Shown piece after piece: positions 1 through 64,000 of a DNA stretch of 64,000 nt. Origin of the DNA: Terriglobia bacterium (GTDB lineage: Bacteria > Acidobacteriota > Terriglobia > 20CM-2-55-15); the NCBI GenBank assembly GCA_965218585.1, contig CBDCLE010000012.1:96001-160000 (forward strand), in the 5' to 3' direction. The translations under genes and the position numbers were made by a program. Numbering within the stretch: position 1 is the first letter of the stretch; every line of letters starts with the position of its first letter. Below the pieces are notes generated by a model, which saw only the letters and a list, made by a program, of their open reading frames with translations, had not been told where the DNA came from and made no database searches.

Positions 1-650
1 AACTTGTAGTTGTTGCCGTAGGCCGTATCGCCCAGAACCGGTGCCGGAGCAATGCCGTCATCGACGGCCTGCCGGATTTGTTCCAAAGCAATTTGAGGTT
101 TAGTTTGAAATCGAACGTCTTCGGGAATAGCGGCTTTGCTTCGACGTTCCGGATCCTTCGCCCAGGTCTCGGGGAGGTAGAGTCGCCATGCCACCGGCAA
201 GCTGGATTTCGCTGTCGCCACCGACAGGCTCACCGCCACCCGGCAGTTCTCAGGTTTGCCGACCTGTCCACAGTATTGCCGGGCCACACCCACCGAGTGG
301 GTCCCCTTTTTCACGAATCCGGTGTCGTCGACAATCCAGGCTTCAATCGGACCGTTGGCTTCCATCGCCCCCAGCGCGTACTGTCGAACTTCTGCCAACA
401 GAGCCGCATCGTCCCAGGGCGCATCCGCGACCAGATGATGTAGCGACTGGTGCATTCGGCGTACATTATCCGGAGCCAATCGTGCAGCCATCGGCTCCAC
501 ACTCTTACGTTTGATCGGCAGCAACAACCCGGTGCAGTACGACTTCAACGGTTCATGACGATCGGCGTGTCCTGCGGCCGACGCCAGGCGTTCCAAATAG
601 GCCGCAAAACGTTTTTCCTGAGTGCCTGGCGCCTTCGATTTGGCGCTCAT
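1..650 (-). CDS. IS701-family DDE transposase (3' end beyond window)
   Basis: Manual translation from ATG 650: MSAKSK...GLLLPIKRKSVEPMAARL...WIVDDTGFVKKGTHSVGVARQYCGQVGKPENCRVAV...RLYLPETWAKDPERR...FQTKPQIA; absent from ORF track because no stop in window. Confidence 0.9.
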   Translation of the reverse strand, partial: MSAKSKAPGTQEKRFAAYLERLASAAGHADRHEPLKSYCTGLLLPIKRKSVEPMAARLAPDNVRRMHQSLHHLVADAPWDDAALLAEVRQYALGAMEANGPIEAWIVDDTGFVKKGTHSVGVARQYCGQVGKPENCRVAVSLSVATAKSSLPVAWRLYLPETWAKDPERRSKAAIPEDVRFQTKPQIALEQIRQAVDDGIAPAPVLGDTAYGNNYK

Positions 651-694
651 GACCGGATGCTAACATAAAATAGGCCGTTTGTAACATAGTAGTA
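1..694 (-). mobile_element. IS701-family insertion sequence (partial, runs off window start)
   Basis: Transposase on minus strand; element end near 694 interrupts the upstream membrane-protein gene next to an ATAG site. Confidence 0.8.
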
Positions 695-2021
695 CTATTC
701 GACCCTCCGTGTAATGCGCGCCCAGCTCATTACACGCCCACGCCGAGTTGTCCCCACAATAGCTGGCTTCGAGTCCGAGCAACCGATCGCAGGCGTTTCG
801 AAGGTCATTTGCGCAAGCCTGTTCCCAGAACGGCAGGCTGTCCCCGGTGTGTCTTCCATCGGTCTTTCCCAGGACAGTCATCGCGGCAAACAACAGAATC
901 CAAACGCCCATGTGAGCCAGATTGGCGCGCCCTCGAAACCAGTTTTCATTCCAAAGGTTCAATGCGGCGTCGGACCGGATCGAGCGCACAAAACGGTCGA
1001 TCCCTATCACACTCAAATTCAAAAGTGGCACGCACAGGAGCTTGTCATAAAACGTCGGCAGTCCCATCCCTCCGAGCAGTGAGTAGAGACCGAATACGCC
1101 TAACCCGTACAGTCCGCCAAAAATCGTCTTACCCAGCGGCGTTCTGGGCGAAGTGGAGGGATCGGTGATTAGCAAATGCAATCCGAGGAAAACGGCAGCG
1201 GGAATTTCTGAATCGAGAAAGTATGGAACTCCTGTTGACGCTGAATACAAGGCGCTCAACCCGAACAGCGTCATCGCGGCAGCTCCCGCAACCAGAGTGA
1301 TGGAAAAGAAATACATGACGATCAGGCCGATCACGAACAGAAAGGTATAAATATTGGGCGCCAGGGTGAGTGTCGACGCAATCTCCTCGGCCCAGGTCAA
1401 GCTAGTCGTGCGGGTAGTGATCAACACAAGAGAGAACAAACCCAGTGCAAACGCGGAAGGATTGAAGATGTGTACACTCTGGCCTTCCCTCTGCCAGCGT
1501 ACATATTCTTTCCCCATGAATCCCACTGCAAGCATAAGGAATTGCATGTAGAACCAGTCGTCTCTGAACCATAGAAACAGATTGATGCTGAAGATAATTG
1601 GAAACGGACCAAAGCCGAGGACGTAGCTCTTGTGGCGGGACCAGGACAGCAGCATGTCAAAGCTATAGGCAAACAACAGCTGTGCGGCCAGTAACCAGGC
1701 GTGATCGTATACAGGTCTCCAGTAGTAGCCCCAGTAGACGAACACGGCGAGCTGAACAAGAGCTTGCACATAATGCTGGGGACGGAGGATTATTCGCAGC
1801 GAGGGTGGGGCTCCCGCATTTCTCAGCCGCTTGAAAAGAAACGTTTGCCATGTGATCAATGTCAGGACGGAACCCCAGAACGACCACATCAGGATGACGT
1901 TTTCCTGAACACGAGGCGCGAATGACACCAACAACAGAGCGAGGGTGAGCCCCAGTGGTACCAGGAACACCCCTGGCCGTAGCTGCTCTTTCCCGGTACC
2001 TTTCTTTCTTGTAGATGTCAT
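660..2021 (-). pseudogene. RnfD/NqrB-like polytopic membrane protein with Sel1-like C-terminal repeats, truncated by IS701
   Basis: HIFNPS and ITDPSTSP motifs, many TM helices, ACxxLG repeats; final residues LLCYKRPILC are read from the IS end. Confidence 0.6.
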
Positions 2022-2241
2022 GAATGTTCGTCCAGTGACCTGCCCTGTTCTTCGGACAACAAGAGAATAAACCACCTCTCACAACGGTTTGGCAATTCAA
2101 TTTGGTTCTACAATTTGCGACCTTCGAAATAACGATTCATACGTTTATGATTGAGACGTTCCATCGGCTGTATGAGTGGCATTGTGTCCGTAGCTTGATC
2201 TTCCCGTCCGAATCTTCGGACGAAACCAGCAGAGGTGAAAT

Positions 2242-3784
2242 ATGGCGAGTGAAGAAAAGATCAATCTCCGCCGTGGCCGAGACTATCTTGCGGCCTTGAA
2301 CGACGGACGAAGCGTTTTCGTTGAAGGCGAAGCAATCGACGATGTGGCAACCCACCCGTTGACGCGGGACTATGCCCAGCGTACAGCGGATTACTACGAG
2401 CTCCATTTCCAGGAAGAATTACAGGACAAACTGACCTACGTTGACGAAGACGGCGTTCGACGATCGCGGACGTGGCAGTTGCCTGGAAACAAAGAGGAAC
2501 TCGTCGCGCGCAGGGAGCATCACGCTACGGTCTCACGCAAGATCGGCGCCGGCCAGTTCGGCCGCATGCCCGACGCCAGCAACACGGTCATGATCACCTT
2601 GATCGACGACCCGGACGTGTGGGAGCGGGCCTCCATCGGGACCGAGGGAAGGGGCTTGGCGGACAACATTCGCCGGTTCTGGACCCAGGCAAAGGACGCG
2701 GATCTCAATATCGCACCGATATTTATAGACAGCCAGCCCGACCGCTCCTCTCCTGATGCCTTCAAGACTTCGCCGGACCTACGCCTTGTCGGCAGCGACG
2801 ACGAAGGCATTACGGTGCACGGCGTCAAGGCTGTTTCTACTGGAGCGGTGTTCGCGGACTGGTTTCTGATCGGCCTCTTTTACCGCCCCGGTGTGACCTC
2901 AGAGCAATGTCTGTTCTTCTTCGTCAAGCCCAACGCGCCGGGGGTCACCGTCGTCGCCCGCAAGGGTGTGGCTCCGGCTGAAAAGACCGATGACGTACCG
3001 CTGTCACGCCTCGGCGACGAGTTGGACAGCTTCCAGTATTTCGACAACGTGAAGATTCCCTGGTCCCAGGTCGTTCACGTCGGCAGCATCGAACACACTC
3101 AACAATACCCCCAGCGTATCTTTGACTGGATACAGGATACACTACGCCGACCTCGCCCGGCACAGCGTTAAGGCCGAACTGATGGCCGGCCTGGCCATAC
3201 TCCTGTGCGACGTGATGGGTACAATAAGTATTCCTTCCGTTCAACTCCGTGTCGCGGACATTGTCCGTTTTCGCGAGGCCATACGTGCGCACCTGATTGC
3301 GGCCGAAGATACAGGTTTCGTGACGCCGGGCGGGCTCTATAAGCCAAACAACATCTTTTTCGATTTTGGCCGCGCGTACTCTAACGAAAACTCTTCACGT
3401 TTCATTACCGAAATCATCGATCTCGCCGGACGGGGCCCAATGATGATTCCGGCTGATGGCGATTGGCAGAACCCACAATTGAAGGAATGGCTGGAGCCTT
3501 TGATGAGAGGACCCTCGGGAGAAGCGGACAAGCTCAAGGTCTTCAGGATAATCCGCGATCTGTATTTGTCCGACTGGGGACGCCGCAATGCCTTGTTCGA
3601 TCAGCTCAACGGAACTCCGCTGACGGCCATCCGATTCCTGACAATGCAGCGATCCGAATACCGCGCCGACGGCCCGATCACCGAACTGGCCCGGGAAGTC
3701 TGTGGCATGGAGGCTATGACCGGTTCGACCGAAGAGAACGAAGCAACCGACTATGCCAAGGCCCAGGATGCAAAGACCACCTAA
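2242..3784 (+). pseudogene. 4-hydroxyphenylacetate 3-hydroxylase (HpaB/PvcC-like) flavin-dependent monooxygenase, frameshifted
   Basis: GRDYLAALNDGRSVFVEG, GRMPD, DELD..FDNVKIPW motifs; split by tandem duplication of GGATACA at 3128-3141. Confidence 0.8.
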
Positions 3785-3846
3785 GAAAGACTAACACCCG
3801 CAGGAAGGGGCCTCGGGCAACATCAATTGAATCAAACGGGTAGAAC

Positions 3847-3939
3847 TTCAACACGAAGTTAACGAAGGGCACGAAGGAACACGAAGATGATTTTTCTTCA
3901 AACACCTCACCTTCGTTAACTTCGCGTCTTCGTGTTGAA
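3847..3939. repeat. Empty bipartite inverted-repeat element (ACACGAAG-unit family)
   Basis: TTCAACACGAAGTTAACGAAGGGCACGAAGG...CTTCGTTAACTTCGCGTCTTCGTGTTGAA. Confidence 0.85.
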
Positions 3940-3975
3940 AGACTAAGCCGAAGAATGTTCAGGCCAGCGATTCGG

Positions 3976-6225
3976 TCAAAAATTGAAGAGGTTGGTGAAC
4001 TTGACGATCAGCGCCCGCTCGACGACCTGGGCGTTGGCGGTGGAACGACGGTCGTTGTAGACGACGAACAAGTCGCTCAAAGGCCGATGAATAATGTTGA
4101 AGCGGATGTTGGAGCTGACCTCGTTGCGGCTGGCGTTGTATTGGATAAAGGCGTTAAAAGACGCGCGCGCGTTGAAAGCGTAAACGAGCCGCAGACCCAA
4201 GAGATCGGTCGTGAAACTTCCCCCCGTCAAGTCGACCTGGTTGCGCGAGTAATTCACTGCAAGGTTGATGCGGTAATTCGGCTTCACACTCAAGTTGGCC
4301 GTGAATGATTCGCTCTCGCCGTCCCAGAACTCCCCCCACTCGACGCTGCCTCCTCCACTGATCTTCCTGCTCGAATCGCTCGAAGCGCTCACCCTCTGCC
4401 TCCGATACGCATAGTCCCCTTCGGGAATGCCGATCCCTGGGCGGATTCGAAACACACGGTTCAGTCGCTCGAATGTTTCGGTCAACCTGAACTCGATCCG
4501 GGCATTGCTCTGAAAGCGAATGCCCAGATTCAGATTCTGGGTCCGCGTCTCGACTTCTTCGGTCGTTCCGTCCTCAAAATACTCCAGGGTCGTCCCGAAG
4601 ATCAGGTTTCGAACCGAACGGCTGCTCCGGATGAGCGGATTGAAGGAAAACTCTCCCGAGTACTTCGTTATGTTCGGGCGCCGGACAAAACCGACTTCGG
4701 GGTTGAAGTTCGTTTCGATGGCACTGTAGGCAGCCCCGACGACCAACTCGTCGTCCCGCCAGGCGGCAGCAAACCTCCGGGCCTGATCTTTTTCCTTCAC
4801 ACCCGGCGTGTCGGTCTTGAGGATGTATGCATCGAACTCGAGGCGGTTGGAAAACTGGAAGAAAGCATCGGCGCCGAAGAGACGGTTGTAGTCGCCCCCG
4901 ACCCTCGAGTCGCGGTTTGTGACTATACCCCCGACCCAGGAGTTCGTCAGGAGGTTCTGCTTCACTCGGCCCACCGTATAGGTATTCGACGGCGTTGATC
5001 CGGACGACTCCGTCTTCATCGTCAGAAAGCCGATATCATAGCGGCCCACCTGGCCTGTGACCCCTGCCCCGCCTATAATCGGAATCGGTGTCCCTTGGGC
5101 GCTGAGACCGATCCGTCGGCTGAAGAACGGCACGAGATCCTCGGCTCGAGCGCTCCTGAACTGCCGCCCACCACCCCCTAAGTTGAAAGTGCCGGAGTTC
5201 TCGAGAAAGAACTCTCTCTTTTCGGGAAAGAACAGGTTGAACCGGGTGAGATTGACCTGCTGCTGGTCCACCTCGACCTGCGCGAAGTCGGTCCGGTACG
5301 TTGCATCCAGCGTCAGCGATTGCGTCAGCCCGAACTTCACGTCCAGTCCACCGTCGTAGTCGGAATCCGTGACCCAGTCCCCGAACGGATTCCCGCCCGA
5401 ACGGGTCTGGGTGAATCCCGCGACGGCGAACGGCTTCACTTTCAGATTCCGGCCCGGCCGGATGTTTTCAAGACCCCGCAACGCTCCGGCCATCGATACG
5501 CGCGTGGGCGAAAACCGCTGCGGAACGGGTGACCAATCGTTCTGTTCATTAATGCGCCGCACAGTCCGCAGCATGTTGAGACCCCACTCTTGCGACACTG
5601 CATTGGAAAACCGCAACGTATTGAACGGGATTTGGAACTCGATCACCCATCCTTCGTCGTTTCGTGTCACCTGAAAGTCCCAAACCCCATCCCAGTCGCC
5701 GTTGATCTGACCGTTATTGGAGATCTGAAAGTCGGACCGGCCCCCACCGGGGTTGACGACAAAAGCGAACCCGGAACGCCGGTCCCGCAGGGTGTCCAGG
5801 ACCACGGCGACAAGGTCCGAACCTCCGAAATTGAAATCTTCGGTGATGTCGTTTACCGTCGCCTGATCGGGTTCCGAATCGAAGGCAACGACCCCTACAT
5901 AAACGACCCCTACATAGAGGTTATCGTCGTCGTAGAGAAAGCGGGCTTCAGTCCGAAACGTCGGAGCTGCACCCGTCACCGGCAATCGTTGAATAAAGTC
6001 TGTTGCGCCGGGCGGAATGTCCCAGACTTTCTCGTCTAGGCGACCATCGAGGTCAATCTGTTCCGTGATCCGTGTGGCCGTTGCGTTCCGGTCAAGGAAG
6101 GCCGTGTTGTAGTCGATGGGAGGCAGAGGGTTCGCGTTCGGAGGGGTCTGGGCAACCGCCGGATTGGTGACAATGAGACATAACAGGGTTCCAAAGAGTA
6201 AGCGCATACGTGTAAAGGGTATCAA
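3976..6225 (-). CDS. DUF5916 / CBM9-like sugar-binding domain protein (paralog 2)
   Basis: Signal peptide, LDGRLDE, YDDDNLY, TDFAQVEVD..NLTRFNLFFPEKREFFLE, C-terminal F. Confidence 0.8.
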   Translation of the reverse strand: MIPFTRMRLLFGTLLCLIVTNPAVAQTPPNANPLPPIDYNTAFLDRNATATRITEQIDLDGRLDEKVWDIPPGATDFIQRLPVTGAAPTFRTEARFLYDDDNLYVGVVYVGVVAFDSEPDQATVNDITEDFNFGGSDLVAVVLDTLRDRRSGFAFVVNPGGGRSDFQISNNGQINGDWDGVWDFQVTRNDEGWVIEFQIPFNTLRFSNAVSQEWGLNMLRTVRRINEQNDWSPVPQRFSPTRVSMAGALRGLENIRPGRNLKVKPFAVAGFTQTRSGGNPFGDWVTDSDYDGGLDVKFGLTQSLTLDATYRTDFAQVEVDQQQVNLTRFNLFFPEKREFFLENSGTFNLGGGGRQFRSARAEDLVPFFSRRIGLSAQGTPIPIIGGAGVTGQVGRYDIGFLTMKTESSGSTPSNTYTVGRVKQNLLTNSWVGGIVTNRDSRVGGDYNRLFGADAFFQFSNRLEFDAYILKTDTPGVKEKDQARRFAAAWRDDELVVGAAYSAIETNFNPEVGFVRRPNITKYSGEFSFNPLIRSSRSVRNLIFGTTLEYFEDGTTEEVETRTQNLNLGIRFQSNARIEFRLTETFERLNRVFRIRPGIGIPEGDYAYRRQRVSASSDSSRKISGGGSVEWGEFWDGESESFTANLSVKPNYRINLAVNYSRNQVDLTGGSFTTDLLGLRLVYAFNARASFNAFIQYNASRNEVSSNIRFNIIHRPLSDLFVVYNDRRSTANAQVVERALIVKFTNLFNF

Positions 6226-6248
6226 GAAAACTAGAGCGACAGTTCTCG

Positions 6249-8459
6249 CTAGAAATCGAAGAGGTTCGTGAACTTAACGATCAACGCGCGTTCGACAACC
6301 TGGGCATTGGCGGTGGAACGCCGGTCGTTGTAGACGATAAACAGGTCGCTCAAGGGGCGATGGATGATGTTGAAGCGGATGTTGGAGCTGACCTCCTTCC
6401 GCTCGGTGTTGTATTGGATGAAGGCGTTGAAGAACGCGCGGGCGTTGAACGCGTAAACGAACCGCATCCCCAACAGGTTGGTCGTAAAGCTTCCACTAAC
6501 GAGGTCTATCTGGTTGCGCGAGTAGTCCATGGACAAGCTGACACGATAATTCGGCTTCACGCTCAGGTTTGCCGTAAACGCTTCGCTTTCACCGTCCCAA
6601 AACTCGCCCCACTCGACACTGCCGCCTCCACTGATCTTCCTGCTCGAATCGCTCGAGGCGCTGATCCTCTGCCTACGGTATGCATAGTCCCCCTCTGGAA
6701 TGACCACACCCGGACGGATTCTAAACACGCGGTTCAATCTGTCGAACCTCTCGGTCAGCGCGTAGTTGATCGAGGCACCGTTCTGAAAGCGAATTCCCAG
6801 GTTCAGATTCTGGGTCCGGGTTTCGACCTCTTCGGTCGTACCGTCTTCGAAATACTCCAGCGTCGTCCCGAAGATGAGATTTCGAATCGAGCGGCTGCTC
6901 CGGATGAGCGGATTGAAAGAGAACTCCCCCCTGTACTTCGTTGTGTTCGGACGTCGGACAAAACCGACTTCGGGATTGAAGTTCGTCTGGATCGTATCGT
7001 AAGCCGCAGCAACGACCAGTTCGTCGTCGCGCCACCCCGCGGCGAACTTCCGGGCCTGATCCTTCCCCTCCAGACCCGGCGTGTCGGTCTTAAGGATGTA
7101 TGCATCGAACTCCAGCCGATTCGAGAACTGAAAAAAGGCATCGGCACCGAAAAGGCGATTGTAGTCACCCATCACAGTGGAATCGCGGTTTGTGACAATA
7201 CCTCCCACCCAGGAATTCCTCAGAAGGTTCTGCTTCACGCGGCCCACCGTATACGTATTCGACGGGGTCGACCCGGCCGACTCTGTCTTCATCGTCAGAA
7301 ACCCGACGTCGTAGCGGCCGACCTGGCCCGTGACCCGGGCCCCACCCACAATCGGAATCGGCGTCCCCTGGGCACTGAGACCGATGCGCCGGCTGAAGAA
7401 CGGAACGAGATCATTGCGGAAGTTCCGGCCCTGGCCGCCTCCCAGGTTGAAGGTGCCGGCGTTCTCGAGAAAGAACTCTCTCTTTTCGGGGAAGAAGAGG
7501 TTGAACCGCGTGAGATTGACCTGCTGCTGGTCCACCTCGACCTGAGCGAAGTCCGTCCGATACGTCGCATCCAGCGTCAGCGACTGTGTCAGCCCGTATT
7601 TCACGTCGACTCCGCCATCGTAGTCGGAATCCGTAACCCAGTCTCCGAATGGACTCCTGCCCGATCGCGTCTGGGTGAAGCCCGCTATTGCGAACGGCTT
7701 TACTTTCAGATTCCGGCCCGGCCGGATGTTTTCAAGACCCCTCAACGTGCCCGCCATCGAGACGCGCGTGGGCCCAAAGCGCTGCTGTATGGGCGACCAG
7801 TCGCTCTGTTCGCTGACGCGCCGAACGGCCCGCATCAGGTTGAGACCCCATTCCTGCGACGACGCATTGGAGAATCGCAGTGTGTTGAACGGGATCCGGT
7901 ATTCGACAACCCACCCTTCATCGTTCCGTGTGATCTGAAAGTCCCAGACACCATCCCAGTCGATGTTGGGTTGACTGTTGTTCGCGATCTGACCGTCATA
8001 CCGGCCACCACCGGGATTGACAACGAAGGCGAAACCCGAACGATCGTCGCCGAGCGTGTCCAGGATCACGGCGACGAGGTCCGATCCTCCGAAATTGAAA
8101 TCATCCGTGACATCGTTAATCGTCATCTGGTCGGGCTCGGGATCGAACGCGACCACCCCTACATAGAGATTGTTGTCATCGTAGAGAAAACGGGCTTCGG
8201 TACTGAATGTCGCCTCGGCGCCCGTATTCGGGAGTCGCTGAACGAAATCCGTGGCGCCAGGCGGCACGTCCCACGCGGGTTCGGTTAATAGACCGTCAAG
8301 TGTTATCGGTTCTGTGATCCGATTAGCAATCGCATTCCGATCGAGGCGGGCCGTGTTGTAGTCGATGGGCGGTGGCGCGTTCGGATTAGGTGGATTCTGG
8401 GCCAGGGTTGGAGACACGAACAGAAGGCCCAAAACAATGATTCGACAGGTTATACGCAC
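6249..8459 (-). CDS. DUF5916 / CBM9-like sugar-binding domain protein (paralog 1)
   Basis: Same motifs; closely similar tandem paralog. Confidence 0.8.
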   Translation of the reverse strand: MRITCRIIVLGLLFVSPTLAQNPPNPNAPPPIDYNTARLDRNAIANRITEPITLDGLLTEPAWDVPPGATDFVQRLPNTGAEATFSTEARFLYDDNNLYVGVVAFDPEPDQMTINDVTDDFNFGGSDLVAVILDTLGDDRSGFAFVVNPGGGRYDGQIANNSQPNIDWDGVWDFQITRNDEGWVVEYRIPFNTLRFSNASSQEWGLNLMRAVRRVSEQSDWSPIQQRFGPTRVSMAGTLRGLENIRPGRNLKVKPFAIAGFTQTRSGRSPFGDWVTDSDYDGGVDVKYGLTQSLTLDATYRTDFAQVEVDQQQVNLTRFNLFFPEKREFFLENAGTFNLGGGQGRNFRNDLVPFFSRRIGLSAQGTPIPIVGGARVTGQVGRYDVGFLTMKTESAGSTPSNTYTVGRVKQNLLRNSWVGGIVTNRDSTVMGDYNRLFGADAFFQFSNRLEFDAYILKTDTPGLEGKDQARKFAAGWRDDELVVAAAYDTIQTNFNPEVGFVRRPNTTKYRGEFSFNPLIRSSRSIRNLIFGTTLEYFEDGTTEEVETRTQNLNLGIRFQNGASINYALTERFDRLNRVFRIRPGVVIPEGDYAYRRQRISASSDSSRKISGGGSVEWGEFWDGESEAFTANLSVKPNYRVSLSMDYSRNQIDLVSGSFTTNLLGMRFVYAFNARAFFNAFIQYNTERKEVSSNIRFNIIHRPLSDLFIVYNDRRSTANAQVVERALIVKFTNLFDF

Positions 8460-8641
8460 GATCGGATAGATTAACAGAAGCCTCAGACGATTTGAAGCGG
8501 CCCCCTTTGTAAATCCCCCGTCAGGTGGTACAGCCCACTAGGTGCCTCCGCTGATGTAGAATCGGTAACCGACCGACTCAGCGTGACTTGGGATCACGCC
8601 GACAATGTCAGGGGCTGAAGCAAACTAAGGAGAAGGAACAA

Positions 8642-8902
8642 GTGTCATTACGAAACGGCGACCGGTCTCGCGCACACCGCCTGCGGAAAGCGAAAACACG
8701 ACGACGAGCCCACATCCGGGAACTCCAGGCAGCGGATCGACCGGCCTCAAAGCCGACTGCAAAACCTGCAGAACCCGCTCCAGAGCCATCGAAAAAGGCA
8801 GCAAAGCCGTCAGAACCGGCCTCAAAGCCATCGAAACCGGCTGCAAAATCCGCCAAAAAGCCAGCCAAGACGGCCAAGAAGAAGAAACAGGAATCGGCTT
8901 GA
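8642..8902 (+). CDS. Small basic Arg/Lys/Pro/Ala-rich protein (histone H1-like tail)
   Basis: GTG start after AGGAGAAGG; MSLRNGDRSRAHRLRKAKTRRR followed by KP(A/S) repeats. Confidence 0.6.
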   Translation: MSLRNGDRSRAHRLRKAKTRRRAHIRELQAADRPASKPTAKPAEPAPEPSKKAAKPSEPASKPSKPAAKSAKKPAKTAKKKKQESA

Positions 8903-8924
8903 GCTACACGAGCTGTGGCAATGG

Positions 8925-9821
8925 ATGAATAAGAAGATCGTCATTTGTACGGGAGCGAATCGAGGTATCGGCTTCCACTATTGCCGCCAGATGCTGGGCC
9001 ATGACTACCAGGTGGTGTTGGCCTGCCGAAACCAGGAGATGGGTGAATCGGCGCTTGAAAGCCTGAACACGGAATTCCCGGACGCTTCGGTGGAGCTCAT
9101 GTTGGTGGACATGAGTGATCTGGAATCGATCAAAGCTTTCGCAGACGCATACTCGAGCAAGCATCCCACTCTCGACATTCTCCACAACAACGCCGGCGCA
9201 TTCTCGTTCAGCAAAGAGCGTGCCCTCACGAATTCAGGAATGGAGCGTCACTTCGGAACCAACTTCGTCGGACCCTTCTTTCTGACGGCGCTTCTCTTTC
9301 CCATATTGAAAGCCACTCCAAATGCACGAGTGGTCAACCTTTCATCCTTTGCGCACGAGGGCCACCCAACTGATCTGAACGATCTGCAGATGGGAACTAA
9401 TCCGAAGGGATTCAAGAGCCCGGAAGCCTATTCCAGAAGCAAGTGGGCCCTAAACGCGTTCACCTTCGAACTCCAGCGTCGCATTGAAGAAGCGAGGCTC
9501 GACATGCAAGCGATCGTGGCTCATCCGGGCATGTCCTACACCGGAATTACACAGCGTGGTAGCACTAACGTGTTCCAGAAGGTCATGATCACTGTTGCTG
9601 AAAGAATCCTTGGGGATGCGCCCGAGAAGGCAGCGAGAGCGGGTGTGATGGCGTCGATCGAGGGTGTGGGCGGCGAGTACTTCGGCCCGACCGGGTTCCT
9701 GCAGGCGAGGGGAAAACCGGGCCGGTTGAAACCCAACCCTGCCACTCTGGACCAGGTCGCCGCACAAACACTCTGGACGGCTGCCGAAGACCTATCCGGC
9801 CAAAGGTTCGTTGTTGACTGA
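8925..9821 (+). CDS. SDR oxidoreductase (retinol dehydrogenase-like)
   Basis: TGANRGIG, NNAG, YSRSK, HPG motifs. Confidence 0.9.
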   Translation: MNKKIVICTGANRGIGFHYCRQMLGHDYQVVLACRNQEMGESALESLNTEFPDASVELMLVDMSDLESIKAFADAYSSKHPTLDILHNNAGAFSFSKERALTNSGMERHFGTNFVGPFFLTALLFPILKATPNARVVNLSSFAHEGHPTDLNDLQMGTNPKGFKSPEAYSRSKWALNAFTFELQRRIEEARLDMQAIVAHPGMSYTGITQRGSTNVFQKVMITVAERILGDAPEKAARAGVMASIEGVGGEYFGPTGFLQARGKPGRLKPNPATLDQVAAQTLWTAAEDLSGQRFVVD

Positions 9822-9841
9822 GATGCTCCGCCCCGAAGGGC

Positions 9842-12467
9842 CTACTCGGTCCGCAGCGCCTCGATTGGATCGACTCCTGCGGCCCGGCGCGCAGGCATGA
9901 AGCTCGCAAGCAAGGCAACCACCGTGACACACACCGACACGGTGACGTAAGTGGCTACGTCTACCGCTCCGACCCCCACCAACATTCCGGTCATCAACCG
10001 CGTAAGCCAATAGGCGGCGACAAGCCCCAACGCCACACCCGTGATAGCCAACCCGAACCCCTGACGGAGCACCATCCACGTCGCGCTCTTTCGTCCGGTC
10101 AAAATTCGATTCATCGACAAGCCGAAGAACCGCCGCAGATAGTGCCAGTGTTCGCTACTATTGTATATAATTCCCCTTTTTTAGCTCGGGGAGAAAGTCC
10201 GGGGTGCCAACCCGTGGGCTTCGAATCGCATAGCTCATGGTACGCGGCGAGAAGAACTGCTCACCCCAGAAGTCCTCCATCAACATAGGCCAGTACATCA
10301 CGGCCACTGGAGGCTCTGTGACCCCATCGTCGCGTACATCACCCACCACGCCAATAATCTCCCGCCAGTCTCCCGGCTCCAGTCCCGTGCTGACCCGTCT
10401 GCCAACGGCTTCCCCTGGATCGTTCCAGTACTCCCTGGTGAAGTTCTCCGTGACGAGCACCACCGGGGCCCGGTTGTGAATATCCGTCCAGGTGAGGGAA
10501 CACCCGGCCACGACCGGGTTGCCCATCACCTCGAAGTACCCCTCGCCTATCCATTTGAAGCGACGGATGGGTGGTAGCTGTCCATCTGCGAGCGGAAAGT
10601 CTTCGACAAAAATAGGATCGTTCCCGCCGGTGCCTTCCATCGTGATGGAACTTGAAAAGCCCACTGACGTCACCCCTGTCATCTCGGCCAACCCTCGCGC
10701 AATCTGTTCATGTCGCCCGGCTGCCTCTACAGGATCCTCGATCTCTCTCTCAGGAACAGCTACGTCCAGGATGATCACATCCTCAGGGGCCTGGAAATCG
10801 GGGTTGGATCCCCGGATGGCCTGAAAGCTCCGGACCATGAGACCTGCACCCACGATGAGAACCAACGCCAGGGCAATCTGTCCGACGGCGAGGGCATGGC
10901 GGGTCCGGTGGCGCCCAGGCCCACTCTCACCACCGCGGCCGCCTTCTTTCAATACGCTCACCAGATCCACCCGCCCGCTACGGATGACGGGAAGGAGCCC
11001 GAAGGCGATTCCCGAGAGGATCGAGGCGCACAAGGTGAATGCAAGCACTCCGGGGTCGATCGAGACCACATCGAGACGCGGTAGCTCGGCCGGAGCAATG
11101 GTCACCAGCAACCGGAGTCCTAATCGGGCCAGACCCAGGCCGACGATTCCACCTAGCAGGCCCAGCAGAACGGTCTCCACCAGATATTGGCCCGCAATCT
11201 GACGCTGGCTGGCCCCGATGGCGCTCCTTACGGCCACTTCCCGCTCCCGACCCTCGGCCCGGACGACGAAAAGGTTGGCCACGTTGGCGCAGGCAATGAG
11301 GAGGACGATCCCAACCGTCCCCAGCAATACCCAGAGCACGTCACGCACATCCCCGACGATGGTGTCCCTCAGGGGAGTGAGAACCGAAGCCATTCCCGCT
11401 TCTTCCAGGATTTCCATCGGTATCCCGCCGGGGAATTTTTCCACCGCGACGGGCAAGAGCCGGGCGAAGTCTTCGGTCACCGCCTCGAGGCTCACACCGT
11501 CCCTCAAGCGGGCGATGCTGTAGTAATTGAATTGGCTTACGGTAAGGACGGCACGGTCGAAGCGGAAGGGAAGATAGATCTCGGGGTCGGCGTCAAGAAA
11601 GCGGAAACCGCGAGGCATCACCCCGATGATCTCTCGGACCCGTCCCTCAATTTCAATCGCGTGCCCCACGATATCGGACCGACTGGCAAACTGACTCTCC
11701 CAGTAGGCGTGGCTGAGGATCACCGTCTCGGGCGTTCCCGGCGTATCGTCTTCGACACTGAAGAGACGGCCGAGGATCGTTTGCGCACGCAAGGTCGAAA
11801 GCGTCCCGGCGGTAACCATGGCAGCGGCAAGTTCAACGGGCTCGGCCCCATCACGAACGACGACGTCGTCAAAGCGCCAAAGTCCGATGTCCTCGATGAG
11901 CCGAGCTTCGTCCTTGTACGTAAAGTGGAGTGCCGCCGATTGTAGCAGATCCTCGACACCATTTCCCGGTGCAGTCGAGGACACCGGCACGAGCCGTTCG
12001 GACTCGTCGTAGGGAAGGGGCTCGAGCAGGATTCCCTTTACCAGGCTGAAAATTGCCGTATTCGCTCCGATACCGATGCCCAGGGTCAGGACGACGACCG
12101 CTCCGAAAACTGGGGCCCGGCGCAGGCGACGCAGTGCCAGCCGCGCGTCCCGAAGAACGTTGGCCATCACTTCCCCGAATCCACCCGCCTTGCGCAAAGC
12201 CCTTTCCGAATTCTTAATCGGGCGCACGATGTGATCACGGGTGATACTCCGCTTGGCGTTGAGGATGTCCCTGGCCAACTGGTCCCAGTCACTGACCAGT
12301 CCGCAAGCCTCGGCGTCGGCTTCAACCGGGCCGGCGCCGCGCGTCCGGGCATCGCGATATCCGTCCTCCAGCTGGGAGGAAATGTCTTCAATAATCTCGA
12401 GCTCGGTCGCCCGGTCAACGTCGGGGAGTGCGATGTGCTGGCGGACGTAGGTGGGCCAATCACGCAT
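9842..12467 (-). pseudogene. ADOP-type duplicated ABC permease (MacB/FtsX domains), broken near the C-terminus
   Basis: TLGIGIGANTAIFS, LLIACANVANL, PARRAAGVDPIEALRTE; most of the last FtsX segment is replaced by foreign DNA at about 10090-10180. Confidence 0.85.
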
Positions 12468-12798
12468 CGCTCGGCTCCGTATCCAGGACCAGACTCACAG
12501 CCAGGGTGAACTCGTCCCAGGTTTGACGTTGCGTGGCCAGCGCTGCTATTCCGCTTTTGGTAAGACGATAGAAACGCCTCCGGCGTTCACCTCGCTTCTC
12601 GACCCACCGGCCGTCAATCCAACCACGCTCCTCCATTCGGCAGAGAATCGGGTAAAGCGAGGAGATCTGAAACCGCAGTCGACCACCGGAACGTTTTTCA
12701 ATCAGCTTTCCGATTTCATAGCCGTGGCGCGGCTGGTCTCTGAGGAGTGCAAGCAATAACAGCTCGACGCTGCCTTTCTTGAGGACTGGGCTGAACAC
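12460..12798 (-). CDS. PadR-family transcriptional regulator
   Basis: LKKGSVELLLL, HGYEI, SLYPIL.RME, RRRFYRLT.SG. Confidence 0.9.
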   Translation of the reverse strand: MFSPVLKKGSVELLLLALLRDQPRHGYEIGKLIEKRSGGRLRFQISSLYPILCRMEERGWIDGRWVEKRGERRRRFYRLTKSGIAALATQRQTWDEFTLAVSLVLDTEPSDA

Positions 12799-13005
12799 GA
12801 TGACCCTCCAATGGAATCTTCGATGTTATGGTGCATACAGATATGTTGTATTGAAGTATATGTCAATCGAGGGAGCGAGGCAAGGAAACGGAGGGGGGGC
12901 AGGGCGAGAACAGCGTGGTGCAGGAAGCCAGGGAGGGAGAAGCTCGGAAATAGCGTGGTGACCGCAGGGGCCTTTCCGGCCCCCTCAACCGATCAGGAAG
13001 TGGAC

Positions 13006-13797
13006 TTACTCGCAGGCCTCGGCAACAGGCTCGACCAACGTCACGTTGATGCCCTCAACGCCGCCCTCTCCCATCAATAGACCGCTGACCGACATCTTCT
13101 GGCCAAGGAACCCGTCAAGAGCCATAAGAACGAACTTGAGATCGAAGGTCCGCTCTCCCAGCGCCAGGGTCGCGTCGTTTTCGCCAACGCCCGCGGCATC
13201 GATGCGTTCCGGGGCCGTCGAGCTGTTCAACGTCCAGTTGCCAAAACCTTCTCCTGGGGCCAGGCAACCGACCACTCTGGCCAGCGTGGAGTTCGGGAGC
13301 TCTCCGGGTCCATCTTCAGCAATGATCTGAACATCCACCGTAGACTCTGCAGTCAGCTCCGCGTCACCGGCCGGATACCCATTCCGGCTCAGGATGAAGG
13401 CCGTAACGTCGACATATGTATCAATCGACAGCGTACCAGCGTCACCATTCGGCATGTTCGTACGGATGTAGTCGAACAGTTCGTCGACCGTCCGTTCCCT
13501 ATAGCCCTCCTGAAAGCTTTCGCCGACCAGCGGGCTTGCCCTGTTGGCACCCCCCTCGAGCTCGGTGCCGTGGCATCGGGCACAGGACGCCAGGAAGCGT
13601 TCACCACCGCGCGCGGCTTGTGCGTCGGTAAACACGCCATCCCAGACAGTTCGGGCTTCCTCCGCGTCTTGTCCCGGCGCCGCGCTCACGAATAAACCAC
13701 TTGTCACAACAACGAACGCAGCGATGCCGAAGACGAAAAGCCGGACCGCGTGGCTTCTGATTCGGGAGTTGTTCAAACGTTGAAGCACCTGATTCAT
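13006..13797 (-). CDS. Exported c-type cytochrome
   Basis: Signal/TM segment, TVWDGVFT, CARCH heme motif, MP ligand motif. Confidence 0.85.
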   Translation of the reverse strand: MNQVLQRLNNSRIRSHAVRLFVFGIAAFVVVTSGLFVSAAPGQDAEEARTVWDGVFTDAQAARGGERFLASCARCHGTELEGGANRASPLVGESFQEGYRERTVDELFDYIRTNMPNGDAGTLSIDTYVDVTAFILSRNGYPAGDAELTAESTVDVQIIAEDGPGELPNSTLARVVGCLAPGEGFGNWTLNSSTAPERIDAAGVGENDATLALGERTFDLKFVLMALDGFLGQKMSVSGLLMGEGGVEGINVTLVEPVAEACE

Positions 13798-13955
13798 AGC
13801 ATTTGCTCCATAGTGTTCGGGTCGCCATCGAGCGGCCCTGAAAGAAAAGACATGTCTGTCTTGAACCCGTTCAACATAGTTCTGGCACAACCGACCGATG
13901 CAGAGATAACCGACTACAGATTTCCAAAGGATCGATGTCTGTCATTAAAAGAAGA

Positions 13956-13986
13956 GTGGCTGGCATCAATCTCCTCTGCCAGCCAC
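13956..13986 (-). terminator. Probable intrinsic terminator after DUF1552 gene
   Basis: GTGGCTGGCA / TGCCAGCCAC stem followed on minus strand by a T-rich tract. Confidence 0.55.
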
Positions 13987-14021
13987 ACTCGTTTCACCAA
14001 GCGGTCTTAGAACATCGTCGC

Positions 14022-15341
14022 TTAGGAAAGGTCCAGCAGGCCCGTGCTCTCGCCGATCTTTTCGAGTTCGACATTCGCCAGATCAGCAAGACCTAACAAC
14101 AGATTCTGCGTCGGCTCTTCGTTCTCCACGGCGATGTGACGGCCACCCTTCATACGGCCATTCGCTCCGCCGACGACGACGGCGGGCGGATTGGACCGTT
14201 CGTGCTGGTTGCCGTCGCTCATACCGCTACCCCAGTACAAGACTGAATGATCCAGGAGCGAGCCGTCGCCATCCGGCGTCGCGGCCAGCTTGCCCAGGAA
14301 CTGACTGAACTTCATGACATGGTACGTGCCGATCTTGGTGTACTTCTCGAGTTTCTCCGAGTCGTTCCCATGGTGCGACATGGTGTGGTGCGCTTCAGGG
14401 ACTCCGATAAAGGCGTAACTCCGGTCGCTTGCCTCCAGGCCGGACAGGAACGTGAAGACACGCGTGATGTCACCCTGGAACGCGAGGTGCATCAGATCGT
14501 AGCTGAGCGTCAGGTACTCATCGAAGCTTTGGGGAACACCGATCGGCGACGTGGGAATCTCGATGTCCGCCGTTTCGCTTCGTAGTTCCATCTGCTGGAG
14601 CTGCCGTTCCACCTGGCGGATGTTCTCCAGATACTCGGTAAGAATCCGGTTGTCGGCCGGGCCCAATTCCTGCTGAAGCTTCAGCGCCTCGCCTGCCACC
14701 GAATCCAGCATGCTCTGCTTTCGCTGCAAGCGCGCGAGCCGTTGCTCGGGCGTCCCGGCTTCACCGAACATGCGCTCGAACGTAATCCGAGGATTGATCT
14801 CGACGGTGCGCGGAGTCGTTTCATCCCGCCATGAAAGCGCGTTGAAATAGATGCACGCAAAGTCGTCACACGAACCCACCGAGGTGCCCAGACTTTCGGT
14901 GCCGATCTCGAGCGAGGGGAACGGCGTGTCCCCTGCATGCTTGTCGGCGATGTATTGGTCGACGGTTTTTGCTGATTCGATCGCAGCACCGTTCCTTCCG
15001 ACTGGACCTACTCCGTTCAGGAAGGCGGAACTCGCGCCCAGATGGATGGAATTGCCATACGGGGCTTCCATCCCACTGACTGTGATCATCTGATCCCGAA
15101 ACGGGCCGAGCGGGCTCATCGGAGGCTTCATTTCAAACTTCCGGCCGACCGTTTCCGGGTGCCAACGGTCGGGGTAGATCCCGACGGGATAGTAGATAGC
15201 ACCGAAACGGAACGGGGCGCTGGCCTCGGACTGCGCCGCCAGCGCGGGCACCATCGCATCCAGCATCGGAAGCGCAACCGCGGTGCCTAACGCACCCCGG
15301 AGAAACGTGCGTCGAGACAAACGCTTTTTGGTGATGATCAT
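14022..15341 (-). CDS. DUF1552 domain protein
   Basis: SRRTFLRG..ALPMLDAM N-terminus, SLEIG, HHTMSHH, GSGMSDGNQH. Confidence 0.9.
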   Translation of the reverse strand: MIITKKRLSRRTFLRGALGTAVALPMLDAMVPALAAQSEASAPFRFGAIYYPVGIYPDRWHPETVGRKFEMKPPMSPLGPFRDQMITVSGMEAPYGNSIHLGASSAFLNGVGPVGRNGAAIESAKTVDQYIADKHAGDTPFPSLEIGTESLGTSVGSCDDFACIYFNALSWRDETTPRTVEINPRITFERMFGEAGTPEQRLARLQRKQSMLDSVAGEALKLQQELGPADNRILTEYLENIRQVERQLQQMELRSETADIEIPTSPIGVPQSFDEYLTLSYDLMHLAFQGDITRVFTFLSGLEASDRSYAFIGVPEAHHTMSHHGNDSEKLEKYTKIGTYHVMKFSQFLGKLAATPDGDGSLLDHSVLYWGSGMSDGNQHERSNPPAVVVGGANGRMKGGRHIAVENEEPTQNLLLGLADLANVELEKIGESTGLLDLS

Positions 15342-15347
15342 CAGTAG

Positions 15348-17747
15348 TTACTCCTCTCTCGGATCTAGTTGGGCGATCTTTGTTCTGTTCTGGAACGGTC
15401 TGCTTTCGACGATTCCCGTGATTATAGATGCTAAGCGATAGTCGTTCGCGGCCGCAGCTGCGACGACACCCCGGACAACCGGCATATCGTATGCCTCGAG
15501 ACCGCGGCCCAGCGCGTAAGTCATAAGCCGTTCGGTAAGAACACCGACAAATGCGTCGGGCCGACTGACTAGGGCTTCCCGCAACGCTACAGGGCCATCC
15601 ACTTCGGTACCATCGGCAAGAACACCCGAGGAATCGATAGGTGCGCCATCGTCGGTCGTCTCTCGCCACTGGCCAATGGGATTGAAGTTCTCAAGCGCAA
15701 ACCCTACCGGATCGATGATCGAATGACAGCCCGAGCAGGCTGGATTGGCGCGATGCGCCTCCATCCGTTGGCGCACAGTTTGTACCTCGGTCACGGGCGC
15801 GCTATCGTCGAGCGCCGGAACGTTCGCCGGAGGAGGCGGCGGCGGAGTGTTCAGGAAAGTCTCAAGAATGTATTTTCCCCTAAAAACGGGGGATGTGCGT
15901 GTTGCAGCCGAGGTTAGCGACAGGACACTCGCATGGCCGAGCAGGCCTCTCCGATTTGGATCGGTCAACCCGACTCGCCGGAAGCGCGACCCGCTGATCC
16001 CGGAAATGCCATAGTGCTTGGCGAGTCGCTCATTGACGAAAGTGTAGTCCGCGGTCAACAGTTCGAGCGCACTACGGTTTTCCTGCACGATGCTCGCAAA
16101 GAACAGTTCGGTCTCACGCCCAAACGCCTCACGCAGGTTGTGGTCGAAGTCCGGGAAGCCGCGGATGTCGGGAACGACCCGATCGAGGTTCCGAAGCTCG
16201 AGCCACTGTCCGGCGAAATCCGAGACCATCGAGGCCGCACGCTCGTCGGCCAACATCCTTCGAACCTGGCCCTCGAGCACTCCCGGTTCACGGAGCACCC
16301 CCTGTTCGGCCAGGCTCAGCAGTTCGTCATCTGGAATCGTGTTCCACAGGAAGAACGAGAGACGCGAAGCCAGCTCCAGGTCGCTCACCTGGTGCCCAGC
16401 ACCACCTTCCAGGTCAGCGGGGTCGCGTTCGGCGCGGAATACGAAAGACGGACTGGCCAGGATTCGAGCGAGACCGTCACGAATACCGGCGTCGAAATCT
16501 CCCGTCCGACGTGCAGACTCATAGAACGCCATCGGCGCCTCGAGTTCGTATTCGGCCAACGGTCGCCGATACGCGCGGCGGGCCACGTCAGAGAGAATTT
16601 CCTCCGCGCAGGCTGTTTCCTCCAACCGAGAAGCGGGTTCGCAAATGAAGAGCCTCTCCCGTATTGGATTCTCACTTACGCCGGTCACGTTGAACGCTCC
16701 CTCGATCGTCACGGACTTCAGCTCGGCCAGGCCGCCGGTGTTGTGCAGATCCAAACTCGCCCGCGCCGACGGGCGGAGGATCTCCTGAACCCGTACTGGT
16801 TTCTCGACAAACGTAAACACAACGTCGTGGGGACCGGCTGTCACGAACGTAGTGACCTGCATCCGTGCTGCGACCTCGGAGGCAGCGATAGCTGAAGTTT
16901 CCGCCGAAAAGGCGCTGTCTTCCACACCCCCAATTGGCGCCACGAGGACCCGTTCACCGTCGATGGAGATCTCGAACTCGTGCGGCTGATCCTGTCCCTC
17001 GATACCGCTGTCCCCTGCTGCGAGCCCTCTGATGAGCGTGCCGAACAGCCGATAGTCGCCGTCAGCGGGGAAGTTGTGGCGGACACGTATGCCGCCGCGC
17101 GTGCCCAGCGGCAGTCCTTCGACATGCGACTCCTGGCTGACGTCGGCGCGCATCGGGTACACCGACATCTCGGCTGGAAATTCGGTGTCGCCGACCGCCA
17201 GCGTGCTGATGCGCATCGCGGCGGTGAGGTAGCGCTCGAGCAGAGCCGGGGAAGTCAACAGCGCGGTCGCGTTGTTGTCAAAACCGAAGTCCGAACTGTC
17301 CGGGGGCAGGAGTGCGGTCACGTCGATTTCGACGCCCAGCAGGTCCCGAATCGCGTTCCCATACTCCGTGCGGTTCAGCCGATGCAGGACAAACTCGCCC
17401 GGATTGTTCTCCTCGTCTGCGGCACGTCCAAGTGAAGCGGACAGATACTCGGTAAAAGCCACCATCCGAGCGTCCGCAGGCCGCGGCATACTCTGAGGCG
17501 GCATCGCCCGCACGGCAAGCTTGCGAAGCACCCGCTCCCATATTTCAGCGTCGGTGCCCGGGTCATCGAGGTTCGCCTGGTCGAGATACACCGGATTGGC
17601 GGACGGTTCTGCGAATTGCTGGTTGTGGCAGGATACACAGTAGTTTTCAACCAGAGCGTGATGTTCGGCCGGTGCCTGGGCCTCGGCCGAGACAGCGCTC
17701 GAGAGAACACACAGGACTGCGAAGGTGAGAAGTAGAAGATTCTTCAT
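15348..17747 (-). CDS. DUF1587/1595/1592/1588/1585 (PSD/PSCyt) cytochrome-domain protein
   Basis: CVSCH, HRLNRTEY.N.IRDL, ELASRLSFFLW, TSPVFRG, CSGCH. Confidence 0.9.
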   Translation of the reverse strand: MKNLLLLTFAVLCVLSSAVSAEAQAPAEHHALVENYCVSCHNQQFAEPSANPVYLDQANLDDPGTDAEIWERVLRKLAVRAMPPQSMPRPADARMVAFTEYLSASLGRAADEENNPGEFVLHRLNRTEYGNAIRDLLGVEIDVTALLPPDSSDFGFDNNATALLTSPALLERYLTAAMRISTLAVGDTEFPAEMSVYPMRADVSQESHVEGLPLGTRGGIRVRHNFPADGDYRLFGTLIRGLAAGDSGIEGQDQPHEFEISIDGERVLVAPIGGVEDSAFSAETSAIAASEVAARMQVTTFVTAGPHDVVFTFVEKPVRVQEILRPSARASLDLHNTGGLAELKSVTIEGAFNVTGVSENPIRERLFICEPASRLEETACAEEILSDVARRAYRRPLAEYELEAPMAFYESARRTGDFDAGIRDGLARILASPSFVFRAERDPADLEGGAGHQVSDLELASRLSFFLWNTIPDDELLSLAEQGVLREPGVLEGQVRRMLADERAASMVSDFAGQWLELRNLDRVVPDIRGFPDFDHNLREAFGRETELFFASIVQENRSALELLTADYTFVNERLAKHYGISGISGSRFRRVGLTDPNRRGLLGHASVLSLTSAATRTSPVFRGKYILETFLNTPPPPPPANVPALDDSAPVTEVQTVRQRMEAHRANPACSGCHSIIDPVGFALENFNPIGQWRETTDDGAPIDSSGVLADGTEVDGPVALREALVSRPDAFVGVLTERLMTYALGRGLEAYDMPVVRGVVAAAAANDYRLASIITGIVESRPFQNRTKIAQLDPREE

Positions 17748-17750
17748 GTA

Positions 17751-19388
17751 TTAGTTCTCCGCGACGGTAGCAGCTTCCGCATCCTCCGGATCAGGTTCGG
17801 GAAGAGGATCGACCGGCAGGCCCATCAACTCCTGCAGCAACCTGACGACCTCGGGCTTGGCCTCGCCCTCCTCCACCGGCACGGGGTTGCCTTCTTCATC
17901 GTTTGGCTCCGCAGGCTGCTTGCCCATTGCCAGATCCAGCGGTGTCAGATCCGACTCGTTCGCCAGGTCCAGCTTGGCGCCCGCATCCGCCAGGGCACGG
18001 ACCAATTCCACCTTGCCCCTCTCGGCTGCTTGATGGAGCGCGGTATTCCCTTCAAGGTTGACGGTATCCAGATCCGCGCCGCCGGAAACAAGGACCTTGA
18101 CCGCCTCGACGGATTCGCGCACCGATTCCGTTCGGTACGGTACGTCCCAGGGCGCTTCCCCGGGCCGCTCGTCTCCCGGACCACCCCCGCGGTATCGGCC
18201 AGCCACGCTGGCGCCAAGGGCTGCCATCAGGGGTGTCTCACCCACCTTGAATGTCTCGCGGCCACCGTTGACCTCGACGGCTTCGGGAGCGATGTTCGGA
18301 TCTGCACCCGCTTCGAGCAGAAACCGGATCAGGTCGACGTTGGTTTCCCGCGCCGCTCGGTACAACGGCGTGCCGTTGTGACCTGCCGCTCCGCTGGCGC
18401 CCAGCGAGTGCAGCGACCCGCTGAAGGTGCCATTGGGATCCGCACCCGCTTCGAGCAAGCGCTCCATCAGGTCCATCGCGGTCAATTCGTTCGGATGGTC
18501 CGGCCAGGGCCGATTGGAATCGAACGCCAGAAAGTCGCCGGGCATCTCATGCAAGTCCACGGTCCAATACAACGAGCCGTCATTTGGGTCGGCACCCAGT
18601 TCCAGCAGCATGTTCGCCAGATCGAACCGATCGTTGTAGATGGCGATGATCATCGGAGTGGCGTTATCGGGATTCTTCGCGTTGATGTCGGCACCGGCCT
18701 CGAGGAGGGCGCGCACGACATCGGAATGCGCCTGCCGGGTCGCGAACATCAGCGCGGTCAAGCCGCCGGTTGGATGATCCGCGTTCTCCCGAGTCTCGAT
18801 GAGGGTAACACCGGCGACCGCGTTAGGGTCGGCTCCGGCTTCGAGCAACAACTCGACTATCTCAAGATGCCCCTCGCTCGCTGCCCACATCAGCGGGGTC
18901 TGGTCCTGCCACTGCTCCTTAGCGTTGACGGCGGCGCCGGCATCGAGCAGCATGCGCACAGCTGCAGTGTTTCCGGCAAGTGACGCACCCATCAGAGGTG
19001 TCTCTCCACCAGGATGTGCGAGATTCGGATCAGCGCCTGCGTCGAGCAGTGCCTCCACCAGGACCGCATCACCGACGCGACTTGCCTGAATCAACGGGGT
19101 CACACCGTAACGGTTTGCAGTCTGAGGGTCGGCTCCCGCCGCGATGAGCGCCCGGGCCATGTCGGCATCCTGGTGGTACGCTGCCCACAGCAACGCCGTA
19201 GAACCGTCCGCTTCGGACTCGTTGACATCCAGTTGGTCCGCGATTAACTCGAGAACCGCATCGACGTCCCCATTCCTCGCAGCTACGGCCACGTCGGATT
19301 CGGCTGCCCACACGGGTCCTGCTACCAGCAAACCGACGACACACAACAATGCCAGTAACATCCACCCTGATCTATATTCCGTCTGCAT
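17751..19388 (-). CDS. Exported ankyrin-repeat protein
   Basis: Multiple TPLxxAA...LLEAGADPN repeats, signal peptide. Confidence 0.9.
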   Translation of the reverse strand: MQTEYRSGWMLLALLCVVGLLVAGPVWAAESDVAVAARNGDVDAVLELIADQLDVNESEADGSTALLWAAYHQDADMARALIAAGADPQTANRYGVTPLIQASRVGDAVLVEALLDAGADPNLAHPGGETPLMGASLAGNTAAVRMLLDAGAAVNAKEQWQDQTPLMWAASEGHLEIVELLLEAGADPNAVAGVTLIETRENADHPTGGLTALMFATRQAHSDVVRALLEAGADINAKNPDNATPMIIAIYNDRFDLANMLLELGADPNDGSLYWTVDLHEMPGDFLAFDSNRPWPDHPNELTAMDLMERLLEAGADPNGTFSGSLHSLGASGAAGHNGTPLYRAARETNVDLIRFLLEAGADPNIAPEAVEVNGGRETFKVGETPLMAALGASVAGRYRGGGPGDERPGEAPWDVPYRTESVRESVEAVKVLVSGGADLDTVNLEGNTALHQAAERGKVELVRALADAGAKLDLANESDLTPLDLAMGKQPAEPNDEEGNPVPVEEGEAKPEVVRLLQELMGLPVDPLPEPDPEDAEAATVAEN

Positions 19389-19719
19389 CTCGCTCCCCTG
19401 ACTCAAGAGATTAATCACATGTGGGCCATCTACGAACGAACAAAGAACTTATGACGGCCGCAAGGTCACGCGCTACGGGCGGGCAGAATACCCCGCCCCG
19501 GTATCATCCGCATACATTCCAATACCTGTGCAGGGTACCACAGTGAGCATGGAAGATCGGCCAGAAAATCGGCAAAAAAGGCCAACGTTCTGAAGGACTT
19601 GAGTGCAGTTGCTCCAGACCGAAAATCAGTCGCGTTTACGGTTAGAAATTCAACATGAAGGCGCCGGTTTGACAAATGTCTGAAGACAAATCGTCTTTAG
19701 CTTCGTATTTAGAAAACGG

Positions 19720-21204
19720 TTACTCGGGGCGGAGATGCGGAAAAAGGATGACATCCCGGATCGAGTGAGAACCAGTCAGGAGCATCGTCAGGCGGTCCAC
19801 ACCGATGCCTTCTCCGGCCGTGGGAGGCATTCCGTATTCGAGCGCACGGACGTAATCTTCGTCCATGGCATGGGCTTCGTCGTCGCCAAGCTCCAGTGCT
19901 TCCAGTTGGGCTTCAAAACGCTTCTTCTGTTCCAGAGGGTCGTTCAACTCGGAATAGGCGTTGGCCACTTCCATTCCTGCGATATACAACTCGAAGCGCT
20001 CGACGAGACTCGGATCCTCGGCCTTGGCCTTCGATAGTGGTGACATCTCGATCGGGTAGTCGTAGATGAAAGTCGGCCCCACCATGTGCTTTTCGGCCAC
20101 GGCGTCAAAAAGCTCGCCAATAAGTGTTCCCAGAGGCAGTTGCGGATTGTAGTCGGCGTTCACGTTGTCCAGCAGACCCTTCACTGTGTCCAGGTCTGAC
20201 AACAACGACTCCGCTATCGAATCACCGGGATCACCCGGGTAGTACTTAAGGATGGCTTCCTTCACGGTCATCCGTGACCACTGATTGAAATCGACTTCGG
20301 TCCCGTCGTAGGTAATCGTCGACGAACCACAGACGGTCTCTACCACCTCGGTGATCATTTCTTCGGTAAGGTCCATCAGGTCCGTGTAGTTGCTGTAGGC
20401 CTGATAGAACTCGAGCATCGTGTACTCGGGGTTGTGTTTGAACGAAATACCTTCATTACGGAAGTTGCGGTTCAGATCGTAGACGCGCGTCAGCCCCCCG
20501 ACGATAAGACGCTTCAGATACAGTTCGGGCGCGATCCGCAGGTAAAGGGACATGTCGAGGGCGTTGTGATGGGTCTGGAACGGCCGGGCCAGCGCACCAC
20601 CCGCTATGGGCTGCAGGATAGGCGTTTCGACTTCCAGATAACCGCGCTCATCCAGAAAACGTCGCAACTCCCGGATGATGAGGCTTCTCTTCACGAAAAC
20701 ATCCCGAACATCCTGGTTGACGATCAAATCGACATAGCGCCTGCGATAACGAATTTCGATGTCGGTCAGACCGTGCCATTTTTCCGGCAGAGACAGCAGG
20801 CTCTTGGCCAGAAACGTCAACTCGGAAGCCAAAACGGTCAGCTCACCCGTGCGCGTCCTGAACATCACGCCTTCTGCACCGATGAAGTCACCGATGTCGA
20901 GCAACTTATACAGCCCGAAGTCAGTTTCGGATAGTTTGTCCTTTCGGGCGTAGACCTGAACCCTGGCACCGCCTTCTGAGATCGTCAGAAAACCCGCCTT
21001 GCCAAAGGGCCGGGCGGCGACAATCCGGCCTGAAACTCGCACGGGTGTGGGGGTGGCCTCCAGCTCTTCTGCCGATTGCGGTGAAAACTGTTCGACAGCT
21101 GCCGCGATCGTGTGGGTAAATCGATAGGTCGTAGGATAGGGATCGCACCCCAACTCTTCGATCTTCTTGAGCTTCTCTAACCGTATTTCTTCAGGTTCTT
21201 CCAT
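19720..21204 (-). CDS. lysS: Lysine--tRNA ligase (class II)
   Basis: [41 protein letters not shown]. Confidence 0.97.
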
Positions 21205-21227
21205 GAGAATCTTTCAACAAAGATATT

Positions 21228-21403
21228 TTCAACGCAGAGACGCAGAGACGCAGAGGAAGAAAAGACGGGTCAGGTTGCCTACATCTAGGTCGACCGCAAC
21301 CAATCGGATTGGCAAGAACATTTCGTTGGAACCCATAAAAGTTGATCTAGTCTACTCTCGAACAGCCAATCTTATTCTCTGCGTCCCTGCGTCTCTGCGT
21401 TAA
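21228..21403. repeat. Bipartite inverted-repeat element (ACGCAGAG x3 arms, ~120-bp core)
   Basis: TTCAACGCAGAGACGCAGAGACGCAGAG...CTCTGCGTCCCTGCGTCTCTGCGTTAA; terminus overlaps nusB stop. Confidence 0.85.
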
Positions 21404-21816
21404 CTCTTCTTCTCTTCGATTTCCTTGCGCATACTATCGAGCAAGCCGTTTATGAACTGGGGAGATTCCCGGGTGCTGAAACGGCGCGCGATTTCGATCG
21501 CCTCATTGATGACGACCGTCGCCGGTGTTTCCTCGTCGAACAGCAATTCTTCTGTGGCCATGCGTAACAGGTTCCGGTCGAGCGTTTCCATCCGGTCCAG
21601 TCGCCAGTTCTTGGTGTGGCGTTCGATCAAGGCATCGAGCGTGTCGAGATGTTCGACTGTTCCCTGGACCAGGCGGTCGGCGAATTCACGGACGTCGTCG
21701 TCAGCCGTGTTTACTTCCCAGAATGTTGCAATGACCGAATCCAGGTCGTCGCGCCTCAGATCCCACTGATACAACACCTGGAGCGCATATTCTCTCGCAG
21801 CCCGTCTGTTGCCCAC
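21400..21816 (-). CDS. nusB: Transcription antitermination factor NusB
   Basis: RRAAREYALQVLYQ, VINEAIEIA, FINGLLD. Confidence 0.95.
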   Translation of the reverse strand: MGNRRAAREYALQVLYQWDLRRDDLDSVIATFWEVNTADDDVREFADRLVQGTVEHLDTLDALIERHTKNWRLDRMETLDRNLLRMATEELLFDEETPATVVINEAIEIARRFSTRESPQFINGLLDSMRKEIEEKKS

Positions 21817-21818
21817 CC

Positions 21819-22304
21819 TTAAATACCCCGAAGGGTCGCGAGCATCTCGATAGCTGCAATCGCCGCGTCATAGCCCCGGTTACCAACATCGCCACCGGCC
21901 CGCGCCAGGGCTTGCTCTACGGTGTCAGTGGTCAGGACGCCAAAACCGACAGGAATTCCGGCATCCAGAGAGACCCGTTCCAATCCTTCCGCAGCCGCTC
22001 GACTCACATATTCGTGGTGATCGGTCTCACCCCGAATGACACAACCCAGTGCAATCACGGCGTCGTGTCCTCCAGACAATTTTTGTGCGGCCAGTGGCAA
22101 TTCGAATGCTCCCGGCACACGCAGGACCACTACCGAATCACGAGACGTGCCCGTCTCTTCGAGTGCCGCCAATGCCCCTTCGAGAAGACGATCCACGATC
22201 TCTTCGTTAAACCGGGTCGCAGCGATTGCGAAGCTGTGACCCGCCGAACTCAAACCCTTGAGCGGAGAGGGCTCCTTCTTACTTCCCTTTGAAGTTGGGG
22301 ACAC
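21819..22304 (-). CDS. ribH: 6,7-dimethyl-8-ribityllumazine synthase
   Basis: RFN, VPGAFELP, GCVIRGETDH, FGVLT; adjacent to nusB. Confidence 0.95.
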   Translation of the reverse strand: MSPTSKGSKKEPSPLKGLSSAGHSFAIAATRFNEEIVDRLLEGALAALEETGTSRDSVVVLRVPGAFELPLAAQKLSGGHDAVIALGCVIRGETDHHEYVSRAAAEGLERVSLDAGIPVGFGVLTTDTVEQALARAGGDVGNRGYDAAIAAIEMLATLRGI

Positions 22305-23058
22305 GTTTCTCCAGGAACGCCCTGGTTCCTTCCTTCTGATCCTCGGTCGAAAAGCACATGCCGAACAACGCCGCTTCCAGGAACTGCCCTTCGTTCTGGG
22401 TCATTTCCATGCCACGATGGACGGCCTCGAGGCAGTACTGCACGGCCAGTGGCGCGTTCGCCATGATCTTTCTGGCCAGTTTTTCGGCAGCTTCGACAAG
22501 TTCTCCCTGGGGGACAACCGCGTTCACCAAACCCATTCCCATAGCCGCCTCAGCAGAGACCTGTTCTCCCGAAAGCAAAATCTCCAGGGCCCTTCCCTTT
22601 CCGACGAGCCTCGAGAGTCGTTGCGAACCGCCGTATCCGGGAATCAGACCCAATCGGACTTCAGGTTGGCCGAAGACGGCGTTTTCAGATGCGATACGCA
22701 GCGTACACGCCAACGCCAGTTCGCATCCCCCACCCAGGGCATAGCCGTTGACGGCTGCGATGACGGGTTTGCCCAGCTGTTCAATAAAATTGAGAACGTC
22801 CTGGCCCGCGAGGGCATATTCCCGTCCGCCTTCAGGGGACAGAGAGGTGAACTCTTTGATGTCTGCTCCCGCGACGAATGCCTTTTCGCCACTCCCGGTC
22901 AGGATGACGACCCGCACCTCGTCGTCATTGGCCCCAGACTCGAAAGCCGAGAACAGTTCCGACATCGTCAACTGGTCGAGTGCATTGAGCACCTTCGGCC
23001 GGTTGATGCTGACGAAAGCAACCCCGTCCTTAACTTCGTAGAGCAGATTCTCAAACAT
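22279..23058 (-). CDS. Enoyl-CoA hydratase / crotonase
   Basis: NRPKVLNAL, FVAGADI, ALGGGCELA, GQPEV.LG. Confidence 0.92.
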   Translation of the reverse strand: MFENLLYEVKDGVAFVSINRPKVLNALDQLTMSELFSAFESGANDDEVRVVILTGSGEKAFVAGADIKEFTSLSPEGGREYALAGQDVLNFIEQLGKPVIAAVNGYALGGGCELALACTLRIASENAVFGQPEVRLGLIPGYGGSQRLSRLVGKGRALEILLSGEQVSAEAAMGMGLVNAVVPQGELVEAAEKLARKIMANAPLAVQYCLEAVHRGMEMTQNEGQFLEAALFGMCFSTEDQKEGTRAFLEKRVPNFKGK

Positions 23059-23078
23059 TGTTCAATCGGTATCAAGAC

Positions 23079-23244
23079 CAACGCAGAGACGCAGAGACGC
23101 AGAGAAAGAAAAGGACAGGCTGTCTAAATTCCGACCAGCCACCGTCTATTGGGTTTGCAATGACGCCTTGGGAAACCACGACAGCTCATTCAAACGCAAC
23201 CCTGCACAACCAAACCTCTGCGTTCTCTGCGCCTCTGCGTTGAA
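23079..23244. repeat. Bipartite inverted-repeat element (ACGCAGAG x3 arms, ~110-bp core)
   Basis: CAACGCAGAGACGCAGAGACGCAGAG...CTCTGCGTTCTCTGCGCCTCTGCGTTGAA. Confidence 0.85.
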
Positions 23245-23305
23245 ACAAACTCTTAGTCAGGCAAAACGTCCGGCGCAGGTCGTCGCAATTATCTCACAGA
23301 CCGAG

Positions 23306-24262
23306 TTACCGGTAACGGACAGTGAAGTTGGAATTTACGGTTTGGCCAGGGTAGGTGCGGGTAAGGGAAAACACGTCGGATGAGGTGAAGGGATCCGTCA
23401 TCGGTTCTGCGTAGACTGTGTAGTTTCCAGCGGACAATCCCTGGATCGTGAACTCCCCGTCGGGATTCGTCACGGCGCTGGCGGCAGCCGTCCCGTTGGA
23501 GTCGATCGCTACAACCATGGCGCCGAACACGGCTGCGTTCGCCGTCGTGCGAACCGTTCCACTGATGGAACCCAGGGCAGAGAAAGTGGATGTGGGATAT
23601 GTCGTCGAGAGGCCGATCTGGTCATCGAGCTGTATCGTTCTAGGGAAACTAACACCCGCAAGAATTGTCGGGAACATGGCCGAAGACAGGATATTGGAAT
23701 GATCCAGTCCCAGGAGATGCCCGACCTCGTGTGTCGCGACTGATTCCAGGTCATACCGATCCGACGGGGTTGTCGTGCTCAGGCTGAAGCTGGTATCAGG
23801 GTTGAACATGATGTCGGCGTCAATGATCTGCCCGGGAAACTCAATCGTTGTACCGGTTGTGGCGTCGATTCCTGTACTGGTAAAGCTGAAGATCCCTGTC
23901 AATCCGAGAGCAGTCGAATTGAAATCAGACGTTGTGATGTTGGTCGTAACAAGGTTTACCAGATCCAGTCCCGGCTTCACGGTGGCGGCGGTGACGGCGC
24001 CCTAGCTCATTGAAATGTCTGAGGTCGTCACATCTATCCATTGCTGGAATGAACTTACGAACACATCAGCTTGTTCCCGGTCTCCAGTCACGTTCGAACC
24101 CACGGTCGGATTCATACGCCACGTGAGCGGAAAGAAAGAATCTGCCCATTTCACCGTGACGACGTTTCCGCTTGTGTCGAGATTCGTCTCCGGGATATAG
24201 GCCAGGAGCGGAACCGTCAGAAGGAGAACAACAGAAATCCCTGCTACGCGTGTCCGGTTCAT
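23306..24262 (-). pseudogene. Secreted matrixin-like (M10) zinc metalloprotease with carboxypeptidase-regulatory-like domain; single in-frame TAG
   Basis: HEVGHLLGLDH and Met-turn; ORFs 24002-24262 and 23306-23980 are in frame, separated by TAG at 24002-24004. Confidence 0.8.
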
Positions 24263-24816
24263 TGGATCAGCTCCCGTATCCGGGCTTTGAAATCTTCAAG
24301 CCCAACTCTCCTCACGACGGAAGCACCGGAAACAATTCCCGTCTTTGGACTCAAGAGGTCCACGCCACTGATGTTCGAGATCGCGAAGTCCTCTTCGATG
24401 ACATAGCGCCCCTGGTTGAGGCCCACAACGTGGAACGTCCCGTTGCCGGCATCCTTCAGGAAAACAATAATGGCGGCTCCTTCATCGAACTCCGGCATCC
24501 CGGGTACGGACATCACCAACGCCCCGACCTGGCCTCCCATCTGGCGTATCGTGAGCGTCCGTCGTCGCTCGCCCTTCAGCGGATCGTCCACGCGTATTGA
24601 TGCATAAGTAAAGATCAGCTTCTTTTCGTTGTCCCATTCGCTGGAAACAGATTCGACAACACCTTGAACAATGCTGTCCGACTCGGCGACAAGGTCCTCC
24701 AGTTCCATCTCGACGACGATGCTGCCGACGGCCGATCCTGCCCAGAGGAGCGTCACGAAACCTAAACCGAGGCAAAGAGCTAACAATTTTCCGTCGATGC
24801 GTGTTCGATGATTCAT
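24259..24816 (-). CDS. Exported hypothetical protein
   Basis: Signal peptide; overlapping start/stop codons with both neighbours. Confidence 0.7.
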   Translation of the reverse strand: MNHRTRIDGKLLALCLGLGFVTLLWAGSAVGSIVVEMELEDLVAESDSIVQGVVESVSSEWDNEKKLIFTYASIRVDDPLKGERRRTLTIRQMGGQVGALVMSVPGMPEFDEGAAIIVFLKDAGNGTFHVVGLNQGRYVIEEDFAISNISGVDLLSPKTGIVSGASVVRRVGLEDFKARIRELIQ

Positions 24817-26870
24817 TGAATGATGAGTCCTCCGGAAAGCACGGACGTGTCCAGGTTGGAGTTTGTGACGGTTACGGTTCGAGGGCCGAGGGCCGCATTG
24901 GCGTCGACCGCGATCTGAACGAACATTACGTCGCCCGAATACGCTATGTTGGACAAAGTGATTCCGGTACCGCTGACGGTTACCGTCGATCCGTTTGCCT
25001 CACTGACCTCTGTACCCGCAACGATGATGTCGGTTGTCTGTCCCTGCGAAACCAAGGCACTGCTGGAGGCGAAGGAAATACCCTGGGAACGATCACCCAC
25101 ACCGATACTCGTGACGTTGAGGCTCCCTGCGGGCGCGGGTACATATATGTCCACTCCAGTGGTCGTCTGGCCCGCAGTGAGGGTGACACTGGACTGAACC
25201 AGCGCCGAGGACGAAGCAGTGACTTCAAGTATCTGTGAAGAAGAAGACGCGCTTCCCGATTGAACAAGAACCGGACCGCTGATCGCCGTCGAAGGGACAA
25301 CGGCTGTGAGCGAGGTCGACGTCGCAGTAGCCGATGTCTGATCGGTCGTACCGCTCGCGGTCGTAAAGACCACAGTGTTGCTTGAAGCCGTCGCGCTGAA
25401 ACCCGACCCGGTCAAGGTCAGCGTATCCCCTCGGGCAACGGATGAGGGTGAAACCGAATCCAGCGTAATCGTCCCCACCGGCGCCGGCGGCGTGTACGTG
25501 ATCCCGGCCCCAATCGCTCCCGGCGCAACGTTGGCAAGAATATTCAGGTTGGTCAGGAAGAACAGTTCAAGCCCATAGAGCGAAACGCCGTTTGTCGTGC
25601 GCACATAAACGAAACCGCCATTGGTTTGGGCAGCGGGTATCCACTCATTGAGCAGGCGTGCGATCTTGGCGCCGGGTGCAAGCGTAAACGCCGCATCCGG
25701 AGCGTCCAGAGCCCCACCGATGAGCGTGCCGCCTGGATTCATCGCATAAACCTCGACATTCGCAGCGGTATTGGAGGTGTTGAGCAGCGCGACTCCTGTC
25801 GCCCAACCGGTCGCCTGGGCAATGTGTGAGAACAACATGTTCTCGAGGGCCGATGCCTGGGCGGGAACGATCGCCAGCCCCTTAGCTCCCGTGCCGGCAT
25901 AAGCAACGAATCCCGTAACGGGCGAGGAGGAAAGGCTCGTTACCTGAACCCAACCTTCCTGAAATTCACTGGCGGACAATCCGAACAATGATTCCGCACT
26001 CTCGGACAACCCTCCGTTGCCAGCAATCGTTCGCTGGACGGACGTCGCGGTCCCGGGACAGGTTCCCGCTGCTGGGCACGGGGTGAATGTGATCGTGACG
26101 TTGTTACTCGTTGCTGCCAGGTTCGTCACACCAACCGAGGTAATCCAGCCCGCGCCATTGATAACATGGGGAAAATTCAGTTCTGTTGTAACCGCTGACG
26201 CATCGACTCCGTTTACCACCCCCCAGGAAGGACTGACGAGAAAGTCGCTGACAATAGCCGTCGCAGCCACCGACGCACCGCCGGTCATCAGGATGTGAGT
26301 TGCCTGGCTGAGGTCGACACCCGAGAATAGGGATGCGGCCGAAGATTGAAAAACTCCCATTCCGGCTATCGTCTGTAGGGAGGACGCCATCTCGGTGCCG
26401 TTCCCTTGACGTAGGGAGATCGTGACGCTTGCTGTAGTTGCAGCCGTATTCGCGATATTAATTTCCGTGCTGGACGCCACCAGCGGAAACATCGGACTTG
26501 AGACTGGGGGAGCGGCCTCCGCACCGTCTGTGAAAGTCGCGAAATCACCACCAATCCAGAATCCCTGGAGGCCGGTTGTGTCGCTGGTCATCTGAACCCA
26601 GCCGGGAGTTGTGGTCGCGGGGAACAACTCGGATCCCAGCCGGGCAAACTGGCCCCCGGTATCTATGGTCTGGGTCGTCGTGGCAACGGTGGATCCGGTC
26701 GTGTCGCGAAGGGTGAACGTGGCTGTGGCATCGGCACTACCTGGATTGACGATGGCGAAACCGGTGAGGGCGAGATCAGACTGCGTATAGAGCCGCGGAA
26801 AATTGAGTGTGGACTGCCCAAAAACAGTCGCCGGCACGAGGAGCCACAGCAGCAAGAGACCTTTCTTCAC
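24813..26870 (-). CDS. Secreted Ser/Thr-rich IPT/TIG-domain surface protein
   Basis: GTG start with GGAGG RBS, signal peptide, repeated FPH...GW.T domains, LTLTGSGF IPT motif. Confidence 0.75.
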   Translation of the reverse strand: MKKGLLLLWLLVPATVFGQSTLNFPRLYTQSDLALTGFAIVNPGSADATATFTLRDTTGSTVATTTQTIDTGGQFARLGSELFPATTTPGWVQMTSDTTGLQGFWIGGDFATFTDGAEAAPPVSSPMFPLVASSTEINIANTAATTASVTISLRQGNGTEMASSLQTIAGMGVFQSSAASLFSGVDLSQATHILMTGGASVAATAIVSDFLVSPSWGVVNGVDASAVTTELNFPHVINGAGWITSVGVTNLAATSNNVTITFTPCPAAGTCPGTATSVQRTIAGNGGLSESAESLFGLSASEFQEGWVQVTSLSSSPVTGFVAYAGTGAKGLAIVPAQASALENMLFSHIAQATGWATGVALLNTSNTAANVEVYAMNPGGTLIGGALDAPDAAFTLAPGAKIARLLNEWIPAAQTNGGFVYVRTTNGVSLYGLELFFLTNLNILANVAPGAIGAGITYTPPAPVGTITLDSVSPSSVARGDTLTLTGSGFSATASSNTVVFTTASGTTDQTSATATSTSLTAVVPSTAISGPVLVQSGSASSSSQILEVTASSSALVQSSVTLTAGQTTTGVDIYVPAPAGSLNVTSIGVGDRSQGISFASSSALVSQGQTTDIIVAGTEVSEANGSTVTVSGTGITLSNIAYSGDVMFVQIAVDANAALGPRTVTVTNSNLDTSVLSGGLIIQ

Positions 26871-26973
26871 CCATCCTCCTTGGTGGTTCTGGCAGTTATC
26901 GTACAGCCGGGTCACATTTGCTATCAATAGGCTTTATCACCAATTAGTTAGAACACGAACCGAGGGCGCTGAT

Positions 26974-27066
26974 TTAACCACAAAGGCGCAGAGATACAAG
27001 GAAGACAGGATTTCCTTCCAAAGAAATCAAAGAAGATTTTTCCCGTGCCTCTGTGCCTCCGTGGTT
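26974..27066. repeat. Bipartite inverted-repeat element (CCACAAAG/GCAGAG variant)
   Basis: TTAACCACAAAGGCGCAGAGATACAAG...GTGCCTCTGTGCCTCCGTGGTT. Confidence 0.65.
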
Positions 27067-27135
27067 CTGATTTCTCTTCTGCACTCTATGCTAGAATTTG
27101 CTTTCGTTTCCAAGAACCCCATAAGGAGCAGAAAA

Positions 27136-27738
27136 GTGAAACTACTGATGATCTTGGGATTGTTCGCGGTGGTCCCGATGGCATTCGCGCAGAGTGGCGG
27201 CAATCTGGAACCTGGCGTTTACGCCGTTTTTGACACGACGCAGGGTGAATTCACCGTCCAACTCTATAACGACCTGGCCCCAAAGACCGTTCAGAACTTC
27301 ATCGCCCTCGCCACGGGAGCCCAGGAATGGCGGCACCCGACCACCGATGAGGTCTTCCAGGAAACGCCGTATTACGACGGCATCGTCTTCCACCGAATTA
27401 TCGAGAACTTCATGATTCAGGGCGGTGACCCCAGTGGCACGGGTATGGGGGGACCGGGATATCGGTTTGAAGACGAGTTCCATCCCGATGCGCGCCACAG
27501 CCGGGCTGGAATCCTTTCGATGGCCAACGCCGGCCCGGATACCAACGGCAGCCAGTTCTTCATCACGCTGGGACCCACGCCCCACCTGGACAACGTTCAC
27601 TCCGTGTTCGGTGAAGTCGTCGAAGGCATGGACATCATCATGAAGATCGGCAGTGTCGATACGGGCGCACGCGACAAACCTGTTGAAGATGTCGTAATGA
27701 ACAAGGTCACGATCCAGCAGGTGCAACGGGTCGACTAG
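27136..27738 (+). CDS. Cyclophilin-type peptidyl-prolyl isomerase, exported
   Basis: FHRIIENFMIQGGDP, LSMANAGPDTNGSQFFIT; GTG start after AAGGAG. Confidence 0.95.
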   Translation: MKLLMILGLFAVVPMAFAQSGGNLEPGVYAVFDTTQGEFTVQLYNDLAPKTVQNFIALATGAQEWRHPTTDEVFQETPYYDGIVFHRIIENFMIQGGDPSGTGMGGPGYRFEDEFHPDARHSRAGILSMANAGPDTNGSQFFITLGPTPHLDNVHSVFGEVVEGMDIIMKIGSVDTGARDKPVEDVVMNKVTIQQVQRVD

Positions 27739-27755
27739 CCGGCAGGAAAAAGATC

Positions 27756-27826
27756 TAACGCAGAGACGCAGAGGAAGAACGAAATAGACTGCCAACGCCT
27801 CTGCGTCTCTGCGCCTCTGCGTTGAA
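27756..27826. repeat. Short bipartite inverted-repeat element (ACGCAGAG family)
   Basis: TAACGCAGAGACGCAGAG...CTCTGCGTCTCTGCGCCTCTGCGTTGAA between convergent stops. Confidence 0.85.
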
Positions 27827-27828
27827 AG

Positions 27829-29241
27829 TCATCTTTCCGATTCACCCCTAAGTACTTCCAGGAATTCAGTAGCGGCATAGCCCGATCGGATGACGCGGAC
27901 TCCCAGTTCGTTTTCCACATCCGCCAACGTCATGTCATCTAAGAACAGACCCTCGTCCCCGATCATTGCTTCGGACGGCAAAACCACGAAGTCGCCGTAG
28001 ACCTTATCTTTCAGCGCAGAAACGAAATCACTGCCCGTCAACAGGCCGGCCACGTTGATACCGGAGCCCCAGAACCGGTTCTCTACGGCTACCGTTTTCA
28101 GGTCCGCAGGTAACCGGGACACGCACTCCGTCAAATAGGAGTGGAATAACAGTCCTGTACAGACGGTTCCTTTCAAACCAGCACTATCGAAATCAGTTGC
28201 AGAGCGATCGAAATCGGCATCAAACTCATCGAGAAACGTCCGGACCATTCCGACACCGTTCTCGATCTGAGGAAATTCCTGATAGTGATCGCTCTCGGGA
28301 ATCGGCTGGCCGGCGAGTATGTAGAATTCGTCTCCCAGAAACACGAATGGCGTCCCACGGTTTTCTTGAAATTCCCGCTGGATAGGCTCTATATGCAAGA
28401 TTGCCTCGCGGGCGTAATCCGGCGTTACGGGATCGAGCTCTGGCAGCCCTTTGCGGTGGTCGGTGAGCCCGACCGGCACGACGGCTACAGACTGCACCGA
28501 TGGGTGACGGCGTGACAGGTCTTCGATCGTGCGTTCCAAGTGTTTGCCGTCGTTCAGGCCCGGGCACAAGACGACCTGACAGTGTAGGAAGATCCCGGCT
28601 TCTGTCAGGCGATCCAGTTTTTCGTCGAGGCCATCGTAGACTTCGTTCCCCAACAATCGCGTTCGAAGTTCAGGCTCAGTCGCATGGACCGAAATGTAGA
28701 GGGGGGAGAGCCGCTGTTCGATAATCCGATCCAGCTCTGCCTCATTCACATTCGTCAGCGTCAGGTAATTCCCAAAGAGAAATGAGAGGCGATAGTCTTC
28801 GTCTTTAATACGCAGGGACCGGCGTGTATCAGCCGGGTTCTGGTGTACGAAACAAAATATGCAGTCGTTGTCGCAGACCCAAGGTTCGATGGGTTCGAAC
28901 TCGACACCAAAACTCTCCCACTCTTCCCGCTCAAATTCCAGCATCCGGTTTAACGTGCGCAAAGACAGCGGTTCGTCAAAGGCTGCCATCTCGAACTGCA
29001 GGTCAATAACGTCTCTGGGCGGCCTGCCGTTAACTTCGACAATCTCGTCACCGGCGGCAAGTCCAATGCGCGCCGCCAGGGATTCCGGCTCGATTTCCAG
29101 GATCCGTAGCGGAGCGGAAGCACCGCGGTGCGTCGGTGGCGCGTGCCGATACTCGTGCTGTGCTGAGAGTTTCCTCTGGATGTCCTGGTCGTTGGTTCTG
29201 CGAATGTAGGCGCCGGCCGAAAACTGCTTTTTCTGGTCCAC
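27829..29241 (-). CDS. PDZ + DUF512 putative Fe-S/radical SAM-like protein
   Basis: CDNDCIFCFVHQNP, KDEDYRLSFL.GN, QIENGVG, AGLLTG.D. Confidence 0.88.
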   Translation of the reverse strand: MDQKKQFSAGAYIRRTNDQDIQRKLSAQHEYRHAPPTHRGASAPLRILEIEPESLAARIGLAAGDEIVEVNGRPPRDVIDLQFEMAAFDEPLSLRTLNRMLEFEREEWESFGVEFEPIEPWVCDNDCIFCFVHQNPADTRRSLRIKDEDYRLSFLFGNYLTLTNVNEAELDRIIEQRLSPLYISVHATEPELRTRLLGNEVYDGLDEKLDRLTEAGIFLHCQVVLCPGLNDGKHLERTIEDLSRRHPSVQSVAVVPVGLTDHRKGLPELDPVTPDYAREAILHIEPIQREFQENRGTPFVFLGDEFYILAGQPIPESDHYQEFPQIENGVGMVRTFLDEFDADFDRSATDFDSAGLKGTVCTGLLFHSYLTECVSRLPADLKTVAVENRFWGSGINVAGLLTGSDFVSALKDKVYGDFVVLPSEAMIGDEGLFLDDMTLADVENELGVRVIRSGYAATEFLEVLRGESER

Positions 29242-29251
29242 GTAGCAGCCC

Positions 29252-29875
29252 TTAATGTTCCAGAAGCCTACGTCCAACCGCAAGGTACTGGAAACCCGAA
29301 ATAACAGTCAGCAGGCCGGTCAAGATGAACAGGAAATATAGCGCGCCTTCCTGAACACCCATCCAGTTGTAGAAGAGAACGGCAACCACGGTCAGGAGCT
29401 GGAACAATGTGTTCGCTTTCCCTACAACGGTTGGCGGAAAGACGCGGAAGCCGTGGGTGAGAATGAAGGCCAGACTACCGAGGAGTATGAACACGTCGCG
29501 AAAAATCACCAGGAGCAGGAGCCAGATCGGAATCGGATTTGCAAACCCCATCTGCGGCAACGACAACACGACTATGGAACTGCTCATGAGCAGCTTGTCG
29601 GCAATCGGATCCAGGATCGCGCCGAGAGCTGTCTTCTGTTGGTAATGACGCGCGATAATCCCGTCCAGCCCATCGGTCGCCGCGGCAACGAAGAACGTGA
29701 CGAGTGCCCAACCCAGCCGATTGTAGACAAGTAGAATGACGCACACGGGAATGAAAACGATCCTCAGGATCGTCAACTGGTTAGCGATCGTTAAGATGCT
29801 TGGCCGGTATTTTTCGACCGTGCTGTCGGAAAGGCTGGGAGAAACGTTTTTCATCCTAAATAGGAAAGGACGCAA
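29252..29875 (-). CDS. CDP-alcohol phosphatidyltransferase (PgsA-like)
   Basis: ANQLTILRI, DGLDGIIAR...GAILDPIADK. Confidence 0.9.
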   Translation of the reverse strand: MRPFLFRMKNVSPSLSDSTVEKYRPSILTIANQLTILRIVFIPVCVILLVYNRLGWALVTFFVAAATDGLDGIIARHYQQKTALGAILDPIADKLLMSSSIVVLSLPQMGFANPIPIWLLLLVIFRDVFILLGSLAFILTHGFRVFPPTVVGKANTLFQLLTVVAVLFYNWMGVQEGALYFLFILTGLLTVISGFQYLAVGRRLLEH

Positions 29876-29926
29876 TGACTGCGGTCACTGCGTCCCTCAA
29901 GAATCTGAATCCGTTATCGTCGGGGT

Positions 29927-30356
29927 CTACTCCGCAGTCACGGGCACCACAACGTCAATGATCTGGCGGGAGCAGAATCCGTCAGCCTTGGAACAGAAAA
30001 AGTAGACGAGTTCCCCGGGGACCTCATAGTCTCCGGCAACGGCCGCTTCGACCTCCACGTTAAACACGGGTACATCGACGTAGTACTCGTCGGTCGACTT
30101 CGGGTCGTCCGGAGAGGCAACAAGGTTGGCCGCGTCGTGCGTCAGTCCCTCGACATCCTGCAGCTTCAGCTGCATTGATGGTATTCGGTTGATCACGTAG
30201 CCATCGATAACGTCAAGCGATACGACAACCTCGCCGGAAGCGCCAGCTTCGACAGCGTCTTCGGAATAGTTAGGGTGCACGATCTGCGGCAGCCCGCCTC
30301 CCAGACTGATGAGCTGGGAAAGAAGAAGGATGATTCCAAAGCCAAAGTTCACCATA
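29927..30356 (-). CDS. Exported hypothetical protein (YFFCSKADGFC)
   Basis: Signal peptide and C-terminal Cys pair, reminiscent of DsbD N-domain. Confidence 0.5.
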
Positions 30357-30432
30357 ATAGTCTCCTCCGATTGGTCGTCCGGAATCTGCCGGAACGACAT
30401 CGAATACGCTGGAAATTGTTCAGAATTATAGC

Positions 30433-31524
30433 ATGAGAGTCATTTCGGTCGTGGGCGCCCGCCCCAACTTCATGAAGATCGCGCCCCTGGCCGACGAGTT
30501 CTCCCGGATCCCGGGAATCAGTCATTTGCTGGTTCACACCGGACAGCATTACGACCCAGAGATGTCTGACGTTTTTTTTCAGGATTTGTCAATTCCCAGG
30601 CCCGATGTCGATCTGGAAGTCGGGTCCGCTTCCCATGCCGCCCAGACTGCTCAGATCATGACCCGGTTCGAAAAGGTCTGCGTGGAGCAACGTCCCGACC
30701 TTGTGATCGTTGTGGGTGACGTGAACTCGACGATGGCCGCCACGCTGGTGGCGTCCAAGATGGGTATCCCAGTTGCTCACGTCGAAGCCGGCCTGCGGAG
30801 CTTCGACCGCAGGATGCCCGAAGAGATAAATCGTGTTGTGACCGACCAGTTGGCCGACTACTTGTTCACGACAAGCCGGGGGGCCGACGAAAACCTGAAG
30901 CGGGAAGGCGTGAGCGGCGAAAAAATCCACTTCGTCGGCAACGTCATGATCGACACACTGCTCGCTCACAAGGGGAAGGCCGAAGGCCTGGACTCTGCCT
31001 CCCGTTTTGGAGTCGATGGTGAATCGTACGCCCTGATGACCCTGCACCGGCCGTCGAACGTAGACGACCGGTCAACCCTTGAAGACATTCTGACTGCAGT
31101 TCAGGACATCTCGAAATCACTCCCTGTCGTCTTTCCGATTCATCCCCGTACGTCAAGACGTATCCGGGAGTTTGAACTGGATCCCATGGTCCACGGCAAC
31201 GTCAGACTCACAGAACCGCTGGGATACCTCGAGTTTCTGAACTTGATGTCAGGCGCACAGTTGGTCCTTACAGATTCGGGAGGACTGCAGGAAGAAACGA
31301 CCATCCTGGGGGTCCCCTGCCTCACGATCCGTGAAAACACCGAGCGTCCCGTGACGATATCCGAGGGCACGAACGAATTGGTCGGAACGGATCCGGATCG
31401 CATCCGGGAACAAGCCGGCAAGATCCTGTCGGGAAACTGGAAAACACCCCGTGTCCCAGAGCTCTGGGACGGAAAGGCCGCTGAACGTATTGTTGCGATC
31501 CTTACTGCGGACGTTTCGGCCTGA
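30433..31524 (+). CDS. wecB: UDP-N-acetylglucosamine 2-epimerase (non-hydrolysing)
   Basis: GARPNFMK, HTGQHYD, HVEAGLRS, TDSGGLQEE. Confidence 0.93.
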   Translation: MRVISVVGARPNFMKIAPLADEFSRIPGISHLLVHTGQHYDPEMSDVFFQDLSIPRPDVDLEVGSASHAAQTAQIMTRFEKVCVEQRPDLVIVVGDVNSTMAATLVASKMGIPVAHVEAGLRSFDRRMPEEINRVVTDQLADYLFTTSRGADENLKREGVSGEKIHFVGNVMIDTLLAHKGKAEGLDSASRFGVDGESYALMTLHRPSNVDDRSTLEDILTAVQDISKSLPVVFPIHPRTSRRIREFELDPMVHGNVRLTEPLGYLEFLNLMSGAQLVLTDSGGLQEETTILGVPCLTIRENTERPVTISEGTNELVGTDPDRIREQAGKILSGNWKTPRVPELWDGKAAERIVAILTADVSA

Positions 31525-31790
31525 CCTGAAGATCCCTCGATCCGAAGATTGCAAGCATCAACACAAAGGCAGGAACGTAAGGAACTTTCTTATATCGAGC
31601 CGTCGTGGGATCCTCCGCTCGCCCAATCGACCCACGCAAATCATGAATTCTCAACCGTGCTAACATGTTGCGGCAGCCAGTTGCGATTTATCGGTAGAGC
31701 GATTACAAGACTGAGCTTTCTGGTCGGCCTCCGAATCACCCATTGATTTACAAGCAATATGGGGCCGCTCCCTGTGGAGAGGATTCGCCG

Positions 31791-32770
31791 TTGAAACGCA
31801 GAAGCAAACTGACTCTTCTTGAAATGAACAGGATGAAGCGAGACAGAGATCCAATCTCCTGGATCACGGCATACGACCTGCCTTTGGCCCAGGCTGCTGA
31901 AGAAGCGGGAGTCGACATGATCTTGGTCGGTGACTCCGGTGGCATGGTGCAGCTGGGACACGAGACGACAAATCCCGTGACGATGGAAGAGATGATGGTG
32001 CTGGCCAAAGCAGCGCGGCGCGGGGCTCCGAAGACGTCCATCGTCGGAGACATGCCCCAGGGTTCCTATGAAGTCAGCGGCGAGGAAGCCGTCCGAAACG
32101 CGATGCGTTTCGTTAAGGAGGCGGGCTGCGACGCGGTCAAGCTGGAGGGGGGACGACGCACGGCGTCGCGCGTCAGGGCGATAGCGGAAGCCGACATCTT
32201 ACCGGCATCTTAGTGGTCGGGCATCTGGGACTGACTCCCCAGAGCACAGCCTCGTTCGGAGGCTACCGGGTCCAGGGTAAGACGTTGGAGAGCTTCGAAA
32301 CCATCATGGAAGACTCTCTGGCGATTGAGGAAGCCGGCGCCGCAGCCATCCTTCTTGAAGCGATTCCGGCGGAACCGGCAGGGCAGGTGGCACAAGCGAG
32401 AGAAATACCCATCTTCGGGATCGGGGCCGGAGACAAGGTCGATGGTCAGCTCATCATCATGCACGACCTCCTGGGCTTCTATCAGGCCTTTCGCCCGTTA
32501 TTCGCCAAATGCTACATTCCCCAGGTCGCAGCGCAGTTCGGGGATCACATTTCCAGATACCCGGATGTCCGCCAGATGGGACGCGAGGAACGCAAGGACG
32601 GCCTACTCATGCTGGCACAACTCGCGGTCGAGGAATACGTCTCAGAAGTGCATTCGGGGCTTTTTCCAAGCCCCGAATATTGCTACGAAATCGAGGCTGA
32701 CGATCTCGCGGTTCTCCGTCGTTCAAAGTATTGGAAAAAGGCTGCGACTGAGCGACAGTTGTCCGTGTAA
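31791..32770 (+). pseudogene. panB: 3-methyl-2-oxobutanoate hydroxymethyltransferase, frameshifted
   Basis: TAYD, ILVGDS, GDMP.GSY, VKLEGG, GHLGLTPQ, GIGAG; 11-bp tandem duplication at 32191-32212. Confidence 0.85.
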
Positions 32771-32916
32771 TCCGTCTTCCCGTCCCATAGCATAACTAAA
32801 GCGTAATCCCTCCTACGGGCTAAGGTTTCTGCCTGACTCGAACAACCCCCGATCGGAAATTGTTTTCACCGCGAAGACGCAAAGGAAAACAGGATAGGCT
32901 GTGTAAATTCCTACAG

Positions 32917-34281
32917 GAGGTCATTACAAAAGGTGTGTAAAAGTCATCAGGCGGCGGCCTTCGATTTCATCACGACTCTGATGCCGTCAGCGAATTGCTG
33001 ACCATCATAGACCTCTTGTAAGAGTTCGGATCCTTTTAAGTGTCGCCAAGCCTTCTCAGCGACACGTAGTAGCTTCCAGATCATTGCCGTTGCATTCTCG
33101 ACACGCTTGAATCGGCGAGCGGCGTTGGTGCGGAGGCGAACCATGTCGAAGGGCGACTCGACGATGTTGGTCGTTCTCAGATGCACCCAGTGTTGTTTCG
33201 GGAACTCATAGAAAGTAATCATCCGGTCCCAGTCCCGCAACAGCGTCTCACCCGCTTTGGGATAGTTCTTCTCATATCGGCGGACGAACTGATCCCGCTT
33301 TCGTTCGCAGGCCGCGCGGGAGTTCGCGAAGGCCATCCCATGAAGCAGCTGTCTGGCCGCGGGCTGCTCGGTCTTCGGCAGATGATCGACCACGTTGATC
33401 GACTTGTGGTTCCAGCAGCGTTGTTCCTGGCCCTGGGGCTGTTGCTCGGCCAGCGCGGACCAGATGCCCAGGTGACCGTCCGCGACAGTCAGCCGTCCCA
33501 GCTTCAGGCCCCGTCTCTGGAGATTGCGCAGAATGCGGCTCCAGGACTCCTTGCTTTCCCGCTGCCCGCTCTCACAGGCCAACAGCACTTTGCGCCCGTC
33601 TGACAAGGCTCCGATGATCACCAGCAATGCCGCTCGCTCTTTCGCGATCCCCGCTTTCACGTACAAGCCGTCTGCCCACTGGTACACGACCTCGAGGCCG
33701 GACAGGTCCTGCTGGACCCACTCGTCATACTCCAACTGCCAGGTCGATTTCAGTCGTTGGATCGATGCTCGCGACAACGGAGCGCCAGCGCCAAGCAGTC
33801 CGCGCATGGCCTGCTCGAAGTCCCCTGTGGCCAGACCGTGGAGGTAGAGATCGGGAAATAGCTCGCCCAGCTGTTTCGATTTCCGTCGAAAATACGGCAG
33901 GATCTGACTCTCGAACCGCTCGGCGGTGTTTCGAACCCGAGGTCGTCGAACCTCCATCGTACCGTTCATCATTGCGAAGCGTCGCGGCTTCCCGTGACCG
34001 TTCCGGTATCCTCGTCGATTCGGACTCCGCTCCGACTTTTCCCGACCCAGAAATTGAGTGACTTCGTCCTCGAGCAGCTCCTGTAGCCAGACTTGGACCC
34101 GGGATCGCGCCCAGTCCTCCAAACCTTCATACGCGTTCGTTGACGCCACTGATGCCGGTATGTTCTTCTTCTTCATGGGTGGTGTACCTTTCTCCCGATT
34201 GCTGCCGGGATTGCTTACGGTTTCGAATTCACCGAAAGCGTACACCGCCTTCTCTTTTTACACACCGATTGGAACGACCTC
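32917..34281 (-). mobile_element. IS256-family element, copy 1 (no target duplication)
   Basis: IR ends GAGGTCATT...TGTGTAAAA / TTTTACACACC...GACCTC; transposase 32947-34245 with YRNG, QRCWNHK, LRTTNIVES. Confidence 0.95.
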
Positions 34282-34344
34282 GTCGCAGGATTCGCGGGAA
34301 TCAGTCTGGTCTTCTACCCGTTTTAGATCCTATTAGATCCTAAC

Positions 34345-34478
34345 TGTAGGTGCGGGCTAACTAGCATCGGGCCCACCGTCCTTTGGACGGTCCCCCCATG
34401 CCGGAACGCACAAATCAAACCTGTAGGTGCGCTCTGTGAGCGCACAAATGAGATGTGCGGTCGCAGACCGCACTTACA
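34345..34478. repeat. GTAG-type REP/REPIN-like palindromic cluster
   Basis: TGTAGGTGCG...CGCACAAAT twice in direct orientation plus inverted GTGCGGTCGCAGACCGCACTTACA. Confidence 0.6.
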
Positions 34479-34490
34479 GAAAAAAAGAAC

Positions 34491-35231
34491 ATGGACATAT
34501 TTCAACTCGAAAACACGGTCAAGAAACGCGGAGATCAGTTCGTGCTGGGACCGTTGGACCTTCACCTTGAACCGGGAGAAATCCTCGGCATCATGGGTCC
34601 AAACGGAGCGGGCAAGACGACTCTGTTGCGACTGCTCTGGGGTTTTCTGCGCCCGGATGCGGGTCGCGTATCGGTGTTCGGCAGAACACCCCACCTCGAA
34701 CAGGTCTGGATCCGACTCCGCGCCGGATATCTTCCCGAATCTCTGCGCTTCTACGACTGGATGAGTGTGGAACGGTTTCTCTCATTCATTGCGGGCTTCT
34801 ATCCGTCATGGGACTGGGGGCGCGCGTTCGAACTCCTCGATCAGTTCGGTCTCAAGACAACGCAGACGATCGGAACACTCTCTAAAGGAAACCGCGTGAG
34901 ACTCGGCCTGGTTGCAGCAGTTTCCCATCGTCCCCAACTGCTGATTCTTGACGAACCCACGGCTGGACTGGATCCTCTGGTCCGCGTCGACATCCTGGAC
35001 TTCCTCAAACGTTCCGCTCTTGGGGATCGGACCGGAATTGTCATGTCCTCCCACGTTTCGGACGATCTGGACCGGATCGCAGATTCCGTTCTGATGTTGA
35101 ACGAAGGGAAAGTCGTGGAATACGCGCCGACCAAGGTCCTGCTCGATCGATCCAACGAGGTTCAACTGGAGGCTGTGTTTTTAAATGCATTGGGTCGGAT
35201 TCCCACGCCTGGCGTTCCACATCGCGCGTAA
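34491..35231 (+). CDS. ABC transporter ATP-binding protein
   Basis: GPNGAGKTT, LSKG, LILDEPT, SSH. Confidence 0.9.
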   Translation: MDIFQLENTVKKRGDQFVLGPLDLHLEPGEILGIMGPNGAGKTTLLRLLWGFLRPDAGRVSVFGRTPHLEQVWIRLRAGYLPESLRFYDWMSVERFLSFIAGFYPSWDWGRAFELLDQFGLKTTQTIGTLSKGNRVRLGLVAAVSHRPQLLILDEPTAGLDPLVRVDILDFLKRSALGDRTGIVMSSHVSDDLDRIADSVLMLNEGKVVEYAPTKVLLDRSNEVQLEAVFLNALGRIPTPGVPHRA

Positions 35232-35821
35232 GGACTGGGCCGAAGCACAGCGAGTCATCCTTGGCCTGACCCTGGGCCTCATGGTTCCAGCCTTGCTGGT
35301 CCGTTTTGCTCCAGGCCGATCCGACGATTTCGCCAAAGGTCTGCTTGCGGGCCTACTTGCGGGAGCAGGGTTTGGATACGCTCAGTTCTGCTTCATCAAC
35401 GAACGGCAGCGCCAAACGCTGGATCTCCTGTTAAGCCTTCCTGTGGAGCCACGAAAGCTGGTCCTCGCCAAATACGTCCCTTTACTCCATGGTCCTGTTC
35501 ACGGTGAACGTCCCTGGCCTATTCGTTCCGGACCCACGATTGATCTACGTCACTAATGCCGCTGCACTCTCATTGGCCACCCTCTTCATGGCCACGACGG
35601 TGATCTCAGACAAACCCTGGGCCTCACAGATCCCCATCTGGTTCCTCTTCGTCTTCATCCTCCCCATCCAGCGCATACTTGAACGCTACTACCCGGATGG
35701 CCTCGGCCTGCTGGAAACCCTTACGGCGAATCCCATCTTGATCGCCACGCTCCCCCTTCTCCTCTCACCTGTCCTGGTGATCATTTCCGTATGCTTTTTC
35801 AACACGAAGACACGAAGTTAA
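35185..35821 (+). pseudogene. ABC-2 type permease, frameshifted
   Basis: NERQRQTLDLLLSLPV..LVLAKY then frame change near 35480. Confidence 0.7.
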
Positions 35822-36201
35822 CGAAGGAAATCATCGGGTGTGCTATTGACGTCCTTCGCGAGTTAGGGCCCGGACTGTTAGAGTCGGTTTACGAAGAATG
35901 TCTGTCTATCGAATTGCAGAAAAAGGGGATTCGAGTCGCACGTCAGCTCCATCTTTCCGTTATCTATAAGGGACGGCCCGTCGCTTCAAGTCTTCGGCTG
36001 GACTTGATCGCAGGAGTCAAGGTGATCGTCGAGATCAAGTCTGTGGAGCACTTACTCGCGGTTCATCGTGCGCAGCTTCTCAGCTATCTACGCTTGGCAA
36101 ACTTTCCCAGTGGATTGCTCATCAACTTCAACGTTCCTCTCCTCAAGGACGGCATCAAACGCGTCCTCAACCTGAACACATTATCAAGTGATTCCGACTA
36201 G
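35791..36201 (+). CDS. GxxExxY protein (PD-(D/E)XK-like)
   Basis: LGPGLLESVYE, RLDLI..KVIVEIKSV, AQLLSYL, GLLINFN. Confidence 0.93.
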   Translation: MLFQHEDTKLTKEIIGCAIDVLRELGPGLLESVYEECLSIELQKKGIRVARQLHLSVIYKGRPVASSLRLDLIAGVKVIVEIKSVEHLLAVHRAQLLSYLRLANFPSGLLINFNVPLLKDGIKRVLNLNTLSSDSD

Positions 36202-36381
36202 ATCATCTTCCCTTCTTCGTGATCTTCGTGCCCTGGTGTGGGAGTTCTGAACGTACAGGCCGGTAGTAATGCACAGGTGAGGTCAAGACGTAGAGGGTAC
36301 TTGTGACACGAAGAAAACGAAGCACCACGAAGAATGAACGCCCTAAACACTTCGTGCCAAGGAATCCTTCACAAACACCCT

Positions 36382-36903
36382 CTACAGCAACTTCGAAAGG
36401 ATTTCTTCGGGTATACGTTCACGCAGTTCGGGGGAGGCTTCCAGCAGGCGGGAAATATCTGCCAAGTCTTTCTGTCGCTTACTGGCTCGCCGGGAGGAGT
36501 CCAACACGGCCCATACCTTTCCCTGTAGCACATCTTCGACGCGAGCGACGCGAAGAGTCATTCCAAGAACATCATGTTCAGCAGAATGGGGAAGGAAAGC
36601 GAAATAGCGCGGATCAGTCTGAATCTGAACCCGGATACTGGATTCGGAGGCGGACACGTTTATGCTGTGTTCAAATCGCTCTACGTGGAAACGTTCGGCG
36701 AGCTCACTTGTTAAAGAGTCTATGCTGTCGGCGGCAATGACAACATCAAGATCCAAGCTGACTACCGGCTCTACGTAAGCGTTTACCCCCTGGCCGCCAA
36801 TCACACAGTAACTCGCGCCGCTGGCTTCGAGCAAGGCCACGAAACGTTCTAGAAAATCCTCTCGATCCACAGTCACCGCCTTCCAGAACTCCAATTGTTT
36901 CAT
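36382..36903 (-). CDS. Nucleotidyltransferase-fold protein (AbiEii/DUF6036-like)
   Basis: VIGGQGV...SLDLDVV and KRQKDLADI motifs; likely start MKQLEFW at 36903. Confidence 0.7.
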   Translation of the reverse strand: MKQLEFWKAVTVDREDFLERFVALLEASGASYCVIGGQGVNAYVEPVVSLDLDVVIAADSIDSLTSELAERFHVERFEHSINVSASESSIRVQIQTDPRYFAFLPHSAEHDVLGMTLRVARVEDVLQGKVWAVLDSSRRASKRQKDLADISRLLEASPELRERIPEEILSKLL

Positions 36904-36956
36904 GCGACTTCTCCGCCAACCTCTTATTAATTCATAGGCGAAAAGTATGACACACA

Positions 36957-38321
36957 GAGGTCGTTCCAATCGGTGTGTAAAAAGAGAAGGCGGTGTACGC
37001 TTTCGGTGAATCCGAAACCCTAAGCAATCCCGGCAGCAATCGGGAGAAAGGTACACCACCCATGAAGAAGAAGAACATACCGGCATCAGTGGCGTCAACG
37101 AACGCGTATGAAGGTTTGGAGGACTGGGCGCGATCCCGGGTCCAAGTCTGGCTACAGGAGCTGCTCGAGGACGAAGTCACTCAATTTCTGGGTCGGGAAA
37201 AGTCGGAGCGGAGTCCGAATCGACGAGGATACCGGAACGGTCACGGGAAGCCGCGACGCTTCGCAATGATGAACGGTACGATGGAGGTTCGACGACCTCG
37301 GGTTCGAAACACCGCCGAGCGGTTCGAGAGTCAGATCCTGCCGTATTTTCGACGGAAATCGAAACAGCTGGGCGAGCTACTTCCCGATCTCTACCTCCAC
37401 GGTCTGGCCACAGGGGACTTCGAGCAGGCCATGCGCGGACTGCTTGGCGCTGGCGCTCCGTTGTCGCGAGCATCGATCCAACGACTGAAATCGACCTGGC
37501 AGTTGGAGTATGACGAGTGGGTCCAGCAGGACCTGTCCGGCCTCGAGGTCGTGTACCAGTGGGCAGACGGCTTGTACGTGAAAGCGGGGATCGCGAAAGA
37601 GCGAGCGGCATTGCTGGTGATCATCGGAGCCTTGTCAGACGGGCGCAAAGTGGTGTTGGCCTGTGAGAGCGGGCAGCGGGAAAGCAAGGAGTCCTGGAGC
37701 CGCATTCTGCGCAATCTCCAGAGACGGGGCCTGAAGCTGGGACGGCTGACTGTCGCGGACGGTCACCTGGGCATCTGGTCCGCGCTGGCCGAGCAACAGC
37801 CCCAGGGCCAGGAACAACGCTGCTGGAACCACAAGTCGATCAACGTGGTCGATCATCTGCCGAAGACCGAGCAGCCCGCGGCCAGACAGCTGCTTCATGG
37901 GATGGCCTTCGCGAACTCCCGCGCGGCCTGCGAACGAAAGCGGGATCAGTTCGTCCGCCGATATGAGAAGAACTATCCCAAAGCGGGTGAGACGCTGTTG
38001 CGGGACTGGGACCGGATGATTACTTTCTATGAGTTCCCGAAACAACACTGGGTGCATCTGAGAACAACCAACATCGTCGAATCGCCCTTCGACATGGTTC
38101 GCCTCCGCACCAACGCCGCTCGCCGATTCAAGCGTGTCGAGAATGCAACGGCAATAATCTGGAAGCTACTACGTGTCGCTGAGAAGGCTTGGCGACACTT
38201 AAAAGGATCCGAACTCTTACAAGAGGTCTATGATGGTCAGCAATTCGCTGACGGCATCAGAGTCGTGATGAAATCGAAGGCCGCCGCCTGATGACTTTTA
38301 CACACCTTTTGTAATGACCTC
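36957..38321 (+). mobile_element. IS256-family element, copy 2
   Basis: Transposase 36993-38291; 8-bp target duplication GACACACA. Confidence 0.97.
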
Positions 38322-38681
38322 GACACACAGCAGTAACTACCCTTAGCAACAAAAGTTCCATTCTTCCTTAGCACCTCGGTCTCTATGCTTCATGTCCATC
38401 TTGTTCGTGCCTTCGTGTTGAAGCTCTCAAAGTCTGGATCGTCGGGAATGAACACTCGAGCTCCGAAACACAGGGGATCTCTTGCGCGAAGTTCCCTGAT
38501 GAACGAAACTCCACGAAGATTGGGTACCTAAGAGGCTTCGTGTCTTCGTGTTGAAGTTCTCATTCTCCCGTTTGTCTCACCTTATCCATACAAACAAATC
38601 GCTGGATAAACGTACTTCTTCGAGCCTCATTCATAGGTTCAGTCACTTAACGATGGAACCAAGACTGCGTTCAACCCGACC

Positions 38682-39193
38682 ATGGGTTACCCGATCGTCC
38701 ATCAGCACGACGCCAATGACTGCGGGCCGGCATGTCTTGCCATGGTGGCCGCCCATTACGGGAAGCGGCAATCTATCGCTCGATTAAGAGAGCACGCGGG
38801 ATCCTGAGCGTTTCCATCGCGGACAACATCCGTCTCGGGCGCGCAGACGCCTCTGCGATGGAAGTCCGACGGGCGGCTGAACTCGCAGGAGCCGCAGAAT
38901 TCATCGAACAGTTGCCGCTCGGGTACAACTCGCTCGTCGGTGAGCGGGGGACGACACTATCCGGGGGTGAACGCCAGCGGCTGCTCCTGGCACGTGCGAT
39001 TCTGGTCGACCCTCCGATTCTGATTCTGGACGAACCCACGAATCATCTCGACGCGGCCTCGACCGAAGCCGTCCGTAACCTCATCGACCAACGAAAACAC
39101 GAGAACCAAACGACGATAATTATTTCCCACGACGAGCTCCCCGCCCAAAGGACCGTTCCTATAGGGACCCTCCCCTATGCCGTCGCGAATTGA
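38682..39193 (+). pseudogene. Peptidase C39-containing ABC transporter (PCAT) with large internal deletion
   Basis: MGYPIVHQHDANDCGPACLAMVAAHYG fused out of frame near 38801 to SIADNIRLG...LSGGERQR...LILDEPT. Confidence 0.8.
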
Positions 39194-40349
39194 GTTGAAC
39201 CTTGGCCGAAGCCCCCGGCTCCTGGGTACAACGGTGTATGTCCTGGCGATTCTTCTTGGTGTTGCCATCACCTGGGGTTATTTCACCGAAGTAGACGTCG
39301 TCGTCCGCGCGCCCGGCATCGTCCGGCCTGATGGAGAGGTCGTTCGAATCACTTCGGAAATCGGTGGAACCGTCGAGGCTGTCCACGTCGAGGGAGGCGA
39401 GGTCGTACACACGGGCGATGTCCTCGTCCGATTGGACGACACGTCGGTCCAGTTGGAACGGAACACCGTCGAGCAACAGATGGCGCTGCTCGCCGAACAG
39501 ATGGCCGACATTGACCGTAAGATCCGCGATGCAGGCGAAATTCATCATTTAGAAGACACGCGACTGGCAACAGAGATCGCCGCGGCCCGAGAGGATCTCG
39601 TCCAACGGAGACAGGAACATGCGTCTCAGGTGGCCTCAGCCTCGCTCCGCCTTGCGCAGGCCAAAGACGAATACTCGATACATCGGCAACTCTTTGAAGA
39701 GGGGCTCATCTTGCGTCAGGATGCAGATCGCTCGACCACCGAGTTCCGGCTCGCCGAGGCCCAATTGGAAGAAATAGCCCACCGGCAGGCTTCAAGCGCC
39801 AGTCTCGATTCACTCCTTGAAACCCGGAATGTCGTTAGTGCCGAGTTCGCATCCCTCGAACGGGATCTCAGGTCCGAAGTGATGCCGATTGAAGCCCGAT
39901 TGACCGAACTGCGTTCGCGACTCGAGCAAACCGACCTGGAAACCCAACGCCTCACGATCCGCACGCCTGTGAAGGGGCAGATCACGCTCCTGCCGACCGT
40001 TCACACTGGAGAACGCGTTGAAGCCGGCAGTCTCGTTGCTGCAGTGGCCCCAATTCCCGTCCGGCTCATAGTCGAGGCCCTGGTCAGCAACGCCAAGGCT
40101 CAGGACGTCGAACAGGGTCAAGCTGTCCGGCTCCGCTTTGACGAGGGCGAAACAATCGACGGCATCGTCTTCTCCGTCAGCCCCGACGCCCGATTCAACG
40201 ATTCGTCCGCTCCTACATACCATGTCCTCATCGCTCCCGACACAGTCGACCTCCGACTGGGTCTCGCAGTGGATGTCCGGCTGATCACACGCCAAGAGCG
40301 CGTCCTCACTCTTCTCTTCGACCGGATCAAGCAGCCGTTTCGGGAGTGA
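39177..40349 (+). CDS. HlyD-family secretion adaptor
   Basis: TM anchor, GGTVEAVHV..G..V..GDVL, coiled coil, IRTPVKG. Confidence 0.88.
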   Translation: MPSRIELNLGRSPRLLGTTVYVLAILLGVAITWGYFTEVDVVVRAPGIVRPDGEVVRITSEIGGTVEAVHVEGGEVVHTGDVLVRLDDTSVQLERNTVEQQMALLAEQMADIDRKIRDAGEIHHLEDTRLATEIAAAREDLVQRRQEHASQVASASLRLAQAKDEYSIHRQLFEEGLILRQDADRSTTEFRLAEAQLEEIAHRQASSASLDSLLETRNVVSAEFASLERDLRSEVMPIEARLTELRSRLEQTDLETQRLTIRTPVKGQITLLPTVHTGERVEAGSLVAAVAPIPVRLIVEALVSNAKAQDVEQGQAVRLRFDEGETIDGIVFSVSPDARFNDSSAPTYHVLIAPDTVDLRLGLAVDVRLITRQERVLTLLFDRIKQPFRE

Positions 40350-40413
40350 GCAAGTATGGAACGCGTCGAAAGCGCCTCCCATGAGATCCGAAGACCGAGC
40401 GTATAATGACCCC

Positions 40414-41076
40414 ATGCGAACCCATACCGATATCCGGCGGGCTCTGGACCATCTACCCGAAGCGGCATTGCTTGTGGTCGAAGGGGTTGCCTGGGCAGAG
40501 TACGAGGAGTTCCTTAGAGATCTGGGGGATCGCTCCGGCCTGCGCGTCACCTACGATCGAGGACGACTCGAGATCGTGACGACGTCGGCCGGGCACGAAG
40601 CCCGAAAGGAATTGATTCTTCGGCTCGTCCACGTGCTGTCGGAAGAAATGGGAATCGAACTGGAATCCAGGGGTGGCATGACTCAAAAAAGAGAGCAGGA
40701 GGGCAAGGGTACGGAGCCAGACACGTGTTTTTACGTCACCGACGTTGAACGAATCATCGCGAAGGACGAGATCGATCTCAAAGTCGACCCACCTCCTGAC
40801 ATCGTCGTGGAAATCGACAAGGCGAATCAATCTCATTCTAAGTTCCCGATCTACGCTGCCTTTCGAGTGCCCGAAATCTGGCGCTACGACGAGGGGGGAC
40901 AGCGGGCCGAGATGTTCGCCCTCCAGGCGGATGTATATGTCCGCATTGAGGCAAGCTGTTTCTTTCCGATACTGACTTCTGAGGTATTGACCCGGTTTGT
41001 CGAGCAAAGCCAGACCCAGGGACAGTCGGTGACCCTGTCCACGTTCCGGGAATGGGTCCGGACAGGACGAGGTTAA
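40414..41076 (+). CDS. Uma2 (DUF820) family endonuclease-like protein
   Basis: RVTYDRGRLEI, EPDTCFY, PPDIVVEID, IYAA..VPEIWRYD. Confidence 0.9.
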   Translation: MRTHTDIRRALDHLPEAALLVVEGVAWAEYEEFLRDLGDRSGLRVTYDRGRLEIVTTSAGHEARKELILRLVHVLSEEMGIELESRGGMTQKREQEGKGTEPDTCFYVTDVERIIAKDEIDLKVDPPPDIVVEIDKANQSHSKFPIYAAFRVPEIWRYDEGGQRAEMFALQADVYVRIEASCFFPILTSEVLTRFVEQSQTQGQSVTLSTFREWVRTGRG

Positions 41077-41348
41077 CCCCGAGCGATGACGAACGGGAAC
41101 TGGTCCTGGAACACGATCTGGCGATTTCAGACATCGTTTTCTGGGAACTCGCGAAACTTATACAACTCGATCGACTGCGTCTGGATCTATCGAGCGACCC
41201 ATTCCAACGACGGCGCCGACATCTGACAGTTTTCCCCATCAGCCCGGAAATCGCTCGAACCAGTACCTGTTTGGACTTCTCGGCGGACCTCGCCGACGAA
41301 ATCATTGCTGCTACGAGCGTGGTCCATACCGTGGCTGACCAGAGATAG
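41075..41348 (+). pseudogene. PIN-domain (VapC) toxin fragment
   Basis: AISDIVFWELAKL, D(L)ADEIIAATSVVH; no start and truncated end. Confidence 0.7.
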
Positions 41349-41468
41349 AAGAATCCTGCAGTCGCACCTGGCCCCGCTCGCGTGACATTGATTTCACAGA
41401 ATGCGCTTTCCCATCGGCACCATACATGCGACTTTAGTAGTCATATTGAATAGACCGTTATAGCCATA

Positions 41469-41762
41469 ATGATAAACACGTCAATATCCAGACTGAAGTC
41501 AATGCTGAGTGAATACCTGGCCAAGGTCAAAGCCGGCGACGAGGTGGTGGTCACTGAGCGGGGTCGACCGATCGCCAAGATCGTACCGATTCGCCAGGAC
41601 AATTCTACGATCTCACCCCACCTTGAGCATCTCGCTCGCTCCGGCCAGATCCAACTCGGATCTGGAAAACTTTCCAAGGAATTCTGGAAACTGACCCGAC
41701 CCGATGACAAGACCGGGGCTGGACTGAAATCCCTGCTCGATGACCGAGCCGTAGGACGGTGA
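41469..41762 (+). CDS. Phd/YefM-family antitoxin
   Basis: LKSMLSEYLAKVKAGDEVVVTERGRPIAKIVP. Confidence 0.9.
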   Translation: MINTSISRLKSMLSEYLAKVKAGDEVVVTERGRPIAKIVPIRQDNSTISPHLEHLARSGQIQLGSGKLSKEFWKLTRPDDKTGAGLKSLLDDRAVGR

Positions 41763-42244
41763 AATTCTGGGATGCATCGTCTATCGTGCCACTCTGCCTA
41801 GAAGAACCCAACGGCCACGATTGGAGGGCTGCTTCCGACATGACGAAGCCATGATCGTATGGTGGGGCAGCCGGATCGAATGCCACTCCTCGTTTGCCCA
41901 TCTTCGTCGCGAAAACCTCCTCTCGAGGATCGAGGAAACTCAGGCTCGAGAAGTCCTGATACAACTCGAAGACGTCTGGACCGAAGTCTTACCTGGTAAT
42001 GAAGTTCGCGAAAAAAGCAAGCCGAGCACTTTCGATCCATCCCCTGAGGGCGGCCGATTCCCTCCAACTCGCCGCTGCACTGATCTGGGCTGACAAAAAT
42101 CCAACCGGTTTTGAGTTTGTCTGCCTCGACGACCGCCTTCGCGACGCGGCAGACCATGAAGGTTTTTCAGTCCTACCCCTTCCCAACCAAGATTCGTACA
42201 AGAGCCGAAAATCTCATGCACACCCAGATCGGTGCTCAAATTAG
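41759..42244 (+). pseudogene. VapC PIN toxin, frameshifted
   Basis: VKFWDASSIVPL start overlaps antitoxin stop; LRAADSLQLAAAL and FVCLDDRL lie in other frames. Confidence 0.8.
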
Positions 42245-42346
42245 AGAGAAGACTAATCAGAACAAGATTCCCCCGCCAGCCTGCGCATTCCGCTGAACGT
42301 GATCACTGGTTCCGGTATCCTACCTAACAACCTCGAAGTTCACGCC

Positions 42347-43711
42347 GAGGTCATTACAAAAGGTGTGTAAAAGTCATCAGGCGGCGGCCTTCGATTTCAT
42401 CACGACTCTGATGCCGTCAGCGAATTGCTGACCATCATAGACCTCTTGTAAGAGTTCGGATCCTTTTAAGTGTCGCCAAGCCTTCTCAGCGACACGTAGT
42501 AGCTTCCAGATTATTGCCGTTGCATTCTCGACACGCTTGAATCGGCGAGCGGCGTTGGTGCGGAGGCGAACCATGTCGAAGGGCGATTCGACGATGTTGG
42601 TTGTTCTCAGATGCACCCAGTGTTGTTTCGGGAACTCATAGAAAGTAATCATCCGGTCCCAGTCCCGCAACAGCGTCTCACCCGCTTTGGGATAGTTCTT
42701 CTCATATCGGCGGACGAACTGATCCCGCTTTCGTTCGCAGGCCGCGCGGGAGTTCGCGAAGGCCATCCCATGAAGCAGCTGTCTGGCCGCGGGCTGCTCG
42801 GTCTTCGGCAGATGATCGACCACGTTGATCGACTTGTGGTTCCAGCAGCGTTGTTCCTGGCCCTGGGGCTGTTGCTCGGCCAGCGCGGACCAGATGCCCA
42901 GGTGACCGTCCGCGACAGTCAGCCGTCCCAGCTTCAGGCCCCGTCTCTGGAGATTGCGCAGAATGCGGCTCCAGGACTCCTTGCTTTCCCGCTGCCCGCT
43001 CTCACAGGCCAACACCACTTTGCGCCCGTCTGACAAGGCTCCGATGATCACCAGCAATGCCGCTCGCTCTTTCGCGATCCCCGCTTTCACGTACAAGCCG
43101 TCTGCCCACTGGTACACGACCTCGAGGCCGGACAGGTCCTGCTGGACCCACTCGTCATACTCCAACTGCCAGGTCGATTTCAGTCGTTGGATCGATGCTC
43201 GCGACAACGGAGCGCCAGCGCCAAGCAGTCCGCGCATGGCCTGCTCGAAGTCCCCTGTGGCCAGACCGTGGAGGTAGAGATCGGGAAGTAGCTCGCCCAG
43301 CTGTTTCGATTTCCGTCGAAAATACGGCAGGATCTGACTCTCGAACCGCTCGGCGGTGTTTCGAACCCGAGGTCGTCGAACCTCCATCGTACCGTTCATC
43401 ATTGCGAAGCGTCGCGGCTTCCCGTGACCGTTCCGGTATCCTCGTCGATTCGGACTCCGCTCCGACTTTTCCCGACCCAGAAATTGAGTGACTTCGTCCT
43501 CGAGCAGCTCCTGTAGCCAGACTTGGACCCGGGATCGCGCCCAGTCCTCCAAACCTTCATACGCGTTCGTTGACGCCACTGATGCCGGTATGTTCTTCTT
43601 CTTCATGGGTGGTGTACCTTTCTCCCGATTGCTGCCGGGATTGCTTACGGTTTCGAATTCACCGAAAGCGTACACCGCCTTCTCTTTTTACACACCGATT
43701 GGAACGACCTC
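42347..43711 (-). mobile_element. IS256-family element, copy 3
   Basis: Transposase 42377-43675; 8-bp target duplication TTCACGCC. Confidence 0.97.
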
Positions 43712-43772
43712 TTCACGCCGATCGTCAGAGCCAACAACGAACAAAAAACACGCCCCCCGACTGAAGACAGTG

Positions 43773-43788
43773 ACTCATTACTATGAGT
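43773..43788. promoter_or_regulatory. Probable TA operator palindrome
   Basis: ACTCAT-N4-ATGAGT just upstream of the antitoxin gene. Confidence 0.5.
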
Positions 43789-43805
43789 AAATTATGCTCT
43801 CTTGT

Positions 43806-44048
43806 ATGAGTAAACGCTTGCAGGCCCTGTTAGAAGAATCGGAATTGCTGGAAATTCAGCGCTTAGCCAAGAGTAAGAAGATGACGGTCGCCGAATGGGT
43901 CCGTCAAGTGCTGCGGGCGGCACGCCAGGGCGAGTCTGTGATTGAACCCGATGACAAGGTTCGAGCCACTAGACTGGCGGTTCAACACGACTTTCCGATC
44001 GATCGGATGTTGGAAGAGGTAGAGCGCGGATACGGTGCGGACGTGTAA
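43806..44048 (+). CDS. Ribbon-helix-helix-type antitoxin
   Basis: MSKRLQ.LLEE...MTVAEWVRQ.L; upstream of a PIN gene. Confidence 0.7.
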   Translation: MSKRLQALLEESELLEIQRLAKSKKMTVAEWVRQVLRAARQGESVIEPDDKVRATRLAVQHDFPIDRMLEEVERGYGADV

Positions 44049-44050
44049 AC

Positions 44051-44336
44051 GTGATCTTTATCGACTCCAATATCCCGATGTATCTCATCGGGGCCAGCCA
44101 TCCACGCAAAGCCGTCGCGATGTGATCCGGCCCGCCTTCGACTGGCTTCTCGCTGTAACGGACCAAGTTTTTCTCGTTGATCTCTCGGACGCACGAAAGT
44201 CGTACTTAAAAAGCGCAGGCTTTCGGCTCGCGAAGCCTTTCACATGGAGGTAACGGAGCGATACGGCGTCCTGCGCATCTTGAGTTTCGATAGCGGATTC
44301 GATGGAGTGCGCGGAATTGCCCGAGTTCATGACTGA
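44051..44336 (+). pseudogene. VapC PIN toxin with deletions/frameshifts
   Basis: VIFIDSNIPMYLIG N-terminus and ILSFDSGFD C-terminus in different frames. Confidence 0.75.
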
Positions 44337-44349
44337 TTCCATCATATTG

Positions 44350-44479
44350 ACCCGGGAGCTCGCGATCTCAGACAAATCGTGTTCTGGGAATTAGCCAAAC
44401 TGATCGAATTGAAACGGTTAGGTCTCGATCTTGGCAGTACTGAGTTCCTACGACTGCGTCGACACTTGACGGTCTATCC
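44350..44479 (+). pseudogene. Second copy of PIN toxin fragment, cut by IS1595
   Basis: IVFWELAKLIELKRL..DL..RRHLTVYP, homologous to 41120-41235. Confidence 0.65.
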
Positions 44480-44696
44480 GGTTATTATATACTTTACACA
44501 GAAATAATGCCGATGCTACAATCATTTCATGGTTGCAGTATCCGTATTTTTATCAGCACTTTCCGGTTGCTCAATCAGCTTATCCAGCTCACGTTTCACG
44601 CGCTTTCCGAAGATTTTCTCAACGATCTCCACGTCGGTCTTCTCGGTGAGATTCTTCGGGAGTCTTCGCTTTCGCTTTCTCTTGGAGTTTTGAGTC

Positions 44697-45598
44697 ATGC
44701 CTGACACCGCCTCGTTGAATCTTGTACGTTTGATTGATCGCTTTCCGAACGAAGAAAAATGCAGGGAGTTTCTTGAAAACCTGCGGTGGCCGAACAGCGT
44801 TGGCTGTCCTCGCTGTGGCGACACATCGCTTTGTGAGATCGCAAGTCGCGACCAATGGGATTGTCTCTCATGCCGCTACCAGTTCAGCGTGACGGCGGGA
44901 ACGATCATGCACGATTCCCACCTGCCGCTGAGGAAGTGGTTTCTGGCGATTTATCTCATTCTCGAAGGCAAGAAGGGGATTTCGGCCAACCAGTTGAAGC
45001 GCACCATCGGTGTCTCCTACAAGACAGCCTGGTATCTCTGTCACCGCATCCGCTCCGCGATGGGACATAGCGAACCGGACGGCCCGACGCTGTTTGGGGT
45101 GGTCGAGGTCGATGAAACCCTGGTCGGCGGCAAGGCCAAAGGCAAGGGGAGCGGCTACAGAGGCAACAAGACTTGGGTGGCCGGCGCGATCCAGCGGGGC
45201 GGGAAGGTCCGCCTGGAGCGGGTTCCAAACATCCGGCGTCACACACTCCATGCTTTCATCCGGCGCAACATCAAGGATGAGGCCGCAGCGATCTATACCG
45301 ACGAACTGAAGTCTTACCTCGGGATCGAGGATCACGACACGCGCATGAGACCGTCAACCACTCCGCTGAGGAATGGGTTGTCGGCGATGTCCACACCAAC
45401 AGCATTGAGGGCGTGTGGAGCCTGTTCAAGCGGTCTATCGTCGGATCGTTCCATAAGATCAGTGCGAAACATCTGGACCGTTATCTTGAGGAACTGGAAT
45501 GGCGCTTCAACAACCGCGACAACCCTTACATCTTCCGGGATGCCTTGCGTTTGATCGTCAACGCGGACATGCTCCCCTACAAGGATCTGGTGGCCTAG
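44697..45598 (+). pseudogene. IS1595 (ISXO2-like) transposase, 1-bp frameshift
   Basis: CPRCG..CLSC zinc ribbon, EVDETLVGGK, IYTDE; frame shifts near 45343 before HETVNH..HTNSIEG..YLEE.EWRFN. Confidence 0.88.
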
Positions 45599-45828
45599 TC
45601 CAGGTTTCTTTCGAGTTCTTCTTGTCCGTTCCATGTGAGATTGAGAATCTTCAGATTCTTCCCCGATTTCTGGATTTCCAGATAACCCGCTTGGTGACAA
45701 AGATCAATATGGTAAAGAACCTCTATCCGGCTGTATTCCTCATAGCGCGGCGCCGGTAGGGGCTTGCCAGTGGCATTCTCCTCTGCGTAACGCAGAATCA
45801 TGAGAATCAATTTCTTATGGCGTTTCAA
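45595..45828 (-). CDS. DUF2513-like small protein
   Basis: MKR..LI..IL...YHIDLC.QAGYL...LTW.G; RBS AGGGAG. Confidence 0.65.
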   Translation of the reverse strand: MKRHKKLILMILRYAEENATGKPLPAPRYEEYSRIEVLYHIDLCHQAGYLEIQKSGKNLKILNLTWNGQEELERNLD

Positions 45829-45882
45829 TAGATCACTCCCTCTTTACTTGACACAAACTTCCTTCCTGCCATAGCCTTCTTA

Positions 45883-45992
45883 TTGCCAAAACACGTTGCG
45901 TGTACGCCCATCGTCGGGCTGCTCGCTGAATACAACACCCTTCGGGGAAATAGGTGGGGCTCCGCACTACAACGCGCGGCGTGTTTTGGCAA
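45883..45992 (+). ncRNA. Candidate structured RNA
   Basis: TTGACA-N18-TAGCCT promoter; 13-bp perfect terminal IR extendable to 21 bp with G-U pairs; internal C(UUCG)G hairpin. Confidence 0.4.
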
Positions 45993-46031
45993 ACTGGCCC
46001 GGCGTGATCAGCGACAATCAAAACTCCCGGC

Positions 46032-47833
46032 CGTATTGCCTCATTTAAAAATGTTACCGAACTGAGGGTTGTTGCCTCATCGAAAATGTTACCGAACGAC
46101 CGGTCAAACGGGAGAGTTCTTCCCGCCGTCGAGGCTGTGGGGCGACCGCCTTTTCCACAGCCCCCGTCGCCCGCAGATGCTGAAGCCGGGCGGACCCGAT
46201 CCAGTTCGAGCCACTCGCCATCGAAAGTCTCCAGAATCTGACGCCGCCATTCGCGCACGCGCCGCTGCAGGGTCCGTAACTGACCGTTGGGGTAACGTCC
46301 CGGGCGCCGCTGCTGAAGCTCAAGCAACAGCGACTTTGATGTTCGCCCGGGATCGGATTCAAGCCATGACCGCATCTCCTCCCAGACGCCGTCGAACGGG
46401 TCCGGGCGAGTACGCCAGATGTGGGGCACAGGTTGTTTCCGTGTTTTGCGATACCGACGCGTGATTCGTTGCTCGAAGCCGGGATCGGGGAGTTCCGCCT
46501 CAATCGGGGCTCGGTCTGCATCTGCGTCGCAGTTCGGGGACACAAGGGCGGCGCGCACGATGTCGTCCGTTAGCGTGGGAGAGGCCAGTTCCTTCGCATG
46601 TCTCCAGAATGCATCCTGGAGTTTCTCAAGCTGTCGTAGGAGATCGACCGGATCCGAACGTTCATAAATCGCAGCAAGGCGAACGCGAACCTCCGGGTCG
46701 AGCGCATCCGAATTCGAGAGCCGTTGATAGGGTGTTTGCGCGATATCGTAGCGTTTCGTCACCCGGGATCCATCGCGAGTCTTCGTCGTGAGCTTCATGG
46801 ACGGCTGGAAGAAGTTCACGTAGAGCCGGACCACTCGGTAGAGCTCGGCAAGCTGCCTGTATGCCAGTGAGCCTTCGTAGCGGTCGTAGCCGACCAATTG
46901 GCGGACGATCGAGCCGTTCTTCTGTTCGACGAAGCACTGGTCGTTCTTCCGGCGCGCCCGGCCTCGGGTGAATTGAATCGTTTCACGCTCGCAGTAGGCG
47001 AGGAGTCCGTAGTTCATGAACTCGGAACCGTTATCCGTGTCCAGGCCGACAAGCTGAAACGGAAGGATCTGCCGTGCCGTCGTGAGCGCCTGCAGAATGT
47101 CCGCCTCCGTACGCCGTAGCAACGCCAGACATTCGGTCCAGCCGGTCGCCACGTCGGTCAGTACCAGGGTGTGGAGGAAAGGGCCTTCCGAGTTCCCGCC
47201 GCAGTGTGCAACCAAGTCCGCTTCCATGAATCCCGGCCGCGTGTCCGCCCAGTCGGCGAATGTGCGAATCGGAACGCGGTGTTTGAGTAACTGTCCGGAC
47301 TTGGTGGTGGTCTTGCCGTGCGGTCGATGATCGAATCGGAATTGACGGAAGATCCGATCAGCCGTGGCGGCGCTCAGCTCAAGCAGATCCGCCCGCGTTT
47401 TATCAGACAATGACAGATGCCCGTGACGCTCCATGGTCGGGATCAGCTCCGGCAGAAACGGAACGAGCCGTTTGCCACAGACATCATTGACTGTGCGCCA
47501 GGCCGCGATCAGGGCGGCCTGCACCGCGGGGCCGTATCGACGGACCCGGCCGCGCGGTTGCCGTCGGGGCCGTTCGCCCCTCAGAATGTCGTTCAGAAGC
47601 CGTGTCGCGTGCTTCCGATGGAACCCGGTCGATTCAAGGAACTCATCCAGGATTCGCTTCTTCTCCGGTCGCGCCGCATTCTTGTAGCGAACCGCCGTTC
47701 GTAGAGCTAATTCTCGCCTTGCCGCAACAGTCATGTGTGTCCTCACTTCCCACCTCCGTTCTCATAGAGTTGGGTAACATTTCTAATGAGGCAACAACCC
47801 TCAGTTCGGTAACATTTTCAATGAGTCAATGCG
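46032..47833 (-). mobile_element. rve/DDE integrase-type IS (ISNCY-like) with ~62-bp bipartite IRs
   Basis: IRs at 46032-46095 and 47771-47833, each with two TTG(C/A)CTCAT...AATGTTACC units; ORF 45833-47746 has EADLVAHCG, DTDNGSEF, KNDQCFVEQKN. Confidence 0.88.
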
Positions 47834-47847
47834 AGAAGGAATTCTGA

Positions 47848-48921
47848 TTGACGTTGGACAGGCCAGTTCTGATTACGGGTCACGCCGGATTTAAAGGAAC
47901 CTGGCTGGCTCTGTGGTTGAATAATCTCGGTGCCAAGGTTACAGGTTACTCCTTAGAATCCCCCACGACTCCCAGTATGTCCGTCATCGTCGAATTGGAG
48001 TCGGTGGTGAACTCGGTCGCCGGAGACATATGCGACCAAGATCTGCTTCACAAGACTTTCGCGAGTGCCAAGCCCGAAATCGTTTTTCATCTCGCTGCCC
48101 AGTCGCTAGTTCGAGCTTCTTACGTCGACCCGGTCGAGACGTACCGAACGAACGTTCTAGGGACTGCAAGTCTGCTCGACGCCGTCCGTGCAACTGGTTG
48201 TGCGAAAGCAGTCGTCGTGGTTACCAGCGACAAGTGCTATGAAAACCATGAACGGACTCGCGGCTACCGGGAGAACGATCGATTAGGCGGCGCCGATCCC
48301 TACAGCAGCAGCAAGGCATGTGCCGAACTAGTAGCGGCCGCCTACACTGCGTCGTACTTTCCTGCGGCACTCTACAACGATCATGGTACCGCCGTTGCCA
48401 CCGTCAGAGCGGGCAACGTCATTGGAGGTGGCGACTGGGCCGCGGACCGACTTGTTCCTGATCTTGTTCGTTCGATCGAAGCCGGGAGTGCTGCAAAGCT
48501 TCGGAATCCATCAGCGGTAAGACCCTGGCAGCATGTGTTAGAACCTCTCTCTGGGTACTTGTGTCTGGCCAGAAATCTGGTTGAGTCTGGTCCCGGATTT
48601 GGGGAAGCTTGGAATTTCGGGCCCGTCGAGACCGAGGCTCGATCTGTTGCATGGGTAACCGATGGCTTCCTCAGCCTGTGGAATGGAGGAGGTGTTTGGA
48701 GCGATGATGACTCGGAGAATCCTCACGAAACACATTACCTGAATATAGATTCATCGAAGGCTCTCGAACGCCTCAGATGGCAACCTCGCTGGAATACTCG
48801 CAAGGCTTTAACCGAATGCGTGGGTTGGTACAAGGCCTACTTCTCGGGTGGGGATATGCATGAGTTCACTCTCGCTCAAATCTCGCAGTATTTGGCCGAC
48901 TTCGACGAGTCAATCGGATAA
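47848..48921 (+). CDS. rfbG: CDP-glucose 4,6-dehydratase (5' end damaged by IS)
   Basis: ITGHAGFKG.WL, HLAAQSLV, TSDKCY, DPYSSSK, RAGNVIGGGDW, RPWQHVLEP. Confidence 0.88.
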   Translation: MTLDRPVLITGHAGFKGTWLALWLNNLGAKVTGYSLESPTTPSMSVIVELESVVNSVAGDICDQDLLHKTFASAKPEIVFHLAAQSLVRASYVDPVETYRTNVLGTASLLDAVRATGCAKAVVVVTSDKCYENHERTRGYRENDRLGGADPYSSSKACAELVAAAYTASYFPAALYNDHGTAVATVRAGNVIGGGDWAADRLVPDLVRSIEAGSAAKLRNPSAVRPWQHVLEPLSGYLCLARNLVESGPGFGEAWNFGPVETEARSVAWVTDGFLSLWNGGGVWSDDDSENPHETHYLNIDSSKALERLRWQPRWNTRKALTECVGWYKAYFSGGDMHEFTLAQISQYLADFDESIG

Positions 48922-48923
48922 GA

Positions 48924-49340
48924 ATGGGTTCACAAGGCAAAACCTCTTCCGAGAAAGACTTGCGGCAACAGATCCTTGAACTGGTCGCGAATTACGCGAA
49001 TGTTGCGAACACTCCGGAAGACTTTGTTCCGGGAAAGACTCCTATTCCTGCATCGGGAAAAGTCCTGGCGGCCGAAGAAGTCGTCAATCTCGTCGATGCC
49101 TCTCTCGATTCATGGCTAACGAGTGGGCGCTACAACCACCTGTTTGAAAAAAAGCTCGGTGATTTTCTCGGCGTGAAACACGTGCTGACGACCAATTCCG
49201 GATCGTCGGCTAACCTGCTGGCAGTCGCCGCGCTTTCATCACACCGACTTGGAAGCCGGGCCCTAAAGCCGGGCGATGAAGTTATCACTGTGGCTGCAGG
49301 GTTTCCAACTACTGTCAATCCGCTTCTGCTTTATCTAGAG
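48924..49340 (+). pseudogene. rfbH: CDP-4-keto-6-deoxyglucose 3-dehydratase (RfbH/DdhC), N-terminal third only
   Basis: FVPGKTPIP.SG, WLTSG, NSGSSANL, GFPTTVNP; homology ends near 49340 where the ORF runs antisense into the RNA methyltransferase. Confidence 0.8.
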
Positions 49341-49352
49341 AGCCGGCATTTC

Positions 49353-50549
49353 TCAACCCTCTGCAGGTTTTTGAGGAAGGCTGGGTTTGTGTCGCTGTTC
49401 TCGCTCGAACTCTGCGATCGTTTCGATGTGTGGTGTGTTCGGAAATTGATCGACGAATTTCAGCGACCTCAGTCGGTAACTTTGATTCAGAAGAAGCCTT
49501 GCTTCGGAAGCAAAAGTGGTCGGGTTACAGGAGACATAAACGATTTTCTTGGGTCCCAGCGCGATGATCTTTTGAATTATGCTTTTGCCGGCTCCGGTTC
49601 GGGGAGGGTCGATAACCACGGTGTCGGCCTTGACACGCGTTTTCACTAGGAAGGCCCAGGCCGAAGCCTTCACGAATTCGACGTCTGCGATCTCGTTCCT
49701 TCTCGCGTTCCACTCAGCGTTAGATACCGAACGCCGGTCGATGCCGATAACTCGGGATGCGCCCCGAGCCATGAGAACGGAAAAGAAACCACTGCCACAG
49801 AACAGGTCCAGTACTACGTCACTGCCTTCAGCAGCACGAACAACTTCAGCGGCCATCGCCTCCAGTAGGAATCGATTGGGTTGAAAGAAACTGTCCGGTC
49901 GCAGGCGATACTCGATCCCCAGTACGCGTGTCCGGGGCAGACGGTCCGTCCATGAAGCCCGGTTGCGGCCGCTGAGGAATGTAGCCGCAACCTCCCCGGT
50001 CTCGGGCGCGACAATAGCCCGGACAGTTTCCGTTTTAGTTAGTTCCGGTTTTTGAAGTGCGGCGTTTGCTTCTCCGATGAACTCATTGAGAGCGGGCATC
50101 AGGGCGGCACAATCCGCGATGGGCACAACGTCATGGGTTCTCTCCCGGACGAATCCCAAGAGGTGACCTTCGACATGAAAGTTGGCGCGCATCCGGTACC
50201 CACGGTCCGGTCCGGTGATTCGCTCGATCGGCTGGGTCCAGTCAATACGCCCGAGACGAGTCAGACTTTCCCGAACGATCGATTCCTTGATTTCCAGCTG
50301 GGTTTCGTAATCGATGTAATCCCAGCCGCAGCATCCCACCGTTTCGAAGTTTGGACATGCGGGAGAGGTGCGGTGAGATGATCCCTCGATCACTTCGAGC
50401 AGGCGGGCCTTGGCGTAGTCTTTCTTCCTATCGACGATTTCGACTTCGACGATTTCCTCAGGGAGTACCTTGTCAACAAAGACGACTCCTTCTTCAGTCC
50501 GGGCGATTCCTGCTCCCCCGTACACCAGTTTTTCAATCTTGATCCGCAT
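49353..50549 (-). CDS. rlmD: TRAM-domain RNA m5U methyltransferase (RlmD/TrmA family)
   Basis: TRAM N-terminus, SFFQPN, DLFCGSG, DPPRTG, YVSCNP, DQFP.T.HIE. Confidence 0.85.
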   Translation of the reverse strand: MRIKIEKLVYGGAGIARTEEGVVFVDKVLPEEIVEVEIVDRKKDYAKARLLEVIEGSSHRTSPACPNFETVGCCGWDYIDYETQLEIKESIVRESLTRLGRIDWTQPIERITGPDRGYRMRANFHVEGHLLGFVRERTHDVVPIADCAALMPALNEFIGEANAALQKPELTKTETVRAIVAPETGEVAATFLSGRNRASWTDRLPRTRVLGIEYRLRPDSFFQPNRFLLEAMAAEVVRAAEGSDVVLDLFCGSGFFSVLMARGASRVIGIDRRSVSNAEWNARRNEIADVEFVKASAWAFLVKTRVKADTVVIDPPRTGAGKSIIQKIIALGPKKIVYVSCNPTTFASEARLLLNQSYRLRSLKFVDQFPNTPHIETIAEFEREQRHKPSLPQKPAEG

Positions 50550-50558
50550 CGATTTTCT

Positions 50559-50628
50559 TTAACGCTGAGACGCGGAGGGCGCAGAGGCCGCTCGCCAGAA
50601 TAGATATAACTCTGCGTCTCTGCGTTGG
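50559..50628. repeat. Short bipartite inverted-repeat element (ACGCAGAG family)
   Basis: TTAACGCTGAGACGCGGAGGGCGCAGAG...CTCTGCGTCTCTGCGTTG. Confidence 0.75.
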
Positions 50629-50638
50629 ATCAGATTCT

Positions 50639-51280
50639 CTAAATCAAATAGAAGAGGCTGAGGCGTGGGACGCCATAGCGTTCCATCAGCTTGCGCTTCC
50701 ACAGTTGCTGCTCGAGCATCGACAATTGTTCTACCGTCATCTTCGAACGGAACGGGGACAAGCTGCTCTCGACTTCACGCTGAACCTCGATGAGTGCGTC
50801 TTCTTCAGCCGCGATTTTCATGATGGCGATCAGCTTCTCTTCCAGGGCGTGCAGAGCTGTTTCCCCGGAACGGAGGTCCGAAGTGTCCTGACCCCGGATG
50901 GTGTCGCCAATGCTGTTCAAGCGACTCTGGAACTCGGGAAAAGTTCCTCCGATGGCGCAGACTTCTTCCGCCAGTCGGTCGAGGTACGTCTTCACTTCTT
51001 CAGCTGAAAATTCCGGTGGTGCCGGCTCCTCTGTCCTCAGATCTTTTTGTTCTTCGGCTACTGCTGCGACTGCGTTGGCGCAATAGGCAAGCGAACTGAT
51101 CTTACGTTTTGTTTTCGAGAAGGCGCGATCCATCCCTTTCAGTACGATTTCGAGAGGGATACCCTGATCCTTCCACGTTTCGATCAACACCCAGTCCAAC
51201 GTGGAGAGGAGCGTAAAGCTCTCTCTCTTTGTCTGGTAGTAGCGTTCGATTTCCGTGAAGTAGTTGAAGTAGTTGTCCAT
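50639..51280 (-). CDS. Conserved hypothetical protein
   Basis: NYFNYFTEIE, LSTLDW.LIETW, PRLSLFY; operonic between mnmA and rlmD-like gene. Confidence 0.75.
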   Translation of the reverse strand: MDNYFNYFTEIERYYQTKRESFTLLSTLDWVLIETWKDQGIPLEIVLKGMDRAFSKTKRKISSLAYCANAVAAVAEEQKDLRTEEPAPPEFSAEEVKTYLDRLAEEVCAIGGTFPEFQSRLNSIGDTIRGQDTSDLRSGETALHALEEKLIAIMKIAAEEDALIEVQREVESSLSPFRSKMTVEQLSMLEQQLWKRKLMERYGVPRLSLFYLI

Positions 51281-51309
51281 ACGCAGATCAATCCGTGCAA
51301 TCCGCGTAA

Positions 51310-52407
51310 CTAGTCCGCGTCAACGATCCAGGCACCGCCCACCACGACGTCGTCCCAGTAGAAGACGGCGGCTTGGCCCGGTGTGATAGCGCGTTGAGGC
51401 GTATCGAAGTGAACGACGACTTCGCCATCTTTCCTCGAGACGGTTCCCGGCTGGGGCTCAAAGCGGTTGCGAATCTGGATCTGGCAGTGGATGGGGTCCC
51501 TCACTTCTTCAATCGCAATCCAGTTGGCGTCGCGCACTCGGAAGGCCTGTCGGGAGGTGTCGCCGTCGTCGCCGATGACGACGCGATTCTGCTTCGGCTC
51601 GATCTGAACAACGTATTGCGGTTTTCCGGCTGCGACCAATCCCTTGCGCTGTCCCACGGTGTATCTGTGGAGGCCGGCATGAGTGCCAACGACTTCTCCA
51701 TCGAGGTTGACGATATCGCCCTTGGCCGGTGCCTTTTTCCTGGAGTACTTCTCCACAAAGTCAGCGTAGGAGCCTTCCTGGACAAAACAGATTTCCTGCG
51801 ACTCAGGTTTGTTGTAAGTCGGCAGGCCCGCCTTCTGAGCGATCTTGCGAACCTCGGACTTCGTCAGCTCACCAAGCGGAAACACAGTCTTGGAAAGTTG
51901 TTTCTGTGTCAGTCCAAAGAGGAAGTACGACTGGTCCTTGTCGCGGTCACGGCCGCGCAGCAATGTCCAGCGATTGAGGTGCGTATCGAATCGGACCCGT
52001 GCATAGTGCCCAGTCGCCACCCGTTCGGCTCCAATATTTTCAGCCTTATCAACGAGGTGGCTGAACTTTACGAAGTTGTTGCAGAGAATGCAGGGACTCG
52101 GTGTTTCAGCCTTGAGGTAGCTGGCGACGAAGGGCGCGACGACCCTCTCTTCGAACTCGTCTTCGAGGTTCAGGACGTAAAATGGGAATCCGATGTGTCC
52201 GGCCACGCGTCGGGCATCCCATATGTCGTCTATCGAGCAGCACCGGCCAACGCGTCGTGTTTCTGCCTCGGCATCTTCGTCTTCACCAAGCGCACGTCGC
52301 TGGTTCCACAACTGCATTGAGAGCCCGACAATTTCTTGTCCGGCATCCTTCAGAAGGACAGCGGCAGCAGAGGAATCCACTCCACCACTCATTGCGACGG
52401 CTATCAT
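51310..52407 (-). CDS. mnmA: tRNA-specific 2-thiouridylase
   Basis: [43 protein letters not shown]. Confidence 0.97.
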
Positions 52408-52418
52408 GTCTGTCCCCT

Positions 52419-52775
52419 CTAAAAGTCCTTGAGAGCGGCGCGGATGGCGTCTGAAGCAAGGACGCTGCAGTGGATCTTCGATGCCGGGAGTCCACCCAGT
52501 GCATCCGCGATCTGCTCACGCGTGATCGTCCGGGCCGCAGTCAAATCCATCCCGATCAGCATCTCTGTCGCGAAAGAACTCGTGGCGATGGCCGCCGGGC
52601 AACCCTGGGCCTTGAAGCTGGCGTCTTCGATCAACTTGCCGTTGAGCTTGATCCAGAGCTTCAGGACGTCGCCGCAAACCGGGTTGCTGACCTCGGCCGT
52701 CGTGTCCGCGTCAGCCAGTTCCCCGATACATCTCGGGTTTTCAAAGTAGTCGAGCAGCTTCTCCGAATACGCCAT
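52419..52775 (-). CDS. iscU: Fe-S scaffold protein (IscU/NifU-N)
   Basis: NPVCGD, GCPAAIA, KIHCS. Confidence 0.9.
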
Positions 52776-52777
52776 AT

Positions 52778-53974
52778 CTATCTTTGCGCCTTCGCACCTT
52801 TGCGTTGAGAAGTCTTCTCCTTCTTATAGTACGGCGACAACTCCCTCAGTCTTTCCACGATCGGGGGCAACACTTCCACGAAGCGATCGATTTCGTTGTC
52901 TGTCGTGAGCGAACTCAAGCTGATGCGGAGGCTCCCGAATCCTTCATCCGGAGTCTTTCCGATGGCCGTCAAAACGTGCGAGGGTTCCATCGAACCGGAG
53001 GAACAGGCCGATCCGGTCGAAACGGCGATCCCTTTGAGGTCCAGAGAGATCACCAGACCTTCGCCCTCGGCGTAATCCACCATGATGTTGGACGTGTTGG
53101 GAAGGCGTGGAACGAGTTCTCCATTGATCTGGATGTCCGGAATCGCCTTCTTCAGACGTTCTTCCATACTGTCGCGCAACTCACCGATGTGGACCATCGT
53201 CGCAGCCAGATCCTGCCGGGCAAGTTCCCCAGCTGTCCCAAACCCGACGATCCCGGCTACGTTTTCGGTTCCTGCGCGCCGATTTCGTTCGTGTCCCCCA
53301 CCCGTCATCATGGGCCTGACAGGTGTTCCTTTCTTTATGAAGAGTGCGCCGACGCCCTTGGGTCCGTGGATCTTGTGGGAAGACATCGAATAGAGATGAA
53401 CCCCAAGTGCCGCCATGTCGACCGGTATCTTTCCCGTTGCCTGGACACCGTCCGAGTGGAAACAGATGCCAGCCTCTTCGGCGATCTGACCGATCTGTTC
53501 AATCGGCTGGATCGTTCCGATTTCGTTGTTGGCATGCATGACCGAGATCAGGATCGTGTCGGCGCGGATGGCCTCCCGGACCTGCTCGGCGTCAAGGATC
53601 CCGTCCGAGCCAACGGGCAGCCAAGTGACCTCAAAGCCCTTCTTTTCAAGGCCCTTTAACGTATTGAAGACGGCGTGATGCTCAATCTGCGAGGTGATAA
53701 TATGGCGCCCCTTGGAACTCTGAGATTCGACGATTCCCCGAATCGCCAGGTTGTCCGCCTCGGTTCCTCCACTCACGAACACGATTTCAGTGGTCTGGGC
53801 CCCGATCAGACGCGCGACCTGTTGTCGGGCATCGTCGATGGCGGCCTTAGCCTGCTGCCCGAACCAGTGAATAGAGGATGCGTTCCCGTACGCTTGGGTG
53901 AAGAAGGGAACCATGGCCTCGACCACCTCTGGCCGCATGGCCGTGGTTGCGTTATTGTCGAGATAGATGTGCAT
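52778..53974 (-). CDS. iscS: Cysteine desulfurase (IscS/NifS)
   Basis: YLDNNATT, SSHKIHGPKG, STGSACSSG. Confidence 0.93.
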   Translation of the reverse strand: MHIYLDNNATTAMRPEVVEAMVPFFTQAYGNASSIHWFGQQAKAAIDDARQQVARLIGAQTTEIVFVSGGTEADNLAIRGIVESQSSKGRHIITSQIEHHAVFNTLKGLEKKGFEVTWLPVGSDGILDAEQVREAIRADTILISVMHANNEIGTIQPIEQIGQIAEEAGICFHSDGVQATGKIPVDMAALGVHLYSMSSHKIHGPKGVGALFIKKGTPVRPMMTGGGHERNRRAGTENVAGIVGFGTAGELARQDLAATMVHIGELRDSMEERLKKAIPDIQINGELVPRLPNTSNIMVDYAEGEGLVISLDLKGIAVSTGSACSSGSMEPSHVLTAIGKTPDEGFGSLRISLSSLTTDNEIDRFVEVLPPIVERLRELSPYYKKEKTSQRKGAKAQR

Positions 53975-54062
53975 AATTGTTCGGATCTCGCGGGTCACTT
54001 CCGAAGATTAATTCGTTTAATCCACCCGGTTTAATCCGTGTCATCTGTGTATCGAGTCTAGC

Positions 54063-54812
54063 ATGATCATCACTCTGACAACCGACTTCGGACTGCGTGA
54101 TCCATATGTAGGAATCATGAAAGGAGTCATCCTGGGACTCGCTCCCCAGGTTCGCCTGATTGATATTACACATGATGTTGAATCGCATGACGTTGCTGAG
54201 GGTGCCTTCGCACTGCTTCGGCTGTTCGATACTTTCCTCCCGGAACCGTGCACCTGGGAGTTGTGGATCCTGGAGTCGGCTCAGAAAGGCGGCCGATAGC
54301 CGCTTCCGATGGTCGGCATCTCTTTGTCGGTCCCGACAACGGGCTTTTTTCTCTGTGCCTGGATGAGCAGGCCACGATGCATCACATCACGAATGACGAA
54401 CACTTCCTGAAGCCAGTAAGTGACACCTTTCATGGCCGTGATATATTCGCCCCGGTCGCAGCCCGACTGGCCGCAGGGATGGCTCTGGAGGCGGTGGGGC
54501 CGCCGATTCTCGATTTCTTGAAACTGACCTCGAGCAAGAGTCCCACCGTTCTCCATGTTGATCGGTTTGGAAACATTGTGACGAGCCTCCGGCCCCAGGA
54601 GTCTGACCACTGACTCAGTGCTCCGCATTTCAGGTACCCCCGTGAGCTCGTTCTATAGAACGTACGCGGAAGGACTGGCTGGCGAGCTTTTCATGGTTGT
54701 GGGCAGTTCGGGTTACGTCGAGGTGGCGATGAACCGGAATTCCGCGGCGGAACGTCTCGAAGTCACTCGAGGTTCCGATTTCGAAGTAGAAACTGGCCCA
54801 AGAAAGCAATAA
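54063..54812 (+). pseudogene. SAM hydroxide adenosyltransferase (DUF62 / chlorinase-fluorinase family), two frameshifts
   Basis: TLTTDFG, VVDPGVG, GPDNG, TFHGRDIF, DRFGN, GSSGYVE spread over three ORFs. Confidence 0.85.
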
Positions 54813-54911
54813 AATGAATACCTTTGCCGACAGGGCGTGTCCGAATACGGATTTATGGGAACGGTGCGAGACGCGCGCACCCTGTGTTAGAGGATCGAAG
54901 GAGGAAGCATA

Positions 54912-56030
54912 ATGCCGGCGGGACTTCAGGACGTTGTCGCGGGTCAGTCTGGAATCTGTTACATCGATGGGGACAAGGGGCTCTTGTCGTACCGTGGCTA
55001 CAATATCCACGAACTGGCGCCCAATTCGACCTTTGAAGAAACCTCCCATCTTCTCTGGTTCGGTACCCTGCCGACGAGTTCCGAGTTAGACACAACGTCT
55101 TCTGAGATGGCCAGTTACCGGCCCATCCCTGAAGACGTCATTGCGATGATGCGGCACTTCTCGAAATCTGCGACGCCTATGGAGGCCCTACGGACTGGCG
55201 TATCTGCCCTGTCAATGTTTGACTCGGAGGCCGAAGACGGTTCCCCGGAAGCCAACAAGCGAAAAGCGCTCCGGCTGACGGCACAGACCGCGACGGTCGT
55301 AGCGGCTGTAGCCCGGTTGCGGGATGGGAACGACCCGGTAGCTCCCCGGTCCGATTTGAGCCATGCGGGCAACTTCTATTACATGCTGACGGGCGAAGCC
55401 CCGAACGACACCATCGAGCGCGCTCTGGACATCGCGTTGATTCTGCACGCGGACCACGAATACAACGCGTCGACTTTTGCCGGACGGGTTACCGCGGGTA
55501 CGTTGTCCGACATGTATTCGGCCGTGACGTCAGGCATCGGAGCCCTCAAAGGGCCGCTTCACGGCGGAGCGAATGCCAACGTGATGAGGCTGCTTCTGGA
55601 AATCGGGGACGACTCCAAGGTCGAGAGCAAGGTGCATGAAATGTTGGCCGCCAAGACGAAGATTCCCGGCTTCGGTCACCGTGTTTATCGCACCGAGGAC
55701 CCGCGCGCGACGCACCTGCGCCGAATGTCGAAGGAATCGGGCGAGCGGGCCGGAAACACCAAGTGGTTCGACATGTCGACGCATATCGAGCAGATCGTGA
55801 ACAACGAAAAGAAGCTCAATGCAAACGTAGATTTCTATTCTGCGAGCACGTATTACGTGATCGGACTTCCGATCGATCTGTTCACACCGTTCTTTGCCGT
55901 CAGCCGGATGTCTGGTTGGACGGCACATATCCTGGAGCAGTACGCCGATAATCGTCTGATTCGACCCAGAGCCGAATATGTCGGCCCTGAACCCACCTTG
56001 AAGTGGGTGCCGGCCGACCAGCGAGGTTAA
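54912..56030 (+). CDS. gltA: Citrate synthase
   Basis: LHADHEYNASTF, GPLHGGAN, GFGHRVY, NVDFYS. Confidence 0.9.
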   Translation: MPAGLQDVVAGQSGICYIDGDKGLLSYRGYNIHELAPNSTFEETSHLLWFGTLPTSSELDTTSSEMASYRPIPEDVIAMMRHFSKSATPMEALRTGVSALSMFDSEAEDGSPEANKRKALRLTAQTATVVAAVARLRDGNDPVAPRSDLSHAGNFYYMLTGEAPNDTIERALDIALILHADHEYNASTFAGRVTAGTLSDMYSAVTSGIGALKGPLHGGANANVMRLLLEIGDDSKVESKVHEMLAAKTKIPGFGHRVYRTEDPRATHLRRMSKESGERAGNTKWFDMSTHIEQIVNNEKKLNANVDFYSASTYYVIGLPIDLFTPFFAVSRMSGWTAHILEQYADNRLIRPRAEYVGPEPTLKWVPADQRG

Positions 56031-57266
56031 GTGCCCTCACCGCCACGCAGTCGATGGGAAATTGAACTCAACACGTGGCCGCGCAAGATCATTGCGATCA
56101 CGTTGACGCTGGGAATCTGCGGCTTCATGTTCTATCAGACCTGGTGGCTGTTTCTCGCCGCCTGGATCACCCGCGAAGGCATTCCCGACCCCCAGATCTA
56201 CGAGCGTGCGATAGCCTACGACCCGGATAACGCCGACTACCGATTCACTCTTGCCCAGCTCTACAACTACTCGACTGAACATCTGGATTTGGAAAAGGCG
56301 CGGGAACAGTATCTGGCGGCCGTCCGTTTGAATCCCTACCGTGCTTCACATTGGCTGGAGCTTTCGAAGTTCTACGAACAAGATGGCAACGCCGAGGGTG
56401 CACGCGATGCGATGGCAAAGGGCCTGGAAATGGACCCTAATTACGCGCAGACACACTGGTCGGCAGCGAACCTTTTTATCAGGTTAGGGGATTTGACCGC
56501 AGCCGACTTTGAACTGCGACGGACAGCCGATCTGGATGTGAGCTACTTGACGCAGGTTCTGGATCTGGTCTGGCGCTTCTACGAAGATCCCGAACTGATC
56601 GTCGCCACGCATGTCCCCAATACGAAGGACGCCAATCTTTCGGCCATGAGTTATTTCATTGGACAGAACAGCGAATTGGGAGCCCGTTTGTCCTGGGAAC
56701 GCTTGCAGACCTTCAACACCAATCCGCAGGAACGTTTCGGATACGTGAACTATCTGGTAAACAGGGGACAGCCTCATGATGCCCATAAGGTTTTTTCGAG
56801 TAGCAACGAGCTCGCTACGGTATTCAACGGTGGTTTCGAAACACAGCCGATGAACGGTGGATTCGACTGGCGCTCTTCCTCATGGGAGCATGCCGAAGCC
56901 CGCAGGGACACGACCCAGTCGCAGGAAGGTTTCGCCAGTTTCCTGATCGAGTTCTCGGGAGAGGAAAACGTCAACTACTCCCACCTCTGGCAATGGTTGC
57001 CTGTGGAGCAAGGTAATGATTACGAACTCACGTTCTGGATGAGGACCGAAGCTATTTCTACCGATGAGGGTGTCTTCTTGGAAGTCGACGGGCAGAGGAC
57101 GGATGCACCTCTCGGGACGACCTACTGGCAGGAGTTCACAGTCCCTTTCACTGCCTCCTCGGATCTGGTCACAGTTCGTGTACGACGGATTCCGAGCGGG
57201 AAGTTCGACAACCTGTTGGGTGGAAAAGTCTGGTTGGATGAGTTTCAGTTAGCGGTGGCGGAATAG
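56031..57266 (+). CDS. Membrane-anchored TPR protein with C-terminal carbohydrate-binding-like domain
   Basis: N-terminal TM, TPR-like helices, NGGFE...GKVWLD. Confidence 0.7.
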   Translation: MPSPPRSRWEIELNTWPRKIIAITLTLGICGFMFYQTWWLFLAAWITREGIPDPQIYERAIAYDPDNADYRFTLAQLYNYSTEHLDLEKAREQYLAAVRLNPYRASHWLELSKFYEQDGNAEGARDAMAKGLEMDPNYAQTHWSAANLFIRLGDLTAADFELRRTADLDVSYLTQVLDLVWRFYEDPELIVATHVPNTKDANLSAMSYFIGQNSELGARLSWERLQTFNTNPQERFGYVNYLVNRGQPHDAHKVFSSSNELATVFNGGFETQPMNGGFDWRSSSWEHAEARRDTTQSQEGFASFLIEFSGEENVNYSHLWQWLPVEQGNDYELTFWMRTEAISTDEGVFLEVDGQRTDAPLGTTYWQEFTVPFTASSDLVTVRVRRIPSGKFDNLLGGKVWLDEFQLAVAE

Positions 57267-57272
57267 TTCTTA

Positions 57273-57764
57273 ATGCAGCATTGGTACGCCCTCTACACTC
57301 GCCCGCGACACGAGAAGCAGGTCCTGCAGGAGCTGACAAACTATCGGATTGAAGCCTATCTTCCCACCCATAAGATCCGGAGGCGCTGGAGTGACCGGTA
57401 CAAGATCGTCGAAGAGCCGCTCTTCAAGAATTATCTCTTCGTCCGGATCGACTCCGAGCACTATCGGAAGGCCCTGAAACCGTACGGGGCAGTTTCATTT
57501 GTAACTGTTGAAGGGGCGCCTGCAATCATTCCCGACGAGCAAGTCGAGGCCGTGAAGATCCTGGTGACGTCCGAGATCCCGCACAACCCGTACCCCTATC
57601 TGAAAGCCGGGAGAAAGATACGAGTCAGATACGGTCCTCTGGAAGGTTGTGAGGGCGCGTTGGTCAGGAAGAGAGGCATTGATCGCTTAGTCGTAACAGT
57701 GGATCTACTACTCCAGCGATCCATAGAAGCTGAGCTGGATGCGGCATGGATTGAACCCAGGTGA
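57273..57764 (+). CDS. UpxY-family (NusG paralog) transcription antiterminator
   Basis: WYALYTRPRHEK, RRWSDR..EPLF.NY.F, KOW GPLEG. Confidence 0.9.
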   Translation: MQHWYALYTRPRHEKQVLQELTNYRIEAYLPTHKIRRRWSDRYKIVEEPLFKNYLFVRIDSEHYRKALKPYGAVSFVTVEGAPAIIPDEQVEAVKILVTSEIPHNPYPYLKAGRKIRVRYGPLEGCEGALVRKRGIDRLVVTVDLLLQRSIEAELDAAWIEPR

Positions 57765-57881
57765 CTCTGCCAGCCATCTGAGGATAGTGCCAGCAACACG
57801 ATTCTAGTCAAATGTGGTTCCGGTAACCGTTTCTTGAAGCTAGAACACGCTCTGAAGGTGAGTCAAGGTTGGGTAATAGCG

Positions 57882-58787
57882 TCAGAAGTTCTTGTTTCTT
57901 GCGACGATGTGGAGTGTGTACTTGCCGCTAGGATAGAGATCCGACTGGAGAACCTCGAAGCCATGTCTGTCGAACAATGCGAAAAAATTGTTGAAGAAAT
58001 ATCCATCACCGCTCAGTACAGGTTTATCAGGATCTACATCTTCGGGCTTAACTATCTTCAATAGATTAAGTGAGTCGACCGGCTGTTCCCAGGCTTCTGC
58101 GAAATAGACGTATTTGGCAGTAGTTGAGAGCAACGCGACGTACGCATCCAGCTCTCTGGGATGAAATCCTGTTGCTGTGCTCTTGAAGAAAAACAGATCT
58201 CCCCGTAGCTCGCCTGTTCTTAAGAGGTCATGTTGATATCCTTGAACGCACTTCCAGTTTGATCTTGCCGAATAGGAAGGCAGCAGCGTGTTTTGAATCT
58301 CTTCCAGGTCTTCCATTACGTCATTTGAGACGAATTGAACGTCGGGGTGATTGCGCGACAGCCATTCGGAAATGTTGTCAAGCCCGCAACCGACATTTAC
58401 GACGGTTCTGATTTCCGACGCATGTTCTTTCAGAAATCGATCCAGGTAGATCGTCGCGGCGAGATAACCGTCTGACCGGCCAAGATCGCCACCGTGAACC
58501 TCTTCGTCTGATAGAATCCGAGCGCGAGGCATATGAGCGGATTCCAGGAATCGTTCGAGACGCGGGGCCGCTAGTTGCTTCAGTTGGGCTTCATCCGGGG
58601 CGCCCGGACTGTTTCTGGACGCCGCCTTCCGTACGTATGCCTCATAAACCCTGAGCGACCTACTTGCAAAAGATATGATCCTGCCAGTGAGCAGTTGAAA
58701 TCGCAGCAGAAATCCTCGCCTTATGTTTAGCTTCAAATAGTCTCGGATCGGGATGTGCAATCGAGTTTTTCGATGCCGTGAAGCCAT
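57882..58787 (-). CDS. SAM-dependent methyltransferase-like protein
   Basis: VVNVGCG motif; polysaccharide-locus context. Confidence 0.5.
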   Translation of the reverse strand: MASRHRKTRLHIPIRDYLKLNIRRGFLLRFQLLTGRIISFASRSLRVYEAYVRKAASRNSPGAPDEAQLKQLAAPRLERFLESAHMPRARILSDEEVHGGDLGRSDGYLAATIYLDRFLKEHASEIRTVVNVGCGLDNISEWLSRNHPDVQFVSNDVMEDLEEIQNTLLPSYSARSNWKCVQGYQHDLLRTGELRGDLFFFKSTATGFHPRELDAYVALLSTTAKYVYFAEAWEQPVDSLNLLKIVKPEDVDPDKPVLSGDGYFFNNFFALFDRHGFEVLQSDLYPSGKYTLHIVARNKNF

Positions 58788-58856
58788 TGAGTGTGAATCC
58801 TTATGAATATTTGGAAGCTTTCGGTGAGTTGTTTCGTGTACTCGGTTTTCGAAATT

Positions 58857-59837
58857 CTAAATCCATTGAGGGTTGAGGAGGATGTTTTGGATTGGAGCGA
58901 AAGATCTTGGGGGAATTCTCGGAGTTCGCTCCAGGAATCCCTGAATCGTTTCAAACATTCTCTTCGTTGTGCAGGGCAAGGCCTTTGAGCGGAAGCGCGC
59001 AGCCATGTAGCTGTGCAACGCTTGATCAACCAGTTCTCTCGCTGAATCGCGATCGATGCCCAGCGAGGTTAGAACCGCTTCCGATTCTTCAACAAACGTC
59101 TTATGCCCATCTTTCCACCGTGGCATTCTGAGCCAGTCCGCCGCAGTTGGGAGACCGTAGTCCCCAGGTCGAGGGACCTGGCGCGCAATGAAGAAAGTGT
59201 CTAGCTTCTTGCACCTTCCTCGAGCGACTGAGGACCCGTTGACGAGAAGTTCCATGAAGTTTATGTCGGGACACTTTTCAACTGGTAAGAGGTCTTCGAT
59301 GAACTCACTACGTCGGCGCAGTGCCAGGTACGGCAGAAAAAGACCAGGACCAAAGTAGTGGGTGAATCGACCCCCTGGATCGTCACCTTCATTGCTCCCC
59401 ATCCTGTAAAAATCACTTGTTAGGGCAGTTATGCGCTGCGGATGATCGGGCTTGAAGGTCATGCCCCAACCGCACGCGATTCTGTACTCGGGGTGATGGT
59501 CCAAGAAACGGGCACATTCATATAGCCCGTTGGGGATGACGAAATTGTCGTCCTCGACGAAGACTGCCAAATCCTCAGACCCGGCTCTCAGAATATCGAG
59601 AAGCGACTCGTGGAGAGTTCGATGTGGAGTCTGAATATATCGGATCGTGATGTCGGAATCCCATCGCTCAATGACCTTTTGGTTTTGGTCGATCGTTGTC
59701 GCTTCGGTAGAGGCGTCTCCGACCGTAATGGGGCTCGCAAGGTGTTGCCCGGCATAGTAACGGAGCAGGCGATTGAGAAAGAACGGGCGATCAAGTGTGG
59801 GGACGTATATTCCGACTTTCTCTAGCTCAACGTCCAT
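58857..59837 (-). CDS. TIGR00180-like GT2 glycosyltransferase
   Basis: VPT.DRP.FL.RLL.YY, GDAS, EDDNF. Confidence 0.7.
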   Translation of the reverse strand: MDVELEKVGIYVPTLDRPFFLNRLLRYYAGQHLASPITVGDASTEATTIDQNQKVIERWDSDITIRYIQTPHRTLHESLLDILRAGSEDLAVFVEDDNFVIPNGLYECARFLDHHPEYRIACGWGMTFKPDHPQRITALTSDFYRMGSNEGDDPGGRFTHYFGPGLFLPYLALRRRSEFIEDLLPVEKCPDINFMELLVNGSSVARGRCKKLDTFFIARQVPRPGDYGLPTAADWLRMPRWKDGHKTFVEESEAVLTSLGIDRDSARELVDQALHSYMAARFRSKALPCTTKRMFETIQGFLERTPRIPPRSFAPIQNILLNPQWI

Positions 59838-60280
59838 TTCTTTTCGTATTCCTTCTTCCAGCCCAGCTCCGGAGAAGGGCCCTCTTGATTCGAATCCCAC
59901 ACCTTGTGTCGAAGTTCCCAGCGATCGTTGGTTCTCGTCCAGAGGTGAGGGGATCTGAACGAATCGGCCAAGGTCTCGAAGTAATCGCGGGTGACCATAG
60001 GTTGTTCGAAGAAGTCAGAGATATGGCCGAAAGTTCGGATCGGTAAGCTGAGATACTCAAATAGTTCGTCGATAAAGCGTTCAGGGAATTCCCCGTCGTA
60101 GCGCCTGACAAGGGCCACTGCTTCTTCGCGCGTAAGATCACCTGAACGAATCTCCTGAGCTGCGTCATATGTTGCTCGCCCGATTCCAAACTTTACGTGT
60201 GTTGTGTAGAAGTTCAAGTCGTCGATCTTGTCGTCGATGCTGGCGTACTTACTAAACGTTCCCGGATTTCTTTCTGGGCA
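59822..60280 (-). pseudogene. N-acetyl sugar amidotransferase, C-terminal fragment
   Basis: GTFSKYASIDDKIDD..FY..KFGIGRATYDAAQEIR.G.TREEA. Confidence 0.8.
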
Positions 60281-60282
60281 GG

Positions 60283-60462
60283 GACGATGTCACGATCGAG
60301 CCTGTCGGATCAGATCAGTTCCCGCTTCCGGCACCGAGAGGGAGGTCGGAAGCACTCCGAAACCTGAAGCTCGAATCGACAGGTTTCTACAAGATGCGGC
60401 CCTGGCAGGAGGTGGTCGAAGAGTACCTGGTCCAGGAAGTGATGCCTGTCTTGTCTGACTAA
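60283..60462 (+). pseudogene. RmlD (dTDP-4-dehydrorhamnose reductase)-like C-terminal fragment
   Basis: Manual translation DDVTIEPVGSDQFPLPAPRGRSEALRNLKL...MRPWQEVVEEYL. Confidence 0.6.
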
Positions 60463-60532
60463 GAACCGACGAGAAAGTGATCAATGAGCAATTGCAAGTA
60501 GGATCGCTATCAACCATTGATCACCTGCCACT

Positions 60533-61494
60533 GTGAAAGAACAGGATATCCGTCCCCAGGCCCTGTTCAACCGCTACCTCGAGCTTGCGGCAGGAGATGT
60601 CGAACGTTTCTTTTCGAAGACGGCCGACTTTGTCGAGGTTAACTGTCCTGCCTGTGCCGGCACCTCGTCCCATCTGGCCTTCGAGAAGCTCTCGTTCGGA
60701 TACCGGCTATGCGAGGACTGCGCGTCACTCTTCGTGTCTCCCCGGCCCACCCCTTCGATGATCAATACGTACTACCGGGATGGCGCGTCCGTACATTTCT
60801 GGGCCACGGACTTCTTCAAGCAGACGGCCGATGCCCGCCGTGTGCGCATCTTCCGTCCACGGGCGTTGTTCGTCGAGGAATGGTCGCGTAAGATAAATCC
60901 TAACGGCAAGCGATTTGCCGACATCGGATCCGGCTATGGCATTTTTCTCGACGAAACCCAGGCGCTCAATATCTTCGATGACGTGATCGGTATCGAGCCT
61001 TCGCCGCCATTGGCTGCAGTCTGCCGCGAGCGTGGTTTCACAATCGTCGAGGACACGATCGAACAATGCCATCTAGATGGACCATCACCATCGGTCATGA
61101 CCAGCTTCGAGTTTTTGGAGCATGCGTTTGATCCGTCCGAATTTCTTGGAGCGGTCCGAAAGCTTCTGGCGCCGGGTGGTCTGTTGATTTTTACGACACT
61201 CACCGTCAGTGGGTTTGACATTCAGGTCTTGTGGGAACATTCTAAGAGCGCGCATCCGCCCCAGCATCTGAACTTGCTGTCGTCGAGGGTGTTCGGCCGC
61301 TGATCTCCCGGTGTGGTTTCCATCTGCACAATCTGGAAACGCCGGGCGAACTGGACGTCGACATCGTCCGCAATACACTCGCCGAGGACCCCGAGATTTC
61401 CCAAAACGATGACGCCTCAGTGAGGAATGCATTTCAGGAGTTCCTCAAGGCCAATCGTTTGAGTTCCCACCTGAGAGCCGTCGCTTCGAAGTAA
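60533..61494 (+). pseudogene. Class I SAM methyltransferase with Zn-finger, frameshifted near C-terminus
   Basis: CPAC..CEDC, DIGSGYG, FEFLEH, PPQHLN; ETPGELDVDIV continues in another frame. Confidence 0.8.
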
Positions 61495-62012
61495 TGTCGT
61501 CCACCAGCCCCGAAATCACAGTCCTGATGACCGTTTACAACGGCGTTGCCTTTCTAGCCGAAGCCGTCGAGAGCGTTCTCAACCAGACGTTCACCGACTT
61601 TGAGTTCCTCATCGTTGACGACGCCAGCACCGATAATTCCGTCGAGTTGATACGATCTTATGAGGATTCGAGAATACGCCTTGTCCTGAACAGTGAAAAC
61701 ATGGGACAGGCAGCGTCTTTGAACGTGGGATTGGAACTGGCGCCCGAACAGCTCGACCTGTCTGATGCCGAAGCGGCATCCCTCGCCCGCAGGGTTCATC
61801 GTCGTCTTGGCCCCGGCGTTGCAGTGGTCATGCACCTCCGGACCCTGCCCTCGGCTGTTCTGTTTCCCCTTCTGGTCGGGCTATCTCCCATGCTGGTCTC
61901 GCCCCTGAGGAAATTGGCCACGCTCCTCAATCAGAAGCTGCCCGAACTGCGTTATCCAGGACGTTTTGTTCAGTCCAGGGCAGAGCGTCTGATCGGCCAG
62001 CGCCCACAGTGA
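61494..62012 (+). pseudogene. GT2 glycosyltransferase with internal deletion
   Basis: VLMTVYN...DDASTD...SLNVGLELA then jumps near 61742 to a C-terminal segment; no DxD motif. Confidence 0.7.
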
Positions 62013-62016
62013 GACA

Positions 62017-63141
62017 TTGACGGTCCCCGCGGCGCCCCTGCCTTCGCTCCGTAGCATCCTTCGGGCAATCCGGACACCTTTCGATTTCAGAAATTCCCTC
62101 TGGGCAGATGATCCGCGCCGTTTGTATCTGTTTGGCAGCGGCCGCACGGCCCTGGCAGGAGGCATCGAGGGCTATCGCCGCGTGCGCGGAGGAGACAGCG
62201 TTCGGATCTGGTGGCCCGGTTACATCTGTGTCGAAGCCCTGGCCGGGTTCAGCGACGTCCCAGTAAGCTTCGAGTTTTATCGGCTGCGTCCCGACCTCAC
62301 GCCGGACTGGGAGAGGCTGGGTCCGGTACCATCTGCCGAACACGGCGAATTACAGGTTCTCGTCCTGGTGCACTATTTCGGATTTCCGAGCGACACCACA
62401 GGTGCCCGTCGATTTGCCGACGAGCACCGAATGCTACTGGTTGAAGACGCGGCTCACCTGCTTGGTATGACGCCTGGGATTGGTTCCGGAGACATGTTGG
62501 TTTTTAGTCCCTGGAAATTGTTGCCCGTACCATCGGGAGGGGTCCTCGTCACCGACGCGGAGGTGGCAGAAGATCTGGAAACATCCGGAAGGGGCGATGC
62601 GGCCGGTTTACTGGGTTGGATGGTGGTGAGGTTCCTGCAGCGAGCCCTGAGACGTCTCGGCATCTCCTGGCATGGTTTTTTGGGATTCACCGCTTTGCGC
62701 CACAGTCTGCAGTCAAACATCACACCTAACGTCTCCAATCGTATGGGCCGTTTCGTCGCCCACCTGCTTCAGGTCGAATCGCAGGAAGCCGAACGCGTGC
62801 GAGAAAACCGCCGTCGCAACTACCGGGCTTTGATTGAAGAAATTAAGAAGATAAAGGGCGTTCGACCGCTGTTTCCGGACCTACCGGATGGTGTGTGTCC
62901 ATATGTGTTCCCTATCGTCCTTGAGACACCGAGCGTTCCCGTGGCTTCCAGATTGGAATTGGCCGGGATTCCCGGGTTCGTGTGGCCGGAGTTGCCAGAA
63001 GCGATCGCCGTCAACTCCGACCTCAATCGCGAAGTTCAGGACCTGCGTGACCACATTCTGCTTCTGCCTGTGCACCAGGATCTTGATGATGCGGATATCA
63101 AGGACATCGTCCTGAATGTCAGAAGCGCTGTGATGGGCTGA
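62017..63141 (+). CDS. DegT/DnrJ/EryC1/StrS-like PLP-fold protein
   Basis: SGRTAL, VHYFG, EDAAH, FSPWK, LPVHQ. Confidence 0.75.
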   Translation: MTVPAAPLPSLRSILRAIRTPFDFRNSLWADDPRRLYLFGSGRTALAGGIEGYRRVRGGDSVRIWWPGYICVEALAGFSDVPVSFEFYRLRPDLTPDWERLGPVPSAEHGELQVLVLVHYFGFPSDTTGARRFADEHRMLLVEDAAHLLGMTPGIGSGDMLVFSPWKLLPVPSGGVLVTDAEVAEDLETSGRGDAAGLLGWMVVRFLQRALRRLGISWHGFLGFTALRHSLQSNITPNVSNRMGRFVAHLLQVESQEAERVRENRRRNYRALIEEIKKIKGVRPLFPDLPDGVCPYVFPIVLETPSVPVASRLELAGIPGFVWPELPEAIAVNSDLNREVQDLRDHILLLPVHQDLDDADIKDIVLNVRSAVMG

Positions 63142-63230
63142 GGTCATTGGGTACCCGACCGTGAGATTGAGCGCAACTCCCGAAGCCGCCCCTTATAGAT
63201 ACCTCGAGATCGATTGACCCTTTTCGCGCC

Positions 63231-64000
63231 ATGGCAACGCTGAAGTATCCCTGGTGGCTGTCGCTCTGGTACCGAATGGGACCTGTTCTCGGTCCGATCC
63301 ACCGACTCAGAAAACGATTTTCCCCAGCCCCGACTCTTTCTCCATTCCAGGTGGTTCTCTTTCACGACATTCCTCAGTTCCGGCGACCAGCATTTGAGAG
63401 GTTTGTCGATTATCTTGCGGAAAACTACACGATCGTGGCACCAGAGGACGTAACCTCTTTGCTTGCAGACGCGCCTTCAATATCTCAACAAGACCACACG
63501 CCGGTCTTGCTGACCTTTGACGACGGCTTTGAGAGTCAGGCAGTCGCTGCCCGCGAGGTTCTCGACACCAGGGGTATTCGAGGTGTTTTCTTTGTTTGTC
63601 CGGCGATGATGGAGCTCCCCCCGGACCAGCAGCGACAGGAAATCGCTGAACGAATGTTCGAAGATCGAGTCGCGGCGGAAGATCTGCCGAAAGACATGCG
63701 ATTGATGCAGTGGGATTCGGCGAAGGCACTGATCGATGCCGGTCACACGATCGGTTCGCATACCGGCCGACACGGTCGGCTGGCAACCCTCGCTCCTGGG
63801 GATCGTGACTTGGAAATCGCAGGTTCGAAGGATCTGTTGGAATCGCGATTGGGAACGAAGATGAACTGGTTTGCATATCCCTTCGGAGACGTGGATTCCA
63901 TTGACGGAGATTCCATGGACTTGATCGGGCAGCACTACCGTTTTTGTTGTAGTGGCTTAGCGGGTTTCAATAGCCGGATGACTCACCGCTTGGGTATTCG
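63231..64000 (+). CDS. Polysaccharide deacetylase (partial, runs off window)
   Basis: Manual translation LFHDI...LLTFDDG...IGSHT.RH...FAYPFG. Confidence 0.85.
   Translation, partial: MATLKYPWWLSLWYRMGPVLGPIHRLRKRFSPAPTLSPFQVVLFHDIPQFRRPAFERFVDYLAENYTIVAPEDVTSLLADAPSISQQDHTPVLLTFDDGFESQAVAAREVLDTRGIRGVFFVCPAMMELPPDQQRQEIAERMFEDRVAAEDLPKDMRLMQWDSAKALIDAGHTIGSHTGRHGRLATLAPGDRDLEIAGSKDLLESRLGTKMNWFAYPFGDVDSIDGDSMDLIGQHYRFCCSGLAGFNSRMTHRLGI

Follow-up and report, generated by a model that had tools for sequence, protein, structure and literature searches.

Architecture of the permease-PCAT slot

The window (the whole 64,000-nucleotide stretch of DNA analysed, from a Terriglobia bacterium) carries, between an ABC-2 permease gene and a PCAT gene, a block (35798-38555) made up of short repeat arms and the genes lying among them. 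The permease gene (35185-35821, plus strand) is split where 2 nt are deleted, near 35485, and its last codons and stop (35819-35821) fall within the left arm (35798-35827, plus strand), which consists of TTCAA followed by three tandem 8-9 bp units of CACGAAG type. This arm overlaps a GxxExxY/PDDEXK_3 open reading frame (35791-36201, plus strand; matches to PF13366 and TIGR04256), whose cassette is closed by a degenerate right arm (36207-36243, minus strand). Next come a short decayed arm pair (36305-36358) with a weak hairpin (z = -1.2), a nucleotidyltransferase-fold gene (36382-36903, minus strand) with a weak match to PF08843 (AbiEii-like), and an IS256-family insertion sequence (36957-38321, plus strand) flanked by its 8-bp target duplication (36949-36956 and 38322-38329). 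The block ends in a right arm (38388-38422, minus strand) terminating in CTTCGTGTTGAA, a degenerate left arm (38498-38518) and a final right arm (38536-38555). On its right side, the slot is bordered by an internally deleted PCAT remnant (38682-39193, plus strand; contig 38294-40500). Over 34300-36984, the window shows 0 differences from a short-read contig.

All the arms listed by the first-pass annotation (the left arm at 35798, the inverse arms from 36207, those at 36305-36358 and the closing arms ending at 38422 and 38555) are present. Its reading of 35798-38555 as one autonomous element is contradicted by the IS256 copy, which it had overlooked and which makes up 1365 of the 2758 bp, by the age of the last arm and by the absence of target-site duplications around the block (none surrounds the gene-less element at 3847-3939 either). 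The insertion sequence, of which the genome holds 60 near-full copies, is unrelated to the arms, and the nucleotidyltransferase gene, not found in four congeners, is a passenger. The final arm is orthologous to the second right arm of the relatives G001 and G004 and is therefore older than the block; it is ancestral in the genus. The 2.8-kb block is an accretion at a home slot, composed of a swapped gene cassette, a passenger gene, an IS256 copy and an ancestral arm. Contigs from four runs, which drop rare variants, contain no excision joint of the block. Contig joints linking 35826/35830 to 38404 were rejected as excision products: they carry other spacers and resemble gene-less elements of other loci.

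The window ORF encodes 136 aa from an ATG within the permease gene, is the single GxxExxY copy of its genome and belongs to the family according to both TIGR04256 (145 bits, cut-off 35) and PF13366 (141 bits, cut-off 22). PF13366 is the sole Pfam match on the gene between the arms, without any HUH/Y1 transposase domain. The structural model has a pLDDT of 94, and nearly all its top structural matches have the PD-(D/E)XK (restriction-endonuclease) fold; the best Foldseek match is Cas4 SSO0001 (E = 5e-3) and VIA Z-scores go up to 7.7, no match reaching E<=0.001 or Z>=8. The conserved catalytic-type residues of GxxExxY (E41, D71, E81 and K83) are intact in the window copy, as are Q95 and Y99; the near-invariant H22 is replaced by L, and V74 by A. 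By its fold and conserved residues, GxxExxY is a predicted PD-(D/E)XK nuclease, the fold itself giving no function. PMC3424549 gives the function of PDDEXK_3/GxxExxY as 'Unknown'. Within the class, a single genome can have as many as 14 matches, and 19,465 clusters at 50% identity match the family at E<=0.001. The left arm does encode the GxxExxY N-terminus, as had been pointed out from the sequence, but only because this allele lacks about 24 nt, including the native GTG start, that are present in sibling alleles. The window allele is thus unusual and possibly crippled.

Arm populations in the window genome and across the class

The arms are non-random in the window genome: the 12-mer terminus occurs 17 times, against a single occurrence in each of three Markov-4 simulations; for a looser arm pattern, there are 23 occurrences versus 0, 0 and 1. 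Their units are non-palindromic tandem CRCVRAG words, devoid of GTAG- or CGTC-tagged palindromes, and the arm pairs are extragenic, hairpin-forming inverted doublets with variable spacers. The CACGAAG type of the gene is a minority (13 matches versus 45 for the AACGCAGAG type). The gene-less element at 3847-3939 is of this minority type (DNA hairpin z = -5.0) and, as first noticed, shares its 12-bp termini with the block. The slots of four other gene-less elements are differently occupied in relatives. At that of the long CGCAGAG-type element (21231-21401), G001, G003 and G007 carry other elements, and the arms of G002 and G004 are decayed; at that of the long element at 23080-23241, a CGCAAAG type is present in G001, and G002 and G004 have arms of CACGAAG type. 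The slot of the element at 26977-27065 (hairpin z = -3.6) has a long CGCAAAG type in G003, and that of the short element at 27757-27823 (hairpin z = -4.5) long elements in G001 and G003. The window also contains a short CGCAGAG-type element (50558-50626) and the left half of a long element (32868-32916, plus strand) severed by another IS256 copy.

The enrichment of arms at GxxExxY homologues anticipated by the first-pass annotation is borne out: a pattern-free inverted-repeat score of at least 14 was obtained at 61 of 80 homologue loci versus 2 of 266 shifted control windows, and 51 of the 80 have oriented arms on both sides of the gene. Class-wide, the median number of arms per genome is 52.5 with the gene (n = 104) versus 13 without it (n = 97), the reversed arm pattern used as a control giving a median of 8. 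Genomes with at least 40 arms amount to 57/104 with the gene versus 8/97 without a detectable one. The expected link between arm abundance and the gene holds in these figures, but is partly contradicted by the latter eight genomes, namely G003 (123 arms, 97% complete, 2 contigs), G023 (311 arms) and six more. Within families f4 and f5 the difference in arm abundance is not significant. Two other genes were considered and rejected as regular associates of the arms. The nucleotidyltransferase is mostly arm-free at other loci, unlike GxxExxY (by eye, about 1 of 17 loci has this arm type and up to 3 more have other tandem units). As for the Y1 transposase, none of the 9 loci inspected among 18 matches has these arms.

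The elements lie at gene ends, often provide stop codons and keep the same slots across the family. These features, together with the strong hairpins, could suggest that the arms act mainly as RNA under selection, either as an ORF-enclosing stem like those of rRNA intervening sequences or as operon-tuning hairpins, GxxExxY being an RNA- or hairpin-binding partner and no DNA-rearranging enzyme. We consider this very unlikely, as it leaves unexplained the arm decay in G002 and G004, the sharp-edged allele swaps and the wholesale replacement of slot DNA.

Allele swaps and slot replacement in relatives

In the family, the permease constantly borders the GxxExxY slot on the left, with PCAT on the right, and GxxExxY has long resided there. 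What is new is that the gene is fixed at one slot while sister genomes carry deeply diverged alleles: the permease DNA is 95% identical between G007 and G017 and the GxxExxY gene 60%, the corresponding values for G044 and G045 being 92% and 61%. In these swapped pairs, 35-36% of third and 77-81% of second codon positions are identical. Counted in G001, G007, G017, G044 and G045, respectively, the arm signature of the G001 and G045 genes occurs 81, 2, 1, 4 and 100 times, that of the G007 gene 0, 56, 30, 0 and 0 times, that of the G017 gene 9, 158, 264, 3 and 12 times and that of the G044 gene 0, 0, 0, 61 and 42 times. The arm type of the resident gene peaks in its own genome in these five relatives (100 versus 4 in one sister pair), and arms are decayed in G002, where the gene was not found, and in G004, where it is a pseudogene. 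G004:C2 was discarded as independent evidence, as it is 99.6-99.8% identical to G007 and probably a bin contaminant. The arms of a gene could also match its genome merely because its slot is overwritten like others.

The proposal that arm type tracks the gene is upheld for the resident allele of the five relatives but not along the protein tree, onto which arm units do not map cleanly, and the window genome is an exception. More copies of the window gene's arm type occur in G001, G003, G007 and G023 than in the window genome; in these four, the gene has other arms or was not found. An AU test on the G000 alleles (120 columns, quick search; five truncated or duplicate rows left out of the tree) gave p = 0.46, a G000+G001 grouping not being rejected, and p = 0.86. 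The window allele is probably either a recent replacement whose arms have yet to spread or a crippled copy.

An insertion into an empty permease-PCAT site, as originally suggested, is at odds with the long residence of the gene, and no clean empty allele was found among 13 relative loci. G014, G006 and G016 lack both gene and arms, but their intervals offer no alignable clean junctions; the G018 permease has different neighbours. In G045, each of the 12 new-type elements for which an orthologous site exists took the place of another repeat of G044, in which 28 of 105 gaps contain a repeat; none of the 12 sites is cleanly empty. MITE and IS controls from the same genomes appear as clean indels. 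An autonomous transposon/MITE pair, of which 35798-38555 would be the full element and the gene-less ones copy-paste derivatives into empty sites, would fit the matching termini of the block and the empty element, the fact that the family is multicopy (with up to 14 matches in one genome) and spreads horizontally (PMC3424549) and the related spacers found in different slots of genus g1. Still, it appears very unlikely given the ancestral final arm, the lack of target duplications, of clean empty sites (13 relative loci and 12 G045 sites) and of excision joints in the four runs' contigs, from which rare variants are dropped. Nor are the gene-less elements near-identical MITE copies: the identity to the best paralogue among 24 paired elements has a median of 69% and a maximum of 78%.

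Besides the older repeats, new-type elements replace 10-60 bp of flank; in some cases they also enclose or swap adjacent DNA (tsaE, older elements). Mismatch at the edges of replaced sites is 4.0-4.7% within 100 bp versus 2.6-3.0% beyond and 2.8-3.7% in controls (18/21 replaced and 9/10 control sites scored); co-conversion is at most weak and the edges are sharp. An orthologous origin of the replaced intergenic DNA was not detected in the 7 of 15 pairs that were usable. The tsaE gene between arms is 79% identical against a background of 96%, and is thus derived from the orthologous locus of a relative. These replacements could reflect a shared host process (hairpin processing and homologous recombination with relatives' DNA, as in switched intergenic regions) that exchanges arm-bounded slots, GxxExxY being a specialised passenger carried between arms along with four-helix-bundle, tsaE and toxin-antitoxin genes. 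Such a process would account for the origin of tsaE, for the slots exchanged between unrelated repeat families (8 of the 31 tracts listed for G007/G017), for two lineage-specific spacers without an in-genome donor and for the arm-rich genomes without the gene. Yet, arm abundance tracks gene presence over 201 genomes, the spacer and left flank of a new allele resemble those of the old one at its slot no more than those of alleles at different slots (n = 7), one spacer family occupies different g1 slots, edges are sharp with little co-conversion, and the nucleotidyltransferase, unlike GxxExxY, mostly lacks arms elsewhere. We therefore deem this explanation unlikely, albeit less so than the two previous ones.

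The reading that we favor, with a probability of roughly 0.58, is that GxxExxY serves as sequence-specific enzyme in an overwriting repeat system of REPIN-RAYT kind, in which a PD-(D/E)XK nuclease replaces the HUH transposase. GxxExxY would bind its own cognate tandem units, and its cuts would fall within or next to DNA that is bounded by arms or forms hairpins. Recombination and repair by the host might then overwrite the resident piece with another one bounded by arms, taken from a different slot or from DNA coming in from a relative. With each new allele, a new wave of arms would start, and gene loss would lead to their decay. More tentatively, and with some doubt, GxxExxY alleles may drive a multi-locus allele-specific overwrite, marking or cutting hairpin slots genome-wide and replacing their contents, tsaE included, with DNA bounded by their own arms, through a chemistry unrelated to RAYTs, integrons or DDE transposons and in rivalry with four-helix-bundle and TIRYT repeats for slots. 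This would amount to a gene-exchange and intergenic-rewriting system in a family of more than 19,000 sequence clusters. Under the favored reading, REPIN-like repeat populations would have arisen on two or more occasions, with unrelated enzymes; for the overwriting of repeats in conserved intergenic spaces, so far unexplained, there would be a second and much smaller model enzyme, and there would be a route for switching intergenic regions and small enclosed genes between species. The data suggest a candidate substrate for this very large family and supply, from sister genomes, alleles paired with their arms, which make specificity testable by crossing four proteins with four arm types.

Comparison with known systems

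MITE-transposase pairs (IS256 and IS630 types) have terminal inverted repeats and exist in full and gene-less forms. The arms are also inverted, with gene-bearing and gene-less forms, but the GxxExxY system has no DDE enzyme, target duplication or near-identical copies, and it replaces rather than inserts. To our knowledge, the arms do not resemble integron attC sites. Cas4/RecB-like and Hjc nucleases share the PD-(D/E)XK fold and the E..D..ExK and QxxxY-type residues; the conserved columns of GxxExxY contain no Fe-S cysteines. Unlike rRNA intervening sequences, which are located in rRNA and excised by RNase III, GxxExxY occupies a slot flanked by permease and PCAT genes. The genes for four-helix-bundle proteins (PF05635, 23S rRNA intervening-sequence protein) show a parallel layout, in which a small ORF is enclosed by short tandem units (7-mers) arrayed in inverse orientation, but differ in fold and unit; similar 7-mer arrays take over slots also used by arms, and we know of no nuclease motif in the proteins. 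TAACTGA repeats are possibly regulatory according to PMC4679880, the available part of which does not contain 'endonuclease', 'four helix bundle' or GxxExxY.

TIRtrons/TIRYTs, as described in the accessible sections of PMC3733652, likewise have a gene bounded by terminal inverted repeats, of which dispersed families exist as well, and the GGGGACAG-type repeats that share slots with the arms fit the GGGGWSAS consensus of that paper. TIRYTs are nevertheless tyrosine transposases, and arms were absent from the 9 Y1 loci inspected. The closest parallel is REPIN-RAYT/REPtron, for which the portions available of 10.1101/2021.07.10.451892, 10.1101/2024.10.14.618302 and PMC3116915 describe an enzyme gene that has its own repeats on either side and stays in a single extragenic space, with inverted doublets of about 100 bp and variable spacers that decay after gene loss; the REPORTH preprint, in its available part, adds that the repeats of conserved spaces are overwritten as the enzyme is exchanged. 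Residency, inverted doublets, decay on gene loss and in-place overwriting are all found in the GxxExxY system, in which repeat type also follows the enzyme except in the window genome, and the analogy drawn in the first-pass annotation is a good fit. As far as these sources go, there are four differences: the enzyme is here a 125-aa PD-(D/E)XK protein instead of an HUH/Y1 transposase; the arms are tandem 8-10 bp units instead of GTAG-tagged palindromes; GxxExxY alleles are swapped between sisters, often multicopy and horizontally spread, whereas the RAYT enzyme is single-copy and vertical; and replacements in the GxxExxY system can swap enclosed host genes.

A composite block at the home slot

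The first-pass annotation regarded the stretch 35798-38555 as a single autonomous element. All the arms that it named (mirror-image repeats of tandem 8-10 bp units) are present, and the ORF between them (35791..36201, forward strand) does encode a GxxExxY protein (TIGR04256, PF13366/PDDEXK_3), in single copy in a genome that is 95% complete. The 12-mer arm terminus occurs 17 times in this genome and once per simulated genome, far above chance. The block itself has several components: an IS256 at 36957-38321, bounded by an 8-bp duplication of its own, fills part of it, the final arm is older and can be aligned to a second right arm that the related genomes G001 and G004 possess, and the nucleotidyltransferase gene was not found in four congeners, its homologues elsewhere being mostly devoid of arms. 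The proposed unit is wrong, but the partnership of gene and arms is supported and the phenomenon is real and widespread.

The surrounding ABC/permease-PCAT-HlyD operon (35185-39193) is decaying through a permease frameshift and a large PCAT deletion. Both are real, since short-read contigs reproduce 34300-36984 with 0 differences and 38294-40500 except for a single substitution and a 1-nt gap. The window carries three IS256 copies (32917-34281, 36957-38321 and 42347-43711; 99.5-100% identical) out of 60 near-full copies genome-wide; one copy interrupts a long arm element at 32868. At 40381-42244, after HlyD, lie a Uma2 gene and modules resembling those near arms in relatives.

The GxxExxY protein has a confidently predicted structure (pLDDT 94), a minimal restriction-endonuclease fold whose nearest structural neighbours, none of them decisive, are of the Cas4, RecB/AddA and Hjc types. 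Its conserved residues are E41, D71, E81, K83, Q95 and Y99. Two-domain tandem homologues also exist (proteins P0001, P0003 and P0005), in which the catalytic motif of the second domain looks degenerate by eye. The window allele lacks about 24 nt that include the usual GTG start and carries a leucine at a histidine position conserved in 102 of 105 homologues; thus, it may be crippled.

Inverted arms and the GxxExxY family

The enrichment of inverted arms around GxxExxY genes, an expectation of the first-pass annotation, was borne out in the best 80 of 500 homologous loci, which came from one-per-species genomes and include several close kin. A pattern-free score comparing upstream DNA with reverse-complemented downstream DNA reached the threshold of 14 in 61/80 loci vs 2/266 shifted windows and 133/633 cross-locus pairs. 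The arm unit pattern, composed after inspection of the homologue flanks, occurs upstream in forward orientation in 58 loci, downstream in reverse orientation in 62 and in both places in 51; distant windows contain it in 43/3238 cases.

In a class-wide set of 201 genomes, the median number of arm matches is 52.5 where the gene is present (PF13366 match at E<=1e-10; n=104) and 13 where it is absent (n=97), the medians of the reversed-pattern control being 8 and 9, respectively. This difference speaks against arms being equally abundant without the gene, but 8/97 gene-less genomes are arm-rich (at least 40 matches, as in 57/104 gene-bearing genomes). Taken family by family, the difference reaches p<0.05 in four of the six that allow a test, f4 and f5 being the exceptions; kin are not independent. 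Two of the eight arm-rich genomes without the gene, G003 and G023, also lack a GxxExxY match in a protein search. They have no permease match either, which is compatible with a home locus that was lost or is missing from the assembly, without proving it.

Arm type follows the resident allele. Signatures were taken from gene flanks after part of these genomes had already been inspected, and were counted in G001, G007, G017, G044 and G045, respectively: 81, 2, 1, 4 and 100 for the G001/G045 type; 0, 56, 30, 0 and 0 for the G007 type; 9, 158, 264, 3 and 12 for the G017 type, whose pattern also counts inner units; and 0, 0, 0, 61 and 42 for the G044 type. Every signature has its maximum in a genome that carries the corresponding gene; the type belonging to the sister remains, at a lower count, in three of four cases. 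The window's genome is an exception, with 13 matches of its own gene's arm type vs 45 of another; the former type is commoner in G001, G003, G007 and G023.

Exchange at the home slot and at other intergenic slots

The home slot lies between the 3' end of an ABC-2 permease and PCAT. G001 (with two copies), G007, G017, G019, G021, G044 and G045 likewise have the gene at this 3' end; it is truncated in G013 and a pseudogene in G004. The empty-site allele anticipated here did not appear, as no relative examined has a clean empty junction. Between the sister genomes G007 and G017, the permease is 95% and the PCAT start 92-100% identical, vs 60% for the gene; between G044 and G045, the permease is 92% and the gene 61% identical, and alignment is lost some 25 bp beyond the left arm. 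The sister alleles are saturated at third codon positions but conserved at second ones, so they are old alleles that were swapped in rather than products of local hypermutation; the occupant of the home slot changes. The window allele is 62% identical to the G001 gene and 52% to the G004 pseudogene (5' part), while these two share 79% in the 5' part and the permeases 75-81%; this suggests that the window allele is also a replacement, although a tree test did not confirm it.

Toxin-antitoxin pairs (Phd/PIN, HigBA-like, judged from ORFs) and Uma2-like genes gather between GxxExxY and PCAT or beside arms in G021 (locus L133), G013 (L132) and G017 (L221:18709 region). In G006 (L134) and G016 (L136), two or three tandem permease 3' halves separated by insertion sequences precede PCAT, without GxxExxY. 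G004:C2 (L131) is 99.6-99.8% identical to G007 (L137) despite different genera and is probably bin contamination.

Other intergenic slots are also overwritten. In 271 kb of G045 there are 25 arm clusters, 14 of them of G045 type, including the gene's two arms. At each of the other 12 of this type, the orthologous site in G044 (93% identical) holds a different repeat, typed by eye as G044 type (8), CACGAAG type (2) or GGGGACAG type (2); by rough ORF tiling, 28/105 G044 gaps of at least 80 bp hold any such repeat. Since 5/7 G044-type clusters in G045 are common by descent, gain of the G045-type elements in G045 seems the simpler reading, without proof of direction. Between G007 and G017 (96%), an arm lies at the edge of 18/69 divergent tracts vs 7% of conserved tiles. 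Among 36 hand-picked short tracts, of which 31 could be displayed, 8 exchange unrelated repeat families and 6 exchange arm subtypes or spacers; the MITE or IS cases are clean indels. Replaced pieces extend 10-60 bp outside the arms and end near gene ends, with little added divergence beyond. At four slots of the window, G001 and G003 carry other elements, and what G002 and G004 carry there is mostly decayed.

The housekeeping gene tsaE is an arm-enclosed replacement allele in G007 (L206:624-1214) and G017 (L234), 79% identical against a background of 96%; with G023, a more distant genome, G007 shares 82%. In G044 and G045, both of its sides bear the respective genome's own arm type. These intergenic slots are shared with at least four further repeat families, which are exchanged there as well: the CGCAGATT type, the 7-mers GTCCGAG and TTGGCTA, and the GGGGACAG type (L192-L231 in G007 and G017, L265-L291 in G044 and G045). 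A 340-bp MITE has near-identical copies in G007, often inside arm elements (L201:9286 and 11891, L205:17675 and others).

Origin of the elements and known systems

None of the 24 paired elements of the window's genome form a pair more than 78% identical, and no paralogue was found for two lineage-specific spacers. In-genome relatives at z>=5 exist, however, for 5/5 elements of a 16.6-kb G001 stretch and for 7/14 elements of the window's genome: within genus g1, members of a single long spacer family occur at different slots, so whole elements have been copied from slot to slot. In the long elements of this genus (e.g. 21231-21401), the inner GGGTT...AACCC stem of the spacer is conserved across slots and genomes. 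For tsaE and the permease tail, the donors rather seem to have been orthologous loci of relatives. Both routes would be compatible with a cut and its repair by recombination.

The main rival is a host mechanism of slot exchange that the different repeat systems would share. Four-helix-bundle genes (PF05635) keep it alive, as they show a parallel layout: by eye, 3/11 loci have clear inverted 7-mer arrays on both sides and most have arrays on at least one (opposite orientation in L295, L296, L298 and L312). Arms were found at 0/9 Y1 loci examined in five genomes. Our literature search on GxxExxY, PF13366, PDDEXK_3 and TIGR04256, outside which most subscription journals lay, found no link to flanking arms. 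The family is listed as unknown with multiple transfers (PMC3424549) and receives a single mention as a cas4-like gene next to a reverse transcriptase (10.1101/2021.01.26.428298).

The best reading, to which we give a probability of roughly 0.58, is a REPIN-RAYT-like system run by an unrelated nuclease; the evidence for it is comparative and strong. REPIN-RAYT systems are described as having an enzyme at a fixed locus, doublets whose spacers vary, and decay once the enzyme is lost (10.1101/2021.07.10.451892; PMC3116915), as well as repeats overwritten when the enzyme is exchanged (10.1101/2024.10.14.618302). The GxxExxY system resembles them in these respects, but it is not a member, as it has neither an HUH enzyme nor GTAG palindromes and its gene is swapped and often multicopy.
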